A stretch of 64,000 bases of DNA from a virus (Duplodnaviria; Caudoviricetes), in the IMG/VR virus record IMGVR_UViG_3300036797_000015, positions 1 through 64,000 of that record; one strand, given 5' to 3'. The notes beneath the pieces were generated by a model. That model ran no database searches. It was given only the letters and a program-made list of their open reading frames with translations, and had not been told where the DNA came from. Both the position numbers and the translations under genes were made by a program. The first letter of the stretch is position 1; each line of letters begins with the position of its first letter. Positions 1 to 64,000 of this stretch are shown one piece after another.

Positions 1-208
1 TGTGCCAAACAGTTACATCACCCTGGCGGGGGTAGTGCTTGACTACCACCATTGGTAGCTGGGTCTTACCCGATTGCTCTACCAGGGCCTTAGCCTCTGG
101 GTCGGCGTCGATGTCGATGTCTGTATAGGCTACACCACGTTCATCGAGCTTCTGCTTGGTATACTTACATTGAACGCAGTCTTCCCTGCCGTAAACCGTA
201 ACGCCCAC
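1..208 (-). CDS. nrdH: NrdH-like glutaredoxin (runs off the window edge)
   Basis: Manual translation from GTG at 208 with AGGAG SD: MGVTVYGREDCVQCKYTKQKLDERGVAYTDIDIDADPEAK...QLPMVVV...WH; CVQC redox motif typical of NrdH. Confidence 0.9.
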   Translation of the reverse strand, partial: MGVTVYGREDCVQCKYTKQKLDERGVAYTDIDIDADPEAKALVEQSGKTQLPMVVVKHYPRQGDVTVWH

Positions 209-311
209 GATTCTCCTAGTCAAGCTAAGTTACCGTCAACCTACCCGTAGCCTACTCCATTAGGCCTGGTAGGAAGGCCGATTCCGCACCCCTAGAAGCG
301 ATTCTCTGGTG

Positions 312-451
312 AGTTCTCCGGATGGCCGGTATACTGTACCCAGGGACCAGGGCTTTTGGACAGCAGCCCGGCCCAAGGCCCTGACCAGGCGTTATCAGTC
401 CGGTCTAGACTTCTGCCCTGGTCTGGCGTACTTTTGACCTTGGGGAGAACT
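312..451. promoter_or_regulatory. Divergent promoter pair
   Basis: + strand TAGACT-17nt-TACTTT (406-434); - strand TACAGT -10 box (338-333); both carry GCCCTGGTC in the spacer (345-353 inverted, 415-423), with a variant GCCCTGACC at 378-386. Confidence 0.55.
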
Positions 452-820
452 ATGCGTAATCCCTGGTAGAACGACCGTAGACCGGAATGTCGGGTTAGAT
501 GCTTAGGCGAGACCCACTAGACCGGCCAATGCGTGACGTTAAGATCGGCAAAGTCGAGAGGAACCACCCGGCTATGATCGGGAGTAGGCCGCGACCTAGC
601 GGAAAGCCCTGGGCGGGCAACAGATCTGGCGCTAACGGAGTTGCTTGAGAACTAAACAGAGAAATCCTTAGTAGCGGAGGTGCGAACCTCCGTGGTTCCT
701 ACACATCCGCTACATGGTTGTTGTTGGGGCAACGTAAGTTGCGTGCGAGTCTGGGGCTTCGGTCCCAGGCTGGTGCGGGGCGAAGCGTTATTTGCCCTGT
801 TCCCAACACCCTGAGGAGAA
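441..820 (+). ncRNA. Long structured 5' leader / putative ncRNA
   Basis: No credible + strand ORF. Nested helices GGAACCAC(559-566)/GTGGTTCC(692-699), CGGAGGT-GCGA-ACCTCCG, GCAAC-GTAA-GTTGC, GTCTGGGGC-TTCG-GTCCCAGGC; GNRA and UUCG tetraloops. Confidence 0.6.
640..659 (+). promoter_or_regulatory. rrn boxA-like antitermination element
   Basis: GTTGCTTGAGAACTAAACAG closely resembles the actinobacterial rRNA-leader boxA region (GTTGTTTGAGAACTCAA) as recalled. Confidence 0.5.
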
Positions 821-823
821 ACA

Positions 824-1132
824 GTGATCGAGAATCTGGAGAATAGCCTAGCACGATTAAACTTCCCCAAATTGCCTGATAGGGAAGATCGTGTTATCCG
901 GCTAGCCTCTGTACTCTGCGACGTTACGAACGGCCGTGTTGGCCGTAAGTATGACGCAGATGTCCGCAAATCCGCGGTGCTTATCTGGCGTAGTTTAACC
1001 AGTGATGAAAGCGTGTTCGTTAGGCTGCGGCCGCGAACGCTTACTAAGCACGCGAATCTGCTGCTCAGCCAAACGGTTAATCCCGATGCGGCGTATCTCG
1101 CTGGCCTTATAAAAACAGCAATCTCGGAGTAG
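824..1132 (+). CDS. Hypothetical early protein
   Basis: GTG start with GAGGAG SD; TAG stop abuts repeat element. Confidence 0.75.
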   Translation: MIENLENSLARLNFPKLPDREDRVIRLASVLCDVTNGRVGRKYDADVRKSAVLIWRSLTSDESVFVRLRPRTLTKHANLLLSQTVNPDAAYLAGLIKTAISE

Positions 1133-1210
1133 AAGTGCGGCGGTAGCCGGTCTAGTACCGGCTACCTGCGGACTAGCTACCCTGCTTGTCTACCCAACAA
1201 CCAAGAGGAA
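1130..1210 (+). repeat. Class I intergenic element, copy 1
   Basis: TAGAAGTGCGGCG-[GTAGCCGG/CCGGCTAC stem]-CTGCGGACTA-small hairpin-CCCAACAACCAAGAGG. Confidence 0.9.
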
Positions 1211-1218
1211 ACACGAAA

Positions 1219-1470
1219 ATGGCTACACTGGAAGTAAAGCTGAGCGTGGTTAACTGCGGCGAACGCCGGGCCGATAGGCTCTGCGTTGGCGACCTTGTCT
1301 GTCTTGAAGGCACGGTCGCTACCGTCGCGGATGCTACGTTCTGCGGAGCCAACCCTGGCATGATGTATGTGGACTTTTTGGCCACCGCCGAGGATGGCCA
1401 GGAGTGCCGCAAAACGCACTTCGTGCGTCGGGATGAGGCATTCCGAGTCGTGAAGGTGGTCGCAGAATGA
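1219..1470 (+). CDS. Hypothetical early protein
   Basis: ATG after the repeat-borne SD; ATGA overlap with next gene. Confidence 0.75.
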   Translation: MATLEVKLSVVNCGERRADRLCVGDLVCLEGTVATVADATFCGANPGMMYVDFLATAEDGQECRKTHFVRRDEAFRVVKVVAE

Positions 1471-1724
1471 CCATCTACTACCAAGCACGATTCCTGGCTG
1501 AAGGCGGCCCAGCGTTCGATGGGTGTCCAAAGGCCAATCTGCCTGAAGGCACCGAAGTGGATGAAAGCGAAGCGGTGATTATCCGCTACCAGAAAGGTAT
1601 GTGGCAAGTTATCTACGTCAACGCGAACGTCGTGGTGGCAGAGGGCCAGGATATGTACCTGGCAACGAGCTATATGCTTGACTGGGCGCACGCGCTCCAG
1701 GATGAACTGGAGGCAAGCAGATAG
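1467..1724 (+). CDS. Hypothetical early protein
   Basis: Coupled start; TAG stop begins repeat copy 2. Confidence 0.75.
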   Translation: MTIYYQARFLAEGGPAFDGCPKANLPEGTEVDESEAVIIRYQKGMWQVIYVNANVVVAEGQDMYLATSYMLDWAHALQDELEASR

Positions 1725-1812
1725 AAGTGCGGCGGGTACTGGGACTTAGGTCCCAGTGCTCTGCGGACTAACTATCTGGTTAGTACCAAGCAGTACCCAA
1801 CAACCAAGAGGG
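1722..1812 (+). repeat. Class I intergenic element, copy 2
   Basis: TAGAAGTGCGGCG-[GGTACTGGGAC/GTCCCAGTGCT]-CTGCGGACTA-CTAAC/GTTAG hairpin-CCCAACAACCAAGAGG. Confidence 0.9.
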
Positions 1813-1818
1813 AAAGAA

Positions 1819-2496
1819 ATGACTATGACAACAGCACAAAAGCCCGCCAGCGGACGTTCGCTGAAATTCTTCCATGACCTGATCTGGGGCAAGGATGAGC
1901 AAAGCGTGTCTGACTTCCGTGCGAATCTGCCGACAGAGTGGCGGTCGTTGTTTGATCGCTGTATCAGCAGTTTCGCTAACTGCGACCATGAAGGTCTTGG
2001 CCCAGAAGCCATGAACGATTGGATGGCGAGTGAAGAATGGCCGCTGCTGGAGCAATCCGACGCGAGTAAGTTCATTGAGGGCTTGAAGGCTTTGCCCTGG
2101 AAGCAAGGAACTAACCCCGCCAAGGTGCGCGAACCTGTCACCGAAGATGGCATGTACAAGGTTGGCGACACGATCTACAAAGTCCAATGGAACCGGCAGA
2201 AGACTAACCTCTATGCCAAGGTCCTGCGGGTGTCGCGTAACTCGTATGAGGGGAAGCACGAGGTTTGGTTCGATTACGAGTCTGGTGCGATGAAGAAAAT
2301 CTCCGCTAGCGATAAGATGACCTACGAGCAGGCACGAGAGTTTGGTGCTATGTACGGTACGTGCGTTAACTGTGGCAGGTTACTCACCAACGAGCTTTCG
2401 ATAGCTCTTGGTATCGGCCCAGTCTGCGGTGACCGGATGTTCGGTGGCGACTTCAAGTTCATGATCGATGACGCCAAATTGAAGTTAGCCAAATGA
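1819..2496 (+). CDS. DUF6011-like zinc-finger protein
   Basis: C-terminal YGTCVNCGRLLTNELSIALGIGPVCG matches the CxxCGRxLT...SxxxGIGPxC pattern. Confidence 0.75.
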   Translation: MTMTTAQKPASGRSLKFFHDLIWGKDEQSVSDFRANLPTEWRSLFDRCISSFANCDHEGLGPEAMNDWMASEEWPLLEQSDASKFIEGLKALPWKQGTNPAKVREPVTEDGMYKVGDTIYKVQWNRQKTNLYAKVLRVSRNSYEGKHEVWFDYESGAMKKISASDKMTYEQAREFGAMYGTCVNCGRLLTNELSIALGIGPVCGDRMFGGDFKFMIDDAKLKLAK

Positions 2497-2654
2497 AGGT
2501 GAAGGTGACCGCTAGAAAGTATGGCGGAGATGATGCTGCTTCGTGGGCGATATTCCGTAGCGACGCAAGCAGGCCGGTAGTTACCGGCTTGTACCGGAGT
2601 GAGGTAGCCTACTACAAGAAGCAGATTCAAGAGATGGTCGACCAGGAAGGATAG
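2493..2654 (+). CDS. Small hypothetical protein (53 aa, not in ORF track)
   Basis: ATGA-coupled: MKVKVTARKYGGDDAASWAIFRSD...QEG; TAG begins repeat copy 3. Confidence 0.7.
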   Translation: MKVKVTARKYGGDDAASWAIFRSDASRPVVTGLYRSEVAYYKKQIQEMVDQEG

Positions 2655-2740
2655 AGGTGCGGCGATACCTGGTGCTACGGTACCAGGTATCTGCGGACTA
2701 GCTATCCGGCTAGGACAAAGAAAACCCAACAACCAAGAGG
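2652..2740 (+). repeat. Class I intergenic element, copy 3
   Basis: TAGAGGTGCGGCG-[ATACCTGGTGC/GTACCAGGTAT]-CTGCGGACTA-CTAGC/GCTAG hairpin-CCCAACAACCAAGAGG. Confidence 0.9.
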
Positions 2741-2747
2741 AATGAAA

Positions 2748-3935
2748 GTGACAAAACCCCAAGATAGTATCATGAGCAAAATCATGAAGCTGCTGGAGAG
2801 GGCCAATCACCCGAGTACGCCTGAGGCTGAAGCAAAAGCATGTGAAGAAAAAGCAGACGCTTTGATGGCGCAGCACCAGATAGATCGAATGGATCTGAAG
2901 CCAGAAGAGAAGGCCAAGATTATCCAGGACGCCTGGAGCATTCACTTTGGTGTTTCGGGTAAGGCCCACGAATTTGGTAGCGCCATCGAGTCGCTCATGC
3001 GTGCTGTCCTGTCGCATTGTAAGATCAAGATGGACCCTAGGTACAGCTACGGCACTAACGAGAATGGGGACAAGGACTATGGTGTCCGAGTCTTCAAACT
3101 CGTTGGCTTCCCTGAAGATATTGCCTATGCTGAGCGCATCTGGTTCCGAGTCTTCAAAGAGTTTGTGTTTAACGTCAACCCAGGTTGGCGCAAGGACGCC
3201 TCTATAGAGGACAACGCGTATGACTTGGTCAAAGCCAGTATCGACTGGCAGACGATGGTCCTGATGGCGAATAATGCCGGAGATGACCGCATACCCGTGT
3301 CGGAGTTGGAAGTGTTACAGCCGTATGATAAACGGCAGATACCAGTTAAGGGTAATCGTCCGCTGATCAAGGGCATCAATATGTTGCGTGATGCTTACCG
3401 TGCGGAATGCGAACGTCGCGGTGAAGCCTATGAGTACAATAAAGGCGACAAGACCCGTGCGTCGTACAGAAGCAGTTTCGCTATCTCGTTTGCCGGCACG
3501 ATTAAGCGGCGACTGGATGAAATGCGCCAGAAAGCAGAAGAGACTGTCTCTGATCGGGACAAGTACGCGTTGGCACTAGTCGATACAGAAGAGCAGGTGG
3601 AGCGTGAGTTCTACCGGCTGTTCCCCGAGTTTGACCCTGAAATCCGCAAGCGCCAAAGGGATGCTGCGGCCGCTGAGGCTGTGGCTGACTTCCTGGCAAT
3701 GTCGGAAGATGAGCAAGCTTACGTGATCGACTATGTGTCCAAGGAGGAAGCAGAGAATGAGAAACGTTGGCAACGGGCAGCCGGTCGGGCTAGGCGCAAT
3801 TACGGGACGATACGTGGTCGAGACTATGGCGACGTTCAGGACCGGGCCTGGAAGGCTGGCCACCAAGCTGCGTCCTCAGTTAATCTGAGGGATGATGCGG
3901 AGGTTAAGCGTGAGACCCGTAAGGGTATCCGATGA
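2748..3935 (+). CDS. DUF2786-domain protein
   Basis: N-terminal KIMKLLERANHPSTPEAEAKACEEKADALMAQHQID; GTG 2748 is better spaced from the SD than ATG 2742. Confidence 0.75.
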   Translation: MTKPQDSIMSKIMKLLERANHPSTPEAEAKACEEKADALMAQHQIDRMDLKPEEKAKIIQDAWSIHFGVSGKAHEFGSAIESLMRAVLSHCKIKMDPRYSYGTNENGDKDYGVRVFKLVGFPEDIAYAERIWFRVFKEFVFNVNPGWRKDASIEDNAYDLVKASIDWQTMVLMANNAGDDRIPVSELEVLQPYDKRQIPVKGNRPLIKGINMLRDAYRAECERRGEAYEYNKGDKTRASYRSSFAISFAGTIKRRLDEMRQKAEETVSDRDKYALALVDTEEQVEREFYRLFPEFDPEIRKRQRDAAAAEAVADFLAMSEDEQAYVIDYVSKEEAENEKRWQRAAGRARRNYGTIRGRDYGDVQDRAWKAGHQAASSVNLRDDAEVKRETRKGIR

Positions 3936-4042
3936 CCGCATATTCCGTCCCCAGGTTCTGGATGGTCGCGTGGGTCCACGCGATGCTCGAATGTGTGAGA
4001 TTGCTGATGCTTCTGGCAATCGCGCTGGAGATAATGTACTAA
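3932..4042 (+). CDS. Small hydrophobic peptide (36 aa)
   Basis: ATGA overlap; MTAYSVPRFWMVAWVHAMLECVRLLMLLAIALEIMY. Confidence 0.5.
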   Translation: MTAYSVPRFWMVAWVHAMLECVRLLMLLAIALEIMY

Positions 4043-4136
4043 GGAGGTGATCATGCGAAGTGCCCGCCAGATATGCAGCCCTGGCGGGTATTTCGGGTGC
4101 CGTACCTCGACACTCGACCCAACAACCAAGAAGGAA
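4041..4136 (+). repeat. Class II intergenic element, copy 1
   Basis: AAGGAGGTGA-ATGCGAAGTGC-[CCGCCAG/CTGGCGG]-GTATTT, TCGGGTG/CACTCGA hairpin, CCCAACAACCAAGAAGG. Confidence 0.85.
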
Positions 4137-4148
4137 ACTAGAAGAACC

Positions 4149-4682
4149 ATGAGCAAGCAAGAAGATGTGCGTAAGTTCACCAATCTGGACAATGACACCT
4201 CAATCGAAACCTGGAGTATAGGCGAGATTGCTGAAGGTGTTATGGCCAGAGTCAAAGAAACGACTGGTGAAGATGTCAATAGAGCGTATGGACAAAGTCT
4301 GTGGGGCCTGGAACGCAAACTCGCTGAGTTTGTCAAGAACCTTGACCTGGAGACACCCAAACCCTCTATGGTGTTCCGTGGCGCTAGCTACTGGTCGCCT
4401 GACACGATCGACGCTTGGGTTCAGCTGCTGAATGAAGACAAAGCCGCCAAATTGGCCAAGAACTGGTCCAAGGAGGAATTGGTCCAAAAGGCAGCATCGT
4501 TTATGGCTAGGGAGTCTGCCTACAGCGATACCAAGATTGCCAATCGTGACGCCTACAATCGTGCCGAAGCCGTTATGGAGTTTATCCAGACCCTGGATGA
4601 ATTTGGCATTGTTGACGAGACGATGGAAGATGCGATGCGGACTATCGTGAACAGGTTCAAGAGTAAGTCGGGCCTGCGATGA
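4149..4682 (+). CDS. Hypothetical early protein (alternative in-frame start at 4053)
   Basis: ATG after repeat SD; an upstream strong SD+ATG reads through the repeat in frame. Confidence 0.8.
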   Translation: MSKQEDVRKFTNLDNDTSIETWSIGEIAEGVMARVKETTGEDVNRAYGQSLWGLERKLAEFVKNLDLETPKPSMVFRGASYWSPDTIDAWVQLLNEDKAAKLAKNWSKEELVQKAASFMARESAYSDTKIANRDAYNRAEAVMEFIQTLDEFGIVDETMEDAMRTIVNRFKSKSGLR

Positions 4683-4780
4683 AGCCTAACGGAGCATTCC
4701 GCGGTGCGTTCTTTGGGGCTTTGGTTGGTATCTTTATATTCTGGGTACCTGCCATAGTCCTGATGCTTACCCACCACTAG
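4679..4780 (+). CDS. Small membrane peptide (33 aa)
   Basis: ATGA overlap; MKPNGAFRGAFFGALVGIFIFWVPAIVLMLTHH, single TM segment. Confidence 0.6.
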   Translation: MKPNGAFRGAFFGALVGIFIFWVPAIVLMLTHH

Positions 4781-4866
4781 GGGTGAATATGCTAGGTGCC
4801 CTGGGGCTTAACGTCCCAGGGTATCTAGGGTATCAAACCCGATACCTACCCAACAACCAAGAGGAA
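4778..4866 (+). repeat. Class II intergenic element, copy 2
   Basis: AGGGGTG-ATGCTAGGTGC-[CCTGGGGC/GTCCCAGG]-GTATCT, GGTATC/GATACC hairpin, CCCAACAACCAAGAGG. Confidence 0.9.
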
Positions 4867-4872
4867 AAGAAA

Positions 4873-5172
4873 ATGTCTGGAATCTACGCAAAGATCAAGA
4901 GGCACAAGGGCAATAAGGTCTGGTACAGTCTTGAGTTCAAGATCATAGCTATCGGCGAGGAATCGCGGTGGCCGTGCTTGGATATGGCCAGATTCAACCT
5001 GCCGACTGAAGCCCGTGCTTGCGCTGAAGAGCGCGGCTGGCACGTGGTGGAGACCTGGCGGGAAGCCTATGATCACGCCCAGATTGGTCCGTGGGATGGT
5101 GTGTACCGTGCCTATGAGCCACCAAGGGTGGTCGGTCCTGACTATGTAGAGGAACGGGCCAATGTCCGCTGA
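4873..5172 (+). CDS. Hypothetical early protein (alternative in-frame start at 4789)
   Basis: ATG after repeat SD. Confidence 0.75.
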   Translation: MSGIYAKIKRHKGNKVWYSLEFKIIAIGEESRWPCLDMARFNLPTEARACAEERGWHVVETWREAYDHAQIGPWDGVYRAYEPPRVVGPDYVEERANVR

Positions 5173-5509
5173 GATCGTGACCGCAGGCTTCTGCCCGCAG
5201 TACTTCAGCCAGTTCCGCGTTTTGAGCAATCAAAATGATACATATTACTCAGTAACGCTAAATGGCACTGGGCCAGCATTCTGTACGTGTAAAGCGTATG
5301 AGTTTGCTAAAATGTATGACAAGACCTGTAAGCATATTAAACGGGTCTGGGAACATGGCTGCTTATATAACCCGCAATGGAAGGATGCGGGGCCAAATGA
5401 TCTGGATAAAGTTGGCGTTGAGATTGTCGCTACCGATACCAGAAACAGCTACCCTAAGAATTGCCCCGGTTGTCATGAGGAGATGATAGCCGTGAAGATA
5501 GCAGTATAG
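5162..5509 (+). CDS. SWIM-type zinc-finger protein
   Basis: CTCKAY...TCKHI (CxC..CxH) plus a C-terminal CPGC. Confidence 0.75.
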   Translation: MSAEIVTAGFCPQYFSQFRVLSNQNDTYYSVTLNGTGPAFCTCKAYEFAKMYDKTCKHIKRVWEHGCLYNPQWKDAGPNDLDKVGVEIVATDTRNSYPKNCPGCHEEMIAVKIAV

Positions 5510-5595
5510 GAGACTATGCCAGGTGCCCTGAAGCCAACCACTTCAGGGTATCTGGGGTATCGTTCCTAGATGCCTACCCAACAACCAAGAAGGAA
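5507..5595 (+). repeat. Class II intergenic element, copy 3
   Basis: AGGAG-ATGCCAGGTGC-[CCTGAAG/CTTCAGG]-GTATCT, GGTATC/GATGCC hairpin, CCCAACAACCAAGAAGG. Confidence 0.9.
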
Positions 5596-5597
5596 TC

Positions 5598-6086
5598 ATG
5601 AGAACAAAAGCAAGGAAAGCATTTCTACACTCAGCGTTCACGACCGCGCTTGAAGGCGGAATTGGCTACTGGTCGGAGTGCGAGGAATATGTTTGGTCTA
5701 AGCCAAAAGCCGGGCCAACCAAAGAGCGCACTGAAGACCTGGATGGCTTTCATGCTTGGATAACAAACAACGAGAGTGACTGGGGTGTCGGTAAGGCGTA
5801 CCAACCAAATACAACGAGCAAGTACGCTGTAGATGGTTGGGTTGAGTTAGAGCCTGACGCCACTTTGGTCATTGACATTGACGTTGTCGAGCGTGGAGTC
5901 AATATGCTGGTTGATGCGGTAGTCGCCGCGACCAAGTCGGAAGACCCAGAAGCGCCATTTAACAACAAGTACCTCCGACAGTTCGTGGAGGCTTGGCTAA
6001 CTGATGGCGACGGTGGGGATTACGACGCTAATGGTGCCGACCTGGCTATCCAGCTGGGGCTGTTCGGTGAGGTCGTGTACGCATGA
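5598..6086 (+). CDS. Hypothetical early protein
   Basis: SD plus ATG; TTALEGGIGYWS segment; coupled to next gene. Confidence 0.8.
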   Translation: MRTKARKAFLHSAFTTALEGGIGYWSECEEYVWSKPKAGPTKERTEDLDGFHAWITNNESDWGVGKAYQPNTTSKYAVDGWVELEPDATLVIDIDVVERGVNMLVDAVVAATKSEDPEAPFNNKYLRQFVEAWLTDGDGGDYDANGADLAIQLGLFGEVVYA

Positions 6087-6334
6087 GAATGTTTATTTTA
6101 GGCCTCATCGGTATAGCCTCGTTCAGCGGTGGAGTGCTTGGTTTCAGCTCAAATGACGAGATGAACCAGCGCGTAGTAATTCCGCCAATGACACCGACCG
6201 TTACGGTTACGGCACCGGTGGTGACAGATACAATGCCGGAGCACGAGGATAACCCGCCAAGCCGGTGGGGGACTAGTCCTACGCCGACTCTGCCTTGTCC
6301 CGTGACACTAAACTGCGGGAAGGAGATGGTGTGA
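6083..6334 (+). CDS. Secreted/membrane protein with Pro/Thr-rich tail
   Basis: N-terminal hydrophobic stretch, PT-rich body. Confidence 0.65.
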   Translation: MRMFILGLIGIASFSGGVLGFSSNDEMNQRVVIPPMTPTVTVTAPVVTDTMPEHEDNPPSRWGTSPTPTLPCPVTLNCGKEMV

Positions 6335-6549
6335 CTAACCCCAACCTGGTGTATGTTGAGTTCCCAGGAGGTAACCGAGCGCCTGGCGGTTACATCGTGC
6401 CTGCTTACTTAACTGGCAGAACCAGCGGTCGTCAGAGCCAAGTAGTGCTGACGGCATCGACAAATGGCCATCGCTATGCATGGCCGCAATGGGTACGGAA
6501 TGGGCAGATACTTACCGACGAGGAAGTTTCTGAATTAGGCCCGGACTAG
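6331..6549 (+). CDS. Hypothetical protein
   Basis: GTGA overlap, AAGGAG SD. Confidence 0.65.
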   Translation: MTNPNLVYVEFPGGNRAPGGYIVPAYLTGRTSGRQSQVVLTASTNGHRYAWPQWVRNGQILTDEEVSELGPD

Positions 6550-6574
6550 CCTAGAACGGAGTAAGATAGAGCGC

Positions 6575-6657
6575 ATGCGAGGTGCCTATAACGTACCCAA
6601 ATACGTTATAGGTATCTCGGGTGATGAATCTGTCACCCGACCAACAACCAAAGAGGA
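6575..6657 (+). repeat. Class II intergenic element, copy 4
   Basis: ATGCGAGGTGC-[CTATAACGTA/TACGTTATAG]-GTATCT, TCGGGTGAT/GTCACCCGA hairpin, CCAACAACCAAAGAGG. Confidence 0.9.
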
Positions 6658-6663
6658 AAACAG

Positions 6664-7290
6664 ATGGCAAAGAATGTGAAAAACCCAAGCGGTTACCATT
6701 CAGCTGGCAAAACGCTGCAAGAGAAGGCTGCCAATTTCGGCAGTTTCGTGAAACAGCACGGTTGGACTGGCAGTTTCAAAACTGCTGAAAACGGTGATGT
6801 GAATCTGCTTGCGCAGCGGGGTGACAGTGAGTCCATTGAGATCTGTTGGCTTAAGGGTGGTGGTGGTTCAGTCAGATACACGCTGGCGGGTACCACCGTA
6901 AAGTGCCATAACGTAAGTGCGGCCGCTAAAATTGCCCAAGAGCCACCAGATATCAATAAGGTCCAGAAAGCAGTGCGTAAACGGCATGTTGCTCCTGAGA
7001 ATGGTGAGATCACGCCCGATATACTCGATGGGCTTCAAGGGTCACTTCCGTTCGATCGTGAGTCCACTGACCAAGAGATCAAACTGGCGTTGAAGGATAG
7101 AAACATCGCCTGGATCAATCGGCTCAGCGGTACGGTATACCAAGCTGTAGTGGGGGTGTCCAAGCAGTTTAAGGTCATCCGCGCTGAGGACCCAGTAAGG
7201 GACCAAATCAGTTTCGTGGAGGTAACTCCGCGAGGTATCCTGCCGCAGTTCCGTGCGGTCTATCTCAACAGTATAGTGAGTGTGGGCTGA
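6664..7290 (+). CDS. Hypothetical protein
   Basis: 208-aa ORF after repeat SD, TGATG-coupled to the helicase. Confidence 0.8.
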   Translation: MAKNVKNPSGYHSAGKTLQEKAANFGSFVKQHGWTGSFKTAENGDVNLLAQRGDSESIEICWLKGGGGSVRYTLAGTTVKCHNVSAAAKIAQEPPDINKVQKAVRKRHVAPENGEITPDILDGLQGSLPFDRESTDQEIKLALKDRNIAWINRLSGTVYQAVVGVSKQFKVIRAEDPVRDQISFVEVTPRGILPQFRAVYLNSIVSVG

Positions 7291-9224
7291 TGGCAAAGCG
7301 GTTGTGGTCGATGGGCCTTGGCACGGGTAAGTCTGGTACAGACGTTATCTGGGTGAAACAAAGCAATTATGACCCAGATGCGAATGCCTCTCTGAAAGCG
7401 AATCTGCCTGGCCCTGCTAGGTGGAACGGTGATGAGAAGCGTTTTGAGTTCCCAGTTCACTGGGACGCCTGTACTGGCGCTCGTCGGGTAGCTGACAAGT
7501 TCGATGTACTGCTGCGTATCGCGCCTAGCCTACGAGAGTGGGCTGAGGTTGAGAAAGCAAGGCAGGCAACCATTCCCGATGTTCAGTCGATGGAATTGGT
7601 TGACTTGCCAGCAGTGCGAGAAGGCTACCCTGCGCTTTGGGAGGCTATCACGTCCAGACCGTTCCAGACCGTGGGCGCTGCTTTTGCGGCGCGTAATCGT
7701 TCGTGTCTGATAGCGGACCAACCTGGACTTGGTAAGACTCTCCAGAGTATCGCGGCTGTGATTGAGTCTGGTAGAACCGGACCCATATTGGTAGTGGCCC
7801 CAAAATCCGCTGCCAAACTCACCTGGCCTCAGGAGTTAGCACGTTGGGTACCTGGCGATTTGGTTTATGTGCTTGGTAGCCATCTTAAAGCGGCCGAACG
7901 AGTGCAACTTGCCAAAGACTTCCGTACCGGATCTGGCAATGGGCACGGCCGTAAAGATGGCAAGCGTATTTGGCTTATCACTTCGCCGCACTATGTACGG
8001 ATACGAGCCGAGGTCGATGACTGGGGCAAGTATATGTACGAGAATGGCAAGAAGATCATCAATCCCGTTGGCGAGGCAGTAATGGAACTGTTCGACGTTA
8101 AATGGTCTGCGGTGATCGTTGATGAGTCGCACCAAACGCTAGCTGGTGCTAGGGGCAACAAAAAGAAACAGTCTTCTCAGCGTCTTGGGCTTGGAGCCTT
8201 AGACGTTATCGACGGAGGATTGCGGATTGCGTTGTCTGGAACACCGTTCAGAGGTAAGGAAGAATACCTCTGGGGCCAGCTCAACTGGTTACGCCCTGAT
8301 TTGTATCGTAGCTTCTGGCAGTGGATCAAAGATCACTTTGACTGCTACCAAGACAGGTACGGTATGACAATCGGCAGAATGGTGGACGCTGAGGGTATGT
8401 ATCGTGAAGCCAGCTCTGTGATGATTCGGCGCACGAAGGATGAGGTTGCTAAAGACTTGCCCGCCAAGCAGTACGGTGGGTGGCCTTTGGAAGCCGGCAA
8501 TCCCGAGTCGCCGATAGCTGTGTGGCTTGATATGGAACCGAAACAGGGTAAAGCCTACCGGGACATGGTCAAACACGCAGCCGCAGAGCTGGAGGGTGGT
8601 ACGCTACTGACGAACGGCATCCTGGCGGAGTTAACGCGCCTGAAGCAGTTTGCTGGTAGCTACGGCAAGCTTGAAGGTGATAAGTACGTTCCGATTCTGC
8701 CGTCCAATAAGTTTGACTGGACGGTAGAGTTTCTAGACGAGCGTGGCATCACCGACAAGTACGAGCCTGACGCGCCTAAAGTGGTGATAGCGTCTCAGTT
8801 CGCTCAGCTGATCAATTGCTTCGCTGGTGCCTTAAAGGATATGGGAATTGAAGCCCACGTCTTTACGGGAGCCACGAGCGACAAGGACAGAGAGCGGATA
8901 AAGGACGACTGGCAGAATAACCCTGAGAGTCATGTGAGGGTGCTTCTGCTTACTACAACCGCTGGCGGCGTGTCGCTGACTCTGGATGCTGCGGATGATC
9001 TAATCATTCTCGATGAGACGTGGAATACGTCTGATCAAGAGCAACTGGAGGATAGGCTCCACCGCCTGTCGCGTATGCACCAGGTGACAATCTGGAAAGT
9101 GTTTAGCCGCGATACAATTGAGGAATCAATCGCGGTTGCCAACCTAGGGAAGGAGTATAACATCAAGTCGATCATTGATGGCGAGCGAGGCATTCCGTTC
9201 GCTAAACAGATGGTTGGCGGATGA
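7290..9224 (+). CDS. SNF2-family (SF2) DNA helicase
   Basis: ADQPGLGKT (motif I), VIVDESHQ (DExH), LSGTP, C-terminal GGVSLTL and QLEDRLHR. Confidence 0.92.
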   Translation: MAKRLWSMGLGTGKSGTDVIWVKQSNYDPDANASLKANLPGPARWNGDEKRFEFPVHWDACTGARRVADKFDVLLRIAPSLREWAEVEKARQATIPDVQSMELVDLPAVREGYPALWEAITSRPFQTVGAAFAARNRSCLIADQPGLGKTLQSIAAVIESGRTGPILVVAPKSAAKLTWPQELARWVPGDLVYVLGSHLKAAERVQLAKDFRTGSGNGHGRKDGKRIWLITSPHYVRIRAEVDDWGKYMYENGKKIINPVGEAVMELFDVKWSAVIVDESHQTLAGARGNKKKQSSQRLGLGALDVIDGGLRIALSGTPFRGKEEYLWGQLNWLRPDLYRSFWQWIKDHFDCYQDRYGMTIGRMVDAEGMYREASSVMIRRTKDEVAKDLPAKQYGGWPLEAGNPESPIAVWLDMEPKQGKAYRDMVKHAAAELEGGTLLTNGILAELTRLKQFAGSYGKLEGDKYVPILPSNKFDWTVEFLDERGITDKYEPDAPKVVIASQFAQLINCFAGALKDMGIEAHVFTGATSDKDRERIKDDWQNNPESHVRVLLLTTTAGGVSLTLDAADDLIILDETWNTSDQEQLEDRLHRLSRMHQVTIWKVFSRDTIEESIAVANLGKEYNIKSIIDGERGIPFAKQMVGG

Positions 9225-9532
9225 CCACTCTCGTGGTGACTGGCGCTGGCCTGGCCTGCTTTATAGTAGGTTGGGTCAGCGCCACAGTCACATACCGCGT
9301 CAGACCGTCGCTCAGAACATTGCTTAGCCCGGCTATACAGTCAGAAGCCATAGCAGACTTCATGACGCCAATTGTAAACCTGGAGGAATACGAGGCAAAC
9401 CGAAAATCAATGCACCGACAGTTAGTACAGTCAGGCAGACGTACTGCGCGACTAGATGGCGGCCCAACTGCTAAGGTGTCGAAAATGCGGAAGCGTAAAC
9501 GGTATTCGCGGTCGCTTAGAGATCAGGCATAA
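9221..9532 (+). CDS. Membrane-anchored hypothetical protein
   Basis: N-terminal TM segment, basic C-terminus, ATGA overlap. Confidence 0.6.
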   Translation: MTTLVVTGAGLACFIVGWVSATVTYRVRPSLRTLLSPAIQSEAIADFMTPIVNLEEYEANRKSMHRQLVQSGRRTARLDGGPTAKVSKMRKRKRYSRSLRDQA

Positions 9533-9637
9533 ATCGTGAAAAAGTCAGGACAAATTCACCAAAACCGTAGCGTATCCCCTGGGAACCGGGTAGGGTCGGA
9601 TAGGTAAGGCCAGAATCGTAGGACGATAGGAGTCAAA

Positions 9638-10291
9638 GTGGCCGAAGTGAACCGGAGGTTTGGACCGGACAATCCATCAGAGGCGCAGAAGTCTCTGGCG
9701 AAATATATCCGCGAGCAGAAGGGTTTTGACATCACGGATGCCGCGGTGTCGGCGTCCTTTACCTGGCACGGGGAGTGGCAATCTTCCCCCGAGCGGCACG
9801 CCGAGCTGGAGTTGGTTCGCCAGCAGGCCCGTGAGGATCGGGAGAAGGCACGCGAGGCAAGCAAGGCTGAAGCCGATGAGAAGCGTAAGGCCAAGGAAGC
9901 CGAGCGCGAATCAAAGCGTGCTGAGCGCGAGCAACAGGCCGAGGCAAAGCAGGCCGAGCGCGCCCAGAAGGAACAGGAACGCGAAGCAAAGCGCGTCCAG
10001 CGCGAGCAGGAGCGTGAGCAGAAGGAAGCAGAACGGGCGCAGCGCGCTACCGAGCGTGAAGAGAAGCGCAAGCAACAGGAAGAGGAACGCGCCCAGAAGC
10101 AGCAAGAACGTGAAGCTGCTCGTGCGGCCAAGGAAGCAGAGCGCGAAGCCAAGAAGGCAAGCTCTGGCGCTGACGGTGACGACAGCACTTCCGCTACTCC
10201 TGCTGCGGCCGAGAATGGCCGCGAGTCTCGTCGGCGTATTCGTCGGCGTGACGACGCTGATACGGTTGCTGTCAGCGAATCAAGTTTCTAG
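9638..10291 (+). CDS. Protein with long E/R/K/Q/A charged helix
   Basis: AGGAG SD; ~110 aa of EREAKR/ERAQ-type repeats. Confidence 0.8.
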   Translation: MAEVNRRFGPDNPSEAQKSLAKYIREQKGFDITDAAVSASFTWHGEWQSSPERHAELELVRQQAREDREKAREASKAEADEKRKAKEAERESKRAEREQQAEAKQAERAQKEQEREAKRVQREQEREQKEAERAQRATEREEKRKQQEEERAQKQQEREAARAAKEAEREAKKASSGADGDDSTSATPAAAENGRESRRRIRRRDDADTVAVSESSF

Positions 10292-10296
10292 ACCAA

Positions 10297-10470
10297 TGGT
10301 TGTTGGCCAGACCCCTGAACGCTCACGAGGCGTCCAGGGTGCTCTGGTGAGTAGCGCGGACGGTAGACCCATGGGAAGTGGGATCGTGTGCACCCGTTCG
10401 ACTCGGGCATTCCGCGCTACTCTCCAGGGTAACCCTCTTGGCCGAGGTTACCCCAGACAGAAAGACTGGG
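10297..10470 (+). ncRNA. Structured RNA with tRNA-like core (10349-10426)
   Basis: 12-bp stem GAGTAGCGCGGA/TCCGCGCTACTC followed by T-CCA; T-arm-like CCCG-TTCGACT-CGGG; flanking hairpins CCAGA..CCCTG/CAGGG..TCTGG and GGGTAAC/GTTACCC. Confidence 0.6.
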
Positions 10471-10475
10471 AAGAT

Positions 10476-10805
10476 ATGCCAATCCATTTCGATGTAGGCG
10501 GTGTAGCCGTTAAGGCTGATACCGTATCAGAAGGTGCGGAGCTACTACGCGAGTTGCTAGCTCCAGTGAAGCAAAAGGCTAAGTCTAACGGAAGTGCGCC
10601 TACAAACGGCAAGCTTAAGCGCGATGAGGTTCTACCCGCCACGCTGGCGTATATTGGCAACTCTGCTAAGGGCAGGACTACCAAGCAAATAGCGCATTAC
10701 TTCGCTATCAGTTCTGCTACCGCTTCAAGCAGGCTACAGACGTTACGGAGCCAGGGCTTGATTAATGTGCCAGAGAAGCGCGGCGGGTATTGGACGGCAG
10801 CATGA
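10476..10805 (+). CDS. Winged helix-turn-helix DNA-binding protein
   Basis: TTKQIAHYFAISSATASSRLQTLRSQGLI; true start is the ATG inside the spurious 9660 ORF. Confidence 0.75.
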   Translation: MPIHFDVGGVAVKADTVSEGAELLRELLAPVKQKAKSNGSAPTNGKLKRDEVLPATLAYIGNSAKGRTTKQIAHYFAISSATASSRLQTLRSQGLINVPEKRGGYWTAA

Positions 10806-11059
10806 AGTCTATCCAAGTAATACTTAGCTGTATGTATAAAGGTTGTACAACTAAGTCAGATCCTGTTGATGCACACGAGATAGATACTTATGAATACCAT
10901 GATGCGCCAAGCGACGGCATCACATTTTGTCAGCCTAAAGATTGGTGGCACGATACGTTGTATGGCCATATCGTCACGTGTCCAGAGCATAAGCAGGAAT
11001 ACTTAGAACGACGATCTAGCGAACAATGGCGCGACAACCATATCGAATGGAAGTTCTAA
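10802..11059 (+). CDS. Hypothetical protein (Cys/His)
   Basis: ATGA overlap; C..C and CPEH. Confidence 0.7.
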   Translation: MKSIQVILSCMYKGCTTKSDPVDAHEIDTYEYHDAPSDGITFCQPKDWWHDTLYGHIVTCPEHKQEYLERRSSEQWRDNHIEWKF

Positions 11060-11367
11060 TGAGTATTGCCCTTGAACGAGTGATCCGCTGCGATATGTGC
11101 CACACGAATGTGGGGAAGCCGGTAGCAGACGGACCTACCTCTGAGGAACTTGCCAAGTCGCTTGAGGACGATTTACTCATGCTTCTGCGCAAACCCGACG
11201 GTACCGAGTTCAAGGTCTGCGGTAGGTGCTTCCTGAACCATCCTGACTGGCAGCTAAGCAAGTCGCAGCTAGCGGAGGACGAAATTGTAGACGAGTTACC
11301 GCCAGGCAAATATTGGCCTGAAGGTGACCTTGGCGACGATCCAGATGGTGATCTGGATGCGGATTAA
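11059..11367 (+). CDS. Zinc-finger hypothetical protein
   Basis: TAATG coupling; CDMC...CGRC. Confidence 0.75.
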   Translation: MSIALERVIRCDMCHTNVGKPVADGPTSEELAKSLEDDLLMLLRKPDGTEFKVCGRCFLNHPDWQLSKSQLAEDEIVDELPPGKYWPEGDLGDDPDGDLDAD

Positions 11368-11521
11368 TAGGCCAACCTGGAATCCTCTCCAGGTTGTTGG
11401 GAAGTGGCGGCGTGCTAGGCGTTACAGTCTAGCACGTCGTCACGCAAATGATGCGGCCCATATAGAGTGGGCAAGTGCCTTGGCCGGCAATACACGAAAG
11501 GACCGAAGTGGCAAGAGCTAA
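11357..11521 (+). CDS. Small basic hypothetical protein
   Basis: Fills the gap between coupled genes. Confidence 0.5.
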   Translation: MRINRPTWNPLQVVGKWRRARRYSLARRHANDAAHIEWASALAGNTRKDRSGKS

Positions 11522-11786
11522 AAGTATCCAAGCAGAGCGCAATAAGCGCGGCCATAAGCGTTCGCACGTAGCGCAGTTAAACGACAGGACGCTAGCGAAC
11601 GCTTATAACCACGGATTGCCTTGGGTGGATTCAGACGTGGAAACGTTGGCGAATCTGATCGCTAAGAACTCATCGACGTTCGATATGGCGATGTCCCTGG
11701 GCCGCTCGTACTACTCGACGCAATATGCTCGTGCGCATATCAGTTTCGCCCTACGGCACGCCAAGACCTTTAGGAAGCTACTGTGA
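11508..11786 (+). CDS. Hypothetical protein (possible HTH)
   Basis: AAAGGA SD before GTG; STFDMAMSLGRSYYS segment. Confidence 0.6.
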   Translation: MARAKSIQAERNKRGHKRSHVAQLNDRTLANAYNHGLPWVDSDVETLANLIAKNSSTFDMAMSLGRSYYSTQYARAHISFALRHAKTFRKLL

Positions 11787-11932
11787 CTGTCAAAGTAGTA
11801 ATCACATTCGATAATGCTGATGATGAAGTGCAAGCATTGGCTATACGGAAATGGGTTGAAGACGCTATGCCTGTTGGGCTAGTTAATCCGCCTGTAGCAG
11901 TGGTATTGACGCAGCGACCGGAGAGGCACTAG
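11783..11932 (+). CDS. Small hypothetical protein (49 aa)
   Basis: GTGA overlap; MTVKVVITFDNADDEVQALAIRKWVEDAMP... Confidence 0.6.
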   Translation: MTVKVVITFDNADDEVQALAIRKWVEDAMPVGLVNPPVAVVLTQRPERH

Positions 11933-11933
11933 G

Positions 11934-12641
11934 TTGGCAGACATTGGGAACCAAAACATCCAGGCGACAATGGAGGCTTTGGCTTGCCGCGAGACTGCGG
12001 AGTATATCATCAGCCACGAGCAGCTATATGTGGCGGAACAAGTTGAGGGTGCCTCCGAGATAATTGACTGGTCTCTAGGCAAAGCGCCAAAGAACGGTCT
12101 ATGTCTCGAATTTGGCATAGGGTTTGGCCGAACGCTCAAGCGAATCGCTGCACAACGCTATGTCCACGGGTTTGACAGTTTCAAAGGTCTACCGGAAGCC
12201 TGGCGCTCTGGACTACCTAAAGGCACTTTCAGCAATGCCGGTATGGTCAAAGAACAGATTGTAACTAAACTTCACAACTTACATGACGAGGATGCCAGTC
12301 GTGGTGGAGAGATACATGTTGGTTGGTTCAATGAAACGCTGCCAAAGTGGATTGAATATTACCAGTTACAGCTAGAGCGTGGCATTGACTATATCCATCT
12401 TGACTCAGACCTCTACAGTTCCGCGGTGACCATCCTTGAAGGTGTTAAGGAATACCTCAAGCCGGGTAGCGTCATCCTGTTTGATGAGTACTGGAACTAT
12501 CCCGGGTGGAAGCTAGATGGGCACGGAGAACACGCCGCGCTAATGGACTGGAGTATTCCCGATGTTGCTTGGGAGTACATAGGTTACAATCCTATTGGGC
12601 AAGAAGTAGCAATTAGAATGAAGAGGAATCGTGACAAATAA
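11934..12641 (+). CDS. TylF/MycF-like class I SAM-dependent (sugar O-)methyltransferase
   Basis: LEFGIGFG, GFDSFKGLPEAW, GWFNETLP, IHLDSDLYSS, ILFDEY motifs. Confidence 0.85.
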   Translation: MADIGNQNIQATMEALACRETAEYIISHEQLYVAEQVEGASEIIDWSLGKAPKNGLCLEFGIGFGRTLKRIAAQRYVHGFDSFKGLPEAWRSGLPKGTFSNAGMVKEQIVTKLHNLHDEDASRGGEIHVGWFNETLPKWIEYYQLQLERGIDYIHLDSDLYSSAVTILEGVKEYLKPGSVILFDEYWNYPGWKLDGHGEHAALMDWSIPDVAWEYIGYNPIGQEVAIRMKRNRDK

Positions 12642-13509
12642 CCCTAGAGTGTATATCCCCAGCCGTAGCCGCTGGGAGAATGTCCCTAAGCTAACCAAAG
12701 CCTGGGACGATGAGATGTTCGATGTCGTGTTCTCTGTAGAGCCAGACGAGTTGGAGAAGTATGAAGCCGAGATTGATCGTGCTGGCGCTCGTGAGTTCGC
12801 TTCTTGTATTGCTTTGCCTGACCGCAATCTCGGTGTGGGATTTAGCCGAACATTCTGCTTAGAGCACGCCGCGAGTGATGGGCTGGAAAGCATCATCTGT
12901 TCGGACGACGACATCAAGCCGAATACCGGCCGCAATGGCGAATCTGACGCCGGTATGGATAAGTTGATTGAGATATGTGAAGACCCGATGGTGCTTGGTT
13001 GTACCGCATATTACTCATACCTAGACCTCATGCTCGGCATCAAGGGTAAGGATCGCAAAGACGTTATCATTGCGCCGAACTGTATTGTTAGGCTGTTCGG
13101 CCTGAACGTGAAGGAATCGCTCGACCTTGGCGGGTTTGACGCGAGTCTGAAGTGCGGTGATGACGCTGACTTCTTGATCCGTGGTATCTATGCTGGCTTC
13201 CCGTGGCTTATCCACCTTGGCGCTAAGGCTGTCAGTTTCGCACCCAGGTTCGCGACAGGAGGTGTAGCCGCGCTGGAGGATGCTGTAAGCGTAGGCGAGG
13301 TGAAAGGCGCCAAGGGCGACGCTACCCGCGAAGCCGTCCGCATCATCGCTGAGAAGTTTCCTGATATTGCTACTGCGGTGCGCCCAGACAAGTTAAGCTA
13401 CAAGTGGCGTCAGCTATATGATAACGAGCTACCAGACTGGAAGCATTGGTCTCCGCTACATGGCGGCAATATCAACAACTACTTTGGTGAGGGCTGGGTA
13501 TGTCCGTAG
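12631..13509 (+). CDS. GT-A fold glycosyltransferase
   Basis: VYIPSRSR, GVGFSR, CSDDDI (DxD), GGFDASLKCGDDADF; resembles phage TAGT/GREB1-like DNA glycosyltransferases. Confidence 0.8.
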   Translation: MTNNPRVYIPSRSRWENVPKLTKAWDDEMFDVVFSVEPDELEKYEAEIDRAGAREFASCIALPDRNLGVGFSRTFCLEHAASDGLESIICSDDDIKPNTGRNGESDAGMDKLIEICEDPMVLGCTAYYSYLDLMLGIKGKDRKDVIIAPNCIVRLFGLNVKESLDLGGFDASLKCGDDADFLIRGIYAGFPWLIHLGAKAVSFAPRFATGGVAALEDAVSVGEVKGAKGDATREAVRIIAEKFPDIATAVRPDKLSYKWRQLYDNELPDWKHWSPLHGGNINNYFGEGWVCP

Positions 13510-14639
13510 AGACAGTAGAGCTGCCACTACCGAAATTGCGTTCGTCTGAGCGCAATGCGTTCATGCGGTGCCCGCAGATGTGGTATTGGGGCTACGTTGA
13601 GCACCTAACGCCCAGGGTACAAAAGTACAAGGACGCAGCCGAGTTTGGCACAGGGTTCCACTTGGCGCTAGAGAACTACTACAGACCGGGGACAGTACGT
13701 GGACCGCACCCAGCAGAGACATGGGAGAAGTGGGCCGACGATACACTTAGGACCATCAAGACTTCAGAGACTGTTGACGACGAGGTTGTGGCAAAGTGGG
13801 TTAATTTTCACCAACTTGGCATTGACTTGGCCGAAGCTTATGTCGAGCGATACCAGGGCGACCCACATTGGGATGTACTTGATGCTGAGCGTAAATTTAG
13901 TGTGCTTATACCAGATGTACGCTATCAGCCGCTCATATCTGAAAAGGGCAGGCGCGGATACAAACCTATTGTCAACTTTGTTGGTGTCGTCGATCTATGT
14001 TATCGTGACCTCAATGATGGGTTGGTGAAGATGACTGACCATAAAACTGCTCAGCAGATTCGCACAGACCACCTAACGCTCGACACACAGGCTAGTAGCT
14101 ATATCGCTGTTGCTAGCAAAGCACTTAAGGACCAGCAGCTAATCGGGCCCAAGGAATCGGTAGCCGGTATGGAGTATAACTTCATCCGCCGCACGAACCT
14201 GTGGTCTGCGCCGTTGAAAGCCGATTATGTCGGTGCGTTAAGCAGAGCTGGTATCCAAGGCCCAAAGCCTCTAGAGAAGATGCTAAAGGCTGATCTGGAG
14301 CACCTAGCTTACATGAATGACATTCGCGTAAATGGGGAAGAAGTCGACAGAAACACGATCTTCAAGCGCCACTTTGTCCCGAGGACGCCCAAGGAACGGC
14401 AGCGCTCTATTATACGCATATCTGAGGAAGCCCGAGTCATGGCGGATGTCCGTGAGGGCAGACTGCCGATTCTAAAGCATACTCAGCGAGACTGCTACTT
14501 CTGTGCGTTCTTTGACTTGTGCGACCTAGACGAATCTGGAGCCGACACCGACTATTTCAAGGAGTCTGTCTACATGAAGCACGATCCATACGGGGATCAC
14601 GACGAGAAGAAAGCAAGCGAAAATGGTGGCGAGGCTTAA
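13500..14639 (+). CDS. Cas4/RecB-like PD-(D/E)xK exonuclease
   Basis: SERNAFMRCP, FGTGFHLALE, GVVDL...DHKT, C-terminal CYFCAFFDLC. Confidence 0.85.
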   Translation: MSVETVELPLPKLRSSERNAFMRCPQMWYWGYVEHLTPRVQKYKDAAEFGTGFHLALENYYRPGTVRGPHPAETWEKWADDTLRTIKTSETVDDEVVAKWVNFHQLGIDLAEAYVERYQGDPHWDVLDAERKFSVLIPDVRYQPLISEKGRRGYKPIVNFVGVVDLCYRDLNDGLVKMTDHKTAQQIRTDHLTLDTQASSYIAVASKALKDQQLIGPKESVAGMEYNFIRRTNLWSAPLKADYVGALSRAGIQGPKPLEKMLKADLEHLAYMNDIRVNGEEVDRNTIFKRHFVPRTPKERQRSIIRISEEARVMADVREGRLPILKHTQRDCYFCAFFDLCDLDESGADTDYFKESVYMKHDPYGDHDEKKASENGGEA

Positions 14640-14817
14640 AGAGAAGGGGATATCTGAGCTTCGCAACTTCAAGACCAGAGTGTTGCGTCAAGCTTCACTC
14701 AGGCGCATAAGCCAAACTGATGCTGATGAGTTAGTTGATATGGTCAACGAGATTGAGGCTTATGTGATCAAAATGAAAGAAAAACCAATGAAACAAGAAG
14801 AGAAGGATCCATTCTGA
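14623..14817 (+). CDS. Small hypothetical protein
   Basis: Coupled on both sides. Confidence 0.65.
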   Translation: MVARLKEKGISELRNFKTRVLRQASLRRISQTDADELVDMVNEIEAYVIKMKEKPMKQEEKDPF

Positions 14818-15746
14818 TGGCAAATCTGGAATTGCTCGACCTGCCAGATGACATCGTAGACCTACAGGATGAGGATGAGAATTACAACCTCCTGGTCTAC
14901 GCTGATTCTGGTGTCGGCAAAACGGTATTCGGCTGTTCAGACGACAGAGTGCTTGTCGTAGCGACAGAAGATGCCGGAGGTGGCGGGGGAACTATCTCCG
15001 CCAAGCGCTTTGGCAGTACGGCGCAGAAGTGGAAGGTCAAGTCGTGGACCGATATTGTGCGGGCCTACGACTGGCTGTCGAAGCAGGACCCAATCCCGTT
15101 CGATTGGGTATTTATCGACAGTTTGACTGACGCGCAGTCAATGTGTATGCGGGATGTCTTGGAGAAGGCCACCAAGGAGAATCCGCATCGTGATCCGGAT
15201 GTGCCGTTGATTGGCGACTGGCAGCCGTACTACAACAAATTCGAGCGCATGGTGAAATTGTTTAACTCCCTGCCAGTTCACTGCCTGTATTCAGCTCTAC
15301 AGCAGGAGGAACAGGATGAGGAGGAAGAAACTGTAGTGCTCCCAATGCTTCAGGGCAAGGGTACGCAGTACGCCAAGAAGGTTGCTTCTTGGATGACCAG
15401 TTTCGGCAACATGCGCGTTCGTCGGCGTCCCACCGGGGAAACTGACGACGATGGCAAGAAGAAGTATGAGGAGGTCCGCGTTATTCAGTGGGCCGCTAGC
15501 AAATCCGTTATGGCTAAGGATCGCACGCGTTGCTTGGAGCCACGCACTGTGAACCTGAACCTGAAGGAAGTGCGCGAACTGCTTGAGAGCGGTCCAAAGC
15601 CGTCTACTCAACCAGGACGTGTAGTCAAGAGGCCCAAAGCGAATGATGTTGTTCGCGACGAGCCCAAAGCAGAAGAGTCAGTGAATGGCGAATCTGAGGT
15701 CAACGAGGAAGATCTGGTTACTGCCGGAGAGGATTGGGATAAGTGA
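14817..15746 (+). CDS. AAA_24/Sak4-like ATPase
   Basis: YADSGVGKT Walker A, VFIDSLT Walker B, AKDRT. Confidence 0.85.
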   Translation: MANLELLDLPDDIVDLQDEDENYNLLVYADSGVGKTVFGCSDDRVLVVATEDAGGGGGTISAKRFGSTAQKWKVKSWTDIVRAYDWLSKQDPIPFDWVFIDSLTDAQSMCMRDVLEKATKENPHRDPDVPLIGDWQPYYNKFERMVKLFNSLPVHCLYSALQQEEQDEEEETVVLPMLQGKGTQYAKKVASWMTSFGNMRVRRRPTGETDDDGKKKYEEVRVIQWAASKSVMAKDRTRCLEPRTVNLNLKEVRELLESGPKPSTQPGRVVKRPKANDVVRDEPKAEESVNGESEVNEEDLVTAGEDWDK

Positions 15747-16441
15747 AAGTAAAGTGGGATACTGACGGCAAGGGTGTCACTGCGAGTACTGGCCGGTATG
15801 CCGGACCTGACTTGGAGAAGGGCAGTTATGTCGTCAAGTTGAAGCGCATGACCATCGTCAAGATCAAGGCTAAGGCGAGTCCCAATTTCAACAAGCCTCG
15901 CATCAACCTGATCATGGAAGTCTGCGGGCCAGATAAGGCCAGTGAGTACTTCGGACACCCGATCTTTGATGGCTTGAACATCATCGAATCTGGCCGAGGT
16001 TACGTCAACGCATTCCTCCACGCTCTGACTGACGGATCTGACAAGCAGAAGAAAGCAATCGAAGCTGCTTTCTGGCCGCCCAACGGTCCTGATGCCAAGC
16101 GCGAGAAGCGTCGCAACTCTGAGGAAACTGATCTTCATGTCAAGAAGATTGGGCCGTGGAAGATTGGGTCGCCGAATGGGGAATTGCTTCTCCAGGTGAC
16201 AGCTAAGCCTGACCACGACCTCAAGGGCGCATTCCGTGCCGCTGTGACTCAGTATCTGCCCTACCAGGGCGCAGATAACCTCAGCAGCGCTGCGGACGAT
16301 GATGATTTCGATGACGACGATGAGGACTTTGTTGTTGATGCCGACGAAATTGGCGGCGATAACGACAAGCTCATCAGCGACCTCGATGCGGATGATGACG
16401 GATTTGTGGATGTTGTAGGGGACGACGAGCCACCGTTCTGA
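15743..16441 (+). CDS. Probable single-stranded DNA-binding protein
   Basis: Follows the AAA ATPase; long acidic tail ending DDEPPF. Confidence 0.7.
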   Translation: MKVKWDTDGKGVTASTGRYAGPDLEKGSYVVKLKRMTIVKIKAKASPNFNKPRINLIMEVCGPDKASEYFGHPIFDGLNIIESGRGYVNAFLHALTDGSDKQKKAIEAAFWPPNGPDAKREKRRNSEETDLHVKKIGPWKIGSPNGELLLQVTAKPDHDLKGAFRAAVTQYLPYQGADNLSSAADDDDFDDDDEDFVVDADEIGGDNDKLISDLDADDDGFVDVVGDDEPPF

Positions 16442-16592
16442 TTCCATGAGCGGCAGTTGAATTGAGAACGCTCTGCCATAATCAAAACGCGAACTCCGTA
16501 CCGGCCTGGCGGTGAAAATCGTAAACTGCGGTAGTGTGGAAGCTAGATCTGCGCTATTGGCCCAGGACACCCAAACTTATACAGGAGTTACA

Positions 16593-16760
16593 ATGTCAAG
16601 GACAGAACCACACGAATTTGAACCAGTCATGATATGTGGTCACTGCCAGGGACTACACGAGGATTGTAAATGTGAAGATACCACGCCGGAAGAAACGGAC
16701 GAGTGCGAAGTCTGCGGACGAGTAGAAGGTGCCAGCATTCACGAGGTGGACGACGAATGA
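16593..16760 (+). CDS. Small Cys-rich acidic protein
   Basis: AGGAG SD; CGHC..C.C..CEVC. Confidence 0.7.
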   Translation: MSRTEPHEFEPVMICGHCQGLHEDCKCEDTTPEETDECEVCGRVEGASIHEVDDE

Positions 16761-17575
16761 AGTCTGTAGCCATTTTGGGATGTGGACCAGCGGGTATGAT
16801 GGCCGCACTCGCTGCGGATATGTCTGGGTGGGACTTCCGCATTTACAGCCGCAAAGTTAAGTCACCACTATACGGTGCGCAGTACTTACACAAGGAGATA
16901 CCCAAGGTTGATTGTGGGCCTCCGCATTTGGTGAAGTACGAGTTAACGGGTACGCCGGAACAGTACCGGCAAAAGGTCTATGGGCCTACCTGGGACGGTA
17001 CGGTATCGCCAGAGGATCTGTCGGATAACCATAATGCTTGGAGCCTACGCAGAGCTTACAAGCAGCTATGGCGCTGGTACAACAGCGAGATTACAGATTC
17101 GACCATTAGCCCGCTCTGGCACGACAGTGAATTCAAGCAAGACATACTACATCGAGAATATGACCTTGTTGTAAGTACGGTACCTCGCAAGATCTGGGCA
17201 GAGCCTGGCGACGTATTTGAGTCCACCAAGGTATGGGCGCTAGGCGACACCGAAAGTGATCGTGTACCATATAGCCTTAGACCGCCAATGTGGAGCGTAC
17301 ACCTTAATGGTATGCCGCAAATTTCATGGTACAGGGTAAGCAATATCTATGGTTACTGTACGGTCGAGTGGCCATACACGCAGTATAAGGCACCACAGAT
17401 GCTACAGCCTCCGCCAATATCCGGCGCTAGCATAGTGGAGAAGCCTCTGCGGCATAACAGCAAAGCCGCGAGTGACTTTATACACCTTGGACGGTACGGT
17501 GCCTGGGAGAAGGGCATACTTACCAGTGATGTATTTGACCAAGCATGGAAAGTGTTCCAGGAGGATAAGATATGA
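16757..17575 (+). CDS. FAD/NAD-dependent oxidoreductase (UDP-galactopyranose-mutase-like fold)
   Basis: VAILGCGPAG Rossmann motif, YGAQYLH, YDLVVSTVP, C-terminal LGRYGAW. Confidence 0.7.
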   Translation: MKSVAILGCGPAGMMAALAADMSGWDFRIYSRKVKSPLYGAQYLHKEIPKVDCGPPHLVKYELTGTPEQYRQKVYGPTWDGTVSPEDLSDNHNAWSLRRAYKQLWRWYNSEITDSTISPLWHDSEFKQDILHREYDLVVSTVPRKIWAEPGDVFESTKVWALGDTESDRVPYSLRPPMWSVHLNGMPQISWYRVSNIYGYCTVEWPYTQYKAPQMLQPPPISGASIVEKPLRHNSKAASDFIHLGRYGAWEKGILTSDVFDQAWKVFQEDKI

Positions 17576-17757
17576 AGCGCAAGTTGTATTTGGTAACTAC
17601 TGACAAGCATAAGAAATTTTATGTGCGCGCCAGATGGGGTGTGCAAGCCATTACTTTATGCAATAGCTTTTTGCAAACTACGATGAATCCGAGTTATGCT
17701 GGGCAATTTGCCGTAAGCGCATATAATTGGGATGACCAGGTCGTGTTGCCAGCATGA
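17572..17757 (+). CDS. Hypothetical protein
   Basis: GGAGG SD, ATGA overlaps. Confidence 0.65.
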   Translation: MKRKLYLVTTDKHKKFYVRARWGVQAITLCNSFLQTTMNPSYAGQFAVSAYNWDDQVVLPA

Positions 17758-18071
17758 GCGGCGGTAGCTACGATTACATCTGCTGGGATAGTGACTTTGA
17801 GCTCGTAGAGAAGTACAAGATGGCACAGCTTGGTTACATGGTTGATGCTCTGCGTGCAATCGACATTGACTCACTCGCCTACAAGCGAACCAAGGTGTTG
17901 TATGATCGACTACGTGAGATTGAGAACACTAGAGATGATGCTGACAGAGAACTACGAGAAGTCTGGAAAGCTGTCGAGTGGAGAGATAGCGGCGACTATG
18001 GTCCACGGCAAGCAATAGATGCGGTAAAGGAATATGAGCTTAAAGCAAGCAACAGACCACAAACAAGATAA
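17754..18071 (+). CDS. Hypothetical protein
   Basis: MSGGSYDY N-terminus; coupled. Confidence 0.75.
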   Translation: MSGGSYDYICWDSDFELVEKYKMAQLGYMVDALRAIDIDSLAYKRTKVLYDRLREIENTRDDADRELREVWKAVEWRDSGDYGPRQAIDAVKEYELKASNRPQTR

Positions 18072-18219
18072 CCTTGGCTTCTGCCCAATCAATGATGGGC
18101 CTTGCGGTAAGTGCCCCCACGACCGCTATGAGCATATATTCCATGCGGCTTTTTGCCAAGAGTGTAGAAGTTGTAATTCTTGGGAATGCGCTATCTGTGG
18201 AGGTTGTGCAGATACATGA
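18034..18219 (+). CDS. Small Cys-rich protein
   Basis: AAGGA SD; nine Cys. Confidence 0.55.
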   Translation: MSLKQATDHKQDNLGFCPINDGPCGKCPHDRYEHIFHAAFCQECRSCNSWECAICGGCADT

Positions 18220-18851
18220 AACCAGTAGTAGCAATTGACATCGATGGGACATTAGGAGATTATCATTCCCACTTTTTGCAATTCGCTAGTGGGTGGTACG
18301 GTCGGGAGATGCCTGAAGCCTCTACCATTAACCCAGGACTGCCCTTACACAAGTTCATGCGTACATCAAAAGCAACCTACCGGCAGTGTAAGCTTGCGTA
18401 TCGTCAAGGAGGACTTGAACGGTCCATGCCTGTCTACACAGGAGCTGCAGAACTTTGCCGAAGCGTGCGAAAAGCTGGCGCGGAACTATGGCTTTGTACC
18501 ACTCGGCCTTACCTTAAGCTTGACACCCAATCCCCAAATACCCGCCACTGGCTGAAACGTAACCAAATACAGTATGACCATATGCTATCGGGACCAAACA
18601 AATACCGCGACCTGGTGAAGAATGTATACCCACCACGCATAGTATGTGTACTGGATGACCTGCCGGAGATGTGCGAGCAAGCTAAGAGCCTGAACCTGCT
18701 ACCAGTGCTACGGGACCAACCATACAATAGGCACTATATGGTAGCGACTGTAGCAAATATAGAAGTATTCCGCGCAATGAATATGCGGCAAGCACAGGAG
18801 ATAATCTTGAAGAGAATACAAACATGGAAGGCTGATCATGTGGAACGATAA
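18216..18851 (+). CDS. HAD-superfamily phosphatase / 5'(3')-nucleotidase
   Basis: VAIDIDGTL (DxDGT), CTTRP, VLDDLPE. Confidence 0.85.
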   Translation: MKPVVAIDIDGTLGDYHSHFLQFASGWYGREMPEASTINPGLPLHKFMRTSKATYRQCKLAYRQGGLERSMPVYTGAAELCRSVRKAGAELWLCTTRPYLKLDTQSPNTRHWLKRNQIQYDHMLSGPNKYRDLVKNVYPPRIVCVLDDLPEMCEQAKSLNLLPVLRDQPYNRHYMVATVANIEVFRAMNMRQAQEIILKRIQTWKADHVER

Positions 18852-19410
18852 GGGTGTAGACTACCATAATCAGGTTCCTGGCGTACAACCGCACAAATAC
18901 ACGCCTAATATGGATGGCTACTGTATGGTCGGCATTGGCGGTGGTGAGATATGTGGAAATAGCGATGGATTAGCACCATACCACATACAAAAATATGATG
19001 AGCGTGGCTATCCTGGGCTTGCTAAGGCAATAAGTGGATCTGTTGCGGGCGTACCACCGTATGAGCCAAAGCCATTGCCTGAAGGCCAAATTCGCGTACA
19101 GTCCGTGGACGACGTTGTGGCCGGGTGTATACGCCTAGAGATAGATGGAGCTATCTCAGAGGATGCGCGCCGAATTGTACTGGAAGTTCTCCCGGCTACC
19201 CTAGAGCTATTCCTGCGCAAAAACGCCGAATATGGTGTAGACGAGTTCAGCCTAGGACCCAAAGCCGAATTTGTCCGTATATGGAACAAAGTCCGCAAAT
19301 TAAAGGCTGGATTGTGGGATAGCCAGGAGCTTGAATTTGAGCAGGTTAGTGAGATTCTTGATGATCTTATCGGCCATTTACTACTAGCCCGGTTAGGGCT
19401 AATGGGGTAA
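18838..19410 (+). CDS. Protein with C-terminal DUF1599 (nucleotide-modification-associated)-like domain
   Basis: FLRKNAEYG...VRIWNKVRKLK...ILDDLIGH. Confidence 0.65.
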   Translation: MWNDKGVDYHNQVPGVQPHKYTPNMDGYCMVGIGGGEICGNSDGLAPYHIQKYDERGYPGLAKAISGSVAGVPPYEPKPLPEGQIRVQSVDDVVAGCIRLEIDGAISEDARRIVLEVLPATLELFLRKNAEYGVDEFSLGPKAEFVRIWNKVRKLKAGLWDSQELEFEQVSEILDDLIGHLLLARLGLMG

Positions 19411-19420
19411 AGTAGTTACT

Positions 19421-20350
19421 ATGGGAAGTATGACATATGTGTCGCTTCACCACCATACTACCTTCAGCTATGGTGACGGTTATGACTTGCCTAAGAACCA
19501 CGTTGAGTTCTGTGAAAATGCGGGAATGACCGCGATGGCCGTAACCGAGCACGGTAACACTAGCTCGCACCCAGCATTGGAGAAGGCTTGTGAGGGAACC
19601 AAAGTCAAACCCATCTTTGGCTTGGAGGGATATATCGCACCCCCAGGGGAGAAGCGAAAGTGCCACCAGACAATCTTGGCCATGGACCAAATTGGCTACC
19701 AGAACCTTAACAGACTCGTTTCCCAAAGCTGGAGAGACTTCTATCAATGGCCGACGATACACCTAGATCAATTGGAGAAGTACAGTGAAGGACTCATTGT
19801 GCTTAGCGGATGCGCAGATTCCCAACTATCGTGTACGCTGTTGGGTGGCAAGTATTACGGAGACAAAAGAGACAGTTTCTCAACTGCCGACTTTGCCAAT
19901 TCCGTTAGGCTTGTGGAATGGTACAAGAGTGTTTTTGGCGACAGATTCTATCTTGAGTGCCAGAGATTTCCTGGTCTTGGTAGGACTTGTGCGCTCAATC
20001 CGGCATTCGAGAAGCTGGGCCGAGAGTGCGGAGTTGGGCTTGCTGCTACGAGCGATTGTCATTATGTCTTTGCTAGAGACAACGAGATGCAAAAGATTCT
20101 TCATGCGGCTCATCGTGGTTCTAGCGTTGACGCAGTCGCTGCGTCGTGGGAGTACGGAATCACCCTCAACATACCGGATTCCGACGAGCGCGTAATTGAC
20201 GACCTGAAACAGACCGGGCTATCGGACGATGGCGCATACGCAGCATGGATAAATACGAGCCTCATCGCTAATCGTTGTAATGTGAAGCTGCCTAAGGTAG
20301 AGCCAATCAAGTACCGCATTGATGAAAAGGACTTTGCCCCATGGGTATAG
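19421..20350 (+). CDS. dnaE: DnaE-like DNA polymerase III alpha, PHP domain (N-terminal part, separate gene)
   Basis: LHHHTTFSYGDG, TEHGN, GLEGY, SDCHY metal ligands; ends at the PHP/palm boundary. Confidence 0.9.
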   Translation: MGSMTYVSLHHHTTFSYGDGYDLPKNHVEFCENAGMTAMAVTEHGNTSSHPALEKACEGTKVKPIFGLEGYIAPPGEKRKCHQTILAMDQIGYQNLNRLVSQSWRDFYQWPTIHLDQLEKYSEGLIVLSGCADSQLSCTLLGGKYYGDKRDSFSTADFANSVRLVEWYKSVFGDRFYLECQRFPGLGRTCALNPAFEKLGRECGVGLAATSDCHYVFARDNEMQKILHAAHRGSSVDAVAASWEYGITLNIPDSDERVIDDLKQTGLSDDGAYAAWINTSLIANRCNVKLPKVEPIKYRIDEKDFAPWV

Positions 20351-20466
20351 CAATTTGGATTATCGCGGTATGTTGTATTGTTGACACATTCATGAAGTTT
20401 GACCATTGGGTGTTGCCTATTTGGCAAGCTTACAAGCGTCGCAGGTGGCTCAAGCATGGCAAATAA
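20341..20466 (+). CDS. Small membrane peptide (41 aa, not in ORF track)
   Basis: MGIAIWIIAVCCIVDTFMKFDHWVLPIWQAYKRRRWLKHGK; overlaps both neighbours. Confidence 0.55.
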   Translation: MGIAIWIIAVCCIVDTFMKFDHWVLPIWQAYKRRRWLKHGK

Positions 20467-20647
20467 GCATGAGCTAGCGGATGATGCCACGATTCGCTCT
20501 GGCAACGTATACATCGATGTTTGCAATATTTGTAACCAAAGACCATCTGTACACTTTGATGACTTCTACGGGTACCATTGTAACTTGTGCCACTTTAAGC
20601 ACCCGATGCGACGCACTACAAGCCCGTGGACAGGTGCACCATTATGA
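20456..20647 (+). CDS. Small zinc-finger protein (63 aa)
   Basis: CNIC...CNLC; ATGA-coupled to the dnaE C-terminal part. Confidence 0.65.
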   Translation: MANKHELADDATIRSGNVYIDVCNICNQRPSVHFDDFYGYHCNLCHFKHPMRRTTSPWTGAPL

Positions 20648-22995
20648 CAGCTCCGCAGAAGGATGATGTTGCGGCCAGAGTTGCTAAGCTAGTCGGCGCA
20701 TACTCGACTGGCTCTGAGCAGATTCGACTTGGCAAGTCGAGTCCTGAGGCTATAGCACTGTTGCGGAAATGGCTTAACTTTGGTTGGGATTTCCGCATCA
20801 AGCGCACTAGGAACGCAAACCTAATCAAAAACAAGCAGGAGTATATCAATCGTGTCGAATCTGAACTTGAGCTTATCATCAGTAAAGGCTTTGTTGACTA
20901 CTTCCTCGTCACCTCTGATATTGTGCGTTGGGCGAAGGATAACAAAATTCCTGTTGGACCAGCACGCGGATCTGCAGCCGCGAGCGTCGTGTGCTATTTG
21001 CTCAGGATCACAGAAGTGGATCCAATTCAGCACCCAAACATGCTCTTTGAGCGTTTCATCGACCCGACACGCGAAGAATTGCCCGATATTGACCTCGACT
21101 TTGACGACGAGCAACGGTACAAAGTTTTTCGTTATGCGGCACAAAAGTATGGTGTGGACAATGTCGGACATATTGGGAACTTCACACGATACCGAGGGAA
21201 GAACAGTCTAGATGATGTTGCTAGGGTATACCACATCCCGAAGTGGGAGGTTGAAACTGTCAAAGGCCTCATTATTGAGCGAAGCGGTGGTGACTCCCGC
21301 ATCTCAGATTCGCTTGAGGACACTTTCATTACCTTTCAGAAGGCGCAAGATGTACTTGACAGGCATCCTGACTTGGCGAATGCGGTTCGGCTTGAAGGCA
21401 ATTACCGTGGGATGGGCGTACACGCCGCGGGATTGGTTATCGCTAACGCACCTATCAATGATTACTGTGCAACGTACACCCGTGAAGTCGCAGGGCGTCC
21501 GACGAGTGTCGTGGCTTATGACAAGAAAGATGCAGCATATCTAGGCTTCCTGAAGCAGGACATACTCGGCCTTGCGACTATGGGTATGGTCGGCCACGCA
21601 CTGCGAATGATAGGGATGGACCTTGAAGACCTTTACCGGGTTCCACTTACAGACCCGAAAACTCTGGCAGCTTTCAGACGTAACGATGTTATCGGAATCT
21701 TTCAGTTTGAGGGGCGAGCCACGAGGCTTGTCTGTCGTGATGTCGTACCCGACCACTTCCAACACCTCGCAGATATCAATGCTTTGTCTAGACCTGGGCC
21801 ACTCTTCTCTGGTATGGCAGCAGCATACGTTGATGTTAAACATAGCAGGAAAGAAATTGAACATTATCACCCCATCGTGGATGAGTACACTGCTGGGACG
21901 TATGGCCAGATTATATATCAGGAGCAGGTGCTACGAATAATCCGCGAGCTTGGCGGGTTCCCCATGACCAAAGTCCATGCTATCCGCCAGATTATCTCGC
22001 AGAAGCTTGGTGAGGCCCAATTTGATAGCATGTACAAGGAGTTTGAGGAAAACGCATGTGCGAAGCACGGTTGTACTCCACAGCAAGCTCGCCGCATTTG
22101 GAGGTTCATGGCGACAAGTGCGACATACAGCTTCAATATTGCCCATTGTATCTCTTACTCGATGCTGGCATTTTGGCAAATGTGGTTGAAGCAACACCAC
22201 CCCACTGCCTTCTACGCCGCAGCGTTACGTAAGACACCTGAAGACAAGAAGACAAATCATGCCAGAAGGAATCGACTGCTTAAAGACGCCAAAAGGCATT
22301 CCGTTGAGGTGGTACCACCTGACATCCTATGGAGCGAAGCAAATTGGTCTGTCACCGACGACGGTCGTGTGTGTGCCGGGTTTCGACAGATTCCTGGTAT
22401 CGGGCCAGCTATGTCAAATGCAATATTGGATTACTTGGATTCCAAAGACTGGGAGGCCGATCCTGCTTGGGAAGACCTCATTAACATTAAAGGCATCGGC
22501 CCCAAGACACTTGAGCGAATAACCACTTTCGCTATGGACCCAGACCCGTTTAGCCTGGATCTGATCACAAACATGATGAAGGATTTGCGGGCTAATTTGC
22601 GGCCGGGGAACCCATACTACCTGCCTACGCCAACGCATACATCTGACACGTTACCCAGGGAGGGGAAGCATAACGTAACCTGGTGTGGTATCCCGATGAT
22701 TCGTGAGTACAAGGATCTAATTGAGGATGAGCGAGCCAGGACCGGCTTAAGCGTTGAGGAGATTCTTGAAAACACCAAAGACCCGCACCTGTTGAAGTCG
22801 TGCGTGTTGAAGTGTATAGATGATGGCGATGAGGAAGTGTACATACGGTTTAACCGTTGGTACTTCCCCAATTTCGCTGACAAAATAGAAAGTCTGCGCC
22901 TAGGTGGAGCAGATGCCGTAATTGTTGAAGGGATAAAGCGTGAAGGCTTTGGGGTTAGCATACAGGCACGCGACTTGTGGGCAGTTGAGCTATGA
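20644..22995 (+). CDS. dnaE: DnaE-like DNA polymerase III alpha, catalytic part
   Basis: GPARGSAAAS, FERF, LPDIDLDFD catalytic aspartates, VHAAG, KQDILGL, RPGP, IIYQEQ, YSFNIAH. Confidence 0.95.
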   Translation: MTAPQKDDVAARVAKLVGAYSTGSEQIRLGKSSPEAIALLRKWLNFGWDFRIKRTRNANLIKNKQEYINRVESELELIISKGFVDYFLVTSDIVRWAKDNKIPVGPARGSAAASVVCYLLRITEVDPIQHPNMLFERFIDPTREELPDIDLDFDDEQRYKVFRYAAQKYGVDNVGHIGNFTRYRGKNSLDDVARVYHIPKWEVETVKGLIIERSGGDSRISDSLEDTFITFQKAQDVLDRHPDLANAVRLEGNYRGMGVHAAGLVIANAPINDYCATYTREVAGRPTSVVAYDKKDAAYLGFLKQDILGLATMGMVGHALRMIGMDLEDLYRVPLTDPKTLAAFRRNDVIGIFQFEGRATRLVCRDVVPDHFQHLADINALSRPGPLFSGMAAAYVDVKHSRKEIEHYHPIVDEYTAGTYGQIIYQEQVLRIIRELGGFPMTKVHAIRQIISQKLGEAQFDSMYKEFEENACAKHGCTPQQARRIWRFMATSATYSFNIAHCISYSMLAFWQMWLKQHHPTAFYAAALRKTPEDKKTNHARRNRLLKDAKRHSVEVVPPDILWSEANWSVTDDGRVCAGFRQIPGIGPAMSNAILDYLDSKDWEADPAWEDLINIKGIGPKTLERITTFAMDPDPFSLDLITNMMKDLRANLRPGNPYYLPTPTHTSDTLPREGKHNVTWCGIPMIREYKDLIEDERARTGLSVEEILENTKDPHLLKSCVLKCIDDGDEEVYIRFNRWYFPNFADKIESLRLGGADAVIVEGIKREGFGVSIQARDLWAVEL

Positions 22996-23270
22996 GTAAC
23001 CCAGCAGAACGCGCCGCGGACGAGCAGCAGAAGCGCGACCTTGCCAAGAAAGCTGGCGGGTTTATGGATGCGTTCAAGAAGGCACCGCCGTTTATGTCGG
23101 TGTCTGAGTCACTTAAGGCTTCCGGTGTGAACTATAGAGTCATGCCGGTGATGGTAGGCGACCAGACCGAGGAATGCTTGGTCGTTATCATGAATGAGAT
23201 GATCGCCGGAGAATGGCGACATATGACCGGAGGAATCGAATATGACGGACTCAGACGAGTCGATGAGTGA
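22992..23270 (+). CDS. Hypothetical protein
   Basis: ATGA overlap. Confidence 0.7.
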   Translation: MSNPAERAADEQQKRDLAKKAGGFMDAFKKAPPFMSVSESLKASGVNYRVMPVMVGDQTEECLVVIMNEMIAGEWRHMTGGIEYDGLRRVDE

Positions 23271-24204
23271 ACCAATACAGGCTTTTATCAGCCGATCTTT
23301 AAGGGATAAGCGCACGGAAGGCATCACGAAGGATGTGGCATTTAACCGCAAGTCATTCGATGATGGCTATCCACGCAATCCCAAGGATAACCAAACGGTT
23401 CAGGTCGGAACTGATGGCATCGAAGTCAAGCTGGTACAAGGCATCAACGAAGGACAGCTTCAGACTACACTTTCGAGAGCAATTAACGCCACCATCGGGG
23501 TGGATCTACATAACCCGCCTGCCGAAGCAGACTGGGAAGAGATGCTCCAGGGTGGCCTTCAAACTGCGCTGGAGACACAGGTTATTGTCTTTGAAGTCTC
23601 CGGTGTTTCCCGCACTTGTACGCACCAACTGGTTCGTTCACGTCGCGCTGCGTTTCACCAGCAATCTCAACGGGCACATTACTATGGTGACCATCCCGAG
23701 GTCAGGTGTCCGGAATCGGTTTGGGCTAACGATAGAGCGCGAGAAGCGTATCTGAAGGCAGTAGAGGCTAGTTGGGATGCTTACCGAATCGCATGTGAAG
23801 AGAATGTGAGCTACCAAGATGCTAGGTACACTTTGCCAGAGGCCACCACAAACTACATACTCTGCGAGTACACTATTCGGGAGTTCTTGGACGTTTACGC
23901 TTACCGTGCCTGTTCAATGTTCTCCTGGGAAATTGTATCAGTCATGCGAGCTATGGGCGCAGCTCTTACAGATGCCCACCCGTGGATGAAGAAGTATGTC
24001 AAGATCAGCTGCGAGAAAACTAGCGGTGCTGTTGATCTGGGCAAACTCGGTATGATGGCTGATGCAAGCGTGCCAGAGAATGGATATGCCCACGCGTGTA
24101 CGTTCCAGGGCTGGGAGGAAGTGGACGGACAATGCGACTTCCCGTGGGCCAGGGAGAGCAATCGCACGTTCAGGAGTAAGCAGCATGCTATCAAGCAGAA
24201 ATGA
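23242..24204 (+). CDS. thyX: ThyX-like flavin-dependent thymidylate synthase
   Basis: GGAGG SD; FEVSGVSRTCTHQLVRSRRAAFHQQSQR, QDARYTLP, YRAC. Confidence 0.85.
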   Translation: MTDSDESMSEPIQAFISRSLRDKRTEGITKDVAFNRKSFDDGYPRNPKDNQTVQVGTDGIEVKLVQGINEGQLQTTLSRAINATIGVDLHNPPAEADWEEMLQGGLQTALETQVIVFEVSGVSRTCTHQLVRSRRAAFHQQSQRAHYYGDHPEVRCPESVWANDRAREAYLKAVEASWDAYRIACEENVSYQDARYTLPEATTNYILCEYTIREFLDVYAYRACSMFSWEIVSVMRAMGAALTDAHPWMKKYVKISCEKTSGAVDLGKLGMMADASVPENGYAHACTFQGWEEVDGQCDFPWARESNRTFRSKQHAIKQK

Positions 24205-24383
24205 CATTCGTGATAAGCCAAGGACGGGAGTGCCCAGAGTGTGGCAGGATATTTGTACTTGAACATGCCAAATTTCCTGCCCACTTCAAGAATGCAAAGG
24301 TAAAGGAATGGTGTGGCCTATCGAAGAAGCATTACCCAAACATAGTCAAATACAGTAGGTATAACAAGCAACGTTACAAATAA
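24201..24383 (+). CDS. Small zinc-finger protein
   Basis: CPECG...HF...C. Confidence 0.6.
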   Translation: MTFVISQGRECPECGRIFVLEHAKFPAHFKNAKVKEWCGLSKKHYPNIVKYSRYNKQRYK

Positions 24384-24435
24384 ATCCTTGGCAGGTGCGC
24401 CTTGAATCTGTAGAGCCAGATTGGAGGTGCTGAAA

Positions 24436-25113
24436 GTGACGGCGGTGAAACAACGTGGTATTACTACAATTGATATCAGCAGGAATAGACGACGGAGGCG
24501 TGGGTACGTAAGAGATGAAGAAATCACCTACAGAGATGCAACAGTTATCGCCGTCGACCCTGGAGGGACCACTGGTTGGAGCCTTATCCAGGTACCTCCA
24601 GAAGCATTATGTGAACCCGATGTCCCCATCCTGGCAAACATTTGGCAGTTCCAACATGGACAGGTTGATTGCGGCGTCCACAGAGGAAATCTGGCAACCA
24701 GTCTCCACCCAGGGATTAGTACAGAAGGAGAATTTTCAGGTATTTATGACCTTGTTGCATTTATTACCTCATGGCCATCTTCGGCCGTGGTTATTGAGGA
24801 CTTTGCCCTCAGACAACTTAGAATGGACCGTGATCTGCTTAGTCCTGTGCGGGTCACCGCCGCAATTGGTTATGAGCTATGGAAAAACGGGCGCGACTAC
24901 CACGTTCAAACTCCGACCGACGCTAAACGTGTCTGTACCGATGAACGTCTGAAGGAGTGGAACATGTACGATAGGACTGGCGGCCTTCAGCACGCTAGGG
25001 ATGCCGATAGACACGCGATACTATTCCTGCGGAAAGCTAAGGCAAAAGCGTCCTTTAGAGCTCAGGCCTGGCCGCATCTTTTCTCAGAGCGTGGGGCTTA
25101 CTATAATGGCTAG
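24436..25113 (+). CDS. RuvC-like Holliday junction resolvase
   Basis: VIAVDPGGTTG, VVIEDF, HARDADRH; GGAGG SD before GTG 24436. Confidence 0.85.
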   Translation: MTAVKQRGITTIDISRNRRRRRGYVRDEEITYRDATVIAVDPGGTTGWSLIQVPPEALCEPDVPILANIWQFQHGQVDCGVHRGNLATSLHPGISTEGEFSGIYDLVAFITSWPSSAVVIEDFALRQLRMDRDLLSPVRVTAAIGYELWKNGRDYHVQTPTDAKRVCTDERLKEWNMYDRTGGLQHARDADRHAILFLRKAKAKASFRAQAWPHLFSERGAYYNG

Positions 25114-25405
25114 GAGTAACAAACACGCTCTAGCTGGTTACGCTATTGGTGGAGTCCACAAACGCATTAGAAGAATAAGGGGCCGCTCCAAATCCTACAA
25201 ATGTGTAGATTGTGGTAATCAAGCGTGTGATTGGTCATGGATACATAACACCGATCCACTAGACATATTTAACTATGAGCCTAGGTGTAAGAGCTGCCAT
25301 CAAAAGTACGACAGGTTCGGATTCTTACCTGGGCATAGTAAAAACAAAGGCACTACCGCTTGGATAAATCGACGTCGTGATGCACTTGGTAGATTCACCT
25401 CATGA
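25106..25405 (+). CDS. HNH-type endonuclease with C-terminal RDxxGRF motif
   Basis: CVDCG...DWSWIH...YEPRCKSCHQKYD; ends RRRDALGRFTS. Confidence 0.75.
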   Translation: MARSNKHALAGYAIGGVHKRIRRIRGRSKSYKCVDCGNQACDWSWIHNTDPLDIFNYEPRCKSCHQKYDRFGFLPGHSKNKGTTAWINRRRDALGRFTS

Positions 25406-25980
25406 ACCGACATGCCTTCAGTCAGAAATGTATACCGGGTTGTACTTGTGGTAGACACAATCGACCTAAATATGGGTCGAACACTACAGAGTGCGAGGCT
25501 TGCGGTACCAAGGAAGGCCCATTCGTCCAAGGCTACTGTCCCAAGCACTACCAGCGCTTTAGGCGTACCGGCGACCCATTCGGTGATGGTAGACGCTTCA
25601 ACAGTGTAGAGAATACCCGTAACTTCTGGTGTGTCTGCTCGCATTATAGTGACGACCACAAAGGCGAGAAACGGACAGGTTCGTGCAGGGTAAAGGGTTG
25701 TGATTGCAAGAAGCCAACTAAGGTCAATTTGGAGTACCTTAATGACTGTATGCGGAAGATCAAAGGTCTGGGATTCTTCAACCATACGGCTAAGTTAGCA
25801 ACTTGCTCGCAATGCCTTGAGCCCATACAGATTGGTAGGTGGCACGAACCAGAGACAATCAAACGCGCCTTGTTACATAGACGACGAGATTGCCCCGGGC
25901 TGCGTAAGGCTAGAGCGGAAAACAGTAGCCCGAACCGGACTAATGGAGTAGACTACGATTATGGCCAAATACGGCACTGA
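25402..25980 (+). CDS. Cys/His-rich multi-zinc-finger protein
   Basis: CxxGCxC, CxxC, CPKHYQRFRRTGDP, CxCxH, CxxC motifs. Confidence 0.65.
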   Translation: MNRHAFSQKCIPGCTCGRHNRPKYGSNTTECEACGTKEGPFVQGYCPKHYQRFRRTGDPFGDGRRFNSVENTRNFWCVCSHYSDDHKGEKRTGSCRVKGCDCKKPTKVNLEYLNDCMRKIKGLGFFNHTAKLATCSQCLEPIQIGRWHEPETIKRALLHRRRDCPGLRKARAENSSPNRTNGVDYDYGQIRH

Positions 25981-26227
25981 CTGGGAGAAGCGCATGGAGC
26001 TTGCCCTCAAGGGCGGCCCATACCTTGGGCATCCTATGCTGCCAATCCCATTGCGGGGTGAAGAGGCACGCACCGAGCGTGTGAGTAGTTATGTTGAGCT
26101 TGACTTCCTCAAATTCATGGAGGAATACAAAGCCCGTGGCGGGTTTAGGTCAGTCAGCGAAGTGCTGCGACGGCTCGCAATTCTAGGAGCAATGACCGAG
26201 GGATACGAGCTACAGGAGGCATCGTGA
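25961..26227 (+). CDS. Ribbon-helix-helix-like DNA-binding protein
   Basis: RVSSYVE...FMEEYKARGGFRSVSEVLRRL. Confidence 0.65.
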   Translation: MAKYGTDWEKRMELALKGGPYLGHPMLPIPLRGEEARTERVSSYVELDFLKFMEEYKARGGFRSVSEVLRRLAILGAMTEGYELQEAS

Positions 26228-26487
26228 AGGATCTGGTGATTATGCTTGAGAGTCGCGTAAAGGAAATAGATGATTGGCAACGCGAATCTGACCAAGAGCG
26301 TGAGAAATTGATGAGTAGGCTGAATGACCTGGATGCCAGGTCACAAGAGGCAGCCCACGATAAGCGTCGCATAAAGGCTGCGATCAAAGCACTTGAAAAA
26401 GATACTGATGCAGAGAATAAGTTGGCTGAAGTATGTGGCGAGCTAGCTGCCCCATCCCCACCATATTGGCCAGGAAATGACCGATGA
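26224..26487 (+). CDS. Coiled-coil hypothetical protein
   Basis: GGAGG SD, heptad pattern. Confidence 0.7.
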   Translation: MKDLVIMLESRVKEIDDWQRESDQEREKLMSRLNDLDARSQEAAHDKRRIKAAIKALEKDTDAENKLAEVCGELAAPSPPYWPGNDR

Positions 26488-26816
26488 GAAAAGCACTGAT
26501 GACTTCAACGCTGTACGAGAGACAGCCGAGATTGCCGAAGCGTTCGACATATACTCGGGTCATGTGTGTGATGGTTGCCCTGGGTGGAAGCCTAGCTGCT
26601 GCGTGTTTGAGTATGACCCAAGCGAAAGCCTCGAATAACTATTGCACCTTAGATAACCCAAGTGCCCCGTACAATTCTATCTGTACTGGCAATGGTACGT
26701 GGTGTAACTTAGGCATGCAGTACGTCTGCTCGCCCATACCGGGTATGCCAGGAACCTGGAACCCAAGAGGCTATACCCCGAGTGGTACCGATGCGACATA
26801 CCCACTACTACCCTAG
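26484..26816 (+). CDS. Secreted/membrane Cys-containing protein
   Basis: Signal-like hydrophobic segment with AQA site; Cys-rich mature part. Confidence 0.6.
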   Translation: MRKALMTSTLYERQPRLPKRSTYTRVMCVMVALGGSLAAACLSMTQAKASNNYCTLDNPSAPYNSICTGNGTWCNLGMQYVCSPIPGMPGTWNPRGYTPSGTDATYPLLP

Positions 26817-27138
26817 CGGCCCACCTTGGTGGGCGACGGTAGCCGTTCTTGGCCTAGTTGCTATGGCCTGGAAGTGGCTGCTAATACTCGTGTTTGTTCT
26901 GTGCTTCTTGTATGCTCTTGGTAAACTGAATATGGCATACGAGGAACGCAAGCAAGCAAAGGCGTTTGAGTTAGAGAACTACAGACTCCACGCCGACCAC
27001 GAAAATGAAATGTACCAGCGCTATGGCGACATCTATGGTGATTTTCCACCTGCTAGTCAGGTTTACCCGCCAGCTGGTCCGACCGGGACTGTGCCACTAC
27101 CTAGGCCAGTCAACCCTGATATATATGGAGGTTGGTAA
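26791..27138 (+). CDS. Membrane protein
   Basis: Long hydrophobic segment WWATVAVLGLVAMAWKWLLILVFVLCFLY; start uncertain. Confidence 0.65.
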   Translation: MRHTHYYPSGPPWWATVAVLGLVAMAWKWLLILVFVLCFLYALGKLNMAYEERKQAKAFELENYRLHADHENEMYQRYGDIYGDFPPASQVYPPAGPTGTVPLPRPVNPDIYGGW

Positions 27139-27545
27139 TGTCACATAGCATTGAGACGTATGAGCGCGAGGATGGTAAGCGCGGCTGGAGGATTGTGAGT
27201 GGCGGTGATGTCGTCGCTAACGATGCTGGCCAGGGCTACAATAACGAGCAGGACAGCTTGGATGCTCTGTTCGGTATGTTCTTTGGCGCATACGATGACA
27301 GCTTTCTGGAACTGTACCAGAAGTGGCAGAGCTACGCTGGTGAGAAGCCACCAGGTTCAGAGACAGGCCCGAACGTCTGGATCCAGGATGGCTCAGCGAA
27401 GCCACCTGAGGCACGCGATGCGGATGCGCCTAACTACGAGTCTGAGACAACCGATATGGCAGAACGTACAAGCGCTGAGCGTGATGCTGAATTTGAGGCG
27501 GGGGCAGCCTTGGGTGCAAAGGTGGAGAACCAGAATGAGCAATAA
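27138..27545 (+). CDS. DUF1508/YegP-like domain protein
   Basis: ETYEREDGKRGWRIVSGGDVVANDAGQGYNNEQD. Confidence 0.7.
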   Translation: MSHSIETYEREDGKRGWRIVSGGDVVANDAGQGYNNEQDSLDALFGMFFGAYDDSFLELYQKWQSYAGEKPPGSETGPNVWIQDGSAKPPEARDADAPNYESETTDMAERTSAERDAEFEAGAALGAKVENQNEQ

Positions 27546-27753
27546 GGCAGAGGCGAGTGCATCAGCTTCAGGCGGAATTGGTGTCGTGGGCCTTCTTGGT
27601 GTGGCTTTTGTGGTCCTTAAGCTAGCGCACATAATCGATTGGTCTTGGGTGTGGGTGTTGGCCCCATTCTGGATTGGTGCGGTAGCCGGATTCTTTGTGC
27701 TGCTCATGGTCGTTGTGTTTATTTTGGTGAAAGCTTTTAAGGAAGTGAAGTGA
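27535..27753 (+). CDS. Small two-TM membrane protein
   Basis: GIGVVGLLGVAFVVLKLAHIIDWSWVWVLAPFW. Confidence 0.8.
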   Translation: MSNKAEASASASGGIGVVGLLGVAFVVLKLAHIIDWSWVWVLAPFWIGAVAGFFVLLMVVVFILVKAFKEVK

Positions 27754-27965
27754 AGAACTTTGACCAGATCAGAACCCGTGAAGCAATTAACATTGCTGTA
27801 ACCGTAGACATTCCGGGGACAACCTTCACCAGGAGTATATCTGTTGCTCCTGACGTTGGTGAACTTGTATCTGATGTATTGAAGATAGCCCTGACAGAGT
27901 TGTGCGGGCAAGCAGTCGGTATCGTGCGAGCGGTAAGTGATGAGGTGAGAAATGCCAATGACTGA
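27750..27965 (+). CDS. Hypothetical protein
   Basis: GTGA overlap. Confidence 0.6.
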   Translation: MKNFDQIRTREAINIAVTVDIPGTTFTRSISVAPDVGELVSDVLKIALTELCGQAVGIVRAVSDEVRNAND

Positions 27966-28179
27966 TGAGGAGTTTGCTAGGGAACGCAGCAAGCGTAGGC
28001 ATCCTGCCTATCTTGTGCCCAAGCAGCAGGAACTCAGAGAGAAGGGTTTGTGTGCCAGCCACGACGGCAATGGTAACCTGTGTACCAGACGCGCTAACCA
28101 CCCCAAGGAAGTGATGCACGCTGAGCAGGTTATCGGCGGCGTGGATGATGGCCTGACTACAGCAGAGTGGCCATGGTAG
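27952..28179 (+). CDS. Small Cys/His protein
   Basis: GAGG SD; LCASHD...LCTR..NH..H. Confidence 0.7.
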   Translation: MPMTDEEFARERSKRRHPAYLVPKQQELREKGLCASHDGNGNLCTRRANHPKEVMHAEQVIGGVDDGLTTAEWPW

Positions 28180-28493
28180 ATGACAACCCAGGCTATGATC
28201 CTATGGAGATTGTAGAGGCCGAACTTGACTGGGAAGTTGGCGACGACGGTAGCCTTATCGAGCTTAGCAGTGGGCTTAGGCATTACTACATATCTGAACA
28301 TACTCGACCCATACTCGACGTCTGCTCAGTGGACGGAAGTGGGTTGGCTAGCCGCGAGTGCCGGGACTTACGCCACGCTTTCGATATTGCGGAAGCCTTT
28401 GAGCGCGAAGCTAAAAGAAATATCAGACGAGGTTGTACCTGGCACGGTAAGCAAATCGACGCCCAAGGACTCGCAGTTTCAGGCTTACATTAA
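28173..28493 (+). CDS. Hypothetical protein overlapping the next gene in another frame
   Basis: ATG overlaps the upstream stop; RNY-rich codons. Confidence 0.45.
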   Translation: MVDDNPGYDPMEIVEAELDWEVGDDGSLIELSSGLRHYYISEHTRPILDVCSVDGSGLASRECRDLRHAFDIAEAFEREAKRNIRRGCTWHGKQIDAQGLAVSGLH

Positions 28494-29052
28494 AAGCCAC
28501 AACGCTTGGGCCAAGGAAGTTAATGGGTACATGGTGCCAGATAACGAGTCAAAGGCGTATTGCTTAGGTTGTGACAGAGTCGTCAACGAGATATTGATGG
28601 CTTGGTGCGACTGGAACAAATCTGGTATTGTAGATGACTATCTGTGCGTCGACTGCCGCAAGGATCCACTAGAGGTTCTGCGGGAAGCTGATGAAGAAGC
28701 CCAGATAAAGCGTCTAGCCGAGCGACGTGCGCAACATATGGAAGCGGTACGTGAAGCCGGGTACGAGAGGGTAGAGAGTAAGCCCGAGCTATGGTCAAAT
28801 GGCGAGGTAACGCGCAGATTCGCAGATCTACAGGTAGGCGTTGAGTACCCGCAAACTACGCCTGCGTATGATGCTTATATAGAGCGCAGGAGGCAACAGC
28901 GAGAATGGCGTCGTGCGCACTCTGATAATGTAGACAAGAGCTACATACTGGTAGATGGCACGCGTATGGTGAAAGTGCTAGAGCAAGATGGCAAGGTAAG
29001 ATATGTTAGACCGGCAGTAGACGATATGGAACCACCGGAGGTATATACATAA
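28225..29052 (+). CDS. Membrane protein with zinc finger
   Basis: GAGG SD before TTG; two hydrophobic segments; CLGC...CVDC; coupled to next gene. Confidence 0.7.
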   Translation: MTGKLATTVALSSLAVGLGITTYLNILDPYSTSAQWTEVGWLAASAGTYATLSILRKPLSAKLKEISDEVVPGTVSKSTPKDSQFQAYIKSHNAWAKEVNGYMVPDNESKAYCLGCDRVVNEILMAWCDWNKSGIVDDYLCVDCRKDPLEVLREADEEAQIKRLAERRAQHMEAVREAGYERVESKPELWSNGEVTRRFADLQVGVEYPQTTPAYDAYIERRRQQREWRRAHSDNVDKSYILVDGTRMVKVLEQDGKVRYVRPAVDDMEPPEVYT

Positions 29053-29387
29053 TGACTGACGCTTGGGCAAACTTTGGTAAGCACAAACACCGGCCCACTG
29101 TTGAGGATGGTAGGCGAGTCTGTATGGACTGCCACCAAGTACTCATTGACCCGATACTGACTGCGGACGACCCACGCATTCCAGAGGTCAAGCCGCTACC
29201 ATGGCAGGAAGATGGGTTTAACCCGCCACTGCCGTATGTGTTGGTAGAAATGTATGAGCGCAACCTAATGCCAGCAGCGCCATACATTGAAGTTGTATCT
29301 GCTTGCGAGCACCCCAGTAACATCAACGAATGGCTATGGGTATTCTATGACCTTGGCCAAGGCAAGAAGGTGGGCGCTGATGACTGA
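29052..29387 (+). CDS. Hypothetical protein
   Basis: TAATG coupling; CMDC. Confidence 0.7.
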   Translation: MTDAWANFGKHKHRPTVEDGRRVCMDCHQVLIDPILTADDPRIPEVKPLPWQEDGFNPPLPYVLVEMYERNLMPAAPYIEVVSACEHPSNINEWLWVFYDLGQGKKVGADD

Positions 29388-30069
29388 TGAACGCCTGGGC
29401 ATGTTCGATGGCTTTAAGCCTGTAGGCAAGATATCTGATAGCAAGGAAACACTACAAGAGTTTGTGGCTGACCTACAAGCAAAGTACCCAGACATACAGT
29501 ACAAGATAACGCCACAACAAGAGGAATTGGTTAAGCGGTTCCAGGAACTCAAAGAGACCAGTGGCGGTGGGATAACATACCCAAGTCTGGGCATACAGCA
29601 GCGCAAGATCACCGTTGATATGCCAAACATTAGTGAGGAACTGGCCGAGATAATCTTTGGCAGCAAAGTCATTGACCCAGAACCTGAGATGGTACACATA
29701 TACATGAGACCAGGTATCGAAACTGTACGCAGTTGCTTCATTGGCGGCCCAAATGATGGTAAGCTAATCGTGGTGCCGCGTGGGCAATTTACTATTGAGT
29801 ATAATGTACCAGAACCAGCAGACATAGACTTTAACGTGCCTCGTGGTGATGAAAAACTACAGCCTGTATTTGACAAGATACGTGTTAGCAGGCACACTTA
29901 CCATGCTACGTCGCTGTGTTTGGGTAGCACCGCAGAAGAGTTTATTGTATTTGTACACGAGAGCATCAGGGAACTGGGTGAGGGGCTAGCAGAACGGGCT
30001 ATAAAGATCTTGACTTGGCACGAACGCCACAAGTCCAAGGAGGAAGAACTTGAAGACTGGGATTGGTAA
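29380..30069 (+). CDS. Hypothetical protein
   Basis: ATG overlapping the upstream stop. Confidence 0.75.
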   Translation: MTDERLGMFDGFKPVGKISDSKETLQEFVADLQAKYPDIQYKITPQQEELVKRFQELKETSGGGITYPSLGIQQRKITVDMPNISEELAEIIFGSKVIDPEPEMVHIYMRPGIETVRSCFIGGPNDGKLIVVPRGQFTIEYNVPEPADIDFNVPRGDEKLQPVFDKIRVSRHTYHATSLCLGSTAEEFIVFVHESIRELGEGLAERAIKILTWHERHKSKEEELEDWDW

Positions 30070-30304
30070 ACTTCGTGAATGGTTTAACACGCTATGTGCT
30101 TGGGGCAAACCCACGCCCATTGAGTGGCTAAACTTTGTAGCAAGTAGCAAGATACTATTTCATGGGTATCGCGTGGATGTGTATGGGCCTGACATGATAT
30201 ATGTGAAAGTGCCTGATATGCAAGAGCTTATTGAGAGCCTTGAGCACGCAGCAGAAGCATTCGGTGTAATGGTAAAACAACAGATTGAGGAGTGGGATTA
30301 CTGA
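30050..30304 (+). CDS. Hypothetical protein
   Basis: GGAGG SD before TTG. Confidence 0.6.
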   Translation: MKTGIGKLREWFNTLCAWGKPTPIEWLNFVASSKILFHGYRVDVYGPDMIYVKVPDMQELIESLEHAAEAFGVMVKQQIEEWDY

Positions 30305-30708
30305 TGGCTGGTAAAGGCAATGAGGTTTGGCTTGTGTTCCTGGAGCCAGGCGAGGTGGAGGGCCAGAAGGCATACCGAACCACCGCGGCCGCATTTGACC
30401 CAGAGACAAACCAGATAAGACCTTGCCAGCAATCTGAGGTATCTGAGGATCTGGGCGTACACATTGATAATGTCTCGACTGACATCAATGAAATGGCCCG
30501 AACCATTATGCGCGATGTGGGCTTGAAGTTTAAGGCAGGCGAACCCAAAGTGGGGATCTTTGTGGATTTGCTTTTAGGCGTAGGCAATCTGCCAGCGGCG
30601 GTAACCCTGAATATGCTAGCGGTACTGTTATTCGAGGCTACCAGGGAAGCTATGGAAGATGATGGATTCCTTGCCAGCTTGGGAGAGATTGACCCAAATA
30701 TGAACTAG
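30304..30708 (+). CDS. Hypothetical protein
   Basis: TGATG coupling. Confidence 0.7.
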   Translation: MAGKGNEVWLVFLEPGEVEGQKAYRTTAAAFDPETNQIRPCQQSEVSEDLGVHIDNVSTDINEMARTIMRDVGLKFKAGEPKVGIFVDLLLGVGNLPAAVTLNMLAVLLFEATREAMEDDGFLASLGEIDPNMN

Positions 30709-30726
30709 CCCTTACCGGCGTATAAT
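30708..30726 (+). promoter_or_regulatory. Putative promoter for primase-helicase
   Basis: GCCCTTACC-GGCG-TATAAT; same spacer motif as the 345-434 promoters. Confidence 0.55.
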
Positions 30727-30764
30727 TATAACTTCCTGTTTACCTTGGCGAGATTGGCGCATCA

Positions 30765-33440
30765 ATGGTAGATGCCTTCAGGCACGCAGCTACAATGTAT
30801 CGTGAAGCTGGTTGGCTGGGAACGCTACCATTACCAGAGGGGCAGAAGGATGCCCCACCGAGAGGTTACACTGGTAATGGCAGGCCATACCCAACTGACC
30901 TAGAAGTACAACGCTGGATTAAATATGGCCACCCAGAGATGGATGAGACTGAGGCCAACATAGCACTGCGCTTGGCAGATGTACCTGGGTATGTACCACC
31001 AGGTTGCCCGCCAGTTGGCTATGAATTGATGGCACTGGACGTAGACGACTATGGGGAGAAACATGGCGCAGATACCTTGCGGAAGCTGGAGCAGCAATAT
31101 GGAGAGCTACCCACTACGCTGCGTAGTTCCAGCAGATGGGCTAGCAGCAGTGTATCTGCACACTATCTGTTTCTGGTGCCCGCTGGGCTACGATTTCTGG
31201 GTAAAGCAGGACCAGGAATTGAGATCATCCAGAAAGGGCACCGCTACATAGTTGCGTGGCCGAGTACCAATCCTGACTTTAATAATGAGGTATATCGGTG
31301 GAGGTACGGTGACCGAGATTATGATGGCATACCGGCCCTGGATGATGTAGCCGTACTACCGGACCCCTGGATCGACTACCTAACGTGTAACCGCCGTGTG
31401 GCGATTGATGTAGCCGTCAGCGATCTTGATGGCGACGAGCTAATGCGTTGGGCAATGCGCACTTTCAATGATAGTAAGGGTGATATGTGCCCTTTTGTTC
31501 AGCGTCGTCTGGCTGACCATATTGGTCGACTGGAGATAGCTGAGCAGGCGCATGACTCAATGATCGACGCGCACTGGAACTTGATCAACCTAGGGCCAGA
31601 GGGGCATAGTGGTTGGTTGACTGCGGTAAATGCTTACAACGAGGCGTGGCGTGAGTTTGCTTCTGCTAAACGTGACGACCCAATGGGCATTAACAGTGAG
31701 ATCAGAAGAAGCATCTTTGGTACTGTTAGCAAACTGAAGCCCAAGTTTGAAGAGCTTGGCGGGTATCTGGTTGAGGATCAATGTGACGCAGCAGATACTG
31801 AGTTGCCTACGGATAATTGGGAATCTGATTGGCTACACATCGATGATCCAGATGGATTGATAGCAGCAGGTGATTATGGTGGGCTCGGTAATGTAGTTGG
31901 CAAGATGTCAAAGGCAGATACGGAGCCAGAGAAGTATGAGCATAACGATTGGGGCAATGGCAAGCATCTAATTGATATCTATGGTGACAATATCAAATAT
32001 GTTACAACACGTAAGTCGTGGGTGCTATGGGATGGTGAGCGTTGGCATCGTGATAATGAAAACAACCACCTGATAGGTCTTGCCTTTGATGTAGTGAAAC
32101 GCAGGCAGATAGCATATGCGAACAATCTGCCAATCAGCGATGATAAAGCTGATATAGCATACAAGCGTATGTGTGCTATATGGGGGAAGAAGTCTGGTAA
32201 TGATACGCAAGTGACAAATGCGTTGAAGATGGCCAGACGTATGTATGTAACAGATAATGAATCCGTAGCATTGAATGGTAACATATTTGACAGTAGACCT
32301 GACTTGCTTGGCTGTGAGAATGGCATACTGGAATTATCAGCAGAGCCAGTGCTCAGGCAGCCACGCAAGGATGATTATGTAACATACAATACCAAGGTGC
32401 CATATTATCCGTGGGACTCTGAGCATACAGATCAGTATGGACTAACTGAAAGCTATAAACTCTGGCAAGAGTATCTCAAGAAGTTCTTGCCCGATGCGAA
32501 TATGCGTAAGTTTGTCCAAAAGGTATTGGGCCATTGTTTGATCGGTGAGAACCCAGAGAAGCTGATCATATTCATATTGGGCGAGCATGATACGGGCAAG
32601 AGCACTTTGCTTGGTGGTATACGTGGAGCGTTGGGTGACTACTATGGCACCATCGACGTACACCTGTTCCGCAATAAGGATTTGAATCCAGGCTTGATTC
32701 GCGCTGTACCACTACGTGTAACTGGTATGTCTGAGATTGATAGCCAACGCCTTGATGGTAGCATAGTCAAACGCTTGACAGGCAATGATACTGTAACTGC
32801 TGAAGCCAAGTATAGTAATGATATCTTTGAGGGCAGACCGCAGTTCACCACTTTGATAGCGTGTAACTCTGAACCTGAGATAGCAGGAGCAGATGAGGCA
32901 TTACGTGAGCGCGTTCTGGTGCTACCATTTGAGACGCAGATACCAAGAGCAGATAAAGATTACAATCGTCAGGCTGCCATCGAACGTGACTCTGGCCCAG
33001 CTGTATTAGCATGGTTGGTTGAGGGTTGGAAAATGTACTGTGCTGAAGGTTTGCGCAGACGAGATTGGCCCGCTAGGGTGCGCAGATTCAGCGGCGAAGC
33101 AGTCAGCAATTTCAATGGCTCTTTGACGTTTATACACGAGCACGTTGAGAAGTACCGTGATTGTAAGGAAGGCGTGGAAGCGCACAAGTTAGCGTTGCGC
33201 CGCGCAGCGGCAGCAGGTAGGCAAGCGCCTAATGCCACTGACTGGCCAGATGATTGGGTGTTACCATCTGGTATGCTGTATGACACTTACAGGCGTTGGG
33301 CAACCAATGCTAATATGCCTGTGGTGAGCTCAATACAGTTCGGGAAAGATCTGGGTGTGGGCAAAGCAGAGAATAGGCACTATGGAGGCAGCAGTCCAAG
33401 GTGCTACAAAGGCGTTAGAAGGCGTGATGCAGACGATTAG
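30765..33440 (+). CDS. Bifunctional primase/polymerase fused to D5-like SF3 helicase
   Basis: Prim-pol motifs LALDVDDY-like MALDVDDY, SAHYLF, IEIIQKGHRYIVAWPS; helicase GEHDTGKST Walker A, GMSEID, ACN, RVLVLPF. Confidence 0.9.
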   Translation: MVDAFRHAATMYREAGWLGTLPLPEGQKDAPPRGYTGNGRPYPTDLEVQRWIKYGHPEMDETEANIALRLADVPGYVPPGCPPVGYELMALDVDDYGEKHGADTLRKLEQQYGELPTTLRSSSRWASSSVSAHYLFLVPAGLRFLGKAGPGIEIIQKGHRYIVAWPSTNPDFNNEVYRWRYGDRDYDGIPALDDVAVLPDPWIDYLTCNRRVAIDVAVSDLDGDELMRWAMRTFNDSKGDMCPFVQRRLADHIGRLEIAEQAHDSMIDAHWNLINLGPEGHSGWLTAVNAYNEAWREFASAKRDDPMGINSEIRRSIFGTVSKLKPKFEELGGYLVEDQCDAADTELPTDNWESDWLHIDDPDGLIAAGDYGGLGNVVGKMSKADTEPEKYEHNDWGNGKHLIDIYGDNIKYVTTRKSWVLWDGERWHRDNENNHLIGLAFDVVKRRQIAYANNLPISDDKADIAYKRMCAIWGKKSGNDTQVTNALKMARRMYVTDNESVALNGNIFDSRPDLLGCENGILELSAEPVLRQPRKDDYVTYNTKVPYYPWDSEHTDQYGLTESYKLWQEYLKKFLPDANMRKFVQKVLGHCLIGENPEKLIIFILGEHDTGKSTLLGGIRGALGDYYGTIDVHLFRNKDLNPGLIRAVPLRVTGMSEIDSQRLDGSIVKRLTGNDTVTAEAKYSNDIFEGRPQFTTLIACNSEPEIAGADEALRERVLVLPFETQIPRADKDYNRQAAIERDSGPAVLAWLVEGWKMYCAEGLRRRDWPARVRRFSGEAVSNFNGSLTFIHEHVEKYRDCKEGVEAHKLALRRAAAAGRQAPNATDWPDDWVLPSGMLYDTYRRWATNANMPVVSSIQFGKDLGVGKAENRHYGGSSPRCYKGVRRRDADD

Positions 33441-33790
33441 CATTACCCATCTATGTATGGACGAGTATGTATTACCCATTGGGGTAAGGCCTGAATTGCC
33501 TGGTAGATGTGGGTTTTGGGGCGAAATATTACCACCTTACCCATTACTTGATAGTCAGGCCCCTATATGTGCTTAGGGAGGATGACTAAATATACGATGG
33601 GCTAAGTTATGTTACGTTACGTATTAATCTGATTGGTAATAGGTAATGGGTAAGGAATATATAGAATGACCAGGGACTACACCATATTACCGTTTTTGAA
33701 TATGAGTAATAGAAAGTGGTTTACCAGGAGTTTCAGCGCATTACTGGTTGGTTACCGCCAAATACCGCAAAGGTATCGGCAAGTAAATGC
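33441..33790. other. AT-rich repeat region, putative replication origin
   Basis: About a dozen TTACC/GGTAA copies in both orientations plus a GTTAC run, directly after the primase-helicase gene. Confidence 0.55.
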
Positions 33791-33857
33791 GTTTTTGGGA
33801 CTCATGTGGGCACGCTTCGCCCCCGCGAGGATTCTGAATCTGGCGTACCATACTCGT

Positions 33858-34211
33858 ATGCCGCGTAATCCGCATACATACTACAGAGACCAATCTGCGT
33901 CTGACAATTGGGAGTCTGAGTTTGGCTTTGGTGTTGGCAGGTTCCCAGACCCCAGCATCGACTTCAGCGCTGGCGGGTCAAAGTCACGCATCCCCATTGC
34001 TGACCCTGATGTACCTGCGCAGCTGCTCAGATTGGCAGCAGGTAGGCGCACGGATCTGAGTGATGCTAATGCTACAGATCCGGCTGACATTTTCGTGGCT
34101 GGCAACCCAGACCGCTATGGTGCTCAACCACCACTCGTCCGCGAGCGCCGCAGGCCTAAGCGACCCAAGCGTGACCCGCAGTATCCAGCGAGGATGGTCA
34201 GGGAGTGGTGA
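33858..34211 (+). CDS. Hypothetical protein, probably leaderless
   Basis: TGGCG-TACCAT -10 box ends 6 nt before the ATG; basic C-terminus. Confidence 0.6.
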   Translation: MPRNPHTYYRDQSASDNWESEFGFGVGRFPDPSIDFSAGGSKSRIPIADPDVPAQLLRLAAGRRTDLSDANATDPADIFVAGNPDRYGAQPPLVRERRRPKRPKRDPQYPARMVREW

Positions 34212-34213
34212 AT

Positions 34214-34381
34214 ATGGCAACCACAAAACTCTGTATCAAGTGTTTCCATAAGCACTTTGGCGAGCATGCCAAACTCAAAGTGCTTACGTGGAGTCGAGCG
34301 TGTTGGGACTGTGGTGTACCAACGCCACGCTTGAGTACATTGATCAAAGCTGACATTATCGCAGATATGGCCAAAGCATAA
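34214..34381 (+). CDS. Small zinc-finger protein (55 aa)
   Basis: GGAG SD; CIKC...CWDC; TAATG coupling. Confidence 0.65.
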   Translation: MATTKLCIKCFHKHFGEHAKLKVLTWSRACWDCGVPTPRLSTLIKADIIADMAKA

Positions 34382-34521
34382 TGGGACAGACCAGAATGGA
34401 CCTCGCGCGTAGAGCGCACGTATGTGAGCTACCACCAGACGCACATAACGGTCTTGCTTGGAAGTGTCCACAAGCGTTCTGTATGCGTACGTGGTATTGG
34501 AATGGGGTACAATGGGTATGA
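34381..34521 (+). CDS. Small Cys/His/Trp protein (46 aa)
   Basis: HVCELP...WKCPQAFCMRTWYW; coupled. Confidence 0.6.
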   Translation: MGQTRMDLARRAHVCELPPDAHNGLAWKCPQAFCMRTWYWNGVQWV

Positions 34522-34709
34522 AGGTTTGGGGATGTATATACTGCTTGAAGGCAGGCACCAAATTCACTGTACCACGTTCGCTCCAAGGATACAATGATCT
34601 GTCACGCCACTACGCGCACGAGCATCCTGGGCGTGTTACTCGTGGCAAGATCACGCTGACGCCCGAAACTGTAGAGCAGGTTACATCGCAGAAGTATGGT
34701 GCTACATGA
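34518..34709 (+). CDS. Small C2H2-like zinc-finger protein
   Basis: CIYC...HYAHEH; ATGA overlap. Confidence 0.65.
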   Translation: MKVWGCIYCLKAGTKFTVPRSLQGYNDLSRHYAHEHPGRVTRGKITLTPETVEQVTSQKYGAT

Positions 34710-34834
34710 TGTGGGCACAGGTATGGGACCATCCTGTAGTCAAGGATATGTGTAGGCCAAGGCGTGCTTATCGTGGCCCACGTAGACCATGGGCATACAA
34801 GACATGGAACAAAGTCAAGTGGGATCTGCCGTGA
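34706..34834 (+). CDS. Small basic Trp-rich peptide (42 aa)
   Basis: ATGA overlap upstream, GTGA overlap with TerS. Confidence 0.5.
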   Translation: MMWAQVWDHPVVKDMCRPRRAYRGPRRPWAYKTWNKVKWDLP

Positions 34835-35859
34835 CACTTAAACCATTCTTCCAGCAGGCCCAGCAGGAATATGAGCGTAAGCAGGAGCTTGCCAAATTGA
34901 CGCGCCAACAGGCGTTCGATCGTGGCCTGATTACAGTACAGGACCTGGACGACGAGGAACTGCGCGCAGGTAGGTGTCGCGACGAACTTGGCAGGATACC
35001 ACGTAACAAGAACAAGACCGAACCTGTACCACGCGACATACACGACGAGATCATCGCTGAGCACGAAGCACGCTGGAACCAGAACCTGCGTGAGAAGCTA
35101 GACACAATGACAGAGGTCATCGCTGGAGTGGCCCTGGATGATACAGCTGAACCACGTGACAGGATGGAAGCTGCTAAGTGGATCATTGAGCGCGTGGCGG
35201 GTAAAGCACCAGAGCGCGTAAATGTTACTGTTAACAAACTCCCGTGGGAAGAGATGATCCATGGTATCGCCAAACGTACCAAAGCGGAACACGATGCGCT
35301 CAAGGCTGGCACTATCGATGCGGAAGTGGTGGATGTACCTACTGGCGAAAGTGGGCCTGGAGGACTACAAGGGCCAGACGAGTTTGTACAACAAGAAGCA
35401 CAAGTAGCTGGTGAATCTGATGGACCCAACGGATCTGGTGGAGTGCCCAGATATGAGTTTGACCCCACTGATGGACCAGTGGATGATTATGTTCCCCCTG
35501 CGCACATCTACACGCAGGAAGTGCGTTACCCACACGCACCTCCGGCACCATCACAGCAGGTACCAGCAAACTCAATGTCGATAGCGCCTGGACCGCAGAT
35601 TGAGCGCCCAGAGACTTGGCCCGATGAAGGCACGAGTATGTCATGGGACGAGATTGATAGCAAGATCAGGGAACGTGCTGAGGGCCGCAAGCAAAAAGAC
35701 GACATCCGCAAGCAGGCCAAGAAGCGCAGAATTGTCAAGCGCACATTAGGCTATGACGCTATCCCTAACAATCTAACAGTGGCAGCCAACGAACATGAAC
35801 AAGACAACGGTCGCATCAAAGTCACATTCGACTTACAAAAGCGCGACGACGACGTGTGA
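34831..35859 (+). CDS. terS: Terminase small subunit with long disordered C-terminal extension
   Basis: DLDDEELRAGRCRDELGR and RMEAAKWIIERVAGK motifs; upstream of head module; alternative start 34789. Confidence 0.7.
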   Translation: MTLKPFFQQAQQEYERKQELAKLTRQQAFDRGLITVQDLDDEELRAGRCRDELGRIPRNKNKTEPVPRDIHDEIIAEHEARWNQNLREKLDTMTEVIAGVALDDTAEPRDRMEAAKWIIERVAGKAPERVNVTVNKLPWEEMIHGIAKRTKAEHDALKAGTIDAEVVDVPTGESGPGGLQGPDEFVQQEAQVAGESDGPNGSGGVPRYEFDPTDGPVDDYVPPAHIYTQEVRYPHAPPAPSQQVPANSMSIAPGPQIERPETWPDEGTSMSWDEIDSKIRERAEGRKQKDDIRKQAKKRRIVKRTLGYDAIPNNLTVAANEHEQDNGRIKVTFDLQKRDDDV

Positions 35860-35899
35860 GATATACTCAAGTTGTGCGCATCGGCCAAGGTACCGCACT

Positions 35900-35952
35900 C
35901 AGCTGCCCGACCTGGTTAGTGTTTCCCCGGTCCACGCCGGGTCGGGCGGCTG
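35900..35952 (+). promoter_or_regulatory. 16-bp intergenic RNA hairpin
   Basis: CAGCTGCCCGACCTGG/CCGGGTCGGGCGGCTG with two G-U pairs; no U tract. Confidence 0.65.
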
Positions 35953-35987
35953 ACCCAATAACTTAACATTGCCTGCGACACTGGTAA

Positions 35988-36203
35988 GTGGCGCGCTCCC
36001 AACGAGTTAGGATGAAGCAAATGGCAAAGTGGCAGACTACGCCACGGAAGGCTCTACAGCCCATTCCGCGTGTGGTAGATAACACGGATCTGATTGGTAT
36101 TCGCCAGTGGATCCTTCAGGCCAGCAGAGTGCCGATCCGCAGTCAGGATATGCCTGGTGGACCTGGTACATTCTCGCCTTATGGCAACACGAACTTCCGC
36201 TAG
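35988..36203 (+). CDS. Small basic protein
   Basis: MARSQRVRMKQMAKW...; start uncertain. Confidence 0.55.
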   Translation: MARSQRVRMKQMAKWQTTPRKALQPIPRVVDNTDLIGIRQWILQASRVPIRSQDMPGGPGTFSPYGNTNFR

Positions 36204-36240
36204 GTCTGGCACCAATGTGTCTTGGACAATTGACGGAATC

Positions 36241-36540
36241 ATGCTCGCACTCGTGGTCCTATTGTGGCTATGGCTGCGCGACCAGTTTCACCACCAAAAC
36301 AGGAAGTTGGATCATATCATGACCGCTGTACAGGTTGAGCAGGAAGAGCTGGACACCGTAGCTGCCTCTGTTGAGGACATTGCTGTAGCGATCAGCAATC
36401 TCCCGCCTGAGTCACTGCCCGCTGGCGTGCTCGATGGCATCAACAAGAGTCTGGCAGACGCCCAGGCCGCAATCTCAGCCAAGACGCCAGAGGTACCTAC
36501 GCCTGTGGCAGATTCGCTGGCCAAGAAGCATCATGGCTAA
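36241..36540 (+). CDS. Membrane-anchored coiled-coil protein
   Basis: TM LALVVLLWLWL then acidic helix; start uncertain. Confidence 0.6.
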   Translation: MLALVVLLWLWLRDQFHHQNRKLDHIMTAVQVEQEELDTVAASVEDIAVAISNLPPESLPAGVLDGINKSLADAQAAISAKTPEVPTPVADSLAKKHHG

Positions 36541-36649
36541 GCCCAAACCGAAGCTGCCCAAGAAGGTGCTCAAGAAGGCCAAGCGCAATTTCAAGCGTTC
36601 TGGCTTGGGTGCTAAGGCGCAGCTCAAAGGCAAACAAAAGGCATACTGA
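36533..36649 (+). CDS. Lys-rich basic peptide (38 aa)
   Basis: MAKPKPKLPKKVLKKAKRNFKRSGLGAKAQLKGKQKAY: 13 K, 2 R, no acidic residues; coupled both sides. Confidence 0.7.
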   Translation: MAKPKPKLPKKVLKKAKRNFKRSGLGAKAQLKGKQKAY

Positions 36650-37167
36650 TGGCTAGGTCAGCAAAGCAGCGCGCACAGTCAAAGCTAAATGGCGCGAAGC
36701 ACAGAGGCCATACTGCCAAGCAATTTCGTGCTGTTGGCAATCAGCTTTCACAGCATGGTATGGGTAGCTCAGCCAAGCAGAGACGCAACACTGCTCGTTA
36801 CATGCGACCCAGTTTCGGTCCTGATGGTCGTATGACCCAAATCAATCGCACTCCTGAGCAACGTGCTGCTGGTGTTCATAGAGGTGCGAGTATGGGGCAC
36901 GTAACATTCCCTGTAGCTCGTGGAGCTAGTGAAGAGTTCCATGTTTACCACCAACCATTGTACGGTGGTAGCAAGAATGTGCGTGGCGTTTGGCAAGCAG
37001 GCTCAAAGACTTTGATGTCTAATGGGGCAGCTATACATAGTCGTGTCGGTGGCCCAACCACCAGTAGACGTGGCGCAGAAATGATAGCACGTAACGCGGC
37101 TGCAGCAAGCAAAGCTGCTGCTTCGCATATCAATGATGCTAAGCGTGCTGGGATTAGGGGCAGATGA
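36649..37167 (+). CDS. Basic low-complexity protein
   Basis: TGATG coupling; R/K/A/G/S rich. Confidence 0.75.
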   Translation: MARSAKQRAQSKLNGAKHRGHTAKQFRAVGNQLSQHGMGSSAKQRRNTARYMRPSFGPDGRMTQINRTPEQRAAGVHRGASMGHVTFPVARGASEEFHVYHQPLYGGSKNVRGVWQAGSKTLMSNGAAIHSRVGGPTTSRRGAEMIARNAAAASKAAASHINDAKRAGIRGR

Positions 37168-37442
37168 TGGCCAAGAAGACAAAGAACTTTCGCAACGTAA
37201 TTGGTGGGCAGAGTCCTGCTGGTGTAGGTGCCACAGCCGGTCTGAACCGTAACCCGTTTGGCAAATACGGCAAGACCAAATACCCGCAGAACCAGGGCAC
37301 AACTGGGCGTAGTGCGCGCAAACCGCAGGTGCCAGCGCCGACAGATGGCTATGGTATCAAGGTACAGAAGGCAAATACCAAGTCTGCGGTGACTATGGGC
37401 ACACCCAAGATGCGTACACTCGACAAAGAGCTGGGGTGCTGA
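37164..37442 (+). CDS. Basic low-complexity protein
   Basis: ATGA overlap; K/G/T/P rich. Confidence 0.75.
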   Translation: MMAKKTKNFRNVIGGQSPAGVGATAGLNRNPFGKYGKTKYPQNQGTTGRSARKPQVPAPTDGYGIKVQKANTKSAVTMGTPKMRTLDKELGC

Positions 37443-37443
37443 A

Positions 37444-37653
37444 ATGGGCCTACCAAAGCCAAAGAAGCTGAGCAGCTCAGTGGACGATGCTGTAGCTCGG
37501 GCGCTAGCGCGTGGCGGGAAGCGTAACCCAAACGCAAATACGGTGCCTGCCGGCAAGATGTGGAACAACTTCAATGAGCTTAGTGGGTTTCGTGGCCCCA
37601 GCAAGCCAAAGAAGCCGCACACGAATCTGAATGGTAGGCCGATCAATGGCTAA
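37444..37653 (+). CDS. Basic low-complexity protein
   Basis: GGAGCTGGGG-type SD region upstream; K/P/N/G rich. Confidence 0.7.
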   Translation: MGLPKPKKLSSSVDDAVARALARGGKRNPNANTVPAGKMWNNFNELSGFRGPSKPKKPHTNLNGRPING

Positions 37654-38014
37654 GTTTACCAAGCAGTTCAACAAGGAGCTGGACAAGCAGACCAAAGGCG
37701 TATCTGGCAGCCAGTATCTGCTTGGCGCTAGTACAAGCGTTGGTAAGCAGACGTTCATCCCTTCAATGAGCAACAACTTTGAAGAGAACATCGTTGAGGG
37801 CTTGGAGAAGCTACAGGGCACGAAGCCCAAACTGATGAAGGCAGGCGGTAACAAACACCTGTCTGCGCCAAAGACCAAAGCTAACAAGATGGTTACGCCA
37901 GCGACACATACGCAGAATAATGTATCGATGGTTGGGGACAACGTGAAAGTGAAGACCCCAAGATCAGGCGTTGGTAGAATTTTTAGACGAGGCACTCACG
38001 GGAGGTTCGCATAA
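37646..38014 (+). CDS. Basic low-complexity protein
   Basis: Overlaps upstream stop; K/G/T/N rich. Confidence 0.75.
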   Translation: MAKFTKQFNKELDKQTKGVSGSQYLLGASTSVGKQTFIPSMSNNFEENIVEGLEKLQGTKPKLMKAGGNKHLSAPKTKANKMVTPATHTQNNVSMVGDNVKVKTPRSGVGRIFRRGTHGRFA

Positions 38015-38430
38015 TGGCACGTGGAGGATCTGGTGGTCGCCGAGGTGGCGGTCGCGGGCGTGGTAACGGTAGTACCGCTGCTGGCGGTGCTGCGGGCTTT
38101 CCAGCTGGAGCGCAGGGCACGCGGACTAGCTTCGCTCAGTCTGGCGGCAAAGCAAACAGCTTCCAGGGTGGTAAGGGCGGTGGTGCGTGGCAGTCGCCTG
38201 GAGGTGGCGCTAAGGGCACCAAAACCAAGGGCAAGTCTCAGTTTGGCAACTCTACGCCATTTAACATCCGCAATGCGGGTGGGGATGGTACGCTAATCCC
38301 AGGTGCGCACGGAGGCGCTGGGCGTTTGAATCTGCCAGGCAGTAACGCCAAGGGTAACAAGGGCAGGACGAACACCAGTATCGTCAAGCCTCACCAGTTG
38401 GCGCCCAAAGGATTTGGTGGTGGCTACTAA
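38014..38430 (+). CDS. Gly-rich RGG/FG basic protein
   Basis: GGAGG SD, TAATG coupling; one acidic residue in 138 aa. Confidence 0.8.
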   Translation: MARGGSGGRRGGGRGRGNGSTAAGGAAGFPAGAQGTRTSFAQSGGKANSFQGGKGGGAWQSPGGGAKGTKTKGKSQFGNSTPFNIRNAGGDGTLIPGAHGGAGRLNLPGSNAKGNKGRTNTSIVKPHQLAPKGFGGGY

Positions 38431-38795
38431 TGGCGCGCAATCGCAGCATGGGCTTTAGCAAAAAGGGCACTGGCACGCCGAGCCGTTTGGGTGGTAGGAT
38501 AGCACGACGTATCCTCAACCCTTGGGGCGACAATATGCGCCAGGGTCGACTTGCGCCATTGACTGGTACGACTACCGCACGTAACCGCGCATCTGGTAGC
38601 TCACGTAAAGCTCAGCAGATTGACCCCAGTCGTCTGAGCATGAGTTATCCTGCCAATGACCCGGCGCAGTGGCCTGTTATCCCTGACCCCACTACTGGGC
38701 GACGTGGTAACCCAAGTACAAATACGCAGGCGAAAGCAGACCGGAACAATGCGGCGGTGAACCACGCGTATCTGCGCACTACTGGTCTGAGCTAG
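38430..38795 (+). CDS. Arg-rich low-complexity protein
   Basis: TAATG coupling; R/T/P/G rich. Confidence 0.75.
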   Translation: MARNRSMGFSKKGTGTPSRLGGRIARRILNPWGDNMRQGRLAPLTGTTTARNRASGSSRKAQQIDPSRLSMSYPANDPAQWPVIPDPTTGRRGNPSTNTQAKADRNNAAVNHAYLRTTGLS

Positions 38796-38811
38796 TAGAG
38801 CGCACCGTAAA

Positions 38812-40059
38812 GTGTCACGCACTTACATACGCGACTGGCGGGGCAGATTCGCCCGCACAGGTTCTGTTCGTGTTCGTAAGGTCCACAGGCCCACAGTACG
38901 CAAGCCTAAACTGCGCAGGCCTAGCTTTGAACCAGGCATCATCCAGATTGGGCGCACCAAAGACCCGCTGACCTGGGACCAGATTAAGGGCACAAACGCA
39001 AAGCGCGATGGGCGAATACTCTGGCGTCTCAAGAAGGACGGCGACATCCAGACTGAGGACGAGTTTGTCAAGAAGGCAGACCAGCTTCACAGGTTGTATC
39101 GAAAGGCGCACCCCAATGACAAGAACTTCGCCACCAAGAACTCAATTTGTAACGCAGCCTTACGGCAGGAATTTGACGAAACGGGCAAAGTCAAGCCTTT
39201 ACCAGTACCTGGCCACACTGAAAAAGCAGGACCAAGCACTCCTGCACCCAAAAAAGAAGTAGGCAAGACGCCAGGCGGCATGAAACTGCTGGAGAAGTAC
39301 AAGCCAGACCCCAAAAAGAAGTACCACATATTCGGCAAGAACCACCCGCTTGACTCGGATCTGGACTACAAGAAGGCGCAAGACGAGGGTGACAAGGCCG
39401 AGATTGCTTTCTTGAAGGGTAAGGTCAAGTATTATCGTGCTCAGCAGCGAGATAAGCGATCTGCACATACGGCTCCATACGGTGCGTACATAAAAGATGT
39501 TGAAGAGCGCATAGACGAGCTTGAGAACCCAGAACTACACACTGACAAAGAGTTTCTGGAGGGTTTGTATGGTAAAGACGACCCCAAAGAGCAGGCCGCA
39601 CGCGAAAAGGCCAGGCAGGAACGCATAGCGAAGCGTGAAGCCAAGCGTTTGGGCGAGATCACTTACAAGAACCAGCCTGCCTTTGAGATACGCACTCGTG
39701 TTCGCCAGCTAACCAAAGAGCTTGGCGATAGTATGGACGGCTTTTTCAAGTATGCACAAAAGCTTGAGGCCAAAGACCCCAATTTCGACATGTCCCCAGA
39801 CTACATTAAGCGTCGGCACGATATCCGCCAGCGCAATGACCAGATTATGGGTGACCTTGGGCGGCTTGAGCAAAAGCTGAATACCATGGAGCCAGATACG
39901 AGCGAGAGTATCAAGGACGCAAAAGACATTGCGGACCTTATACGCATTATGCAGAACCGCCACCCCAGCGTAGACGTGTCCACTGACTTTGTGACTAGCA
40001 TTCCTGCGGCTAAAGCTGAGTTCATGAGCAAGTACAAATACGATGTTACTCGTGTATAG
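38812..40059 (+). CDS. Head-module protein with N-terminal RDWRGRF motif
   Basis: 415 aa; basic N-terminus, charged helical body; TAG stop is in frame with the next ORF. Confidence 0.75.
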   Translation: MSRTYIRDWRGRFARTGSVRVRKVHRPTVRKPKLRRPSFEPGIIQIGRTKDPLTWDQIKGTNAKRDGRILWRLKKDGDIQTEDEFVKKADQLHRLYRKAHPNDKNFATKNSICNAALRQEFDETGKVKPLPVPGHTEKAGPSTPAPKKEVGKTPGGMKLLEKYKPDPKKKYHIFGKNHPLDSDLDYKKAQDEGDKAEIAFLKGKVKYYRAQQRDKRSAHTAPYGAYIKDVEERIDELENPELHTDKEFLEGLYGKDDPKEQAAREKARQERIAKREAKRLGEITYKNQPAFEIRTRVRQLTKELGDSMDGFFKYAQKLEAKDPNFDMSPDYIKRRHDIRQRNDQIMGDLGRLEQKLNTMEPDTSESIKDAKDIADLIRIMQNRHPSVDVSTDFVTSIPAAKAEFMSKYKYDVTRV

Positions 40060-40065
40060 CGTATC

Positions 40066-40749
40066 ATGCATAATGACGACTCAATTTTGGCTGCCATGAA
40101 GGGCAGTTTCGCTGGTATCGAACAGCAGATGGACCGGTACCCCAAACTGAAGATCGACGCGATCACTGATCAGGTTGGCGCTACTAACCAAATAGAGAAG
40201 ACACGCGTGGGCGCTAGCTGTAGTCGTGGCTTTACCATTAAGCTGAATGTTAACCCGTTCGCAGTAGCAAATCCAAAGCGTGTACACGATAACACTGCTA
40301 ACAATGACCAAACGCACTGGCACCCATATGGAACGGAAGCGAATGTGTACCAGTTCAATACCATACACGAGTTTGGCCACGCAGTCGATTGGCGCGCCTT
40401 TGTCTGGGAGCAGGACAAGAAAGATGGCTATCTGGATATAGATAAGAACAACCAGAAGCGACATGCTGCTATTATGAAGGTGTTGTACAAAGAATACTCT
40501 GATGCCAATGATGGCAATAAACCTAGTGGTGAAAATGAATTGCTTGTTTGGATAAAAGCCAAAAAGCAGGTTAGCGCGTATTCTTGGGAACGTAATGACA
40601 AAGGTGAGCTAACGGGGCAGCTACAGGACGACGAGTTGCTAGCTGAAGCGTGGGGTGCGTGCGAGTTTGGGGCAGGTAGGCCAACGAAAGTGGAATTGGC
40701 CTTACACAACCTTATGTGGGAGGGGCTGAAGAAGCATGGACTTACTTGA
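40066..40749 (+). CDS. Zincin-type metallopeptidase domain
   Basis: TIHEFGHAV (HExxH) and downstream YS...ELLAEAW; no SD; same frame as 38812-40059. Confidence 0.75.
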   Translation: MHNDDSILAAMKGSFAGIEQQMDRYPKLKIDAITDQVGATNQIEKTRVGASCSRGFTIKLNVNPFAVANPKRVHDNTANNDQTHWHPYGTEANVYQFNTIHEFGHAVDWRAFVWEQDKKDGYLDIDKNNQKRHAAIMKVLYKEYSDANDGNKPSGENELLVWIKAKKQVSAYSWERNDKGELTGQLQDDELLAEAWGACEFGAGRPTKVELALHNLMWEGLKKHGLT

Positions 40750-40930
40750 GCGATATGAAGCTGCTATGGCCAGCCCCAGCCCAGACATAGAAACGCACCA
40801 AGGCTTTAACATGAATACTGTCTGCGCGATGACCAAAGCCAAATACGACCCAACGGCTGAGAATCTGGCGGCAGCGCGTAAGGCTATACAAGACCAGATT
40901 GATGGCGTGGACCCGTATGAGTTTGAATAA
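40736..40930 (+). CDS. Small acidic protein
   Basis: Overlaps the peptidase end and the TerL start. Confidence 0.65.
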   Translation: MDLLERYEAAMASPSPDIETHQGFNMNTVCAMTKAKYDPTAENLAAARKAIQDQIDGVDPYEFE

Positions 40931-42557
40931 CCACGTCCTGCTTGACCCATGGGACATCTACGAGTCTGAGCACGTAGATTGGCACCCACACCCGGGCCAG
41001 GTACATGTTCTTGACTCCCCAGCGCGACACCGAGTATGGTGCGCTGGACGACGTACAGGGAAGTCTGAGCTAGGTGGGCATATCCTACTGCCGGAGGTAT
41101 TCTACACAAAGTCGGTGGCCGAGGAATGGCGCAAGAAGGGCAAACGTCGTGAGTTCTGGATAGTAGGAGATGAATATGTTACTGCCGATAAGGAGTTTCG
41201 CGTTATCTGGAACCTCGTTAAGCATCTTGGAATCCCCATGGATTCAGGGTCCCACCACTCTATCGATGGTAGAAGCCAGGGCGTGCTCTCACTCTGGGAT
41301 AACGCCTTCATGGTCACCACTCAGTCAGCGAAGTATCCTGAGAACCTGGTCGGTGAGGCACTCTGCGGGGTGCTGATGGTTGAGGCAGCTAAGAGTAAGC
41401 CATCAACGTGGCAGAAGTATGTTCGCCCAATGCTCAACGACTATAAGGGCTGGAGCATACACACGTCCACCCCAGAAGGCAAGAACCACTTCTGGGAGAA
41501 GTACAATATGGGGCAGGACCCATACCAGCCAGATTGGGCATCATGGAGAATGCCTGCTTGGCGTAATCCATTTGTCTACACGGAGACCACAAACGACCAG
41601 CACGTCAAATTCCTACTCGACCAACTTGAGACACACGCAGGTACGAGCGCGGCGAAGATAGCTGCTGTCAACGGTCTACAGATTGACCCTGAGATTTTGT
41701 CCCTTGCGGACGAACTAACCATCGAACTCTTCAAACAAGAGGTGTTCGCAGACTTTACCGAGTTTGTAGGGCAGGTGTTCAAAGACTATGATGAAGAATA
41801 TCATGTCAGTGACCTTGAGTTCAACCCCGACTGGCTCACGTTTGCTGCTGTTGACTACGGATTTACCAATCCCAACGTTTGGCTACTCATTCAGGTGGGT
41901 CCCTGGGGTGAGATTAACGTGCTGGATGAGATCTACGAGCCAGGACTCACAGCGGATCAATTTGCTGAGGAAATTAAACGACGAGGCCTCAACCCTCCGC
42001 AGCTCAGAGTATTCTATCCCGACCCAGCTGACCCAATGTCAAGTCAAACACTCCAGGATAAACTGAAAGTTGCCTCGATGGGAGGCACTGGCGGGGAATT
42101 GAATGTGCGTATCAATTTGATCCGCGCTGCGCTTCGTGAAGGTCGTCGTGATTACGGTGCCTTGACAGATTCAAACGCAGAGGTATGGCGTCCGCGCCTT
42201 CAGTTCAACAGGCGTTGTATCCATACGCGTGAGGATATGATGGCGTACCGTTATCCTGAGCGTAAGGAAGACCAAGAGACCAGCGTTCCACGTATGGAAC
42301 TGCCAATGAAGAAGGACGATCATGGGCCTGAAGCTCTGGGCAGGTTTATGGTTGGCTACTTTGGGCCTGCCTCTCTTCTTGGTGCGGGTGGTACCAGAGT
42401 TACCAGAGCGAACATGGGCCGCCACACTCGTTCCCGCGCTAATGCTCAGCGTGGTAAGCCTATTAGTGCTATGCGGCCCACCCCGCGAGGTTACCCAGAC
42501 TGGAAAGACAAACTACAGCCGGGTGCGTACGGCATTGTCACGAATGAGGAGTGGTAG
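40917..42557 (+). CDS. terL: Terminase large subunit
   Basis: AGRRTGKS Walker A, LMVEAAK Walker B-like, STPEGKNHF, AAVDYGFTNP RNaseH nuclease, DDHGPEAL. Confidence 0.93.
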   Translation: MSLNNHVLLDPWDIYESEHVDWHPHPGQVHVLDSPARHRVWCAGRRTGKSELGGHILLPEVFYTKSVAEEWRKKGKRREFWIVGDEYVTADKEFRVIWNLVKHLGIPMDSGSHHSIDGRSQGVLSLWDNAFMVTTQSAKYPENLVGEALCGVLMVEAAKSKPSTWQKYVRPMLNDYKGWSIHTSTPEGKNHFWEKYNMGQDPYQPDWASWRMPAWRNPFVYTETTNDQHVKFLLDQLETHAGTSAAKIAAVNGLQIDPEILSLADELTIELFKQEVFADFTEFVGQVFKDYDEEYHVSDLEFNPDWLTFAAVDYGFTNPNVWLLIQVGPWGEINVLDEIYEPGLTADQFAEEIKRRGLNPPQLRVFYPDPADPMSSQTLQDKLKVASMGGTGGELNVRINLIRAALREGRRDYGALTDSNAEVWRPRLQFNRRCIHTREDMMAYRYPERKEDQETSVPRMELPMKKDDHGPEALGRFMVGYFGPASLLGAGGTRVTRANMGRHTRSRANAQRGKPISAMRPTPRGYPDWKDKLQPGAYGIVTNEEW

Positions 42558-44215
42558 TGCCAATTGATGCCAGGCAGTATGACTCTGCTATCGACTTTAT
42601 CGAGCATGACCGCGAGTTCAGCAAACTCGTTGGTAACCTAACCAACAACGACGATAAAGCACGCATCAAAGCGTATGAGCTGTATGAAGACTTCTACCAT
42701 AACCGGCCTGAGCATATTCGCGTCACGCTTCGTGGCGAGGATGACGACTCTGTAGAGATTTACGTGCCGAGCCTCAAGAAGTATGTAGAGGCTATCAACA
42801 GATTCCTTGCGGTCAACTTTCAATACTACATCGACCCAGACGGATCTGGCAACGCAGACGAGCAAGCCAACGTCGACAACGCGCTAGCGACTTTGTTTAA
42901 GAACGAAAAGGTGCTTGCCAAGTTCAACAAGATGAAGCGTTACATGCTCATGAAAGGTGACGCTTGCTTCCATGTTGTCGGATTGCCGTGGGAAAGGCCA
43001 GGTAAACGTGTCAAGATATATGAGCTTAAGCCTGAGCACTACTTTCCCATCGAAGATCCTGTTACAGGGCACGTCATGGGGGCTCACATTGTCGACATCA
43101 TCGGTAATCCGCGCAACACTCCTAGCACTCAGCGTTACACCGGTGATTTCTTGGTACGTCGCCAAACATATAGACGAATGGTCAACGAGGATACAAACCT
43201 CCCGACTGGTGCGATCACTTCGGAACTTTCCCTTTGGGAAATTGGACGTTGGGACGACCGTCTACCTATTCCCCTGAGGACACAAAGCCTGAGTCTGGTA
43301 GACATGATTCAGGAAGAGCACGAACTACCCAAAGAGATCACGCAGATCCCTGTGTTCCATTGGGCCCATAACTCCCCACCCAATAGCACTTTCGGCATGA
43401 GTGTAGCGGCGGGTATCGAATCCATCCTGTCTGCTATCAACCAAGCAATGTCTGATGAAGACTTGACTCTGATCACTCAGGGTCTAGGTGTGTACTGGAC
43501 CGATGCCTCACCGCCTGTTGATGAATTCGGGAATGAGACTGAGTGGGAAATTGGCCCAGGCGCAGTGGTCCGAGTAGGGGCAGGCGGCAATTTCAACCGC
43601 GTGTCAGGTGTGAGTTCTGTTAGTCCCTACTTGGACCACGTTAAGCAGCTTGATGAGTTTGCGCAGCAGGGTCTTGGCGTGCCTGATATCGCTATTGGTA
43701 TGGTAGACGTACAGACTGCCGAATCTGGTATCGCACTACAGCTCAAATTCGGGCCGATGCTTGCGGCGAATGCTGAGACTGAACTCACGATGGTCGATAC
43801 TACAGATGACTTCTTGAGCAGCCTAGTCAACGGGTTCATCCCTGCCTATGAGAAGGTGCCGAACAACGGGCAGATAGAGGCGACGACGCAGTTTGACGAC
43901 GCGATGCCGAAGAACCAGGATCAGGAACTTACGAATATCCTGTCAATTTGGCAGCAGACCGAGGGTGTGACAGGCGTCGAGTGGCTATACACGCAGCTGA
44001 ATGATATCATGGGCTATGAACTTGACTACAACAGTGACTTTGATACCGCTGTTGAGGACATGACTAAGATTGCTGGAGCTGCTGGAGGCCCAACCATGAT
44101 GGGCGGTGGCCCGAATGGCTCTGACTTTGCTAACCAACTAGACCAACAGCTCGGCGATAGCCAGAACGCTGGCTTGAACGGTAACAAGTACGACTTCTCT
44201 AGCATGAATGGGTGA
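42551..44215 (+). CDS. Portal protein
   Basis: 554 aa after TerL; PVFHW, GMSVAAGIE, AESGIALQLK motifs. Confidence 0.85.
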   Translation: MVVPIDARQYDSAIDFIEHDREFSKLVGNLTNNDDKARIKAYELYEDFYHNRPEHIRVTLRGEDDDSVEIYVPSLKKYVEAINRFLAVNFQYYIDPDGSGNADEQANVDNALATLFKNEKVLAKFNKMKRYMLMKGDACFHVVGLPWERPGKRVKIYELKPEHYFPIEDPVTGHVMGAHIVDIIGNPRNTPSTQRYTGDFLVRRQTYRRMVNEDTNLPTGAITSELSLWEIGRWDDRLPIPLRTQSLSLVDMIQEEHELPKEITQIPVFHWAHNSPPNSTFGMSVAAGIESILSAINQAMSDEDLTLITQGLGVYWTDASPPVDEFGNETEWEIGPGAVVRVGAGGNFNRVSGVSSVSPYLDHVKQLDEFAQQGLGVPDIAIGMVDVQTAESGIALQLKFGPMLAANAETELTMVDTTDDFLSSLVNGFIPAYEKVPNNGQIEATTQFDDAMPKNQDQELTNILSIWQQTEGVTGVEWLYTQLNDIMGYELDYNSDFDTAVEDMTKIAGAAGGPTMMGGGPNGSDFANQLDQQLGDSQNAGLNGNKYDFSSMNG

Positions 44216-44217
44216 AA

Positions 44218-44952
44218 ATGGCAATCCATGTAGTGATCCACGAAGTAAAGGACCCACGTCTCAAGAGGTTCGTTGAACACGACGACCGTAGCCGGGCATT
44301 TGCTTTTGAGGAAACCACTGAAGACCGCACCATCTTTTGGGATGACGCTGCGCCTATCCTAGACCAGAAGCAAGTTGGTGGGTGTGTAGGTTTCACTGGT
44401 GCGGATTTGTTCAACACGGCCATGTTCGCGCCACTCCGTAAGGCTAAGAACGGTGGTCAATTCTTCAACAACAAGGATGGCATGTTCTTTTACTCGCAGG
44501 CCACCAAGAATGACAACGTCAAAGGCGTCTACCCGCCAGATGACACTGGCTCGTCGGGTCTGGGGCTTGCCAAGGCACTCAAGAAGCTTGGTGATTGTGA
44601 TGGCTACAAGCACTGCTTCTCGTGGAATAGCTATCTGAATGCTATCCAGACTCAGCCGGTCGCGGTTGGTACGCTTTGGACAAACTCGATGTTCAATCCA
44701 GACCACAATGGCGTGCTACACGTAGGTGCGTTGACAGATAGCAATATCGCCGGCGGGCACGAGTACATGATTCGCGGTCGCAATGCTGACACGCACTTGA
44801 ATTTGATGCGCAACCACTGGAATGCTTCGTGGTCGCCTAGCAAGAATGGCCCGAAAGTGCCAGGTGAGGCTTGGATCACCGACGACGACCTCAAACTGCT
44901 TTTGAAGAACCAAGGTGATGTAACAGTGATACATGGAAGTGGGTTGCCCTGA
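44218..44952 (+). CDS. Papain-like (C1-type) cysteine protease
   Basis: DQKQVGGCVGF (Gln..Cys), GGHEY (His), RNHWNASW (Asn). Confidence 0.85.
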   Translation: MAIHVVIHEVKDPRLKRFVEHDDRSRAFAFEETTEDRTIFWDDAAPILDQKQVGGCVGFTGADLFNTAMFAPLRKAKNGGQFFNNKDGMFFYSQATKNDNVKGVYPPDDTGSSGLGLAKALKKLGDCDGYKHCFSWNSYLNAIQTQPVAVGTLWTNSMFNPDHNGVLHVGALTDSNIAGGHEYMIRGRNADTHLNLMRNHWNASWSPSKNGPKVPGEAWITDDDLKLLLKNQGDVTVIHGSGLP

Positions 44953-45131
44953 TGGCTCCGTTAGTTGTTGGTATTATTCTGCTGGTTTTGATCTATGTGC
45001 TACCAGTTCCGTATGTGTTATGGCTGATCGGCATGATCGTTGGCATCGTGCTTATCCTGTATGGGCTTTGGGTGCTGTTCAATGGCTACCGCTCGCGTGG
45101 TGTCGGGCCGTCAGGCAGGAGATGGTGGTAG
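44952..45131 (+). CDS. Two-TM small membrane protein (59 aa, not in ORF track)
   Basis: TGATG coupling; MAPLVVGIILLVLIYVLPVPYVLWLIGMIVGIVLILYGLWVLFNGYRSRG... Confidence 0.7.
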   Translation: MAPLVVGIILLVLIYVLPVPYVLWLIGMIVGIVLILYGLWVLFNGYRSRGVGPSGRRWW

Positions 45132-45404
45132 ATGCGGAAGAAGCATGGGCGACATTATCCACCTGGAGTCATACCGGGCCAGCCGGCAGCCGGGCACAAA
45201 GCGTTTGCGTCCAAAGCCCAGCAAAGGTTGTTCTTCGCTAACCCAAAACTTAGGCGTTGGGCCTTGGGCAAAGCACATGCCACAGGCGAACACCACGAAC
45301 TTGGCAAAGCCAGCGCAGCACGGTATCGTGCTTTACCTGACCGCAAGGGAAGCACTTATAAACGAGTGCCCCTCCACCCTGCGCTTAAGGGCAGACGAGC
45401 TTAA
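45132..45404 (+). CDS. Small basic protein
   Basis: FASKAQQRLFFA...LRRWA; R/K/H rich; coupled to JAB gene. Confidence 0.7.
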   Translation: MRKKHGRHYPPGVIPGQPAAGHKAFASKAQQRLFFANPKLRRWALGKAHATGEHHELGKASAARYRALPDRKGSTYKRVPLHPALKGRRA

Positions 45405-45784
45405 TGCCATGGGCCAAAATGGATCTGAAGGAAGTGTTCCCAAAGACGTTTGGACCGCACCATGAATCTGAACTACGTGATCTCGCAGCCACGGCGATGC
45501 CAGAAGAGGCCTGTGGGATCATCTATAGTCATGGAATCATTGTACAGTATCCCAACACGTTCGTGGGGGATAAGTGCCACGGATGGAACATGGATGTTTC
45601 ATACTCCGATGACATCAGATGTATTTGGCACTCCCACCCCAACGGCTTACAAGAGCCCAGCCGCGATGACATGCCGCTCATTAGGGGAATGGCAGAGGCA
45701 GGCTTTCCATTCCACCATGTCATCGTTACGCTTGCTGGAGTGTTCGAGTATGAGGTCTACCTAGATGGTTCACCCGTTAGCTGA
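45404..45784 (+). CDS. JAB/MPN (Mov34) metalloprotease
   Basis: PEEACG and IWHSHPNGLQEPSRDD (HSH-x7-S-xx-D). Confidence 0.88.
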   Translation: MPWAKMDLKEVFPKTFGPHHESELRDLAATAMPEEACGIIYSHGIIVQYPNTFVGDKCHGWNMDVSYSDDIRCIWHSHPNGLQEPSRDDMPLIRGMAEAGFPFHHVIVTLAGVFEYEVYLDGSPVS

Positions 45785-46673
45785 TGTAGTACCAGATACA
45801 AATTGGTTGATTAAGTATCTGGGGATTCAGCGCGCATATGATAAGGATGTGCAATCTGCCCTACAAAGAGCCGCATTTGACGCTGCGAAGATAGCCAACA
45901 AACTCAAAGATGGCGAGAAGATCAGTGAACGCACACGGCGCTACCAAGCCAATCTGGTCAGATACCAAATTCGCGACATCATCAAAGATCTGTTCTCGGA
46001 CCTTGTCCCGACGCTTAGGGCAGGCCAAAGAGACGCAGCAGAGGCAGCTGCGAGGCTTGATCTGGCGCAAAGTGCCCAAGTACTAAAGGCTCTATATCCG
46101 AACGAGGATATGCGGAAACACGCTGAGGCGAGTATGGTCCAGACCGCTCGTCATAGTATAGAGGCGATGGTGAACCGGGTCACCGGATACTCCCCGAGCT
46201 ACCCGCTATCGCGCCGGGTCTACCGATCTGGGGCTATCGCGTCAGGTAGGCTGGATCGCAAAATCGACTCAGCCCTAGGTAGAGGCGTAAGTGCCCAGGA
46301 GCTTGCCAAAGCCGTCAAAAAGGACATCCTTCCAAATACGCCAGGCGGGGTAAGCTATGCTGCCATGAGATTGGCACGGACTGAAATTGGTAATGCCTTC
46401 CATACTCAGGTTATCAACAGCGTACAGGATCACGAATGGGTGACTGATGTACGTTGGAATTTGAGCGGCCAACACAAACCCGACCCTGGCGATCTTTGCG
46501 AACAGTACGCAGCGCAAGGCACATTCAACAAGAACGAAGTGCCGAATAGGCCACACCCGAATTGTATGTGCTATGTGACTCCTGTGACAGATAACTTCCA
46601 GAGCTTTGCAGACAGACTCAAAGCAGGCGACTTTCACGCCTACTATCAACGCAGATACGGCGGCGTGGCTTAA
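45765..46673 (+). CDS. MuF-like minor head / capsid maturation protein
   Basis: RLARTEIGNAF, HK...DLCEQYA, PHPNCMCYVTP. Confidence 0.85.
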   Translation: MVHPLADVVPDTNWLIKYLGIQRAYDKDVQSALQRAAFDAAKIANKLKDGEKISERTRRYQANLVRYQIRDIIKDLFSDLVPTLRAGQRDAAEAAARLDLAQSAQVLKALYPNEDMRKHAEASMVQTARHSIEAMVNRVTGYSPSYPLSRRVYRSGAIASGRLDRKIDSALGRGVSAQELAKAVKKDILPNTPGGVSYAAMRLARTEIGNAFHTQVINSVQDHEWVTDVRWNLSGQHKPDPGDLCEQYAAQGTFNKNEVPNRPHPNCMCYVTPVTDNFQSFADRLKAGDFHAYYQRRYGGVA

Positions 46674-46711
46674 AATGAGCGCGTCCTTTTGAAACAGGTT
46701 AGGATACCGCT

Positions 46712-47470
46712 ATGACCATGAGTCCATTTGAGACCACGACTCCGAACGCTCTATTTGCGGCGTTATTGGCAATCGGTGGTGGTGATGGTGAGCGTGAAAC
46801 AGACTCGGGCACGTCGAATAACAGTGCCGGAGGTTCCAGCGACTCCGGTGGAAAAGACTCTGGAGAATCTAAGGATTCTGACAAGTCTGATGGCGACGAT
46901 GACAAAGACAAGCCTGACGAGCGCGATGAGAAGATCAAAGAGCTTGAGAAGAAGGCAGACGACGAGAAGAAGGCCCGCATTAAACTTGAGCGTGAACGTG
47001 ACAAGGAACTTGAGTCCAAAAACGCTGAGAATGAAAATGTCGAGGCCGAACGTGACGACTACAAGCAGAAGTACGAGAAGCTGCTCAAGTACGTCGAGAA
47101 CGATGCCCTTGTTGGCGCTATCGCTCGGAATAGCAAATTCGACTTCCACGACCCCAAAGCAGTCCTGAACTTTATCGACAAGAACAATATCAGGCTCGAT
47201 CTGGACAAGGGCGACATTGACGGTCTGGATCTTGAGATCAAGCGTATTGCCAAGGATAATCCTTGGATGTTGAAGCCTACTGCTCCCCCGGCAGGCGATG
47301 GTGATAAGCAGGACCAGCAAGACAACCAAAATGGTGGCGGTAGCGCACCGCCGAGCGGTAACCACCCGTTTGGCGGCACTTCGTGGCAACGCGAGACTGA
47401 CAAGACCAAGCTAGGGTCAAAGTACAACATTCCTGGCTTCCGCGGCGCAAGCAATATTCGGCCAGCATAA
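46712..47470 (+). CDS. Scaffolding protein
   Basis: Acidic low-complexity N-terminus, coiled coil, K-x-NPWML; upstream of capsid genes. Confidence 0.8.
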   Translation: MTMSPFETTTPNALFAALLAIGGGDGERETDSGTSNNSAGGSSDSGGKDSGESKDSDKSDGDDDKDKPDERDEKIKELEKKADDEKKARIKLERERDKELESKNAENENVEAERDDYKQKYEKLLKYVENDALVGAIARNSKFDFHDPKAVLNFIDKNNIRLDLDKGDIDGLDLEIKRIAKDNPWMLKPTAPPAGDGDKQDQQDNQNGGGSAPPSGNHPFGGTSWQRETDKTKLGSKYNIPGFRGASNIRPA

Positions 47471-47486
47471 AGGGAAGGCAAATACA

Positions 47487-47927
47487 ATGGCCCGGTATGA
47501 CAAGTATGATCCGATTAATGGTGGTTTCCGTGCTGCCATTGCTGCAGATTTCCCTGATGACCATCTTGGGAAAGTCTACGGAGTTGGCCTAGACTCTACT
47601 GGCAAGATCGTGTTCGGTGGAGGCCAATCAGGCATCCTCGGTCTGTTGGTCGTGACCCAGAAGCCTGGCCGAGTTGGTCCCAACAAGGAAGTTGCTATAT
47701 TGGATGTGATGCGTAGTGGTTGCATCACCGACTTTGGCCCTACGGCCGGCAACCCTGGTGTTGACTTTGGTGTCGCTGGCACCAAGTACTTCGCTAACTC
47801 GTCTACTGGCGTTGTCAGTGCCACTCCCGCAGTCGGTTCTGTCCTCGTCGGTGCTACTGTCGAGCCTGATAGGCTGGAAGTCAACGTCGTGCAGAACCCC
47901 CTGATCACGGGCCAGTACGGTCTGTAA
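47487..47927 (+). CDS. Capsid decoration/cement-like protein
   Basis: MARYDKYDP N-terminus; Gly/Val-rich beta protein between scaffold and MCP. Confidence 0.6.
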   Translation: MARYDKYDPINGGFRAAIAADFPDDHLGKVYGVGLDSTGKIVFGGGQSGILGLLVVTQKPGRVGPNKEVAILDVMRSGCITDFGPTAGNPGVDFGVAGTKYFANSSTGVVSATPAVGSVLVGATVEPDRLEVNVVQNPLITGQYGL

Positions 47928-47957
47928 CTGCTGATCGCGCTTGCGGAAAGGAAAGCA

Positions 47958-49178
47958 ATGAAGTTGTATACGCCCGGCATCGAGCGGGAAAAGCAGTTTC
48001 TAGCCCAACAGTTCATGAAGTCTTTGAACTTGGGTGGAGGCGCTGGTAACCGCTCGGGCTACATGACTGAGGGTGATATCCTCACCCATACCATTGATGG
48101 TGTCGACCTGAATATGCTTTGGGCCGAGTTCATCGATGCGAACACGATCTACAATGAGCACAAGCAGGGTATGGTTGGCCTGCTTACCTACCCGGTTCTG
48201 TCTGACATCGAACTTGTCCCGCAGATTGGCGACTTCAATTTCGAGGAAGCCACGGAGTTTGGTATCCCGCGTGGGCAGAACACGAATATCAGCTACTACC
48301 AGCTGGCATACGCCTACAAGGATTACGACCTCAAGCTCGGCTACACGTGGAAGTTCCTGCGTGACTCCCCGGCCCAGCAGGTGGAAGCGATCCATACCAA
48401 GGCGATCCAGGCTGACCAGGCGCTGGTGTTCCGCAAGGTGATGGAGGCTCTGTTTGATAACAGGGACCGCCAGACCATCATCAATTCGCTGACATACAAT
48501 GTCTACCCGTTGGCGAACGCGGATGGTTGGGTACCTCCCACTTACAAGGGCACGGCGTTCGATGGTACGCATAACCACTACCTCGTGAGTGGCGCGGCGA
48601 CTGTCGACTCTGACGACTTTGAGACTTGCGTGAACCACCTTACCGAGCATGGTTATGGTTGGGACACAGGCACTCAGATCGTATGCTTTGCGAACCGTGC
48701 GGAGATCAACTACATCCGTAAGTTCCGGTTTGGACAGACCAACCAGAACAGCGCGGTTGCCAATTACGACTTCATCCCGGCTCTTGGTCAGCCTGCGCTG
48801 ATCGTGCCTAACGCTGAAGGTCTGTTGGGCGGCCAGGCACCTGGAGTTTGGAACGGTCTGCGCGTTTCCGGCTCATACATGGACGTAATTGTCATCGAGG
48901 AGCCACTGCTCCCCGCTGGCTATCTGCTTTTCATGTCGACAGGTGGCGCGAATGCTGACGAGAACATCGTCGGTGTCCGTGAGCACGCTTCGCCAGACTG
49001 GCGGGGTCTGAAGTTGCTGCCGGGTAACCAGCAGCGTTATCCGTTGATCGATGGCTACTACGTCCACGGCTTTGGGACTGGTATCCGTCGTCGCACCGGT
49101 GCTGTCGTTATGCAAGTCAAGGCGTCTGGTTCATACGTGTCGCCGACAGCGTACACGAATGACGGGAGCACTCGATGA
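47958..49178 (+). CDS. Major capsid protein
   Basis: 406 aa, AAGGA SD, position in the head module, C-biased third codon positions suggesting high expression. Confidence 0.8.
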   Translation: MKLYTPGIEREKQFLAQQFMKSLNLGGGAGNRSGYMTEGDILTHTIDGVDLNMLWAEFIDANTIYNEHKQGMVGLLTYPVLSDIELVPQIGDFNFEEATEFGIPRGQNTNISYYQLAYAYKDYDLKLGYTWKFLRDSPAQQVEAIHTKAIQADQALVFRKVMEALFDNRDRQTIINSLTYNVYPLANADGWVPPTYKGTAFDGTHNHYLVSGAATVDSDDFETCVNHLTEHGYGWDTGTQIVCFANRAEINYIRKFRFGQTNQNSAVANYDFIPALGQPALIVPNAEGLLGGQAPGVWNGLRVSGSYMDVIVIEEPLLPAGYLLFMSTGGANADENIVGVREHASPDWRGLKLLPGNQQRYPLIDGYYVHGFGTGIRRRTGAVVMQVKASGSYVSPTAYTNDGSTR

Positions 49179-49609
49179 GTCGTCAAATCGACCATGACAA
49201 GCCTCTATCTGAAGAGGATAAGGCTTGGCTGAGAGAGACCAGCCAAGTCTGGCGCATTGAGGAGAATGAGCGCAAATTCGATAAGGCTCACCAGAAGTCT
49301 GAAGGGCATGTTGAGGAACCAGATCCTCATCGCGCCCCAGAATTGCCTCGACAGCCTGCCAATTTCGCCACTGATCAGTTTGTCACTGGTCCTGCCTATG
49401 CGGTAGCCAATCCGCCATGGCAGGGAGAGGTCCAGTCTGCTCAGGGGTATGTTGGTCAGACTGAGGATTCCAATGATGAAGAGGTTGTCACACCTGACCA
49501 GCTGACGGTTCCTGAGCTCAAAGAGGAACTCAAGAGCCGCGACCTGTCGACTGAGGGCAACAAGGCCGAACTTGTCAAGAGGCTTGAAAAGGCTCTAGAC
49601 AAGGAGTAA
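49175..49609 (+). CDS. Protein with C-terminal SAP/HeH domain
   Basis: LTVPELKEELKSRDLSTEGNKAELVKRLE. Confidence 0.75.
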   Translation: MSRQIDHDKPLSEEDKAWLRETSQVWRIEENERKFDKAHQKSEGHVEEPDPHRAPELPRQPANFATDQFVTGPAYAVANPPWQGEVQSAQGYVGQTEDSNDEEVVTPDQLTVPELKEELKSRDLSTEGNKAELVKRLEKALDKE

Positions 49610-49613
49610 GGCT

Positions 49614-49994
49614 TTGGCTACCCAGCAGCAGATCGACCTTGTCAAGATGAATCTGCCTTCATGGTGGAGCACTCTTGCTGACTGGGACGATGCCAAAGTC
49701 ATTGCGGTTATTGACGCATACAATGGCAACGTCAACCAGTCGATCAGGCAGTTCTGGTACGATCGTGTAGCCTATACACAGCCGCTGGTCGATAGTAGCG
49801 AATCTGGTGGTTCTGCACCACTAAGCCAGGACCACGAATCTGCGGAGCGAATGCTCAAGTATTGGGATCAGCAGATTGCGCAGTCTTCAACTAGCGGTAC
49901 AATCAAGATCAAGCGCAGGTACCGCCGTTGTCGCGGTAATGTGATCGTGCCGGACATTTACGGTTACGGGAGCCCATATGCCCGCACCGACTAG
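49614..49994 (+). CDS. Head-tail adaptor
   Basis: AAGGAG SD before TTG; size and position. Confidence 0.6.
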   Translation: MATQQQIDLVKMNLPSWWSTLADWDDAKVIAVIDAYNGNVNQSIRQFWYDRVAYTQPLVDSSESGGSAPLSQDHESAERMLKYWDQQIAQSSTSGTIKIKRRYRRCRGNVIVPDIYGYGSPYARTD

Positions 49995-50388
49995 TCTTGA
50001 AGACATCAAGCTCAATGAGATGCGTTGGAACACGCAGGAGTTCATCAAGCGCGACCCCACAGTAGTCACGCTTATTCCAACGCGTGGTGCGCCTATAGCA
50101 AAGCCGGGTGGAGGCCACGACTTTGGTACTCCTGTACCCAAGCCGGAACAGGTCTTCAGGCTTATCTCACAGTCTAATTTTGACGGAGTAGAGCTTAGCC
50201 CGAACGACGACGGCACATCCCGCAAATTCGGCTATCTCGTCGTGGGAGCCTATGACGCCGACATCAGTATCGGGGATACCTGGGACGAGGGCGACCGTCA
50301 TTACCATATAGACAGCATATCCGTGTATAATGGATATGAAGTGCGGGCTACCGCTACAGCATTCGCATCGGACCCGATCCATGGCTAA
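49978..50388 (+). CDS. Head-to-tail stopper
   Basis: Position; DADISIGDTW segment. Confidence 0.6.
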   Translation: MPAPTSLEDIKLNEMRWNTQEFIKRDPTVVTLIPTRGAPIAKPGGGHDFGTPVPKPEQVFRLISQSNFDGVELSPNDDGTSRKFGYLVVGAYDADISIGDTWDEGDRHYHIDSISVYNGYEVRATATAFASDPIHG

Positions 50389-50953
50389 TGTGAATCTGCG
50401 AGTAGGTGACTTCAAGTTCGACGGTGGCGAGCTTACCAAGAACTGCGCACTCTTACCAGAGCAGATCAAAGAGAACATCACGCTAACTGTCGACTACGCC
50501 GCAGATTTCGGCACGACCTGGATGAAGAAAGCTGCACCTTGGCACGACAATACCAGCAATGCTCGAAATGGCTTATTCACCGCCACCTCCCACGCCCTGG
50601 GCGTTGGTTCTACAGGAGAGCATCGCATCCTGTTCAGCCACGGCGTTGATTATGGTATCTGGCTTGAGGTAGCAAACCAAGGTCGATACCAGATCATTAT
50701 GCCTACGGTGAAGGCAATTGGCGACCAACTGTTCAAGGGTTTGGATAGCCTTCTCAATCACCCGAATGACCCGATGCCGAATGTGTTCGACATCACTCAA
50801 GCCCCCGTCACGCAGAATGTCCAACGCAAAGGCACTTCCCAAGGTGCCACGGTGCGCACACAACGACAAGCGCGACGGGTTAAACGTAATGTCAAGCAAA
50901 CTGCTCGCGGTACTGCTAGAGTGAATACTCGACAGGCAGGCAGGAACCGATGA
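50381..50953 (+). CDS. HK97 gp10-like neck/tail-completion protein
   Basis: APWHDNTSNAR, HGVDYGIWLEVA; basic C-terminal extension. Confidence 0.7.
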   Translation: MANVNLRVGDFKFDGGELTKNCALLPEQIKENITLTVDYAADFGTTWMKKAAPWHDNTSNARNGLFTATSHALGVGSTGEHRILFSHGVDYGIWLEVANQGRYQIIMPTVKAIGDQLFKGLDSLLNHPNDPMPNVFDITQAPVTQNVQRKGTSQGATVRTQRQARRVKRNVKQTARGTARVNTRQAGRNR

Positions 50954-51375
50954 GCCGCGCAGCGATCCTTGACGCTATCGTAAATGACAGCGACCTCCAA
51001 GCTGAGGGATTTGACAGCACGAATGTGTTAGTCAATTATGATGGCGAACAGCGACCGTCAGACAAGATGTTTCTTGTCCTTCGCTGGGAAGCTGAAGACC
51101 CTGTGCTACTCGGTGATGACGAGGTTGTGCGCAGTGCCCGCAATCTCGCCGTATGGGTGCATATGTATCGTGAATTCTCTACAGACTTCGTCAGAATCGA
51201 CGATTTGATCCAAAAGCTAAATGACGTCCTGTCTAATATAATTGATACGCCTGGCGCTGATGGATATACTGTCAGCCGAGTTGAGTACAGAGGGAGCAGT
51301 CGTGACCTACGTGATGACGGCTACGACACCCTATGCCGGTCCACCAGTTACTGGATGCTGAGTCGGAAAACATAA
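50950..51375 (+). CDS. Tail terminator
   Basis: Position; VWVH...DFVRIDDLI. Confidence 0.65.
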   Translation: MSRAAILDAIVNDSDLQAEGFDSTNVLVNYDGEQRPSDKMFLVLRWEAEDPVLLGDDEVVRSARNLAVWVHMYREFSTDFVRIDDLIQKLNDVLSNIIDTPGADGYTVSRVEYRGSSRDLRDDGYDTLCRSTSYWMLSRKT

Positions 51376-51390
51376 TGAGAGGTAACCAAA

Positions 51391-51831
51391 ATGGCTGAGA
51401 CTGCTGCTCAGAAGAAGGCACGTGAAGAGGCTGAAGGCAACACCGCTTCTCCACCTTCTGATGGCCCGACGCGAAACACGCTCACAGATGATATGCCGCA
51501 GCCCCCAGGCGTGGCAGAACGTAAGCGTCGTGTAGCGCGCAAGACTCGCAAGGGTCCGTTCGTGAAGTACGTTGGCGCCGCATCAGTGCGTGTCATCACG
51601 CCGACCCACTGGAACACTCTCGGATTCCAGGATGTTCCCAAGGATGGATTTGCTCAGGTCGAGTGGACTAGCAAGAACGACTATATGGTCGAGTCCAAGG
51701 CATTCAGCAATGAGCAGCTCGATTATCTGCTGATTGATGACATGCAAGCAGGAGGACGCGCCCACTCGTTCCTTGAAGTTGACTATGATAGCGATGGCCA
51801 ACTTGTACAGGTAATTGACGACGACGAATAA
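51391..51831 (+). CDS. Hypothetical structural-region protein
   Basis: GAGG SD. Confidence 0.75.
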   Translation: MAETAAQKKAREEAEGNTASPPSDGPTRNTLTDDMPQPPGVAERKRRVARKTRKGPFVKYVGAASVRVITPTHWNTLGFQDVPKDGFAQVEWTSKNDYMVESKAFSNEQLDYLLIDDMQAGGRAHSFLEVDYDSDGQLVQVIDDDE

Positions 51832-51833
51832 CA

Positions 51834-52067
51834 ATGGCTGCCCCAGATGAGTACTATGAGGAGTTTGAAGGCCCGCTGCAGTGCGAAGGCACTATTGCTG
51901 GTGTCCTCAAACACCATCTGGGGATTCGGTGTTTGGAGCATAAGTGCCATTCGCCGAAATGCACCAAAGGCAGGGCTGTAGCTGTGTTCCACTACTACAG
52001 TCTGGAGACCGGTGAAAGAGTGGACACCGTAGTGTATCAAGACCCAACACGGAGGTTCCGAAAATGA
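51834..52067 (+). CDS. Small Cys/His protein
   Basis: C...CLEHKCHSPKC; ATGA-coupled to major tail gene. Confidence 0.7.
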   Translation: MAAPDEYYEEFEGPLQCEGTIAGVLKHHLGIRCLEHKCHSPKCTKGRAVAVFHYYSLETGERVDTVVYQDPTRRFRK

Positions 52068-52903
52068 CCAGTCTCCCGAATCCGCTACCGTATGGCATCA
52101 AGCAGATTCTCCTGACCCCATACGCAGACGCTCAGGGCAGTGTGCTCAGCAGCACGAGCTACCCGCTGCCGGTCGCTATGACCCTGGGCTTCTCTGAGAC
52201 AGAGCAGTTTGATGAGCTGCGAGGCGACGACGAGCTTGTGGCTGTCCACGGTCGTGGACCGCAGGTCGATTGGTCGTTGGAAGCTGGCGGTATGTCGATC
52301 AAGGCTTGGTCGATCATTTCCGGCGCGATGGTGATCGAATCTGGTGTCACTCCGACACGCCAGGTGCGACTGCGCAAGTCCGGTGATGATCTGCGGCCTT
52401 ACTTCCGCATCGATGGTCGCGTCATTTCCGACTCGGGTGGCAACATCATCGCTCGTATCTACCGTGCGAAGGCTAATGGTAGGCTCCAGGCTGACCACCG
52501 CGGTGGCGCGTTCCAGACCTCCAACATCGACGGTATCGGTATGCCACTCGTGGGCGATCAGGGCCGGTGGCTGTATGAGATCATCCAGAATGAGACCGAC
52601 AGCGCGATGTCGACTACGCCTGAAGCTAACCCTTTGGCAATCCCGACTGGTCTTCATACGACTGCTGTTGCTGCCACTTCAGTTACTCTGGCTTGGGACC
52701 CAGTTAGCATTGCTACCAGCTACCGAGTTCAGCAGTCTGTCGATGCTGGCGTGACGTGGACGAACGTGACGACTGATCCGACAACGCCGACTAAGACTGT
52801 CAGCTCGTTGACCACCGCGACGGCATACCAGTGGCGGGTCGCTGCTATGGTGTCTTCGCAGGTTGGCGACTTCTGTACACCGATTCTGGTGACTACCTCG
52901 TAA
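52064..52903 (+). CDS. Major tail tube protein with C-terminal FN3 domain
   Basis: LPYGIK, ELRGDD motifs; C-terminal PTGL...SVTLAW...SYRV...SSLTTATAYQWRVAA. Confidence 0.85.
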   Translation: MTSLPNPLPYGIKQILLTPYADAQGSVLSSTSYPLPVAMTLGFSETEQFDELRGDDELVAVHGRGPQVDWSLEAGGMSIKAWSIISGAMVIESGVTPTRQVRLRKSGDDLRPYFRIDGRVISDSGGNIIARIYRAKANGRLQADHRGGAFQTSNIDGIGMPLVGDQGRWLYEIIQNETDSAMSTTPEANPLAIPTGLHTTAVAATSVTLAWDPVSIATSYRVQQSVDAGVTWTNVTTDPTTPTKTVSSLTTATAYQWRVAAMVSSQVGDFCTPILVTTS

Positions 52904-52936
52904 GAAAAGTCAACAATTGAGTCCTAGGAGGCCAAA

Positions 52937-53584
52937 ATGACTGAAATCAGTATCGAAGGTGCACAACCGAGGCATCAGGCTGCAGAAGCCATTGACTCTC
53001 GGTTCGCTACAGGCGTGGAGCCTGAGACTCCAACTCCCCCGGAACCCCCTCAGGCTCCACCCCCAGTGCAGAATCCATATGCCCCTACGCACTGGGGTCG
53101 TAAGCAGTATGTCGAGTATGATGTCACTACGCCCAGTGGTCAGCTTTGCCGAGTTCGTAGGCTGGAGCGTAGTGACCTCATATCTCTGAATCTGCTACAG
53201 TACCTTGACACTTTCACGCCTATGCTTGTGGACCAAGGTATGACAGATTCAGAGCGTGAAGCTGAGATTCGTGAGGCCGTCCAGGAGAAGCCAGAATCTA
53301 TGGGCAAAATGCTCACGGCTATCGACAAGATCGTGCTAGCTGCGACGGTGAAGCCGCGTGTCACTGAGGACCCCAAGAAGGTCAATTACGGTACACCGCA
53401 GGATTGGGTTAACCAAAACTTCACGGCAACTGTCTTGCTTAAAGACATAGACGTGTTCGACCGTATGTTCATTTTCGGCGCGGCCTTTGGGCGGTCGATG
53501 GATGACTTGAAAAGTGTTCTACAACAAGCGTCTGGCGTGGCAAGTGTGGCAGATGGCTCAATCGTACCACAGCAGGCCGAGTGA
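52937..53584 (+). CDS. Tail assembly chaperone
   Basis: GGAGG SD; between major tail and tape measure. Confidence 0.8.
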   Translation: MTEISIEGAQPRHQAAEAIDSRFATGVEPETPTPPEPPQAPPPVQNPYAPTHWGRKQYVEYDVTTPSGQLCRVRRLERSDLISLNLLQYLDTFTPMLVDQGMTDSEREAEIREAVQEKPESMGKMLTAIDKIVLAATVKPRVTEDPKKVNYGTPQDWVNQNFTATVLLKDIDVFDRMFIFGAAFGRSMDDLKSVLQQASGVASVADGSIVPQQAE

Positions 53585-53870
53585 GATTTATGAAGTTGAA
53601 GGTGCCACTGGTTTGTATTTCGACCAAGGAATTTGGGCGTTTGGTAGCTGGGTAGAAGGCGAGTTGAACAGTGCTGAAGCGAGTGCTAAGAACGAAATGT
53701 TTGCTCGTTCAGCAAAGGAACGTGCTTTTGCTCGGTGTATGGGCGACGATATGGAACACTCCACGGCAGGTTTTGCTGACCCTTGGTCAGACGGAGGCTT
53801 GGCTGAACATATCAGGACGCCGCGACGCCGAGTTGACCCAGAAGATGGCGAATTGCTCTGGAGTGAGTGA
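53511..53870 (+). CDS. Tail assembly chaperone second frame (probable frameshift extension)
   Basis: Opens in the +1 frame right after TGA at TTG-AAA-AGT; WQMAQ...PSEIY...FDQ. Confidence 0.65.
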   Translation, partial: KVFYNKRLAWQVWQMAQSYHSRPSEIYEVEGATGLYFDQGIWAFGSWVEGELNSAEASAKNEMFARSAKERAFARCMGDDMEHSTAGFADPWSDGGLAEHIRTPRRRVDPEDGELLWSE

Positions 53871-56800
53871 TGCCAGACTATAACCTAGGTCGTGCCCATG
53901 GCGAAATTGTCATCACCGCGGATACTCGTGGTGCTGATCAAGCAGCTGTCGCTATGGGCGCGACTGCGGTTGAAGCTGAGGCTCTTGATAAATCCCTAGG
54001 CAAAGTCAAGACTCAATTTGGTGAGACTTCTAAGGAAGCCCAACGAGCTACCGCGATAGTTGAGCAGAATCGTGGCCGAGTAAGCCAGTTGCGTGGTGAA
54101 TATGATAGGTTGGGACAAAGCTATCAGAAGGCATATGAAGAATCCAAAAGGCTGAATAAAGCTTGGGCAGATCTGTCACAACTAGCCAAACATCAAGAAG
54201 TAAATCTGAATGATGTCATCAGTGCTAAGAATGCTGCACAGGAAGCAGATAGAAAAGCAGCAGATATCCTGGAGAAGCTGAACACAAAACATATTCAATA
54301 TGCTAGTGCTATCAGCAACGTCACAACGAGGCTATCTCTGTTGGGTCCTGCCCATAGGCAAGCTGAACGTGACGTAGAGTCATTTGGTAAGAAGATTGGC
54401 GAAGCCAATGAGCATATTGAAAAGCTTGCTGAAACGATTAGCAAAACCCTCTCTACTGCACTACATGGTATTGGGCAGCTTGGCGATATTGGTATGGCTG
54501 GCGGCGCTCTTGGCCTTCTGGGCGGGGGCGCTGGCAACGCACTCGTATCTGGAATGTCAGCCGTTGTCGAAGTCATTCAGCAGTTCAGCGGTGCGGTACT
54601 GCTTCTACCCGCCGCCGTTGGTGGTGCTGTAACTGCCCTAGGCACTCTCGCTGTAGGATTTCACGGAGTCGGCGAAGCCTTGTCGGCTATGGACGACCCC
54701 ACCAAATTCGCGCAGGCACTCTATAATTTGGCTCCAGCTGCCGCAGATGCCGTGCGAACCATCGCTAGCTTTGAATCTGCTTTCAAGGGTGCGATGCGTG
54801 AGGTTCAACAGTCTCTATCTGCGCCGATTGTCAGGGATATACAGCCTCTGATACAGACTTGGCTTCCAGCACTTATGCGTGCCGGCCAGCTTATCGCCGG
54901 AGTGTTCGGTGATATCGCCCATGAGTTCCTGGCCTGGACTCAACAGCCTCAGGTCATGGCGCAGTTTCAGTCCTTTATTGCCAATATGGCTAACGCGCTA
55001 CGTGCTTTGCTACCCGCCATACAACCTATTGCTAACGCTTTCTTGACGTTGACGACTGTTGGGTCGCAGGCGTTCGGTCGTCTGTCTGAAGCCGTTGTCA
55101 AATTGGCTAACGAGTTTAATGGTTGGGTACAGAACGCAGCATCGAACGGCGACCTTACGAAGTGGATCAATACTGCGCTCAACGCTTTCACTTCACTAGC
55201 GCATATTGCCGAGAATGTTTGGGGCATTCTTGCTAACATCGCCAAGATCGGCGACACGTTCGGTGGCGGGTTCTTGGGTGTACTTGACGAGATAACTGGC
55301 AAGCTCAAGGAGTTCACTGAATCCAGAGAGGGACAAGAGCAGATTAGTGAGTTCTTCTCCATTCTGCGAGAAGCCGGACACGAACTTGGTCCTATTATCA
55401 AGATTGTCGCCGGTGGCGTTGGTGAACTTGTAAAGCAGCTTCTTGAGCTAGGTGTAGCTATAGCGCCAGGCATTGAGGAGTTCCTGAAAGATCTGGCAGG
55501 CTCTATCAAGGAGCTAGGCGAGAACTTTGTCAAGTCTGCGCCATCCTTCAACACGTTCCTCAAGGGCTTTGGCGAACTGATGAAGGAATTCATCGAGAGT
55601 ATTGGCCCGCAGCTGCCTAACTTGTTCCGTGCGTTGGTACAAGCACTTATCGTGGCTTTGCCGACTTTGGACAAGGTCATTGAGGCTATCGCCAAGCTTA
55701 TGGGTCACCTCACCCCACGAGAAGTGGAAGTGATTGCGCTAGTCGCAGCTAGCTTGTGGGGTCTACATGGGGCCTTGTCTGCAATAGCTGCTATCGGTCC
55801 TGCCATAGAGACTTTGGCAGCTGGATTTGATGCTCTTGTAGCAGTATTCACGAGTCCCATTACCCTAGCAATTGTCGGTATAGTCGCTTTGGTAGGCGCG
55901 TTCATTTACGCTTACACGCACGTCAAGAGTTTCCACGATGCTGTCAATGGTACCCTCAAGGATCTCAAAGACTTCGCTGGTTGGGTAGGCCGCGAGTTTG
56001 TTAATGCTTGGCACTCAGTCACCGGCGCGATCAGCAATGCTATCTCCAGCATCAAGAACTTCCAGACTGAAGCCCACAACACGCTAGCCAATCTTGGTGG
56101 CATTATCTCCAGCGAGATTGGCAAGGTCATAGCACAGGCCGAGAACTGGGGCAGATCCATCGTCCAACGCCTAATTGATGGCATTAAGGGCATGTTCCAC
56201 CCGCTCGGAGATGCTTGGTCGTGGCTGTTGAAGGCTGTGCGTGACCAGAACCCAAGTTCACCGCCTAAGACCGGGCCTCTGTCAGGCCAGGGTGACCCTC
56301 TGGTAGCCGGTCAGAACGTAGCCGACCGATTTGCCACGGGTTTGAAGGCAGGTACTCCCGGCGTTAGTTCGGCATATTCAGCGGCGATTGGGAGCGGCGC
56401 AAGTACGTTCCAGACCGCTGGCCAAACTGCTAGCGTGTCAGGTGGAGCTGACTTTACGCAGGGCAGATCGGGCTTCGATCAATGGATCAATTCGCTTACC
56501 CAAGACCTGTCGGCTTGGTCGTCCATCCTACAACATAGCTTCAAGTTGTTCCAAGATGTAGCAGGTATATTCAGCTCTACCGCTCATGTAGTTGCTAACC
56601 TCTGGGGTGGTGGCGATAATCCACTTACGAGGCCTGGCGGGTTATTTGGTCCTCCTAAGAAAACTGGCCAACAGCATGTCGATGGCGTGCCTGACGCTCC
56701 TGAGCCCAAGGGTGTCGCGCCTGACCAGTATGGTAAGGATTTAGCTGGTGCGCAGAATACAGTTCCGCAGCAGTCGGTCGCCGGAGTGCCTAACGCTAAG

Positions 56801-59200
56801 TGGTGGGGCAGCAACGGTACCGTACATGGTCAGTCTGCTCCAGCTACCCAAGGTGTCCCATGGGCCGGTAGTAATGGTTCTCCACCAGCAGCTAATGCAC
56901 CAGCAGCTAATGTAAGTGCTCCAGGGCTATCAGACAACCAGAAGAAAATATCTGGGCAGATCATATCTGAGGGTCGCAAACGCGGCATGTCTGATGAGCA
57001 GATTCAGGCTGCTCTTGCTATTGCTAGTGGTGAAAGTAATCTCGGCGATAACCAGACATTCAACACGAGTGGTGGTAACGCTTCTGTTGGCGGTGTTGGC
57101 GGTGTATATCAACAGGCCCCGAAATACTACGGCGGCAAAGACAATGTCATGGATCCCAATATTGCGATCCCTGCGTTCTTTGATAGATACCAAAATGCTC
57201 TGAATAAGGGTTTGGATCCGTTACAAGCAGCCGTTAATGTTCAGAATCCGCAGCTTGGTACCAATAACCAGAGTAGCACTTACTATAGGACAATGGCGTC
57301 GCACCTTGGTCAAGCCCAAGGCATATTGGGTGGCGCCCAGCCGCAGGTAGGGCTTGCTAGCCATGACATCCCGCTAAATGGGCCTACCGGAAACACGCAG
57401 GGACAGGCGCCACCCAACGGTCCTCAGCCAGGACAGAAGTATGGTGTGAGTTTGGGGGCGCCAGAGAGTTATGGATTGCCGGGAGGCACCAACACTGGTG
57501 GCTACGGAAGTGGTGGAGCCGGAGTATTCCCGCAATGGCTTCTCGATATGGGCAAGAAATTTGGAGTAACGCCTAGCACTTATCCAGGGCACCAGGAATC
57601 AGAGCGCAGTAGTGAACCAGGATATGCTCCAAATCCGCAACACCTTAACCGTGGTGTAGATTGGGTAGGCACTCCCGCCCAGATGGAAGCGTTCGCACAA
57701 GCGATGCTACAGGCTGGCGCGCAAGGTGCGGTAGAGCAGGTCATATATCGTTCCCAGGGTGGCAAGGAATATGGCTTTGGCGGCGGCAAGGATGTATCGG
57801 GGCACTACTACCCACAATCTGGCGAAGGCTCATATGATGAGCATGCTACTTCACCAACTGGTCAAGGCGGTCACGTTCACACTCGGTTCTCTCGTTCATT
57901 CTCAATCTTCCCTGAAGGTGAGGGCGCTCAAACTCAGGGCCAAGCACCTCCTGGCACCCAAGGTGACCTTAGTGTTGAAGGCACTGCTACAGCACCTAAC
58001 GCAGCTGAGAACCCAATCCAGAGGTTCCTTGGTCTTGGTGATAACCCTTACACTGGTCCCCCAGTCAATTTGGGGAATATCGACCAAGGCAAGATTCTTA
58101 CAGATCCTGCGCATACCTACAAGACACCCGATGGCAACGTATACAATTGGGTGGTAGGCCAAGGTTGGGTTTGGGCCGGAGGTCCAAAGGGTAGTCCGCC
58201 ACCTCCTGGCGTGCCTAAGACGCCTATCGGGGCGCCACCTGTGCCGGGCGCTGGCGTATTTACTGGCAACCAAGGCAATTTCGACGGTCGTTATCCAGGC
58301 GGTCTGCCTCCTGGGCAGGGACCGGGATTGGGCCAAGGAGCTACACAACCGCTAGCTCCGCAGACTTCTGGGGTAGGGCAAGGCACTTCCGCTTACCAGA
58401 ACCTAGCCGGTGGGCCTCTATCTGGCACTAGTGGCGCCGACCAAGGACAGACTCCAGCCGGTAGCCAGAAGTCGCCAATGGACACTTTCAGCGACGTTAT
58501 GTCTGGTGTCGGCACTATCGCAGGTGACGCGTTCCAGGTGTTCGATGATACGATCAAGTCAATTGGTGCGGCCGCAAACATTACTGATCAGCTAGTACGC
58601 GGATTTGCTAACACCCAAGATGTAGTCGGCTTTATCACTCAAATGCAGACGTTCATCACGACTGCGGCCGATGTAGCTAAACTGGTTGGAGATACCTCAG
58701 GAACTATCGGCCAGTTCGTCGGCGCAGGCGCTGCCGGTGATCCTAGTGGGGCTACTTCTGCTGTAGCCGCCGCATTCGGTGCCGTATCTGCTATAGCTGG
58801 TGTGGTCAACCAAGCTTTGGTTGCTACGAATGATGCAATTGATCTTGGTAAGGAAGTGTATAAGGAAGTTGGGAAGTATAGCGCCATATTCGCTGGCTAT
58901 ATGCTTGGTGGTGCCGATACTGGGCCTCTCGGTGGCAATGTACGTATGCTGCTCAATACTAATACTGGACAATTGATTTCATACAGCCAGGATAACCCGA
59001 ACAACAAGAGCGTGAAGAATTTGCCTGCCTGGCTTTCAAACGCCTATGGCGGAAACACGAATGTGCCACAAAATCCACAACTCAATCAGCTTAACATTTA
59101 TGCTGGGCCTGGCCAGAGCACCAGGCAGATGTTGAGTGACTCTATGTGGATAGTTTCCACCGGAGGCCCGGCAGTATCAAGCGTGGCAGGTAGAGAATAA
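53870..59200 (+). CDS. Tape measure protein with lysozyme-like and peptidase-like domains
   Basis: About 1776 aa Ala/Gly-rich helical protein; IASGESNL..GVYQQ transglycosylase-like motif; STYPGHQE..RGVDW..EQVIY..HVH motif. Confidence 0.93.
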   Translation: MPDYNLGRAHGEIVITADTRGADQAAVAMGATAVEAEALDKSLGKVKTQFGETSKEAQRATAIVEQNRGRVSQLRGEYDRLGQSYQKAYEESKRLNKAWADLSQLAKHQEVNLNDVISAKNAAQEADRKAADILEKLNTKHIQYASAISNVTTRLSLLGPAHRQAERDVESFGKKIGEANEHIEKLAETISKTLSTALHGIGQLGDIGMAGGALGLLGGGAGNALVSGMSAVVEVIQQFSGAVLLLPAAVGGAVTALGTLAVGFHGVGEALSAMDDPTKFAQALYNLAPAAADAVRTIASFESAFKGAMREVQQSLSAPIVRDIQPLIQTWLPALMRAGQLIAGVFGDIAHEFLAWTQQPQVMAQFQSFIANMANALRALLPAIQPIANAFLTLTTVGSQAFGRLSEAVVKLANEFNGWVQNAASNGDLTKWINTALNAFTSLAHIAENVWGILANIAKIGDTFGGGFLGVLDEITGKLKEFTESREGQEQISEFFSILREAGHELGPIIKIVAGGVGELVKQLLELGVAIAPGIEEFLKDLAGSIKELGENFVKSAPSFNTFLKGFGELMKEFIESIGPQLPNLFRALVQALIVALPTLDKVIEAIAKLMGHLTPREVEVIALVAASLWGLHGALSAIAAIGPAIETLAAGFDALVAVFTSPITLAIVGIVALVGAFIYAYTHVKSFHDAVNGTLKDLKDFAGWVGREFVNAWHSVTGAISNAISSIKNFQTEAHNTLANLGGIISSEIGKVIAQAENWGRSIVQRLIDGIKGMFHPLGDAWSWLLKAVRDQNPSSPPKTGPLSGQGDPLVAGQNVADRFATGLKAGTPGVSSAYSAAIGSGASTFQTAGQTASVSGGADFTQGRSGFDQWINSLTQDLSAWSSILQHSFKLFQDVAGIFSSTAHVVANLWGGGDNPLTRPGGLFGPPKKTGQQHVDGVPDAPEPKGVAPDQYGKDLAGAQNTVPQQSVAGVPNAKWWGSNGTVHGQSAPATQGVPWAGSNGSPPAANAPAANVSAPGLSDNQKKISGQIISEGRKRGMSDEQIQAALAIASGESNLGDNQTFNTSGGNASVGGVGGVYQQAPKYYGGKDNVMDPNIAIPAFFDRYQNALNKGLDPLQAAVNVQNPQLGTNNQSSTYYRTMASHLGQAQGILGGAQPQVGLASHDIPLNGPTGNTQGQAPPNGPQPGQKYGVSLGAPESYGLPGGTNTGGYGSGGAGVFPQWLLDMGKKFGVTPSTYPGHQESERSSEPGYAPNPQHLNRGVDWVGTPAQMEAFAQAMLQAGAQGAVEQVIYRSQGGKEYGFGGGKDVSGHYYPQSGEGSYDEHATSPTGQGGHVHTRFSRSFSIFPEGEGAQTQGQAPPGTQGDLSVEGTATAPNAAENPIQRFLGLGDNPYTGPPVNLGNIDQGKILTDPAHTYKTPDGNVYNWVVGQGWVWAGGPKGSPPPPGVPKTPIGAPPVPGAGVFTGNQGNFDGRYPGGLPPGQGPGLGQGATQPLAPQTSGVGQGTSAYQNLAGGPLSGTSGADQGQTPAGSQKSPMDTFSDVMSGVGTIAGDAFQVFDDTIKSIGAAANITDQLVRGFANTQDVVGFITQMQTFITTAADVAKLVGDTSGTIGQFVGAGAAGDPSGATSAVAAAFGAVSAIAGVVNQALVATNDAIDLGKEVYKEVGKYSAIFAGYMLGGADTGPLGGNVRMLLNTNTGQLISYSQDNPNNKSVKNLPAWLSNAYGGNTNVPQNPQLNQLNIYAGPGQSTRQMLSDSMWIVSTGGPAVSSVAGRE

Positions 59201-60084
59201 TGCAACCATACCAGTATCAAATAGGTAGCGTGCTATTTGGGCGTAATACGGACATACCTGTCAGCAAGGTAGAGGTCCAGCCGTATAACGTCAATCAACA
59301 AGACTTCCAGGTTATCCGAACTGATGAAACCAGATTCGGGATAGATACGCTAGCCCCTGCACCTATTGTCTTCACTATGGCTGTTATGGATAACTTCGCC
59401 CTGGAACAGATATCGCATATCGCCGGACCTGATCTGGATGACCTGTTCCTACCGCGAGGTAGCCTGCTATCGTCGCTAGCACGTACATGGAAAGCTAGTG
59501 ACGTGCGAGCATTCTGGGGGCAAGTGATGCCTCTACTTTGCTGTAAGTGGGATGGTACGGTAGTACGCATTTACGGTAGGCCTGGTAAGTTTCAATATGC
59601 TAAACGAGCAAATGATCGCACGACATGGATTGAAGTACAAGCAGAGTTCAGGCGTGGCGATACCCTAGCCCATTCTGACATTGAATATTATGTTGGGGAT
59701 ATAACAAATCCGTTGTTGGGCATGGCTCCAGGAGCGCCAGCTGTGGTAGCGCAACGTGGTGACGGTGATGGCGACTCATGGCTCAGATTCGTGTTCACTG
59801 GTCCGATGACACATCCCATCGTCAACTATGGTGATAAGACTTTAGAGATGACTACTTCAATCCCGGCTGGGGTATCTGTTGAAGTGTCGACATATCCTTG
59901 GGTTCGTCGGGTAGTTGACTCAAATTCAGTTAATCGTCGCACTGAAGTAATAGGCAATACTTTGTATCTTGATCAGATTAACTTCCCAGCAGATGATGCT
60001 ATTGAAGTAAGCTGGGATTGTGATGACGCTGACACTTCAACAGGATTGTATTTTATGTGGAGGGAGGCATACAATGTCATTTAA
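59200..60084 (+). CDS. Minor tail protein (distal tail-like)
   Basis: Directly after tape measure, TAATG coupling. Confidence 0.75.
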   Translation: MQPYQYQIGSVLFGRNTDIPVSKVEVQPYNVNQQDFQVIRTDETRFGIDTLAPAPIVFTMAVMDNFALEQISHIAGPDLDDLFLPRGSLLSSLARTWKASDVRAFWGQVMPLLCCKWDGTVVRIYGRPGKFQYAKRANDRTTWIEVQAEFRRGDTLAHSDIEYYVGDITNPLLGMAPGAPAVVAQRGDGDGDSWLRFVFTGPMTHPIVNYGDKTLEMTTSIPAGVSVEVSTYPWVRRVVDSNSVNRRTEVIGNTLYLDQINFPADDAIEVSWDCDDADTSTGLYFMWREAYNVI

Positions 60085-60092
60085 GGAGCATC

Positions 60093-61712
60093 ATGCCTAA
60101 TCCACCTTTGCGTCGCAACTTCATAAACTTGCGCACGCCTGCGGTAAATGAGTTACCTGCAGCAGATTATAACGCTCACGCTCAGCGTACTGATATTGCC
60201 TATGATGTTGCTAGAGCTGCGTTGATCAATGCTAGGGTTCAAATTGCTGATAATTGTTATGCCGCGCCTGCTGCCGGGAGCGCATTCAATATCTCAACTG
60301 CTGGCACATATGAGTTCTTCTACAATGTTGGTATGGATGCTTCAGACCTAAGAATAGGGTTTGGGCAGTGGTCAAATACTATTGTTACTGGCGTCCACAC
60401 TGACATCGATAGTGCGACTAGCGTTACATTTTCCGCTGCTATTAAGGATGCATCGGGCAGCGTATACCAATTGACTTTCGGAGGCCAGAAAACAGTCACT
60501 CTTGTCAACGGATTGATCTTGTCTGACTCAATTCCGATTGATGTGGTTAAGGGTGACATCATTTATGTCCGTGTTTACATTTCGGCCGGGACAGCCCATT
60601 GGAATAGGCTAGCCTTCAAAAATGCATCAATTACCAATGCGGGCGGTTTTTCATCGGGTGTTGACTATACATTAACTGGTTCTCCTGCGCTCCCTACGCC
60701 AATTCAAGCTTCTGGTTGGGGGCCAATGCTTATAATTGGTATCCCAAAGGCAAAAGATGTTACTCCAAAGTCCATTATAATTCAAGGCGACTCAATTGCA
60801 TGGGGCGCATTTGATGGCTTTACGGGTGATCTATTCACCGGAGCAATGACGAATCAACCAATTTTGTTGGCTGGCGGATGGATAGCTCGTTGCCTGGCGG
60901 GGCAGGCAGGCGTAATTAACGCTGCGCTACAAGGCGATGGGATTGGATATTTCCTCGCTGGGCTTGGACACTTTCGTAGGGCATCATTGATCAATTATGC
61001 TCGTTATGCATTAATTGAATATGGCGTCAATGATATCAACCTTGATCACACTGCCGCACAAATTCAAGCTGACTTGCTTACGCAAGCAAATCGAAACTTG
61101 AACAAGGGCATTATTGCCAACATCATAGTAACTCTTACGCCACAATCAACTTCAACTGATCGATGGACGACACTTGGCAACCAAACTCCGATCACCGAGA
61201 ACTCAGTTAGGGTGACTCATAACAATTGGGTGCGGGATGGTGGCCCTATTGATGCAACTACCAAAACCCCAGTAGCGACAGGAACTTCCACCAATGTGCT
61301 TCGTTTTGGCGCAGTAGACCATCCAATACACGGCTATCTTGAAGTGGCAGATTGTATCGAGTCTGCTCGTGATTCCGGCAAATGGAAGATAGCAGATCGA
61401 GTGGTTACGAATGCTGCTATTACTACTGGTACGGCAACTTTAACCTCAACTACTGCTAATTTCACTTCGGCCGATATTGGCAAGTGCGTAATTATTGCCG
61501 GTGCTGGAGCAGCAGGTGTAGATTTGGTGGGCACTATTTTGTCTATAAATTCCAGCACCTCTGTTGCAATAACGCAAGTAGCATCAGTTACCGTATCTGG
61601 AGCAACTTGTGTCATTGGTGCTTGGACTGCTGATGGCGTTCACCCTCGTTGTAATGGACACGCTTATATTGCCGCCCAGGTTCAAGCATCATTTTTGGCG
61701 TTGATGAGTTGA
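60093..61712 (+). CDS. Tail-region SGNH/GDSL hydrolase-domain protein
   Basis: AAGGAG SD; IIQGDSIAWG, EYGVNDI, DGVHP. Confidence 0.8.
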   Translation: MPNPPLRRNFINLRTPAVNELPAADYNAHAQRTDIAYDVARAALINARVQIADNCYAAPAAGSAFNISTAGTYEFFYNVGMDASDLRIGFGQWSNTIVTGVHTDIDSATSVTFSAAIKDASGSVYQLTFGGQKTVTLVNGLILSDSIPIDVVKGDIIYVRVYISAGTAHWNRLAFKNASITNAGGFSSGVDYTLTGSPALPTPIQASGWGPMLIIGIPKAKDVTPKSIIIQGDSIAWGAFDGFTGDLFTGAMTNQPILLAGGWIARCLAGQAGVINAALQGDGIGYFLAGLGHFRRASLINYARYALIEYGVNDINLDHTAAQIQADLLTQANRNLNKGIIANIIVTLTPQSTSTDRWTTLGNQTPITENSVRVTHNNWVRDGGPIDATTKTPVATGTSTNVLRFGAVDHPIHGYLEVADCIESARDSGKWKIADRVVTNAAITTGTATLTSTTANFTSADIGKCVIIAGAGAAGVDLVGTILSINSSTSVAITQVASVTVSGATCVIGAWTADGVHPRCNGHAYIAAQVQASFLALMS

Positions 61713-61713
61713 T

Positions 61714-63009
61714 ATGAGTTTCCCTCTAAGTTTCCCAACTGCCTTCGGTGACCCCGTAGGGTTCAACCCTTCCGGGTCTGACCCTGACAGGTTCAGGTTC
61801 ATTGTTGAAAAAGCAGTCACAGGGGAGATACTAACACGTGATTTGGTTGTTCAAAAGCCAAAGATACTTCGTGCTTTGAGCGGCCCGTGTAATATTCAAT
61901 TTGACATCGACTATAGGGACTACAGCGCAGCAGGCATTTACTTTAAGCCTTGGGAACATATTGTACATGCTGAGAAACTTGTCAATGGTGAGCGTAAGAT
62001 ATGGGCTAGCGGTATAGTCCAGCCATCTCAAATTGACAAGAAAACTGGAGTTGTCCATTTAGAGGCCAAAGGCTTCTCTGCTTATGCTAAAGGCACTCCT
62101 TGGCTGGAGAATTGGAACCCGCTCGTTGTCGATCCGTTTGCGGTTGTCCAGCGAGTTTGGACCCATATTCAGAGCTACCCGACCGGGAACCTAGGCGTCA
62201 TCGTCTACCCAGCTACGTGTGGTATCGAGATGCTACCAGGGTATGCGTTCGACGGGGAAATATTCAATCTCAACTTCTTCGCTGAGTTTATTCGAGCGGC
62301 CGACAAGCAGGATTGTGGCGATGTTATTGATGGTCTTGCTCGTGATATCCCATTTGATTATGTTGAGCAGTCTGCTTGGAATAGCGACAGAAGCGCAATA
62401 ATCAAAAAGATATTCCTGGGGTATCCCAAGGCAGGGCAAGACCTTAACAATTTGGCATTCATCCTAAACGAGAATGTATATGAGGCTAGCCCGCACATCG
62501 AGACTGAGATTGATTGGGCTAGTGATGTTATCATCGATGGTTGGTTCCCTGGCCAGGAGTACAGTTCTACCCTGACCAACGCTGATACAGATAGACTCAG
62601 GCGCGTTGTCATGCAGGACGACGTTCAGATTAACTCTGATGAGCGTGCCGCGGCGTGGGCTAAACGTAAGTTGACTAGGCGCCAAACACCGGCTTACTGG
62701 GATTCCATCATTGTGGATATGGGCCACCCAAATGCGCCGTTCGGCTACTATGACGTAGGTGACCGAGTTGATGTCAGAGGCTTGATGCCTTGGGTGGGTG
62801 ACGTTAACCAGACTCATAAGATCATCGCTATCGCGGTCGATGAGGAGTCTGAGACTTGCGAGCTTAGCTTGAAGGCAGAGGGCGCATTCTCCTATGACCC
62901 GATCTACTACCAAGGCTCTGGCGGGTCGAGCAACCCCGTTGCGCTTACTGGCGCGAATGTGCCTTTGATCGCATTGTCGACTACCCCAGGCCTGGTGACT
63001 ATATCATGA
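61714..63009 (+). CDS. Minor tail protein (baseplate hub-like)
   Basis: RALSGP, WASGIV, GDRVDV; size and position. Confidence 0.75.
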   Translation: MSFPLSFPTAFGDPVGFNPSGSDPDRFRFIVEKAVTGEILTRDLVVQKPKILRALSGPCNIQFDIDYRDYSAAGIYFKPWEHIVHAEKLVNGERKIWASGIVQPSQIDKKTGVVHLEAKGFSAYAKGTPWLENWNPLVVDPFAVVQRVWTHIQSYPTGNLGVIVYPATCGIEMLPGYAFDGEIFNLNFFAEFIRAADKQDCGDVIDGLARDIPFDYVEQSAWNSDRSAIIKKIFLGYPKAGQDLNNLAFILNENVYEASPHIETEIDWASDVIIDGWFPGQEYSSTLTNADTDRLRRVVMQDDVQINSDERAAAWAKRKLTRRQTPAYWDSIIVDMGHPNAPFGYYDVGDRVDVRGLMPWVGDVNQTHKIIAIAVDEESETCELSLKAEGAFSYDPIYYQGSGGSSNPVALTGANVPLIALSTTPGLVTIS

Positions 63010-63449
63010 CAATTAATCAGATTGCCTATGGGCTATTCCTAGATTCGTTGGCAGACGGACTCATTGACTGGCGAGCCGACATATTCAAGGCTATGCTATG
63101 TGATAGTGGTTATACCCCTAATCAAAATACGCACCAATACAAGAGTAGTGTTACTCATGAGGTTGCCGGGTCTGGTTATGTGCCAGGGGGCATAATTGTC
63201 CCCGGTGTTGTTAAGACATATACATCCGTAACAAAAACGCTGAATATCGCAGCAGCACCGTTAGTGTGGCCGGTTACCACAATTCCGGCTATTCGCTATA
63301 TTGTCGTGTATGATGACATAGCAGGATTCAGTGATAATGCTAAGCCTTTGGTCATGTATGTTGATCTGGGCGCAGACTCGGTGACTGTGAACCAGACGTT
63401 CCAGTACACATTCGCTAGCGGTAACATGTTCCAGGTGGCGGTGCCGTGA
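63006..63449 (+). CDS. Minor tail protein
   Basis: FKAML...YTP..HEVAGSGYVPGG; ATGA overlap. Confidence 0.75.
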   Translation: MTINQIAYGLFLDSLADGLIDWRADIFKAMLCDSGYTPNQNTHQYKSSVTHEVAGSGYVPGGIIVPGVVKTYTSVTKTLNIAAAPLVWPVTTIPAIRYIVVYDDIAGFSDNAKPLVMYVDLGADSVTVNQTFQYTFASGNMFQVAVP

Positions 63450-64000
63450 GCCTAGACATTTTCGGACAGTACCAGTCACAAACTACTCGCGCTCTAGCAT
63501 CTATTGATAGCAGCAAATATCCTGACACGAATAAGGATTTTGAGGCTAACGTAATCAGGCTCAACCAAGATGTCGATTACATTTCCAAGTTTTTACAGAC
63601 GATGCAAAAGGGCGTCGACTCAGCCAATAAAGACCCCATCAGCAGAATCCGCGATCTTGTCGCTGGTCTAGGCATTTTGCTTGGGGGAGGGTCGCTGACT
63701 GAGATCACCGATATCAATCTCGGCGACCTACAATACTATCTACCCGCCATTGGCGCTCTGCTTGGGTTTGACTCAACTACGCCATTCCCCATCAATCTGT
63801 TTGAAGCAGCTGAGCACCTCCTGCTTGGCTATATTGTGCCGCTTGATGTATTCGCAAGCACGATTGAGGATTTGATCCTTAGCTTCTTTGCGGCTATCGG
63901 CATTGATGAAGACGCGCTCAATTCGCTGCGTGATTTGCTAGACGCTGTTGTAAGCGTAACTGGGGATATACAAACGCTTTTCACTAACCTAGCAAATTTG
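63446..64000 (+). CDS. Minor tail protein (truncated by window edge, not in ORF track)
   Basis: GTGA overlap; MSLDIFGQYQSQTTRALASID...; open to the end of the window. Confidence 0.75.
   Translation, partial: MSLDIFGQYQSQTTRALASIDSSKYPDTNKDFEANVIRLNQDVDYISKFLQTMQKGVDSANKDPISRIRDLVAGLGILLGGGSLTEITDINLGDLQYYLPAIGALLGFDSTTPFPINLFEAAEHLLLGYIVPLDVFASTIEDLILSFFAAIGIDEDALNSLRDLLDAVVSVTGDIQTLFTNLANL

Follow-up and report, generated by a model that had tools for sequence, protein, structure and literature searches.

A candidate family of structured, cis-acting early leader RNAs in Onyinye-like actinophages

The stretch of DNA analysed here (hereafter the window) comprises bases 1–64,000 of an IMG/VR virus record of 73,825 bases. 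Close to its beginning, a gene-free gap of 600 nt (224–823) separates the minus-strand glutaredoxin gene (2–223; Pfam PF00462) from the first plus-strand gene, the first early gene (824–1132), which starts with GTG at 824 behind the Shine–Dalgarno (SD) sequence GAGGAG (813–818). An earlier note, made from the letters of this DNA, had proposed that the part of the gap from 441 on is a multi-domain structured RNA, either a cis-regulatory leader or a free phage ncRNA. The locus thus raises the question of whether a conserved RNA precedes the first early gene and, if so, what it may do there. We read the stretch as an uncatalogued family of structured cis-acting early leader RNA in Onyinye-like actinophages.

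The locus, its relatives and its non-coding character

The source virus is a soil actinophage related to Mycobacterium phage Onyinye, with whose primase/polymerase its own counterpart has 44.7% identity. The ends of the record (window 2–127; genome 73700–73825) repeat ~126 bases, cutting the glutaredoxin gene. This overlap indicates that the assembly is circular or permuted, and the ‘linear’ record thus represents a circle that was opened within the glutaredoxin gene. The long ORFs of the window lie nearly all on the plus strand, and the next cassette starts at 1132, where the first early gene stops. The product of the first early gene gave no Pfam match, and no relatives of this protein were found in IMG/VR.

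When the gap was compared by blastn with 50,697 phage records at default settings, no match was obtained. With a 131-nt query (700–830), the same kind of search of phage records matched only Onyinye, Leopard and Aikoy, each through 55 bases (query bases 16–70) situated just 5′ of the first gene. IMG/VR and metagenomes were scanned with a conserved 18-mer from this 55-base match and then with a looser pattern. These pattern scans yielded L003 (with the identical copies L005, L015 and L016), L031 (identical to L034) and the partial L020, the metagenome scan being the source of L020 and L031; L158 was recovered with a profile built on the DUF6011 protein, a conserved early protein. The six lineages compared below are the window, Onyinye, L003, L031, L158 and L020, of which five are full-length and L020 has lost its upstream end; L003 and L031 are close relatives. 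The literature on Onyinye gave nothing beyond its listing as a singleton. Closer relatives are known as proteins (P0002–P0005, with a DUF6011 protein 50–64% identical), and the other DUF6011 loci, L159–L196, are without the conserved 3′ module described below. The more distant L037, L038 and L039 (4500–8500) also possess the glutaredoxin gene and the last of the late genes; there, further minus-strand genes (an ORF of 724–901 aa) follow the glutaredoxin gene directly with no gap, so that these loci gave no leader.

All five full-length lineages carry, in this order, a minus-strand glutaredoxin gene, a gene-free gap of 555–815 nt and a first early gene. In Onyinye the gap is 555 nt long and is followed by gene 54, and Leopard and Aikoy are alike. 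The gene after the gap varies: it is an orphan in the window, a DUF6011 gene in L158, and a member of another family in Onyinye and L003. Since the first gene differs between lineages, a gene-specific control is unlikely. A genome end or cos site was considered and ruled out, as the Onyinye record has the gap in its interior.

Tblastx comparisons between the leaders gave similarity that is equal in all six frames, and the plus-strand ORFs differ in place and length. These two results mean that there is no conserved ORF, and they ruled out a conserved leader peptide as a candidate; a translated ORF covering the region is what the earlier note had named as counting against an RNA. The Aikoy record (L007) contains a 37-codon CDS at 1218–1331 inside the leader and has gene 54 annotated at 1500–2078. 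These gene calls cover the entire conserved RNA module, and Onyinye and Leopard start gene 54 114 nt later; the Aikoy calls over the leader are probably an over-annotation. As for known RNAs, Rfam 15 gave nothing at the gathering score in the 64-kb window, a single chance snoRNA match inside the first gene for 150–1300 at E ≤ 10, and none at E ≤ 1 for the loci of Leopard, L020, L031's virus, L003's virus and L158. This absence of an Rfam match in the window and its relatives agrees with the earlier note, which recognised no family.

On the plus strand, a promoter-like site at 406–434 consists of a −35-like TAGACT (406–411), a 17-nt spacer and a −10-like TACTTT (429–434), and it is the sole −35/16–18/TANNNT arrangement that pattern matching finds in the window gap. 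The corresponding sites of the relatives are TAGCGT-17-TATAGT in L003 and L031 and TTGCGA-16-TATATT in Onyinye, and in these three and the window the −10 box ends 315–389 nt upstream of the start codon, the range for the three relatives being 315–368 nt. The leader is thus predicted to be transcribed from near 441, and this promoter pattern agrees with the 5′ boundary at 441 drawn in the earlier note. A 5′-end hairpin (442–464, in which 442–446 pairs with 460–464) is present in every constrained fold of the window; by eye, a hairpin appears to follow the predicted −10 box closely in each lineage. Onyinye alone has another promoter-like site, immediately upstream of the invariant tract described below; as it is not conserved, it was set aside.

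Two further elements were noticed in the upstream part of the gap. An inverted repeat, CTAGAC ... GTCTGG (405–426), covers the −35-like box and the spacer; it was flagged by a terminator scan and looks more like an operator site. In addition, the block 290–357, between the glutaredoxin gene and the leader promoter, shows strong conservation with L158 and partial conservation with L003 and L031 and, on its minus strand, contains the box TACAGT; this block probably serves as the promoter of the glutaredoxin gene or as an operator common to both divergent units.

The conserved 3′ module

The last ~110 nt before the first early gene (715–823, the 3′ module) are conserved in six of the six lineages. 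At their beginning lies an invariant, GU-rich tract, TGGTTGTTGTTGGG(G) (715–729, plus strand), of which 14 of 14 bases (715–728) are identical in the six lineages; no other invariant block in the gap is as long. The tract is the complement of a CA-rich start-associated motif (the CA motif), which reads CCCAACACCC at 802–811 on the same strand and CCAACAACC elsewhere. Helix P0, in which the invariant tract as the 5′ strand pairs with the CCAACA(A)CC motif adjoining the SD as the 3′ strand, encloses three hairpins. Its pairing of TGTTGGG (722–728) with CCCAACA (802–808) beside the first SD, which the earlier note had pointed out, has a probability of 0.99 in the ensemble. P1 (729–742) is a 5-bp hairpin with the loop GUAA (734–737). 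P2 (745–774) is formed by 748–757 and 762–771 with the loop UUCG (758–761) and has an outer extension (745–746/773–774). P3 (775–800) pairs 775–784 with 791–800 in the whole-leader fold, and its core is 778–782.

Sequence changes in and around these helices were scored on an alignment of the six lineages (A5). For P0, P1 and P2 together, 95.5% of the cells are paired, 12 of the 26 pairs carry double changes, and none of 500 shuffles was as good; in controls in which the partners were slid by 1–3 columns, 28–46% were paired, the structure having been derived from these same sequences. P1 is paired in 100% of the cells, and three of its five pairs are changed on both sides in L158: L158 has GCGUU/AACGC where the five other lineages have GCAAC/GUUGC. 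The same five carry a P1 loop of the GNRA type (GUAA, GAGA, GAAA), as compared with UGAA in L158. P2 comprises 13 pairs on the alignment, nine of them with both-side changes, and 92% of its cells are paired. P0 shows no covariation because both of its strands are almost invariant, and its 3′ strand is conserved for another reason because the motif precedes many genes. The sequence and register of P3 differ among the lineages, so that this hairpin was scored separately. A local hairpin at the corresponding place in every lineage, it reaches −8.2 to −11.7 kcal/mol in five of them, within the best 1–4% of shuffles, and −7.2 kcal/mol in Onyinye, within 13% of shuffles. Covariation across related phages, which the earlier note had proposed as a check, is thus found in the 3′ module of the six lineages, and the RNA structure that it placed beside the first SD is both conserved and covarying.

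The 3′ module can also fold in another manner. Minimum free energy (MFE) folding gives the P0-closed junction of P1–P3 in four of the six lineages and a rod in L003 and L158. The rod, which RNAalifold also chooses, has the 5′ strand of P1 paired into P3. As the consensus structure it was rejected in favour of the junction, with 90.1% versus 95.5% of the cells paired, and at most of its pairs the P1-strand/P3 helix of the rod is interrupted in one or two of the six lineages. The two forms lie within 0–5 kcal/mol of each other in all six lineages; the module therefore folds as a rod of near-equal energy, and the junction model is not unique. In L158, where P1 is changed, the rival partner is changed too, and both pairings keep their complementarity. 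The rod is thus a possible second state of the 3′ module, and the junction and the rod possibly represent a conserved bistability.

Parts of the module recur farther downstream. The exact motif CCAACAACC is located 13–22 nt upstream of seven early-gene starts in the window, all on the plus strand and within the first 6.7 kb, and it precedes five to seven early genes each in Onyinye, L003, L031 and L158 with the same spacing of 13–22 nt. A covariance model built from the six-lineage alignment (R1) scores 95–121 bits on the leader module in every lineage and 16–46 bits on cassettes in the intergenic regions ahead of later early genes of the window, L003, L031 and Onyinye; the matched cassettes of the window are 1669–1821, 2629–2750, 4774–4875 and 5461–5602. 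What the cassettes have in common with the leader is P2 and its flanking sequence, together with the CA motif and the SD; P1 and the invariant tract with its pairing occur in the leader but not in the cassettes. Searches with these elements brought no further relatives: none were found with the exact pattern of the CA motif plus SD, the invariant-tract 15-mer gave at least 120 chance matches, and a gapped pattern gave no new relatives in IMG/VR and prokaryote genomes. Further plus-strand copies of a 9-mer complementary to the CA motif were observed at 10298–10306 and 11392–11400, both downstream of the seven motif-bearing genes; the former copy stands right after a stop codon and before a hairpin-rich stretch.

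The lineage-specific 5′ part and the two folds of the window leader

The 5′ and central part of the leader (441–714, plus strand) is structured and lineage-specific, and it holds the pairings 477–490/703–713, 560–567/692–699 and 675–681/686–692. It can be aligned between lineages only for L003 with L031, at 72% identity. For this pair, the consensus fold is −73.2 kcal/mol as compared with −45.5 ± 4.5 for shuffled columns, although the resulting z of −6.2 is generous, as column shuffling ignores dinucleotides. Seven compensatory pairs were counted, a number reached in 3 of 200 shuffles, and the reverse complement of this upstream domain folds to −57 versus −73 kcal/mol for the plus strand. Between Onyinye and Leopard, two leader differences were found: one falls in a GNRA loop and the other turns an A–C into a G–C in a stem.

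A string check located every motif that the earlier note had listed, that is, both strands of the helices and the loops, where it had put them on the plus strand: CGGAATGT at 483, ACATCCGCTAC at 703, GGAACCAC at 560, GTGGTTCC at 692, GTAGCGGA at 671 and TCCGCTAC at 706; CGGAGGT at 675, ACCTCCG at 686, TGTTGGG at 722 and CCCAACA at 802; and the tetraloops GCGA at 682, GTAA at 734 and TTCG at 758. From the ~380-nt multi-domain fold proposed there, the last ~110 nt are conserved across the lineages, and this covarying module is the part that exceeds chance, but the two long-range helices have no recognisable counterpart in any relative and express the thermodynamics of one sequence. Similarly, the three stable tetraloops are all present, but the GCGA hairpin (675–692) is specific to the window, with no visible counterpart in the relatives.

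The plus strand of 441–830 folds to −150.6 kcal/mol, whereas dinucleotide shuffles give −136.0 ± 5.9 (z −2.5, 0 of 100 as good); the z of the minus strand is −1.3. Two folds 1.3 kcal/mol apart account for this region. The MFE fold (−150.6 kcal/mol) contains 671–682/701–713 and has an ensemble probability of ~0.18, and the alternative fold (−149.3 kcal/mol) combines 477–490/703–713, 560–567/692–699 and 675–681/686–692, with an ensemble probability of ~0.82. The hairpin of the former (671–713; 11 pairs, one mismatch) excludes the GCGA-capped hairpin of the latter. In L158, a counterpart of hairpin 671–713 with 13 bp occurs at the equivalent place in the MFE fold. Inspected by eye, two G–C pairs become G–U in the L158 helix, and the mismatch of the window is U–G there; the G–U pairs fit the plus strand only. 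The loops of hairpin 671–713 (688–693) and of its L158 counterpart (~3715–3722) show CCUCCG, holding the 16S anti-SD core CCUCC, and this loop might act as a decoy or provide another site for pairing with the SD.

A short element in this region, AAUCC(U/C), can pair with the SD. No other block immediately 5′ of the 3′ module is even semi-conserved; in the window, UCCUUA (665–670), which is part of it, can pair with 812–817 and thereby cover the SD. According to partition function calculations, the SD core pairs with AAUCC(U/C) with a probability of 0.81–0.99 in L158, Onyinye, L003 and L031, and with the upstream sequence shuffled, only 0–3 of 30 shuffles reach the observed value in these four relatives. 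The mean SD-pairing probability with shuffled upstream sequence is itself 0.30–0.70, as the G-rich SD easily finds partners. In the window, the probability of the pairing 665–670/812–817 is about 0.27, and 17 of 30 shuffles reach the observed value. The pair flanking the CC core is U–A in the window, U–G in three lineages and C–G in L158. These calculations lend moderate support to a sequestration of the SD in this phage group.

In the window, the SD pairing is present only in the MFE fold, together with hairpin 671–713, and it is possible that the two folds of this model correspond to a hidden and a free SD. The switch-like alternatives suggested in the earlier note are accordingly borne out as two near-isoenergetic folds, but in a changed form: the element with a counterpart in L158 is hairpin 671–713, and it is coupled to the 665–670/SD pairing. 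No conserved unpaired sensing pocket was identified, and no known riboswitch class matches.

A possible role and its alternatives

Our preferred reading, in which we place middling confidence, is that the leader acts in cis on the translation or processing of the first early cistron. A host-type promoter ending near 434 would produce the 5′ leader of the early operon. Pairing of 715–729 with 802–808, just upstream of the SD, would close the P1/P2/P3 junction, and AAUCC(U/C), at 665–670 in the window, would extend this clamp onto the SD, so that the ribosome site of the first gene may remain trapped at the base of a large structure until this opens. Opening might occur by a cut in P2, a relative of the hairpins that separate the later early genes, or by a refolding of the leader; the two near-equal folds of the window would then differ by whether the SD is paired. 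The 5′ 270 nt would be a lineage-specific domain that sets the balance of the folds and probably protects the 5′ end.

Such an arrangement has parallels among the coliphages. T7 R0.3, before gene 0.3, and the lambda N leader are RNase III-processed structured early leaders, and the lambda cIII mRNA takes two alternative structures; in all three, the folds limit the access of ribosomes, and processing or refolding raises translation. The leader described here resembles the coliphage early leaders in being a structured RNA between an early promoter and the first early gene. It differs from them in host and fold, with no sequence or Rfam relation, and, unlike them, its closing helix uses a motif common to other early genes.

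The closest functional precedent within mycobacteriophages leads to a different reading. Transcription from the early promoter Pleft of L5, D29 and StarStuff yields a non-coding RNA of ~500 nt; ~90% of the transcripts terminate in the ncRNA and are processed to species of 100–400 nt (PMC5712189). This RNA is stable and the most abundant phage RNA, and its region is toxic to M. smegmatis, which the authors most simply attribute to the RNA (PMC5712189). By analogy, most transcripts from the present locus may end in or after the 3′ module to give an abundant, stable early ncRNA of ~380 nt that acts on the host, with P2/P3 as an attenuator or processing signal that only a minority of transcripts pass to reach the early genes. 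We regard this as unlikely, though it has the most in its favour after cis control. Like the Pleft RNA of Cluster A, the leader occupies hundreds of gene-free bases behind an early promoter, with a similar size, no conserved ORF and strong folding. The Pleft RNA, however, has demonstrated expression and is mostly terminated, whereas transcription of the present leader is predicted, and blastn of the phage records found no similarity to Cluster A phages; inspection of the sequence revealed no U-rich terminator tail after P2 or P3; and no SD-adjacent clamp is described for the Pleft RNA in that paper, whereas one is predicted here. A cis role is favoured by the fact that the best-conserved portion of the leader is joined physically to the SD region of the following gene.

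Somewhat less probable still is that the leader serves processing or stability alone, as the first of a series of punctuation hairpins cut by a double-strand-specific RNase, the folds doing no more than shielding the newly made ends, with no control of translation. The matches of the covariance model to the downstream cassettes through P2 and its flanks point in this direction. As substrates, P2 with its extension has 12–15 bp and the rod form, a long imperfect duplex, is longer, as compared with about two turns for a duplex of the RNase III type. A general punctuation role nevertheless leaves aside precisely what distinguishes the leader from the cassettes, namely the invariant tract, P1 and the SD-pairing motif.

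The complementarity of the invariant tract to the CA motifs raises a further idea, which we consider rather improbable: the leader may be the master of a phage-wide circuit in which the tract pairs in trans with the CA motifs of early messages. The c4 antisense RNA of P1/P7 is an RNA at the front of an operon with tracts complementary to downstream ribosome-site regions, and it acts in trans as a processed RNA of ~77 nt. In comparison with c4, the complementary tract of the leader is predicted to be occupied in cis, so that its action in trans is a possibility. If the idea were true, a leader freed from, or outnumbering, its cis partner would time or shut off early translation, and this would be a one-RNA, many-genes switch acting on a start-associated sequence, of which no example is known from any phage.

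Antitermination in cis, of the put type of HK022 or the boxA/nut type, by which polymerase would read through the early-gene hairpins, would suit a leader placed directly behind an early promoter in a genome with nearly all genes on one strand and hairpin cassettes between the early genes. We think it very unlikely, because no Rfam antitermination family matches and because the boxA-like tract at 640–659 is not conserved in any of the other five lineages; this boxA mimic was rejected on the alignment. Least probable of all is that the gap has no RNA function and holds promoters, operators and other DNA sites, its hairpins being incidental or protein-binding inverted repeats: for the inverted repeats beside the start-associated sequences of Cluster K, Pope et al. 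2011 (PMC3203893) preferred an interpretation as DNA-binding sites, and the inverted repeat at 405–426 overlaps the promoter-like site, but the compensatory changes, the many G–U pairs (A–C on the other strand), the better folding of the plus strand than of the minus strand, and the internal position of the gap in Onyinye, which is thus not a genome end, all speak against it.

The Cluster K phages also provide the nearest parallel to the CA motif. According to the report on them, their start-associated sequence (SAS) is a short asymmetric motif just upstream of many non-structural gene starts, often preceded by inverted repeats and conserved across the subgroups whatever gene follows, and the repeats beside it were judged not to pair as RNA (PMC3203893). 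The motif CCAACAACC is of this type: it is short, asymmetric and in one orientation, and it belongs to early genes and lies near their starts. The Cluster K consensus as given there, the 13-mer GGGATAGGAGCCC, contains the SD, whereas CCAACAACC differs from it and stands upstream of the SD; the relation is an analogy and not a membership. Two other differences concern the RNA: the hairpins here covary, whereas the Cluster K repeats did not support RNA pairing, and a complementary copy of the motif is present here in the leader of the operon, whereas none is described for Cluster K in the available text of that report (PMC3203893).

The Cluster K SAS has been without a known function since 2011, and the analogous motif of the present phages has a conserved complementary partner in the leader. 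Since this pair of motif and tract closes a covarying junction at the first ribosome site, it offers a testable hypothesis for such motifs, and the phage group includes a cultured member, Onyinye, which is grown on M. smegmatis, the usual host in the laboratory. With the leader, the small set of structured RNA families reported from actinophages becomes larger. The leader also suggests a wider habit, of which the abundant early leader RNAs of Cluster A may be one case.

Follow-up and report, generated by a model that had tools for sequence, protein, structure and literature searches.

A start box ahead of early phage genes and the probable cis pairing of its upstream complement in a structured leader

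In the window, a 64,000-nucleotide stretch of the genome of an uncultured soil phage (Caudoviricetes; IMG/VR record IMGVR_UViG_3300036797_000015), a set of early genes carries a short box, CCAACAACCA, beside their SD sequences. The reading we prefer, which we hold as probable though well short of certain, is that this box is an open start platform, that its complement at 715 is a cis strand of leader helix P1 and not a trans regulator, and that a second complement at 10297 is probably fortuitous. The consensus CCCAACAACCA would form an invariant, G-free, predicted single-stranded stretch between the hp1/hp2 hairpins and the early-gene SD, and its most likely role in translation initiation is that of an open platform for landing or recognition. 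The segment at 715-729 would be the 5′ strand of P1 closing a four-way-junction leader (P1-P4). By pairing in cis with the degenerate box of the first early gene (802-810), P1 would mask the platform of that gene only and keep the early transcript compact at its 5′ end. The coordinates of the features are listed in Table 1.

Table 1. Features of the window that bear on the start box and its antisense copies
Feature	Position	Strand	Remark
Antisense copy 1, TGGTTGTTGTTGGGG	715..729	+	5′ strand of P1 at 720-728
Leader helix P2, GNRA-type hairpin	729-742	+	RNAalifold and covariation
Leader helix P3 (hp1)	743-776	+	RNAalifold and covariation
Leader helix P4 (hp2)	777-797	+	RNAalifold and covariation
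Degenerate first (eighth) box, CCCAACACCC	802..811	+	SD 814-819, GTG start 824
Hairpin module hp1+hp2, class I, flanks GCGGCGG...CTGCGG	1130..1192, 1722-1795, 2652-2724	+	Precedes box
Hairpin module, class II form	4053-4117, 4789-4848, 5516-5576, 6575-6640	+	Precedes box
Start box CCCAACAACCA and SD	1193..1210	+	Early gene 1219-1470
Start box and SD	1796..1813	+	Gene 1819-2496 (DUF6011)
Start box and SD	2725..2742	+	Gene about 2742-3935 (DUF2786)
Start box and SD	4118..4135	+	Gene 4149-4682
Start box and SD	4849..4866	+	Gene 4873-5172
Start box and SD	5577..5594	+	Gene 5598-6086
Start box (ACCAACAACCA) and SD	6640..6658	+	Gene 6664-7290
Antisense copy 2, exact 10-mer TGGTTGTTGG	10297..10306	+	6 nt past stop of gene 9638-10291
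Twin-hairpin RNA element, holds GTAGCGCGGA/TCCGCGCTAC helix	10307..10440	+	9 covarying pairs, 7 genomes
orfX, small Arg-rich ORF, 54 aa, contains copy 3 and covarying hairpin	11357..11521	+	phrog_38098, E = 9e-8 (L016 homologue)
Antisense copy 3, anti-RBS spanning box and SD	11379..11402	+	Best duplex in genome

Seven exact plus-strand copies of the box were found within 1194-6650, starting at 1194, 1797, 2726, 4119, 4850, 5578, and 6641, each directly 5′ of an AGAGGA-type SD and 10 to 20 nt ahead of the start codon. This agrees with an earlier sequence-only reading of the same DNA, which had placed the box just 5′ of the SD of seven early genes. The motif count suggested there, allowing up to one mismatch, gave 18 matches compared with 4.3 expected. 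All plus-strand boxes, seven exact and one degenerate, are confined to 802-6650, making a start-associated repeat in one orientation that is restricted to the early arm; antisense copies occur at 715, 10297, and 11391. The sequence-only reading had missed the degenerate eighth box at 802-811 ahead of the first gene, the position of the 715 copy opposite that box, and the antisense copy matching at 9 of 10 positions at 11391-11400.

The box is common to the relatives G001, L060, L062, L067/G006, L087, and L015; the first box is off-consensus in four of six genomes, and the internal boxes are mostly exact. The predicted energy for opening box and SD was 1.5 to 4.1 kcal/mol in the seven internal units versus 7.5 ± 3.3 kcal/mol in 24 control RBS regions, so the earlier description of the box as unstructured is supported, in the form of an open platform. 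The first unit is predicted to be occluded, with an opening energy of 6.0 kcal/mol in the window and 8.7 kcal/mol in G001. A megablast search of 12 kb against known phages returned no nucleotide match, Rfam returned nothing relevant either at the gathering threshold or at E ≤ 10, a tRNA/tmRNA scan found none, and a scan for sigma-70 promoters and terminators showed no enrichment. Scanning IMG/VR with the 17-mer of box and SD gave 12 matches, all single-copy, that look like chance, and one GTDB match, a contig binned with a Saccharibacteria MAG, was not accepted as evidence of the host.

The modules of hp1 and hp2 hairpins occur on the plus strand only. Compensatory changes were seen at 13 of the 16 pairs of hp1 (19 copies from six genomes), and its G.U pairs point to a module that acts as RNA. 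A DNA element composed of a SigA promoter and an operator-like repeat does not describe the modules, since hp1 covaries with G.U pairs and no promoter enrichment was found.

The complement at 715-729 is present as the sequence-only reading described it, noncoding and adjoining a leader supported by covariation. RNAalifold on five genomes yielded helices P1 to P4, and P1 also came out when the window, G001, and L087 were each folded singly by MFE. In the leader alignment, 95.5% of cells are paired and 16 pairs have changes on both sides, a result matched by none of 500 shuffles; slid controls gave 32 to 49%. Covariation among the aligned sequences thus demonstrates the predicted P1-P4 structure, from which an effect of the leader on translation or stability may be inferred. 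The 715 copy is kept in all six genomes with a visible leader (relatives including G001, L060, L062, L067, and L087), and P1, whose 3′ strand at 802-810 lies within the box of the first gene itself, is conserved in the six as a helix between the initiation region and a strand upstream of it, as in a cis-masking leader.

For P1 itself the evidence comprises six sequences with few independent changes, compensatory ones in two lineages, and the P1 of the window has one C.U break. The changes include one GC>UA double (L062) and three wobble-preserving single changes. In L087, GGGG/CCCC has become GGAA/UUCC, with a final A that matches only the U of the first unit, and in G001 an additional GTT in the antisense strand has its counterpart in an additional CCCAA in the first box, for a pairing of 15 bp. 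P1 ends 3 to 4 nt 5′ of the SD, leaving SD and start codon unsequestered; because it stops short of the SD, any effect on initiation would be indirect. No Rfam match was found for the leader as a thermosensor or riboswitch-like element. The model assumes that 715-729 is cotranscribed with gene 1, and a consistent -10 upstream of 715, sought in six leaders, was not found.

According to the sequence-only reading, the RNAs at 715 and 10297 could mask all early boxes in trans and so act as an early-to-middle switch. Both sites do offer 9 to 10 nt of complementarity, both are noncoding, and both adjoin conserved structures. The 715 site forms a duplex of -17.8 kcal/mol with the box only, at a predicted opening cost of 10.9 kcal/mol, and is indeed conserved, yet in every genome it is buried in cis by its pairing with the box of the first gene. 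The complement at 10297-10306 is likewise real, noncoding, and next to a covariation-supported twin hairpin, but the proposed check of co-conservation found no counterpart in any of eight relatives. It ranks 12th in a genome-wide duplex scan (-16.8 kcal/mol, box only; opening cost, 5.6 kcal/mol), in which several coding windows score as well. An exact 10-mer on the plus strand arose in 8.4% of 1,000 dinucleotide shuffles (P = 0.084), in line with the chance match that the sequence-only reading had itself allowed for. The site lies in the roughly 5% of the DNA that is noncoding, and a filter for this, if accepted, lowers the chance figure. We read the 10297 10-mer as specific to this lineage and probably accidental, lying next to the conserved twin hairpins.

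A helix shared by the two RNAs had also been reported. Both GTAGCGGA/TCCGCTAC and GTAGCGCGGA/TCCGCGCTAC exist, but their likeness is not conserved: in relatives the latter helix is built from different sequences (ATACCGCTAG, GTACCGGAGG, GTAGCCGG, and others), and the sequence of the former is not kept either. With neither helix sequence conserved, the resemblance is a local coincidence. Since 715 is buried in cis and 10297 is not conserved, the evidence does not support trans masking by this pair of RNAs, and we consider it very improbable. The P1 strand may still be freed from its cis pairing and act elsewhere.

The third antisense copy belongs, with one in G001 at 27827, to a second class of complements, which means that the leader fold does not explain all of them. 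Both extend into the anti-SD. In copy 3, a CCUGG/CCAGG hairpin has the anti-SD CCUCU in its loop, followed by GUUGUUGGG; the copy has the extended complementarity to both box and SD expected of an antisense regulator of RBSs. In G001, the late genes are preceded by a long hairpin with a 22-nt anti-RBS in its apical loop. From these sequences one can build a modified trans model, in which the anti-RBS at 11379-11402, on the orfX mRNA or a processed fragment of it, would pair with box and SD of all early mRNAs and shut them off once transcription reaches the region, and in which lineage-specific copies such as that of G001 would join in. We regard this model as possible but doubtful.

In its favor, the genome-wide plus-strand scan ranks 11379-11402 first, at -26.9 kcal/mol (mean, -5.5; SD, 2.7; next, -20.6), and the site is top or second also in G001, L015, L016, and L087. 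A 13-nt core is invariant in four genomes (the window and three relatives) with no synonymous change, despite being read in a different frame in the window (QVVG versus RLLG). L087, a fourth relative, has a covarying copy with GGA-T where its own boxes have A-TCC. Duplexes formed within a genome are 3 to 4 kcal/mol better than those formed across genomes. A parallel is found in Anaya, where a 385-nt gap contains a conserved, covarying hairpin whose loop carries the phage's single inverted SAS (start-associated sequence). Weighing against the model, copy 3 lies inside a real small gene, and part of its conservation may therefore be coding; it is absent from the lineage of G006 and L060, which uses the same box; one antisense copy would face seven targets; its predicted opening cost is 8.4 to 13.8 kcal/mol, with the tail partly free; and the window has no counterpart of the G001 27827 copy at its homologous site, 35860-36020. 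A pattern search for further relatives of copy 3 found only L015 and L016.

Three other accounts of these copies were rejected. Copy 3 is not noncoding, as it lies inside the 54-amino-acid ORF with PHROG support, and it is not the RBS of a minus-strand gene, there being no conserved minus-strand start or ORF. Copy 3 and the G001 27827 copy are not inverted duplications of whole units either, as only the RBS part is mirrored; the hairpin that follows the mirrored part is in plus orientation.

The box could also be a protein recognition site and its antisense copies incidental. The protein would act either on RNA, as a RegA-like translational repressor, a RegB-like nuclease, or ribosomal protein S1, or on DNA, at a stoperator-like operator read in either orientation. 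An exact sequence, beyond composition, is kept across genomes with 60 to 70% protein identity, and the position beside the RBS resembles that of SAS elements, for which a protein or RNA partner has been proposed (PMC3203893). The covariation of inverted copies with the box in L087 would also be expected from a shared DNA motif. However, no candidate protein was identified, the wobble-type changes and bulges in P1 break a DNA motif and keep RNA pairing, GNRA-type loops and G.U pairs mark a plus-strand RNA, and the reach of copy 3 and the G001 27827 copy into the anti-SD is needless for a box-binding protein. We find a protein site unlikely. Its DNA version, the alternative that the sequence-only reading had named, fits poorly with G.U pairs, with GNRA loops, and with a constant placement beside the RBS; all sense copies adjoin an SD, whereas stoperator-like sites would be independent of RBS position.

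Among known systems, the SAS/ESAS elements of cluster K mycobacteriophages come closest to this one (PMC3203893). In both, a short, asymmetric conserved sequence stands in one orientation at the RBS of many nonstructural or early genes, intergenic gaps are larger than usual, about half of the sites have an upstream inverted repeat, one copy has the opposite orientation, and the host group is actinophage-like. The differences lie in the consensus (GGGATAGGAGCCC versus CCCAACAACCA plus SD here, which does not match that of SAS), in the position (around the SD for SAS and 5′ of it here), in the inverted repeats, which covary as RNA hairpins here and not in ESAS, and in the inverted copy, which here pairs with the first gene's own box. 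For the ESAS arms, which do not support RNA pairing, the current interpretation is a SigA promoter accompanied by an operator-like repeat (PMC3203893; Freeman et al. 2024, PMC11373665).

Other phage systems share single traits with the early region described here. In T4, the proteins RegA and RegB control early mRNAs at their RBS; there, too, a set of early genes bears a mark at the translation-initiation region through which all are shut off together, with the difference that the effectors are proteins. The RNase III sites of the T7 early region and the PeSL cassettes of T4 are hairpins between consecutive early genes, repeated in one orientation as regulatory cassettes, without a counterpart of the GCGGCGG...CTGCGG flanks or the invariant box. 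The c4 RNA of P1/P7 is a processed 77-nt antisense RNA that acts on the icd-ant RBS, with one target operon. Like the elements here, it is a phage RNA in the same transcription unit as its target with loops complementary to the RBS region, whereas here there are seven would-be targets, the best antisense segment is part of a coding sequence, and the RNA is only putative. Cluster A stoperators are DNA sites of the immunity repressor spread through operons. They are also short asymmetric repeats oriented with transcription, but are neither fixed beside an SD nor paired with RNA hairpins. c4 is mentioned in PMC8198154, and stoperators are contrasted with SAS in PMC3203893.

Should the cis reading alone hold, what remains is a structured leader, neat but ordinary. 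A wider idea, in which we place low confidence, is that actinophages with a start-box early regulon also encode same-strand anti-box sequences that would time its shut-off as a whole through box and SD. Candidates for such sequences are the core in the 5′ end of orfX, the loop of the G001 late-leader hairpin, and the loop of the cluster K right-end inverted-SAS hairpin. The RNA structure around the box is well supported by covariation here, an inverted box copy stands opposite the first gene's box in the closing helix in every lineage, and further anti-box sequences recur in structured contexts, that of cluster K included. SAS elements have been an unexplained feature of mycobacteriophages since 2011, and this phage group provides a second, unrelated example. 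RNA pairing at the start box is a concrete hypothesis testable in culturable M. smegmatis phages; the wider idea, if true, would amount to a general SAS/anti-SAS RNA switch and would explain what SAS elements do.

The exact box, CCAACAACCA, occurs seven times on the + strand of the window, as counted in the sequence-only reading, and each copy continues directly into an AGAGGA-type Shine-Dalgarno sequence (SD) with the start codon 10 to 20 nt away. A degenerate eighth box, CCCAACACCC, before the first gene had been overlooked. With the SNF2-type helicase as an anchor, contigs of relatives were retrieved from IMG/VR, from JGI metagenomes, and from a single GTDB MAG. The same box was present in G001 (a complete 71-kb genome), L015, L060, L062, L067/G006, and L087, while it was absent from the more distant lineages L017 and L018. 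L018 (420-470, 4060-4100) was without box and hairpins, and had clear TTTACT-17-TAGACT/TAGAAT promoters before its early genes; its repeated SD-proximal motif is GAGAGGAACCCA, unlike the box. L087 (CAZPLH010000003.1), a 31-kb contig closely related to the window phage, was binned in a Candidatus Saccharibacteria MAG, which is either a mis-binning or a hint of the host.

The window covers 64 kb of a 73.8-kb IMG/VR record from a soil metagenome, whose ends share a 126-nt overlap, and the assembly is therefore circular. With one exception, the genes are on the + strand. Among their products are a terminase, a portal, a major head protein, a tape measure of 1777 aa, a primase, an exonuclease, and a DnaE-type polymerase that is 62% identical to its counterparts in cluster D mycobacteriophages; this gene content and the cluster D-like polymerase identify the phage as an actinophage-like siphovirus. 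The 614 nt between the sole minus-strand gene and the first + strand gene contain no convincing ORF. Most of this is a noncoding stretch of about 500 nt, rich in CCWGG and TAGACC repeats (fold z = -3.8), separating the divergent NrdH-like gene from the leader. It shares the blocks GGCCGGTAYWCT...ACCAGGGSTTTT with G001, and L060, L062, and L067 separately have blocks in common with one another. The stretch may be the site of promoters, an origin, or a further structured RNA.

Features of the window discussed in the text
Feature	Position	Strand	Remarks
NrdH-like gene (by eye)	1-209	-	runs on at the record's end
Noncoding stretch	210-715		
Copy 1 (complement of box)	715-729	+	two 9-nt registers
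Degenerate eighth box	802-811	+	
First + strand gene	starts 824	+	
Exact boxes	1194, 1797, 2726, 4119, 4850, 5578, 6641	+	
Class II modules	4053-4148, 4790-4872, 5517-5570, 6581-6680	+	
SNF2-type helicase	7290-9224	+	
Copy 2 (complement of box)	10297-10306	+	exact
Twin-hairpin element	10307-10440		
orfX	11357-11521	+	54 aa, Arg-rich, phrog_38098-like; 5' end carries the invariant anti-box core
Copy 3 (complement of early RBS)	11379-11402	+	9/10 match to box at 11391-11400
Promoter-like box and hairpin counterpart	35860-36020		

Ahead of every box, a long hairpin (hp1) is followed by a short one (hp2). All copies are on the + strand, with conserved hp1 flanks (GCGGCGG...CTGCGG) and some G.U pairs, and compensatory changes were found in 13 of the 16 hp1 pairs among 19 copies from six genomes. 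Together, these features show the hairpins to be RNA structures. The modeled energy required to open the box plus SD was 1.5 to 4.1 kcal/mol in the internal units, i.e., those with the seven exact boxes, versus 7.5 +/- 3.3 kcal/mol at control RBSs (n = 24), consistent with the open, unstructured platform that had been proposed. The first unit required more than the internal units, 6.0 kcal/mol in the window and 8.7 kcal/mol in G001. The class II modules start with their own SD-ATG, and the short reading frames opened there extend across hp1, hp2, and the box. Two of them share the reading frame of the main gene, another terminates short of the box, and one overlaps the start of the main gene, a pattern that suggests upstream ORFs, the translation of which could unfold the hairpins.

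Two complements of the box, copies 1 and 2, had been proposed to mask all early genes in trans, and both sequences were confirmed; a third site, with a 9/10 match, had been missed. In 6/6 genomes with a visible leader, the antisense stretch of copy 1 precedes the box of the first gene by 75 to 90 nt and is followed by a tetraloop hairpin (loop GAAA or GUAA in 4/6), hp1, and hp2. When the window, G001, and L087 were folded one by one, this stretch paired with the first box every time. RNAalifold predicted a four-way junction of helices P1 to P4 from five genomes. In a pair count, 95.5% of cells were paired and 16 pairs had both-side changes; this was matched by 0/500 shuffles, and slid controls reached 32 to 49%. 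P1, the helix of the antisense stretch with the first box, has a double change (GC>UA) in L062 as well as three single changes that preserve wobble. In L087, GGAA faces UUCC in P1, the terminal A having a match only in the first unit's U, and in G001 the antisense stretch has an additional GTT, with a counterpart in an additional CCCAA, so that 15 bp form. The first box departs from consensus in 4/6 genomes whereas internal boxes are mostly exact, in keeping with a distinct constraint on the former. Covariation and folding thus point to copy 1 as the cis structural partner of the first box. Because of this leader pairing and the low opening energies of the internal units relative to the first, copy 1 would mask the first gene's platform only, assuming that it is cotranscribed with that gene.

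Copy 2 is separated by 6 nt from the stop codon of the preceding gene, which is conserved and encodes a coiled-coil protein, and is itself followed immediately by the twin-hairpin element. Relatives retain this element, with nine covarying pairs, down to a flanking protein identity of only 31%. This element had no Rfam match, and its CCAGG/CCUGG segments could pair alternatively. The antisense motif was found at this position in 0/8 relatives (L015 and L016 carry GGTTGGTTGCC, which forms a local hairpin), the exact 10-mer occurred in 8.4% of shuffled genomes, and the duplex energy ranked 12th genome-wide, on par with several coding windows. Copy 2 is probably a chance match. The helix similarity noted between the two structured RNAs is a coincidence of the window genome, since every relative has a different sequence in that helix. 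With copy 1 pairing in cis and copy 2 most likely due to chance, trans masking from these two sites is unsupported.

Scanning each 24-nt + strand window against the consensus early RBS, we found copy 3 to be the strongest complement in the genome (-26.9 kcal/mol; mean, -5.5; SD, 2.7; runner-up, -20.6), pairing 10 bp with the box and 4 to 6 bp with the SD. A hairpin with a 5-bp CCUGG/CCAGG stem holds the anti-SD in its loop, and the homologous site ranks top or second in G001, L015, L016, and L087. A noncoding copy 3 was ruled out: it forms codons 8 to 15 of an Arg-rich ORF of 43 to 54 aa (orfX), whose coding status is supported by coupled starts, third-position variation downstream, and a PHROG match. 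The RRARRYS.ARR segment of orfX overlies a covarying hairpin, suggesting dual coding and RNA constraint. A modified masking hypothesis, with copy 3 as the anti-RBS, seems to us possible but rather unlikely. The core of copy 3, CCAGGTTGTTGGG, is unchanged across four genomes in an alignment 71% identical overall, has no synonymous changes, and is read in another frame in the window (QVVG versus RLLG in relatives) with flanking indels restoring the frame, which argues for nucleotide-level constraint; the L087 core also covaries, having GGA-T where its own boxes have A-TCC. However, the lineage of G006 and L060 has the box but no copy 3-type site, which speaks against a general role.

G001 has a further anti-RBS of 22 nt after a TATACT box and before the late genes, which the homologous spot of the window is without. 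A promoter-like box, TATACTCAA(G/A)TTGTG, is conserved after the same gene in G001 (L071, about 27770-27915) and the window. The hairpin after it in G001 has about 35 bp, and its apical loop is complementary to the early RBS over 22 nt (-32.6 kcal/mol), while its counterpart in the window has no complementarity to the early RBS.

The closest analogue is found in cluster K mycobacteriophages, whose start-associated sequence (SAS/ESAS) system places a 13-bp box, in a single orientation, at the RBS of 11 to 19 non-structural genes, with an upstream inverted repeat in about half and one reversed copy in K1 phages (PMC3203893). ESAS are now interpreted as promoters for SigA that carry an operator-like repeat (PMC11373665), whereas the repeats of the window are covarying RNA hairpins; the window phage is therefore a functional parallel and not a member of the SAS/ESAS family. 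In the K1 Mycobacterium phage Anaya, the lone inverted SAS (59850-59900; L078 29850-29900) occupies the apical loop of a hairpin in the 385-nt gap between gp96 and gp97. The gap is noncoding; a CDS spans the site in the annotation of some related records, but indels break the frame. The hairpin is conserved and covarying in other cluster K phages, and the inverted SAS is, narrowly, the best complement to SAS in the Anaya right arm. This recurrence in cluster K is the main reason for keeping the idea that an anti-box may act on the early genes.

Follow-up and report, generated by a model that had tools for sequence, protein, structure and literature searches.

Covarying hairpins with a common leader between the early genes of an uncultured phage

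A short repeat recurs between the early genes of the uncultured soil phage analysed here, a relative of mycobacteriophages, and the question is whether it acts as DNA or as RNA and what it does for the genes next to it. Within the window, i.e. the whole stretch of 64,000 nucleotides, three copies of the repeat termed class I are found on the plus strand, at 1126-1183, 1718-1778 and 2648-2708. Their flanks are identical in all three copies, the stem in between is variable yet paired, and they have the leader CCCAACAACCAAGAGG in common. The original prediction had placed the copies at 1130, 1722 and 2652, each beginning with the TAG stop codon of the upstream gene; this is borne out by exact matches to TAGARGTGCGGCG at these three positions and by the ends of the upstream ORFs at 1130-1132, 1722-1724 and 2652-2654. 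The second flank, CTGCGGACTA, is found exactly at 1166, 1761 and 2691. The early array is presumably read as a single polycistronic transcript, and the class I repeat is best explained as a cis-acting module of this mRNA rather than as a DNA signal.

Class I hairpins and their leaders

Each class I copy folds into a single long irregular hairpin of ca. 57-61 nt and ca. 26-28 stacked layers, composed in this order of an outer stem, a 1x2 loop, three base pairs, a G.G mismatch, a CG:GC step, a 2x2 loop and an upper stem of ca. 9-14 layers. In the outer stem, the region of the stop codon is paired with the sequence just 3' of CTGCGGACTA, and this pairing covaries; in 8 of 9 class I copies the upstream stop lies -4 to +5 nt from its first base. 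The paired stem described earlier is real but had been drawn too short, the covarying outer stem having been left out. Likewise, the second 5-bp hairpin proposed at that time can form, but as an alternative to the outer stem, whose 3' arm it takes over. Of 10 class I copies, 8 can form a hairpin with at least four pairs at this arm, which is more stable than -3 kcal/mol in five; the U2 version reaches -5.7 kcal/mol, whereas its shuffles average -2.1, and that of U3 reaches -7.3 kcal/mol, which is equalled by 1% of shuffles. The features are listed below, with scores from the covariance model built for class I (R1); a second model (R2) describes class II.

1126-1183, plus strand: class I hairpin U1; outer stem GUAG/CUAC with the TAG stop of ORF 824-1132 (from folding), R1 65.6 bits on the plus versus 10.4 bits on the minus strand; further in, a 3-bp stem, the G.G mismatch, CG:GC and the 2x2 loop below an upper stem of 10 bp
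1193-1221, plus strand: U1 leader CCCAACAACCAAGAGG with Shine-Dalgarno sequence, spacer and ATG 1219; predicted unpaired fraction 0.65
1718-1778, plus strand: class I hairpin U2; outer stem CAGAUAG/CUAUCUG with the TAG stop of ORF 1467-1724; R1 76.3 bits; within it a 12-bp upper stem, two of its pairs being G.U (from folding)
1767-1784, plus strand: alternative small hairpin of U2, ACUAAC(U)/(G)GUUAGU, reusing the outer stem 3' arm
1796-1821, plus strand: U2 leader CCCAACAACCAAGAGG and ATG 1819 (motif match; predicted unpaired)
2648-2708, plus strand: class I hairpin U3; outer stem GGAUAG/CUAUCC with the TAG stop of ORF 2493-2654; R1 70.2 bits; within it an upper stem of 12 bp with a UACG loop (from folding)
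2698-2713, plus strand: alternative small hairpin of U3, CUAGCU/GGCUAG, reusing the outer stem 3' arm
2725-2750, plus strand: U3 leader CCCAACAACCAAGAGG and likely start GTG 2748 (from sequence and the G001 orthologue)

The hairpins are followed on the 3' side by CUGCGGACUA and then CCCAACAACC. The leader CCCAACAACCAAGAGG, which includes the Shine-Dalgarno sequence and lies 7-16 nt upstream of the start codon, occurs at 1193, 1796 and 2725 and, if one mismatch is allowed, also at 4118, 4849 and 5577. When up to three mismatches are allowed, seven matches are found versus 0.5 expected, a number reached by none of 100 shuffles. GTG 2748 is the likely start of the gene after U3 because ATG 2742 lies only 1 nt past the Shine-Dalgarno sequence, and the orthologue in the related genome G001 also starts with GTG at equal spacing. 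The predicted unpaired fraction of the leaders, 0.64-0.83 compared to 0.42 +/- 0.11 at 90 other starts (p = 5e-5), indicates that they are unusually open.

Selection on the RNA structure

When 10 class I copies taken from three genomes are aligned with MAFFT, 93.9% of the cells are paired and compensatory changes are found at 16 of 20 pairs. None of 500 shuffles matched this pairing and covariation, and controls with slid positions pair at 31-50%. Four class I copies from a further relative, L215, which had been held out, show 98.6% pairing and nine compensatory pairs. In 22 of 23 elements the fold of the plus strand is more stable than that of the reverse complement, with a mean advantage of 8.8 kcal/mol, and selection therefore acts on the RNA; G.U pairs account for 62 of 477 pairs, and R1 gives 65-76 bits for class I copies on the plus strand versus 6-10 bits on the minus strand. 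The suggestion that the G-U pairs point to selection at the RNA level is therefore in line with the covariation and the strand asymmetry, and RNA-level selection can be regarded as well supported. The covariance model recommended along with the original prediction was built and covariation was found, with one correction: the stems do differ and stay paired, but their sequences do not differ throughout, a residual consensus GGGUAC...GUGCCC being kept.

The inner part of the hairpin is more strictly conserved. The core GCGGCG ... CUGCGG is invariant among genomes whose proteins are only 50-65% identical, and the CG:GC island is surrounded by unpaired positions in all 14 class I copies, cut positions at or near it being predicted only. 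The G.G mismatch is kept in class I and class II alike. With covariance models and 14 class I members at hand, and absent from Rfam, the elements constitute an undescribed structured RNA family; compared with Rfam 15, including the self-cleaving ribozymes, 1-7400 yielded nothing relevant at E <= 1, and 14 related loci yielded no match at gathering score. A partial copy proposed on the minus strand at 294-284, TAGGGGTGCGG, had to be discarded: R1 is silent there even with filters off, and matches to it with three mismatches occur at chance level (34 found, 30 expected).

The wider family and its relatives

The family occupies one 6.5-kb gene array, which carries the three class I hairpins, four class II hairpins and a founder element, U0.

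715-826, plus strand: founder element U0, with the anti-leader UGGUUGUUGUUGGGG, a GCAAC/GUUGC hairpin and two more hairpins (from folding)
within 715-826, plus strand: U0 leader variant CCCAACACCC, then GTG 824; predicted paired, unpaired fraction 0.29
4052-4099, plus strand: class II hairpin U4, R2 46.6 bits; CCCAACAACCAAGAGG-type leader at 4118-4133
4788-4832, plus strand: class II hairpin U5, R2 54.9 bits versus 17.2 on the minus strand; leader at 4849-4864
5515-5559, plus strand: class II hairpin U6, R2 50.5 bits; leader at 5577-5592
6574-6623, plus strand: class II hairpin U7, R2 40.7 bits; leader variant ACCAACAACCAAAGAGG at 6640-6656

All copies detected by R1 (three) and R2 (four) lie between co-directional plus-strand ORFs within 1126-6623, and no copy above noise was found elsewhere in the genome or elsewhere in G001. 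The element suspected earlier at 736-818, which lies within U0, is indeed a relative, though a diverged one; its orthologues in related genomes score with R1 or R2.

Homologues are present in at least four uncultured relatives, and class II together with a third subtype occurs in the cultured Mycobacterium phages Onyinye and Leopard, where R1 detects no class I; the annotation of Onyinye displays the same co-directional array. On the Cluster D phage PBI1, R2 yields only noise. Orthologous positions hold class I, II or III, depending on the genome, and the position of U7 carries a class I-like core in G001 and in a second relative, L124. Searching 1-6000 against cultured phages by blastn gave no match, and the relatives were reached via their proteins alone. 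A scan of IMG/VR with the 15-mer leader returned single chance matches only; a composite class I pattern listed 80 loci, of which 79 were chance matches devoid of an R1 match and one, L215, was a real relative. The host of the uncultured phage is probably mycobacterial, judged only by relatives that infect Mycobacterium smegmatis.

Proposed function as a processing site with an open leader

We give roughly even chances to a reading in which the element combines a processing or stabiliser site of the host RNase III type with an unstructured leader and travels with the downstream cassette. The long hairpin would most likely be a substrate of the host double-strand-specific endoribonuclease RNase III, and cleavage would be expected at the invariant CG:GC step or next to it, between the G.G mismatch and the 2x2 loop. 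After the cut, a protective hairpin would end the upstream message, while the 3' arm of the outer stem, once freed, could form a new small hairpin at the 5' end of the downstream message. The CA-rich leader with its Shine-Dalgarno sequence would stay single-stranded and offer the same ribosome-landing site to each cassette, and the module would belong to the genes 3' of it and move with them. In this scenario we infer the occurrence of cleavage, the enzyme, the cut position and the stabilising effect.

An enzyme that reads structure fits better than a sequence-specific binder because orthologous positions hold hairpins of class I, II or III. RNase III of E. coli acts on targets in which the two positions between the cuts are paired in ca. 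90% of cases, with G-C favoured (PMC6212723); the invariant CG:GC island appears to fit this in-vivo rule, which was derived in E. coli, not in mycobacteria. The enzyme would have to be supplied by the host, as a search for a phage-encoded RNase III (PF14622) found none in the phage, with Corynebacterium glutamicum as positive control. Several points speak against RNase III. The invariant core may exceed what this enzyme demands and could point to a sequence-specific binder, the distance from core to loop varies between 12 and 16 layers, and the rules applied come from E. coli and T7 and may hold differently in mycobacteria. In addition, mycobacterial mRNA decay is dominated by RNase E and RNase J. 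A look-up of sequencing runs that contain the present sequence returned no RNA run.

Alternative explanations

A possible but doubtful alternative is that the hairpin is the site of a sequence-specific RNA-binding factor, either an early phage protein or a host protein, or of another nuclease such as RNase E or J, the cut then being placed in the single-stranded CA-rich leader with the hairpins as barriers on its sides; in either case translation or decay of the cassette would be tuned. The core nucleotides invariant in four genomes and the G.G mismatch shared by both classes would be accounted for in this way, as would the position of a C-rich unpaired leader next to stable hairpins, given that mycobacterial RNase E prefers single-stranded sites 5' of C. 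However, the three cores are interchangeable at orthologous positions, which a single sequence-specific binder would not tolerate and which therefore disfavours it, and neither an RNA-binding nor a nuclease domain was detected in ten early proteins.

It is unlikely that the hairpin is a passive insulator that is never cut and that locks its flanks, keeps leader and Shine-Dalgarno sequence open irrespective of the inserted gene, blocks 3' exonucleases and brings the stop near to the next start for re-initiation. The predicted openness of the leaders, the closeness of the stop to the outer stem and the movement of the module with the downstream genes would all agree with such a role. An insulator, however, needs neither invariant internal loops nor a conserved G.G mismatch, and the helix length and internal-loop layout match those of a nuclease substrate.

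A more elaborate proposal, which we consider rather improbable, involves the start of the array: the anti-leader UGGUUGUUGUUGGGG located there might form, together with the hairpins and the uniform CCCAACAACC leaders, one phage-encoded post-transcriptional control for plug-in cassettes, in which a dedicated factor or self-cleavage, not RNase III, reads the hairpins, and the released anti-leader RNA pairs with all leaders in trans and sets the timing or level of early translation. The anti-leader is kept in G001, L141, Onyinye and L215, and it alone is conserved when the ca. 500-nt non-coding region upstream of U0 is compared among relatives.

The elements had also been proposed as recombination joints that make early genes exchangeable. 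The support for this proposal is weak. Gene content between the elements is not fixed but differs among relatives, the U0 anti-leader is joined directly to a class I hairpin in G001, and in a comparison of L139 with L141 (98-99% identical) the left end of a replaced segment coincides exactly with the first base of a class I element. The right end of this replacement, the one event examined, falls within the start of a gene, and at the joint L139 carries no element; it is therefore no repeat-to-repeat exchange, and an element that forms the 5' part of the downstream cassette fits better than a recombination joint. DNA-level joints of the PeSL or attC type that shuffle early-gene cassettes are very unlikely. 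The strand asymmetry and the G.U pairs likewise speak against a cruciform or duplex signal, the array showed no recombinase, and no joined variants were found in the contigs of the DNA run that is the probable source sample. Moreover, within a genome the flanks are homogenised and the stems are not, which points to selection instead of gene conversion.

That each element is a promoter or terminator unit providing its cassette with a transcript of its own is hardly credible: more distant relatives do carry promoter-like repeats at similar positions (TTTACT, a 17-nt spacer and TAGAAT with an A/T-rich block upstream in the L127 clade; GTAGCGCGAATCGGG and then TAGAGT in PBI1), but a consensus scan of 1-7400 revealed no sigma-70-type promoter at any element, the candidate -10 hexamers (TAGCTA or TAACTA) lack the final T and are not conserved in G001 and L141, the flank-to-flank distance varies from 22 to 30 nt, a U-tract after the hairpin is absent at every element, and the terminator-like sites in 1-7400 coincide with none of them. 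Hairpin promoters of the N4 type were dropped, as the genome is that of a siphovirus with a tape-measure gene and a DnaE-type polymerase and without a virion RNA polymerase; for these and for a cruciform-dependent promoter, the hairpins are moreover selected on one strand only.

Implications

Because sister classes exist in cultured phages of Mycobacterium smegmatis, the prediction of RNase III-type processing is testable at the bench. If true, it would reveal an unusually clear T7-style punctuation of mRNA in actinobacteriophages, and mycobacterial RNase III, about which little is known, would gain a series of natural substrates. The combination of hairpin and open leader might serve as a ready-made insulator for multi-gene expression in mycobacteria.

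Comparison with known systems

Two analogues had been named in the original prediction, the PeSL cassettes of T4-type phages and the early RNase III sites of T7. PeSL combine terminator and promoter in one DNA motif, and recombination takes place between such motifs (PMC2839356, PMC4122927). Like them, the present repeats are short, frame small variable early genes and are touched by indels or replacements between close relatives. They differ in being a strand-specific RNA signal devoid of a promoter or terminator consensus, and the sole mapped replacement, that between L139 and L141, does not have both of its ends in repeats as in PeSL. With neither a conserved sigma-70-type promoter nor a U-tract terminator in the repeat, membership in the PeSL group has to be rejected.

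The analogy to T7 holds at the level of layout, where folding with the same tool gives the same plan. The T7 sites R0.3, R0.5, R1, R1.1 and R1.3 are, like class I, several copies between co-directional early genes; both comprise ca. 50-60 nt with a lower stem, an internal loop and an upper stem (9-13 bp in the T7 comparison), conserved flanks, a variable but paired middle of the upper stem and G.U pairs, and in both the lower stem can hold the upstream stop and a U-tract is missing. The T7 cut positions used in this comparison reportedly stem from Dunn and Studier in 1983. In contrast to the T7 sites, with which it has no sequence similarity, class I has two internal defects (G.G and the 2x2 loop) around CG:GC and an extra outer stem, and it is accompanied by a fixed CA-rich leader, three interchangeable hairpin classes and an actinobacterial host, cleavage being only predicted here.

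The third system consists of the start-associated sequences (SAS) and extended SAS (ESAS) of Cluster K mycobacteriophages. SAS is a fixed motif containing a Shine-Dalgarno sequence a few bases before the starts of non-structural genes, namely the 13-bp GGGATAGGAGCCC located 3-8 bp before the start codon; ESAS are inverted repeats with conserved arms of 17 bp, RNA pairing is not maintained in their variants, and the authors favoured a DNA-binding protein (PMC3203893). As with the present elements, these repeats keep to one orientation and one genome arm, an inverted repeat often lies 5' of the motif, and the upstream stop is sometimes inside the conserved sequence. The leader CCCAACAACCAAGAGG is unrelated to GGGATAGGAGCCC in sequence and analogous to it in position. 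Unlike those of ESAS, the stems described here covary as their sequence changes, with compensation at 16 of 20 pairs and G.U pairs present, which suggests that the unexplained SAS/ESAS repeats are worth re-examining as possible RNA modules.

Hairpin elements of the gene array

The IMG/VR record, rated complete, comprises 73.8 kb, the first 64 kb of which are covered by the window. It belongs to a tailed phage encoding a tape-measure-like ORF of 1777 aa, a primase-helicase, an SNF2 helicase and a DnaE-type polymerase with 62% identity to that of Cluster D mycobacteriophages; the helicase is 66–67% identical to those of the Mycobacterium phages Leopard, Onyinye and Aikoy (genus Onyinyevirus; host M. 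smegmatis). In Onyinye the equivalent gene array comes after the lysis genes, a glutaredoxin gene pointing leftward and a gap of ~550 nt; the present record is simply cut there. From its position and non-structural content we infer that the array is early.

The three class I copies were found exactly where the original prediction had placed them, and the TAG opening each of them is indeed the stop codon of the upstream ORF. A second hairpin type (class II) occupies four further gaps ahead of the same CA-rich leader, whose core CAACAACCAA occurs seven times genome-wide, always on the + strand and between 1195 and 6642.

Elements in the window and a third subtype in Onyinye
715–729: anti-leader at the array head, almost perfectly conserved in five genomes (also L136 8393, L141 1795, L154 3093, L215 2174)
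715–826, +: gap with the diverged founder element U0
1126–1183, 1718–1778 and 2648–2708, +: class I copies
about 4052, 4788, 5515 and 6574: class II elements
Onyinye (L154) 3660–3768 and 4461–4570: third subtype, GUUGCYGGUGA, hairpin and GAUCCRAGAGCG, ahead of a like leader

Each class I repeat had been described as a hairpin between conserved flanks. The hairpin is present, but in single-sequence folds the flanks themselves pair mutually and with the region around the upstream stop codon, forming one longer, irregular helix.

Class I helix, from the base towards the loop
Outer stem: 4–8 bp
Internal loop following the outer stem: 1x2, A against UA or AG
Next stem: 3 bp
Mismatch: G.G
Step after the mismatch: CG:GC, invariant
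Internal loop: 2x2, GC against UG
Upper stem: about 9–14 layers, terminal loop of 3–8 nt

The postulated second hairpin can form, but as an alternative fold, because it draws on the 3' arm already used in the outer stem; eight of the 10 class I copies have a hairpin of at least four pairs there, and in five of these its energy is below −3 kcal/mol. Measured from the base at which the outer stem starts, the stop codon lies within −4 to +5 nt in eight of the nine copies with an upstream ORF. A ribosome terminating there would open the lower helix, which might tie translation to processing or re-initiation.

Covariation and selection on RNA

Helicase-based searches yielded 7 viral and 12 metagenome loci. 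Class I elements are present in three copies in the complete 71-kb genome of an uncultured relative (G001), in four in the L141 group and in four in L215, the latter located after a pattern scan. RNAalifold returned the helix seen in the single-sequence folds when given ten class I copies in a plain MAFFT alignment. The stems vary yet stay paired, as had been claimed, with 93.9% of cells paired and 16 of 20 pairs changed on both sides; none of 500 shuffles matched the observed values, and sliding the partner by 1–3 columns lowered pairing to 31–50%. The L215 copies, which lay outside model building, show 98.6% pairing and nine compensatory pairs. A covariance model built from the class I alignment (R1) is specific: it found no match in 79 viral loci with a chance primary-sequence pattern match, nor in the remainder of this genome and of G001. 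A weak class I-like match of 27 bits in G001 (L136 10795–10838), restricted to core and upper stem and situated within tightly packed genes, may be a decayed element. Class II elements carry compensatory changes at 13 of 16 pairs, and their model (R2) matches five gaps each of Onyinye and Leopard. The third subtype fills two more gaps in both phages and is, in Onyinye, captured by neither model.

Compared with its reverse complement, the + strand has the more stable fold in 22 of 23 elements, by 8.8 kcal/mol on average, 13% of the pairs are G.U, and R1 scores 65–76 bits on the + strand and 6–10 bits on the minus strand. Given this asymmetry and the G.U pairs, neither a cruciform nor a symmetric protein-binding site can be the form under selection. 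We thus consider it highly probable that the elements are selected mRNA structures, in agreement with the RNA-level selection originally proposed. Copies within one genome share identical flanks and leader but have diverged in their stems, which points to selection rather than gene conversion.

No sigma-70-type promoter and no U-tract terminator coincides with any element; the sole −10-like string is missing its last T and is not conserved in relatives. Rfam families gave no match here or in 14 related loci. The equivalent gaps of more distant relatives, a low-GC clade (L127) and the Cluster D phage PBI1, contain clear promoter-like repeats, so that the hairpin modules are a peculiarity of the Onyinye-like clade. 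In L127 a sigma-70-like promoter repeat replaces them three times (326–382, 4004–4060, 9904–9960), consisting of an A/T-rich block, TTTACT, a 17-nt spacer and TAGACT, TAGAAT or TATAAT; its genes carry a different fixed SD motif, GAGAGGAACCC. In PBI1 (about 5680, 8416 and 8724) GTAGCGCGAATCGGG precedes TAGAGT, TAAGGT or TGGGGT and is probably a repeated early promoter.

Leader and upstream region

The leader behind the hairpins is predicted to be largely unpaired, well above the level of the other ribosome-binding regions of the genome (unpaired fraction 0.64–0.83 vs 0.42 ± 0.11, p = 5e-5). The CCCAACAAC leaders have their complement in the anti-leader, UGGUUGUUGUUGGG(G), whose predicted partner in this genome is the leader of U0 itself (unpaired fraction 0.29). 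The ~500 nt preceding the anti-leader do not align among the five genomes. In this genome the non-coding region before U0 (224–720) contains five copies of CCTGGT/ACCAGG (265, 346, 384, 417, 462), where the genome-wide frequency predicts about 0.3; similar repeats occur in G001. These copies could be operators or origin repeats.

Gene content between elements

As expected for exchangeable cassettes, the small genes between elements vary among relatives, while the order of core genes is kept. The uncultured relatives L139 and L141 are 98–99% identical apart from one replaced segment (L139 326–1301 vs L141 6666–7134), which comprises a class I element and two small genes in L141, and a small gene, a class II element and a 162-aa-type gene in L139. 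Homology runs out at the upstream stop codon, whose T is where the class I element of L141 begins; from there L139 has an ordinary SD followed by a different gene. The second breakpoint lies a few codons inside the next conserved gene. The prediction of breakpoints at the elements is thus borne out, in this one event, at one end but not at the other, and the replacement was not an exchange between repeats, contrary to their proposed role as joints. The breakpoints rather suggest that the element travels with its downstream genes. In G001 an extra small gene (L136 12329–12712) separates the last element from the conserved gene preceding the helicase; its Cys/His pattern led us to regard it as a putative HNH-type endonuclease gene, and it has the appearance of a mobile gene inserted immediately past the leader.

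A possible role in RNA processing

In E. coli the two positions between staggered RNase III cuts are paired and G-C rich in vivo (PMC6212723), and the two invariant G-C pairs of class I, with a helix defect on either side, would fit this rule. The class at a given orthologous position differs between genomes (I or III before gene D, I or II before gene E, II or I before gene B), and such interchangeability is easier to reconcile with an enzyme that recognises helix shape than with one sequence-specific binder. No RNase III gene was found in the phage. Combined with the open leader and the T7-like plan, these features suggest a unit in which a processing and stabiliser hairpin would be fused to a standardised open leader; we give an RNase III step at the hairpins roughly even chances. 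The five early RNase III sites of T7, whose cut positions were part of this comparison, share the class I plan when folded with the same tool. In them, too, the flanks are conserved and the middle varies yet stays paired, in agreement with the analogy to T7 drawn at the outset.
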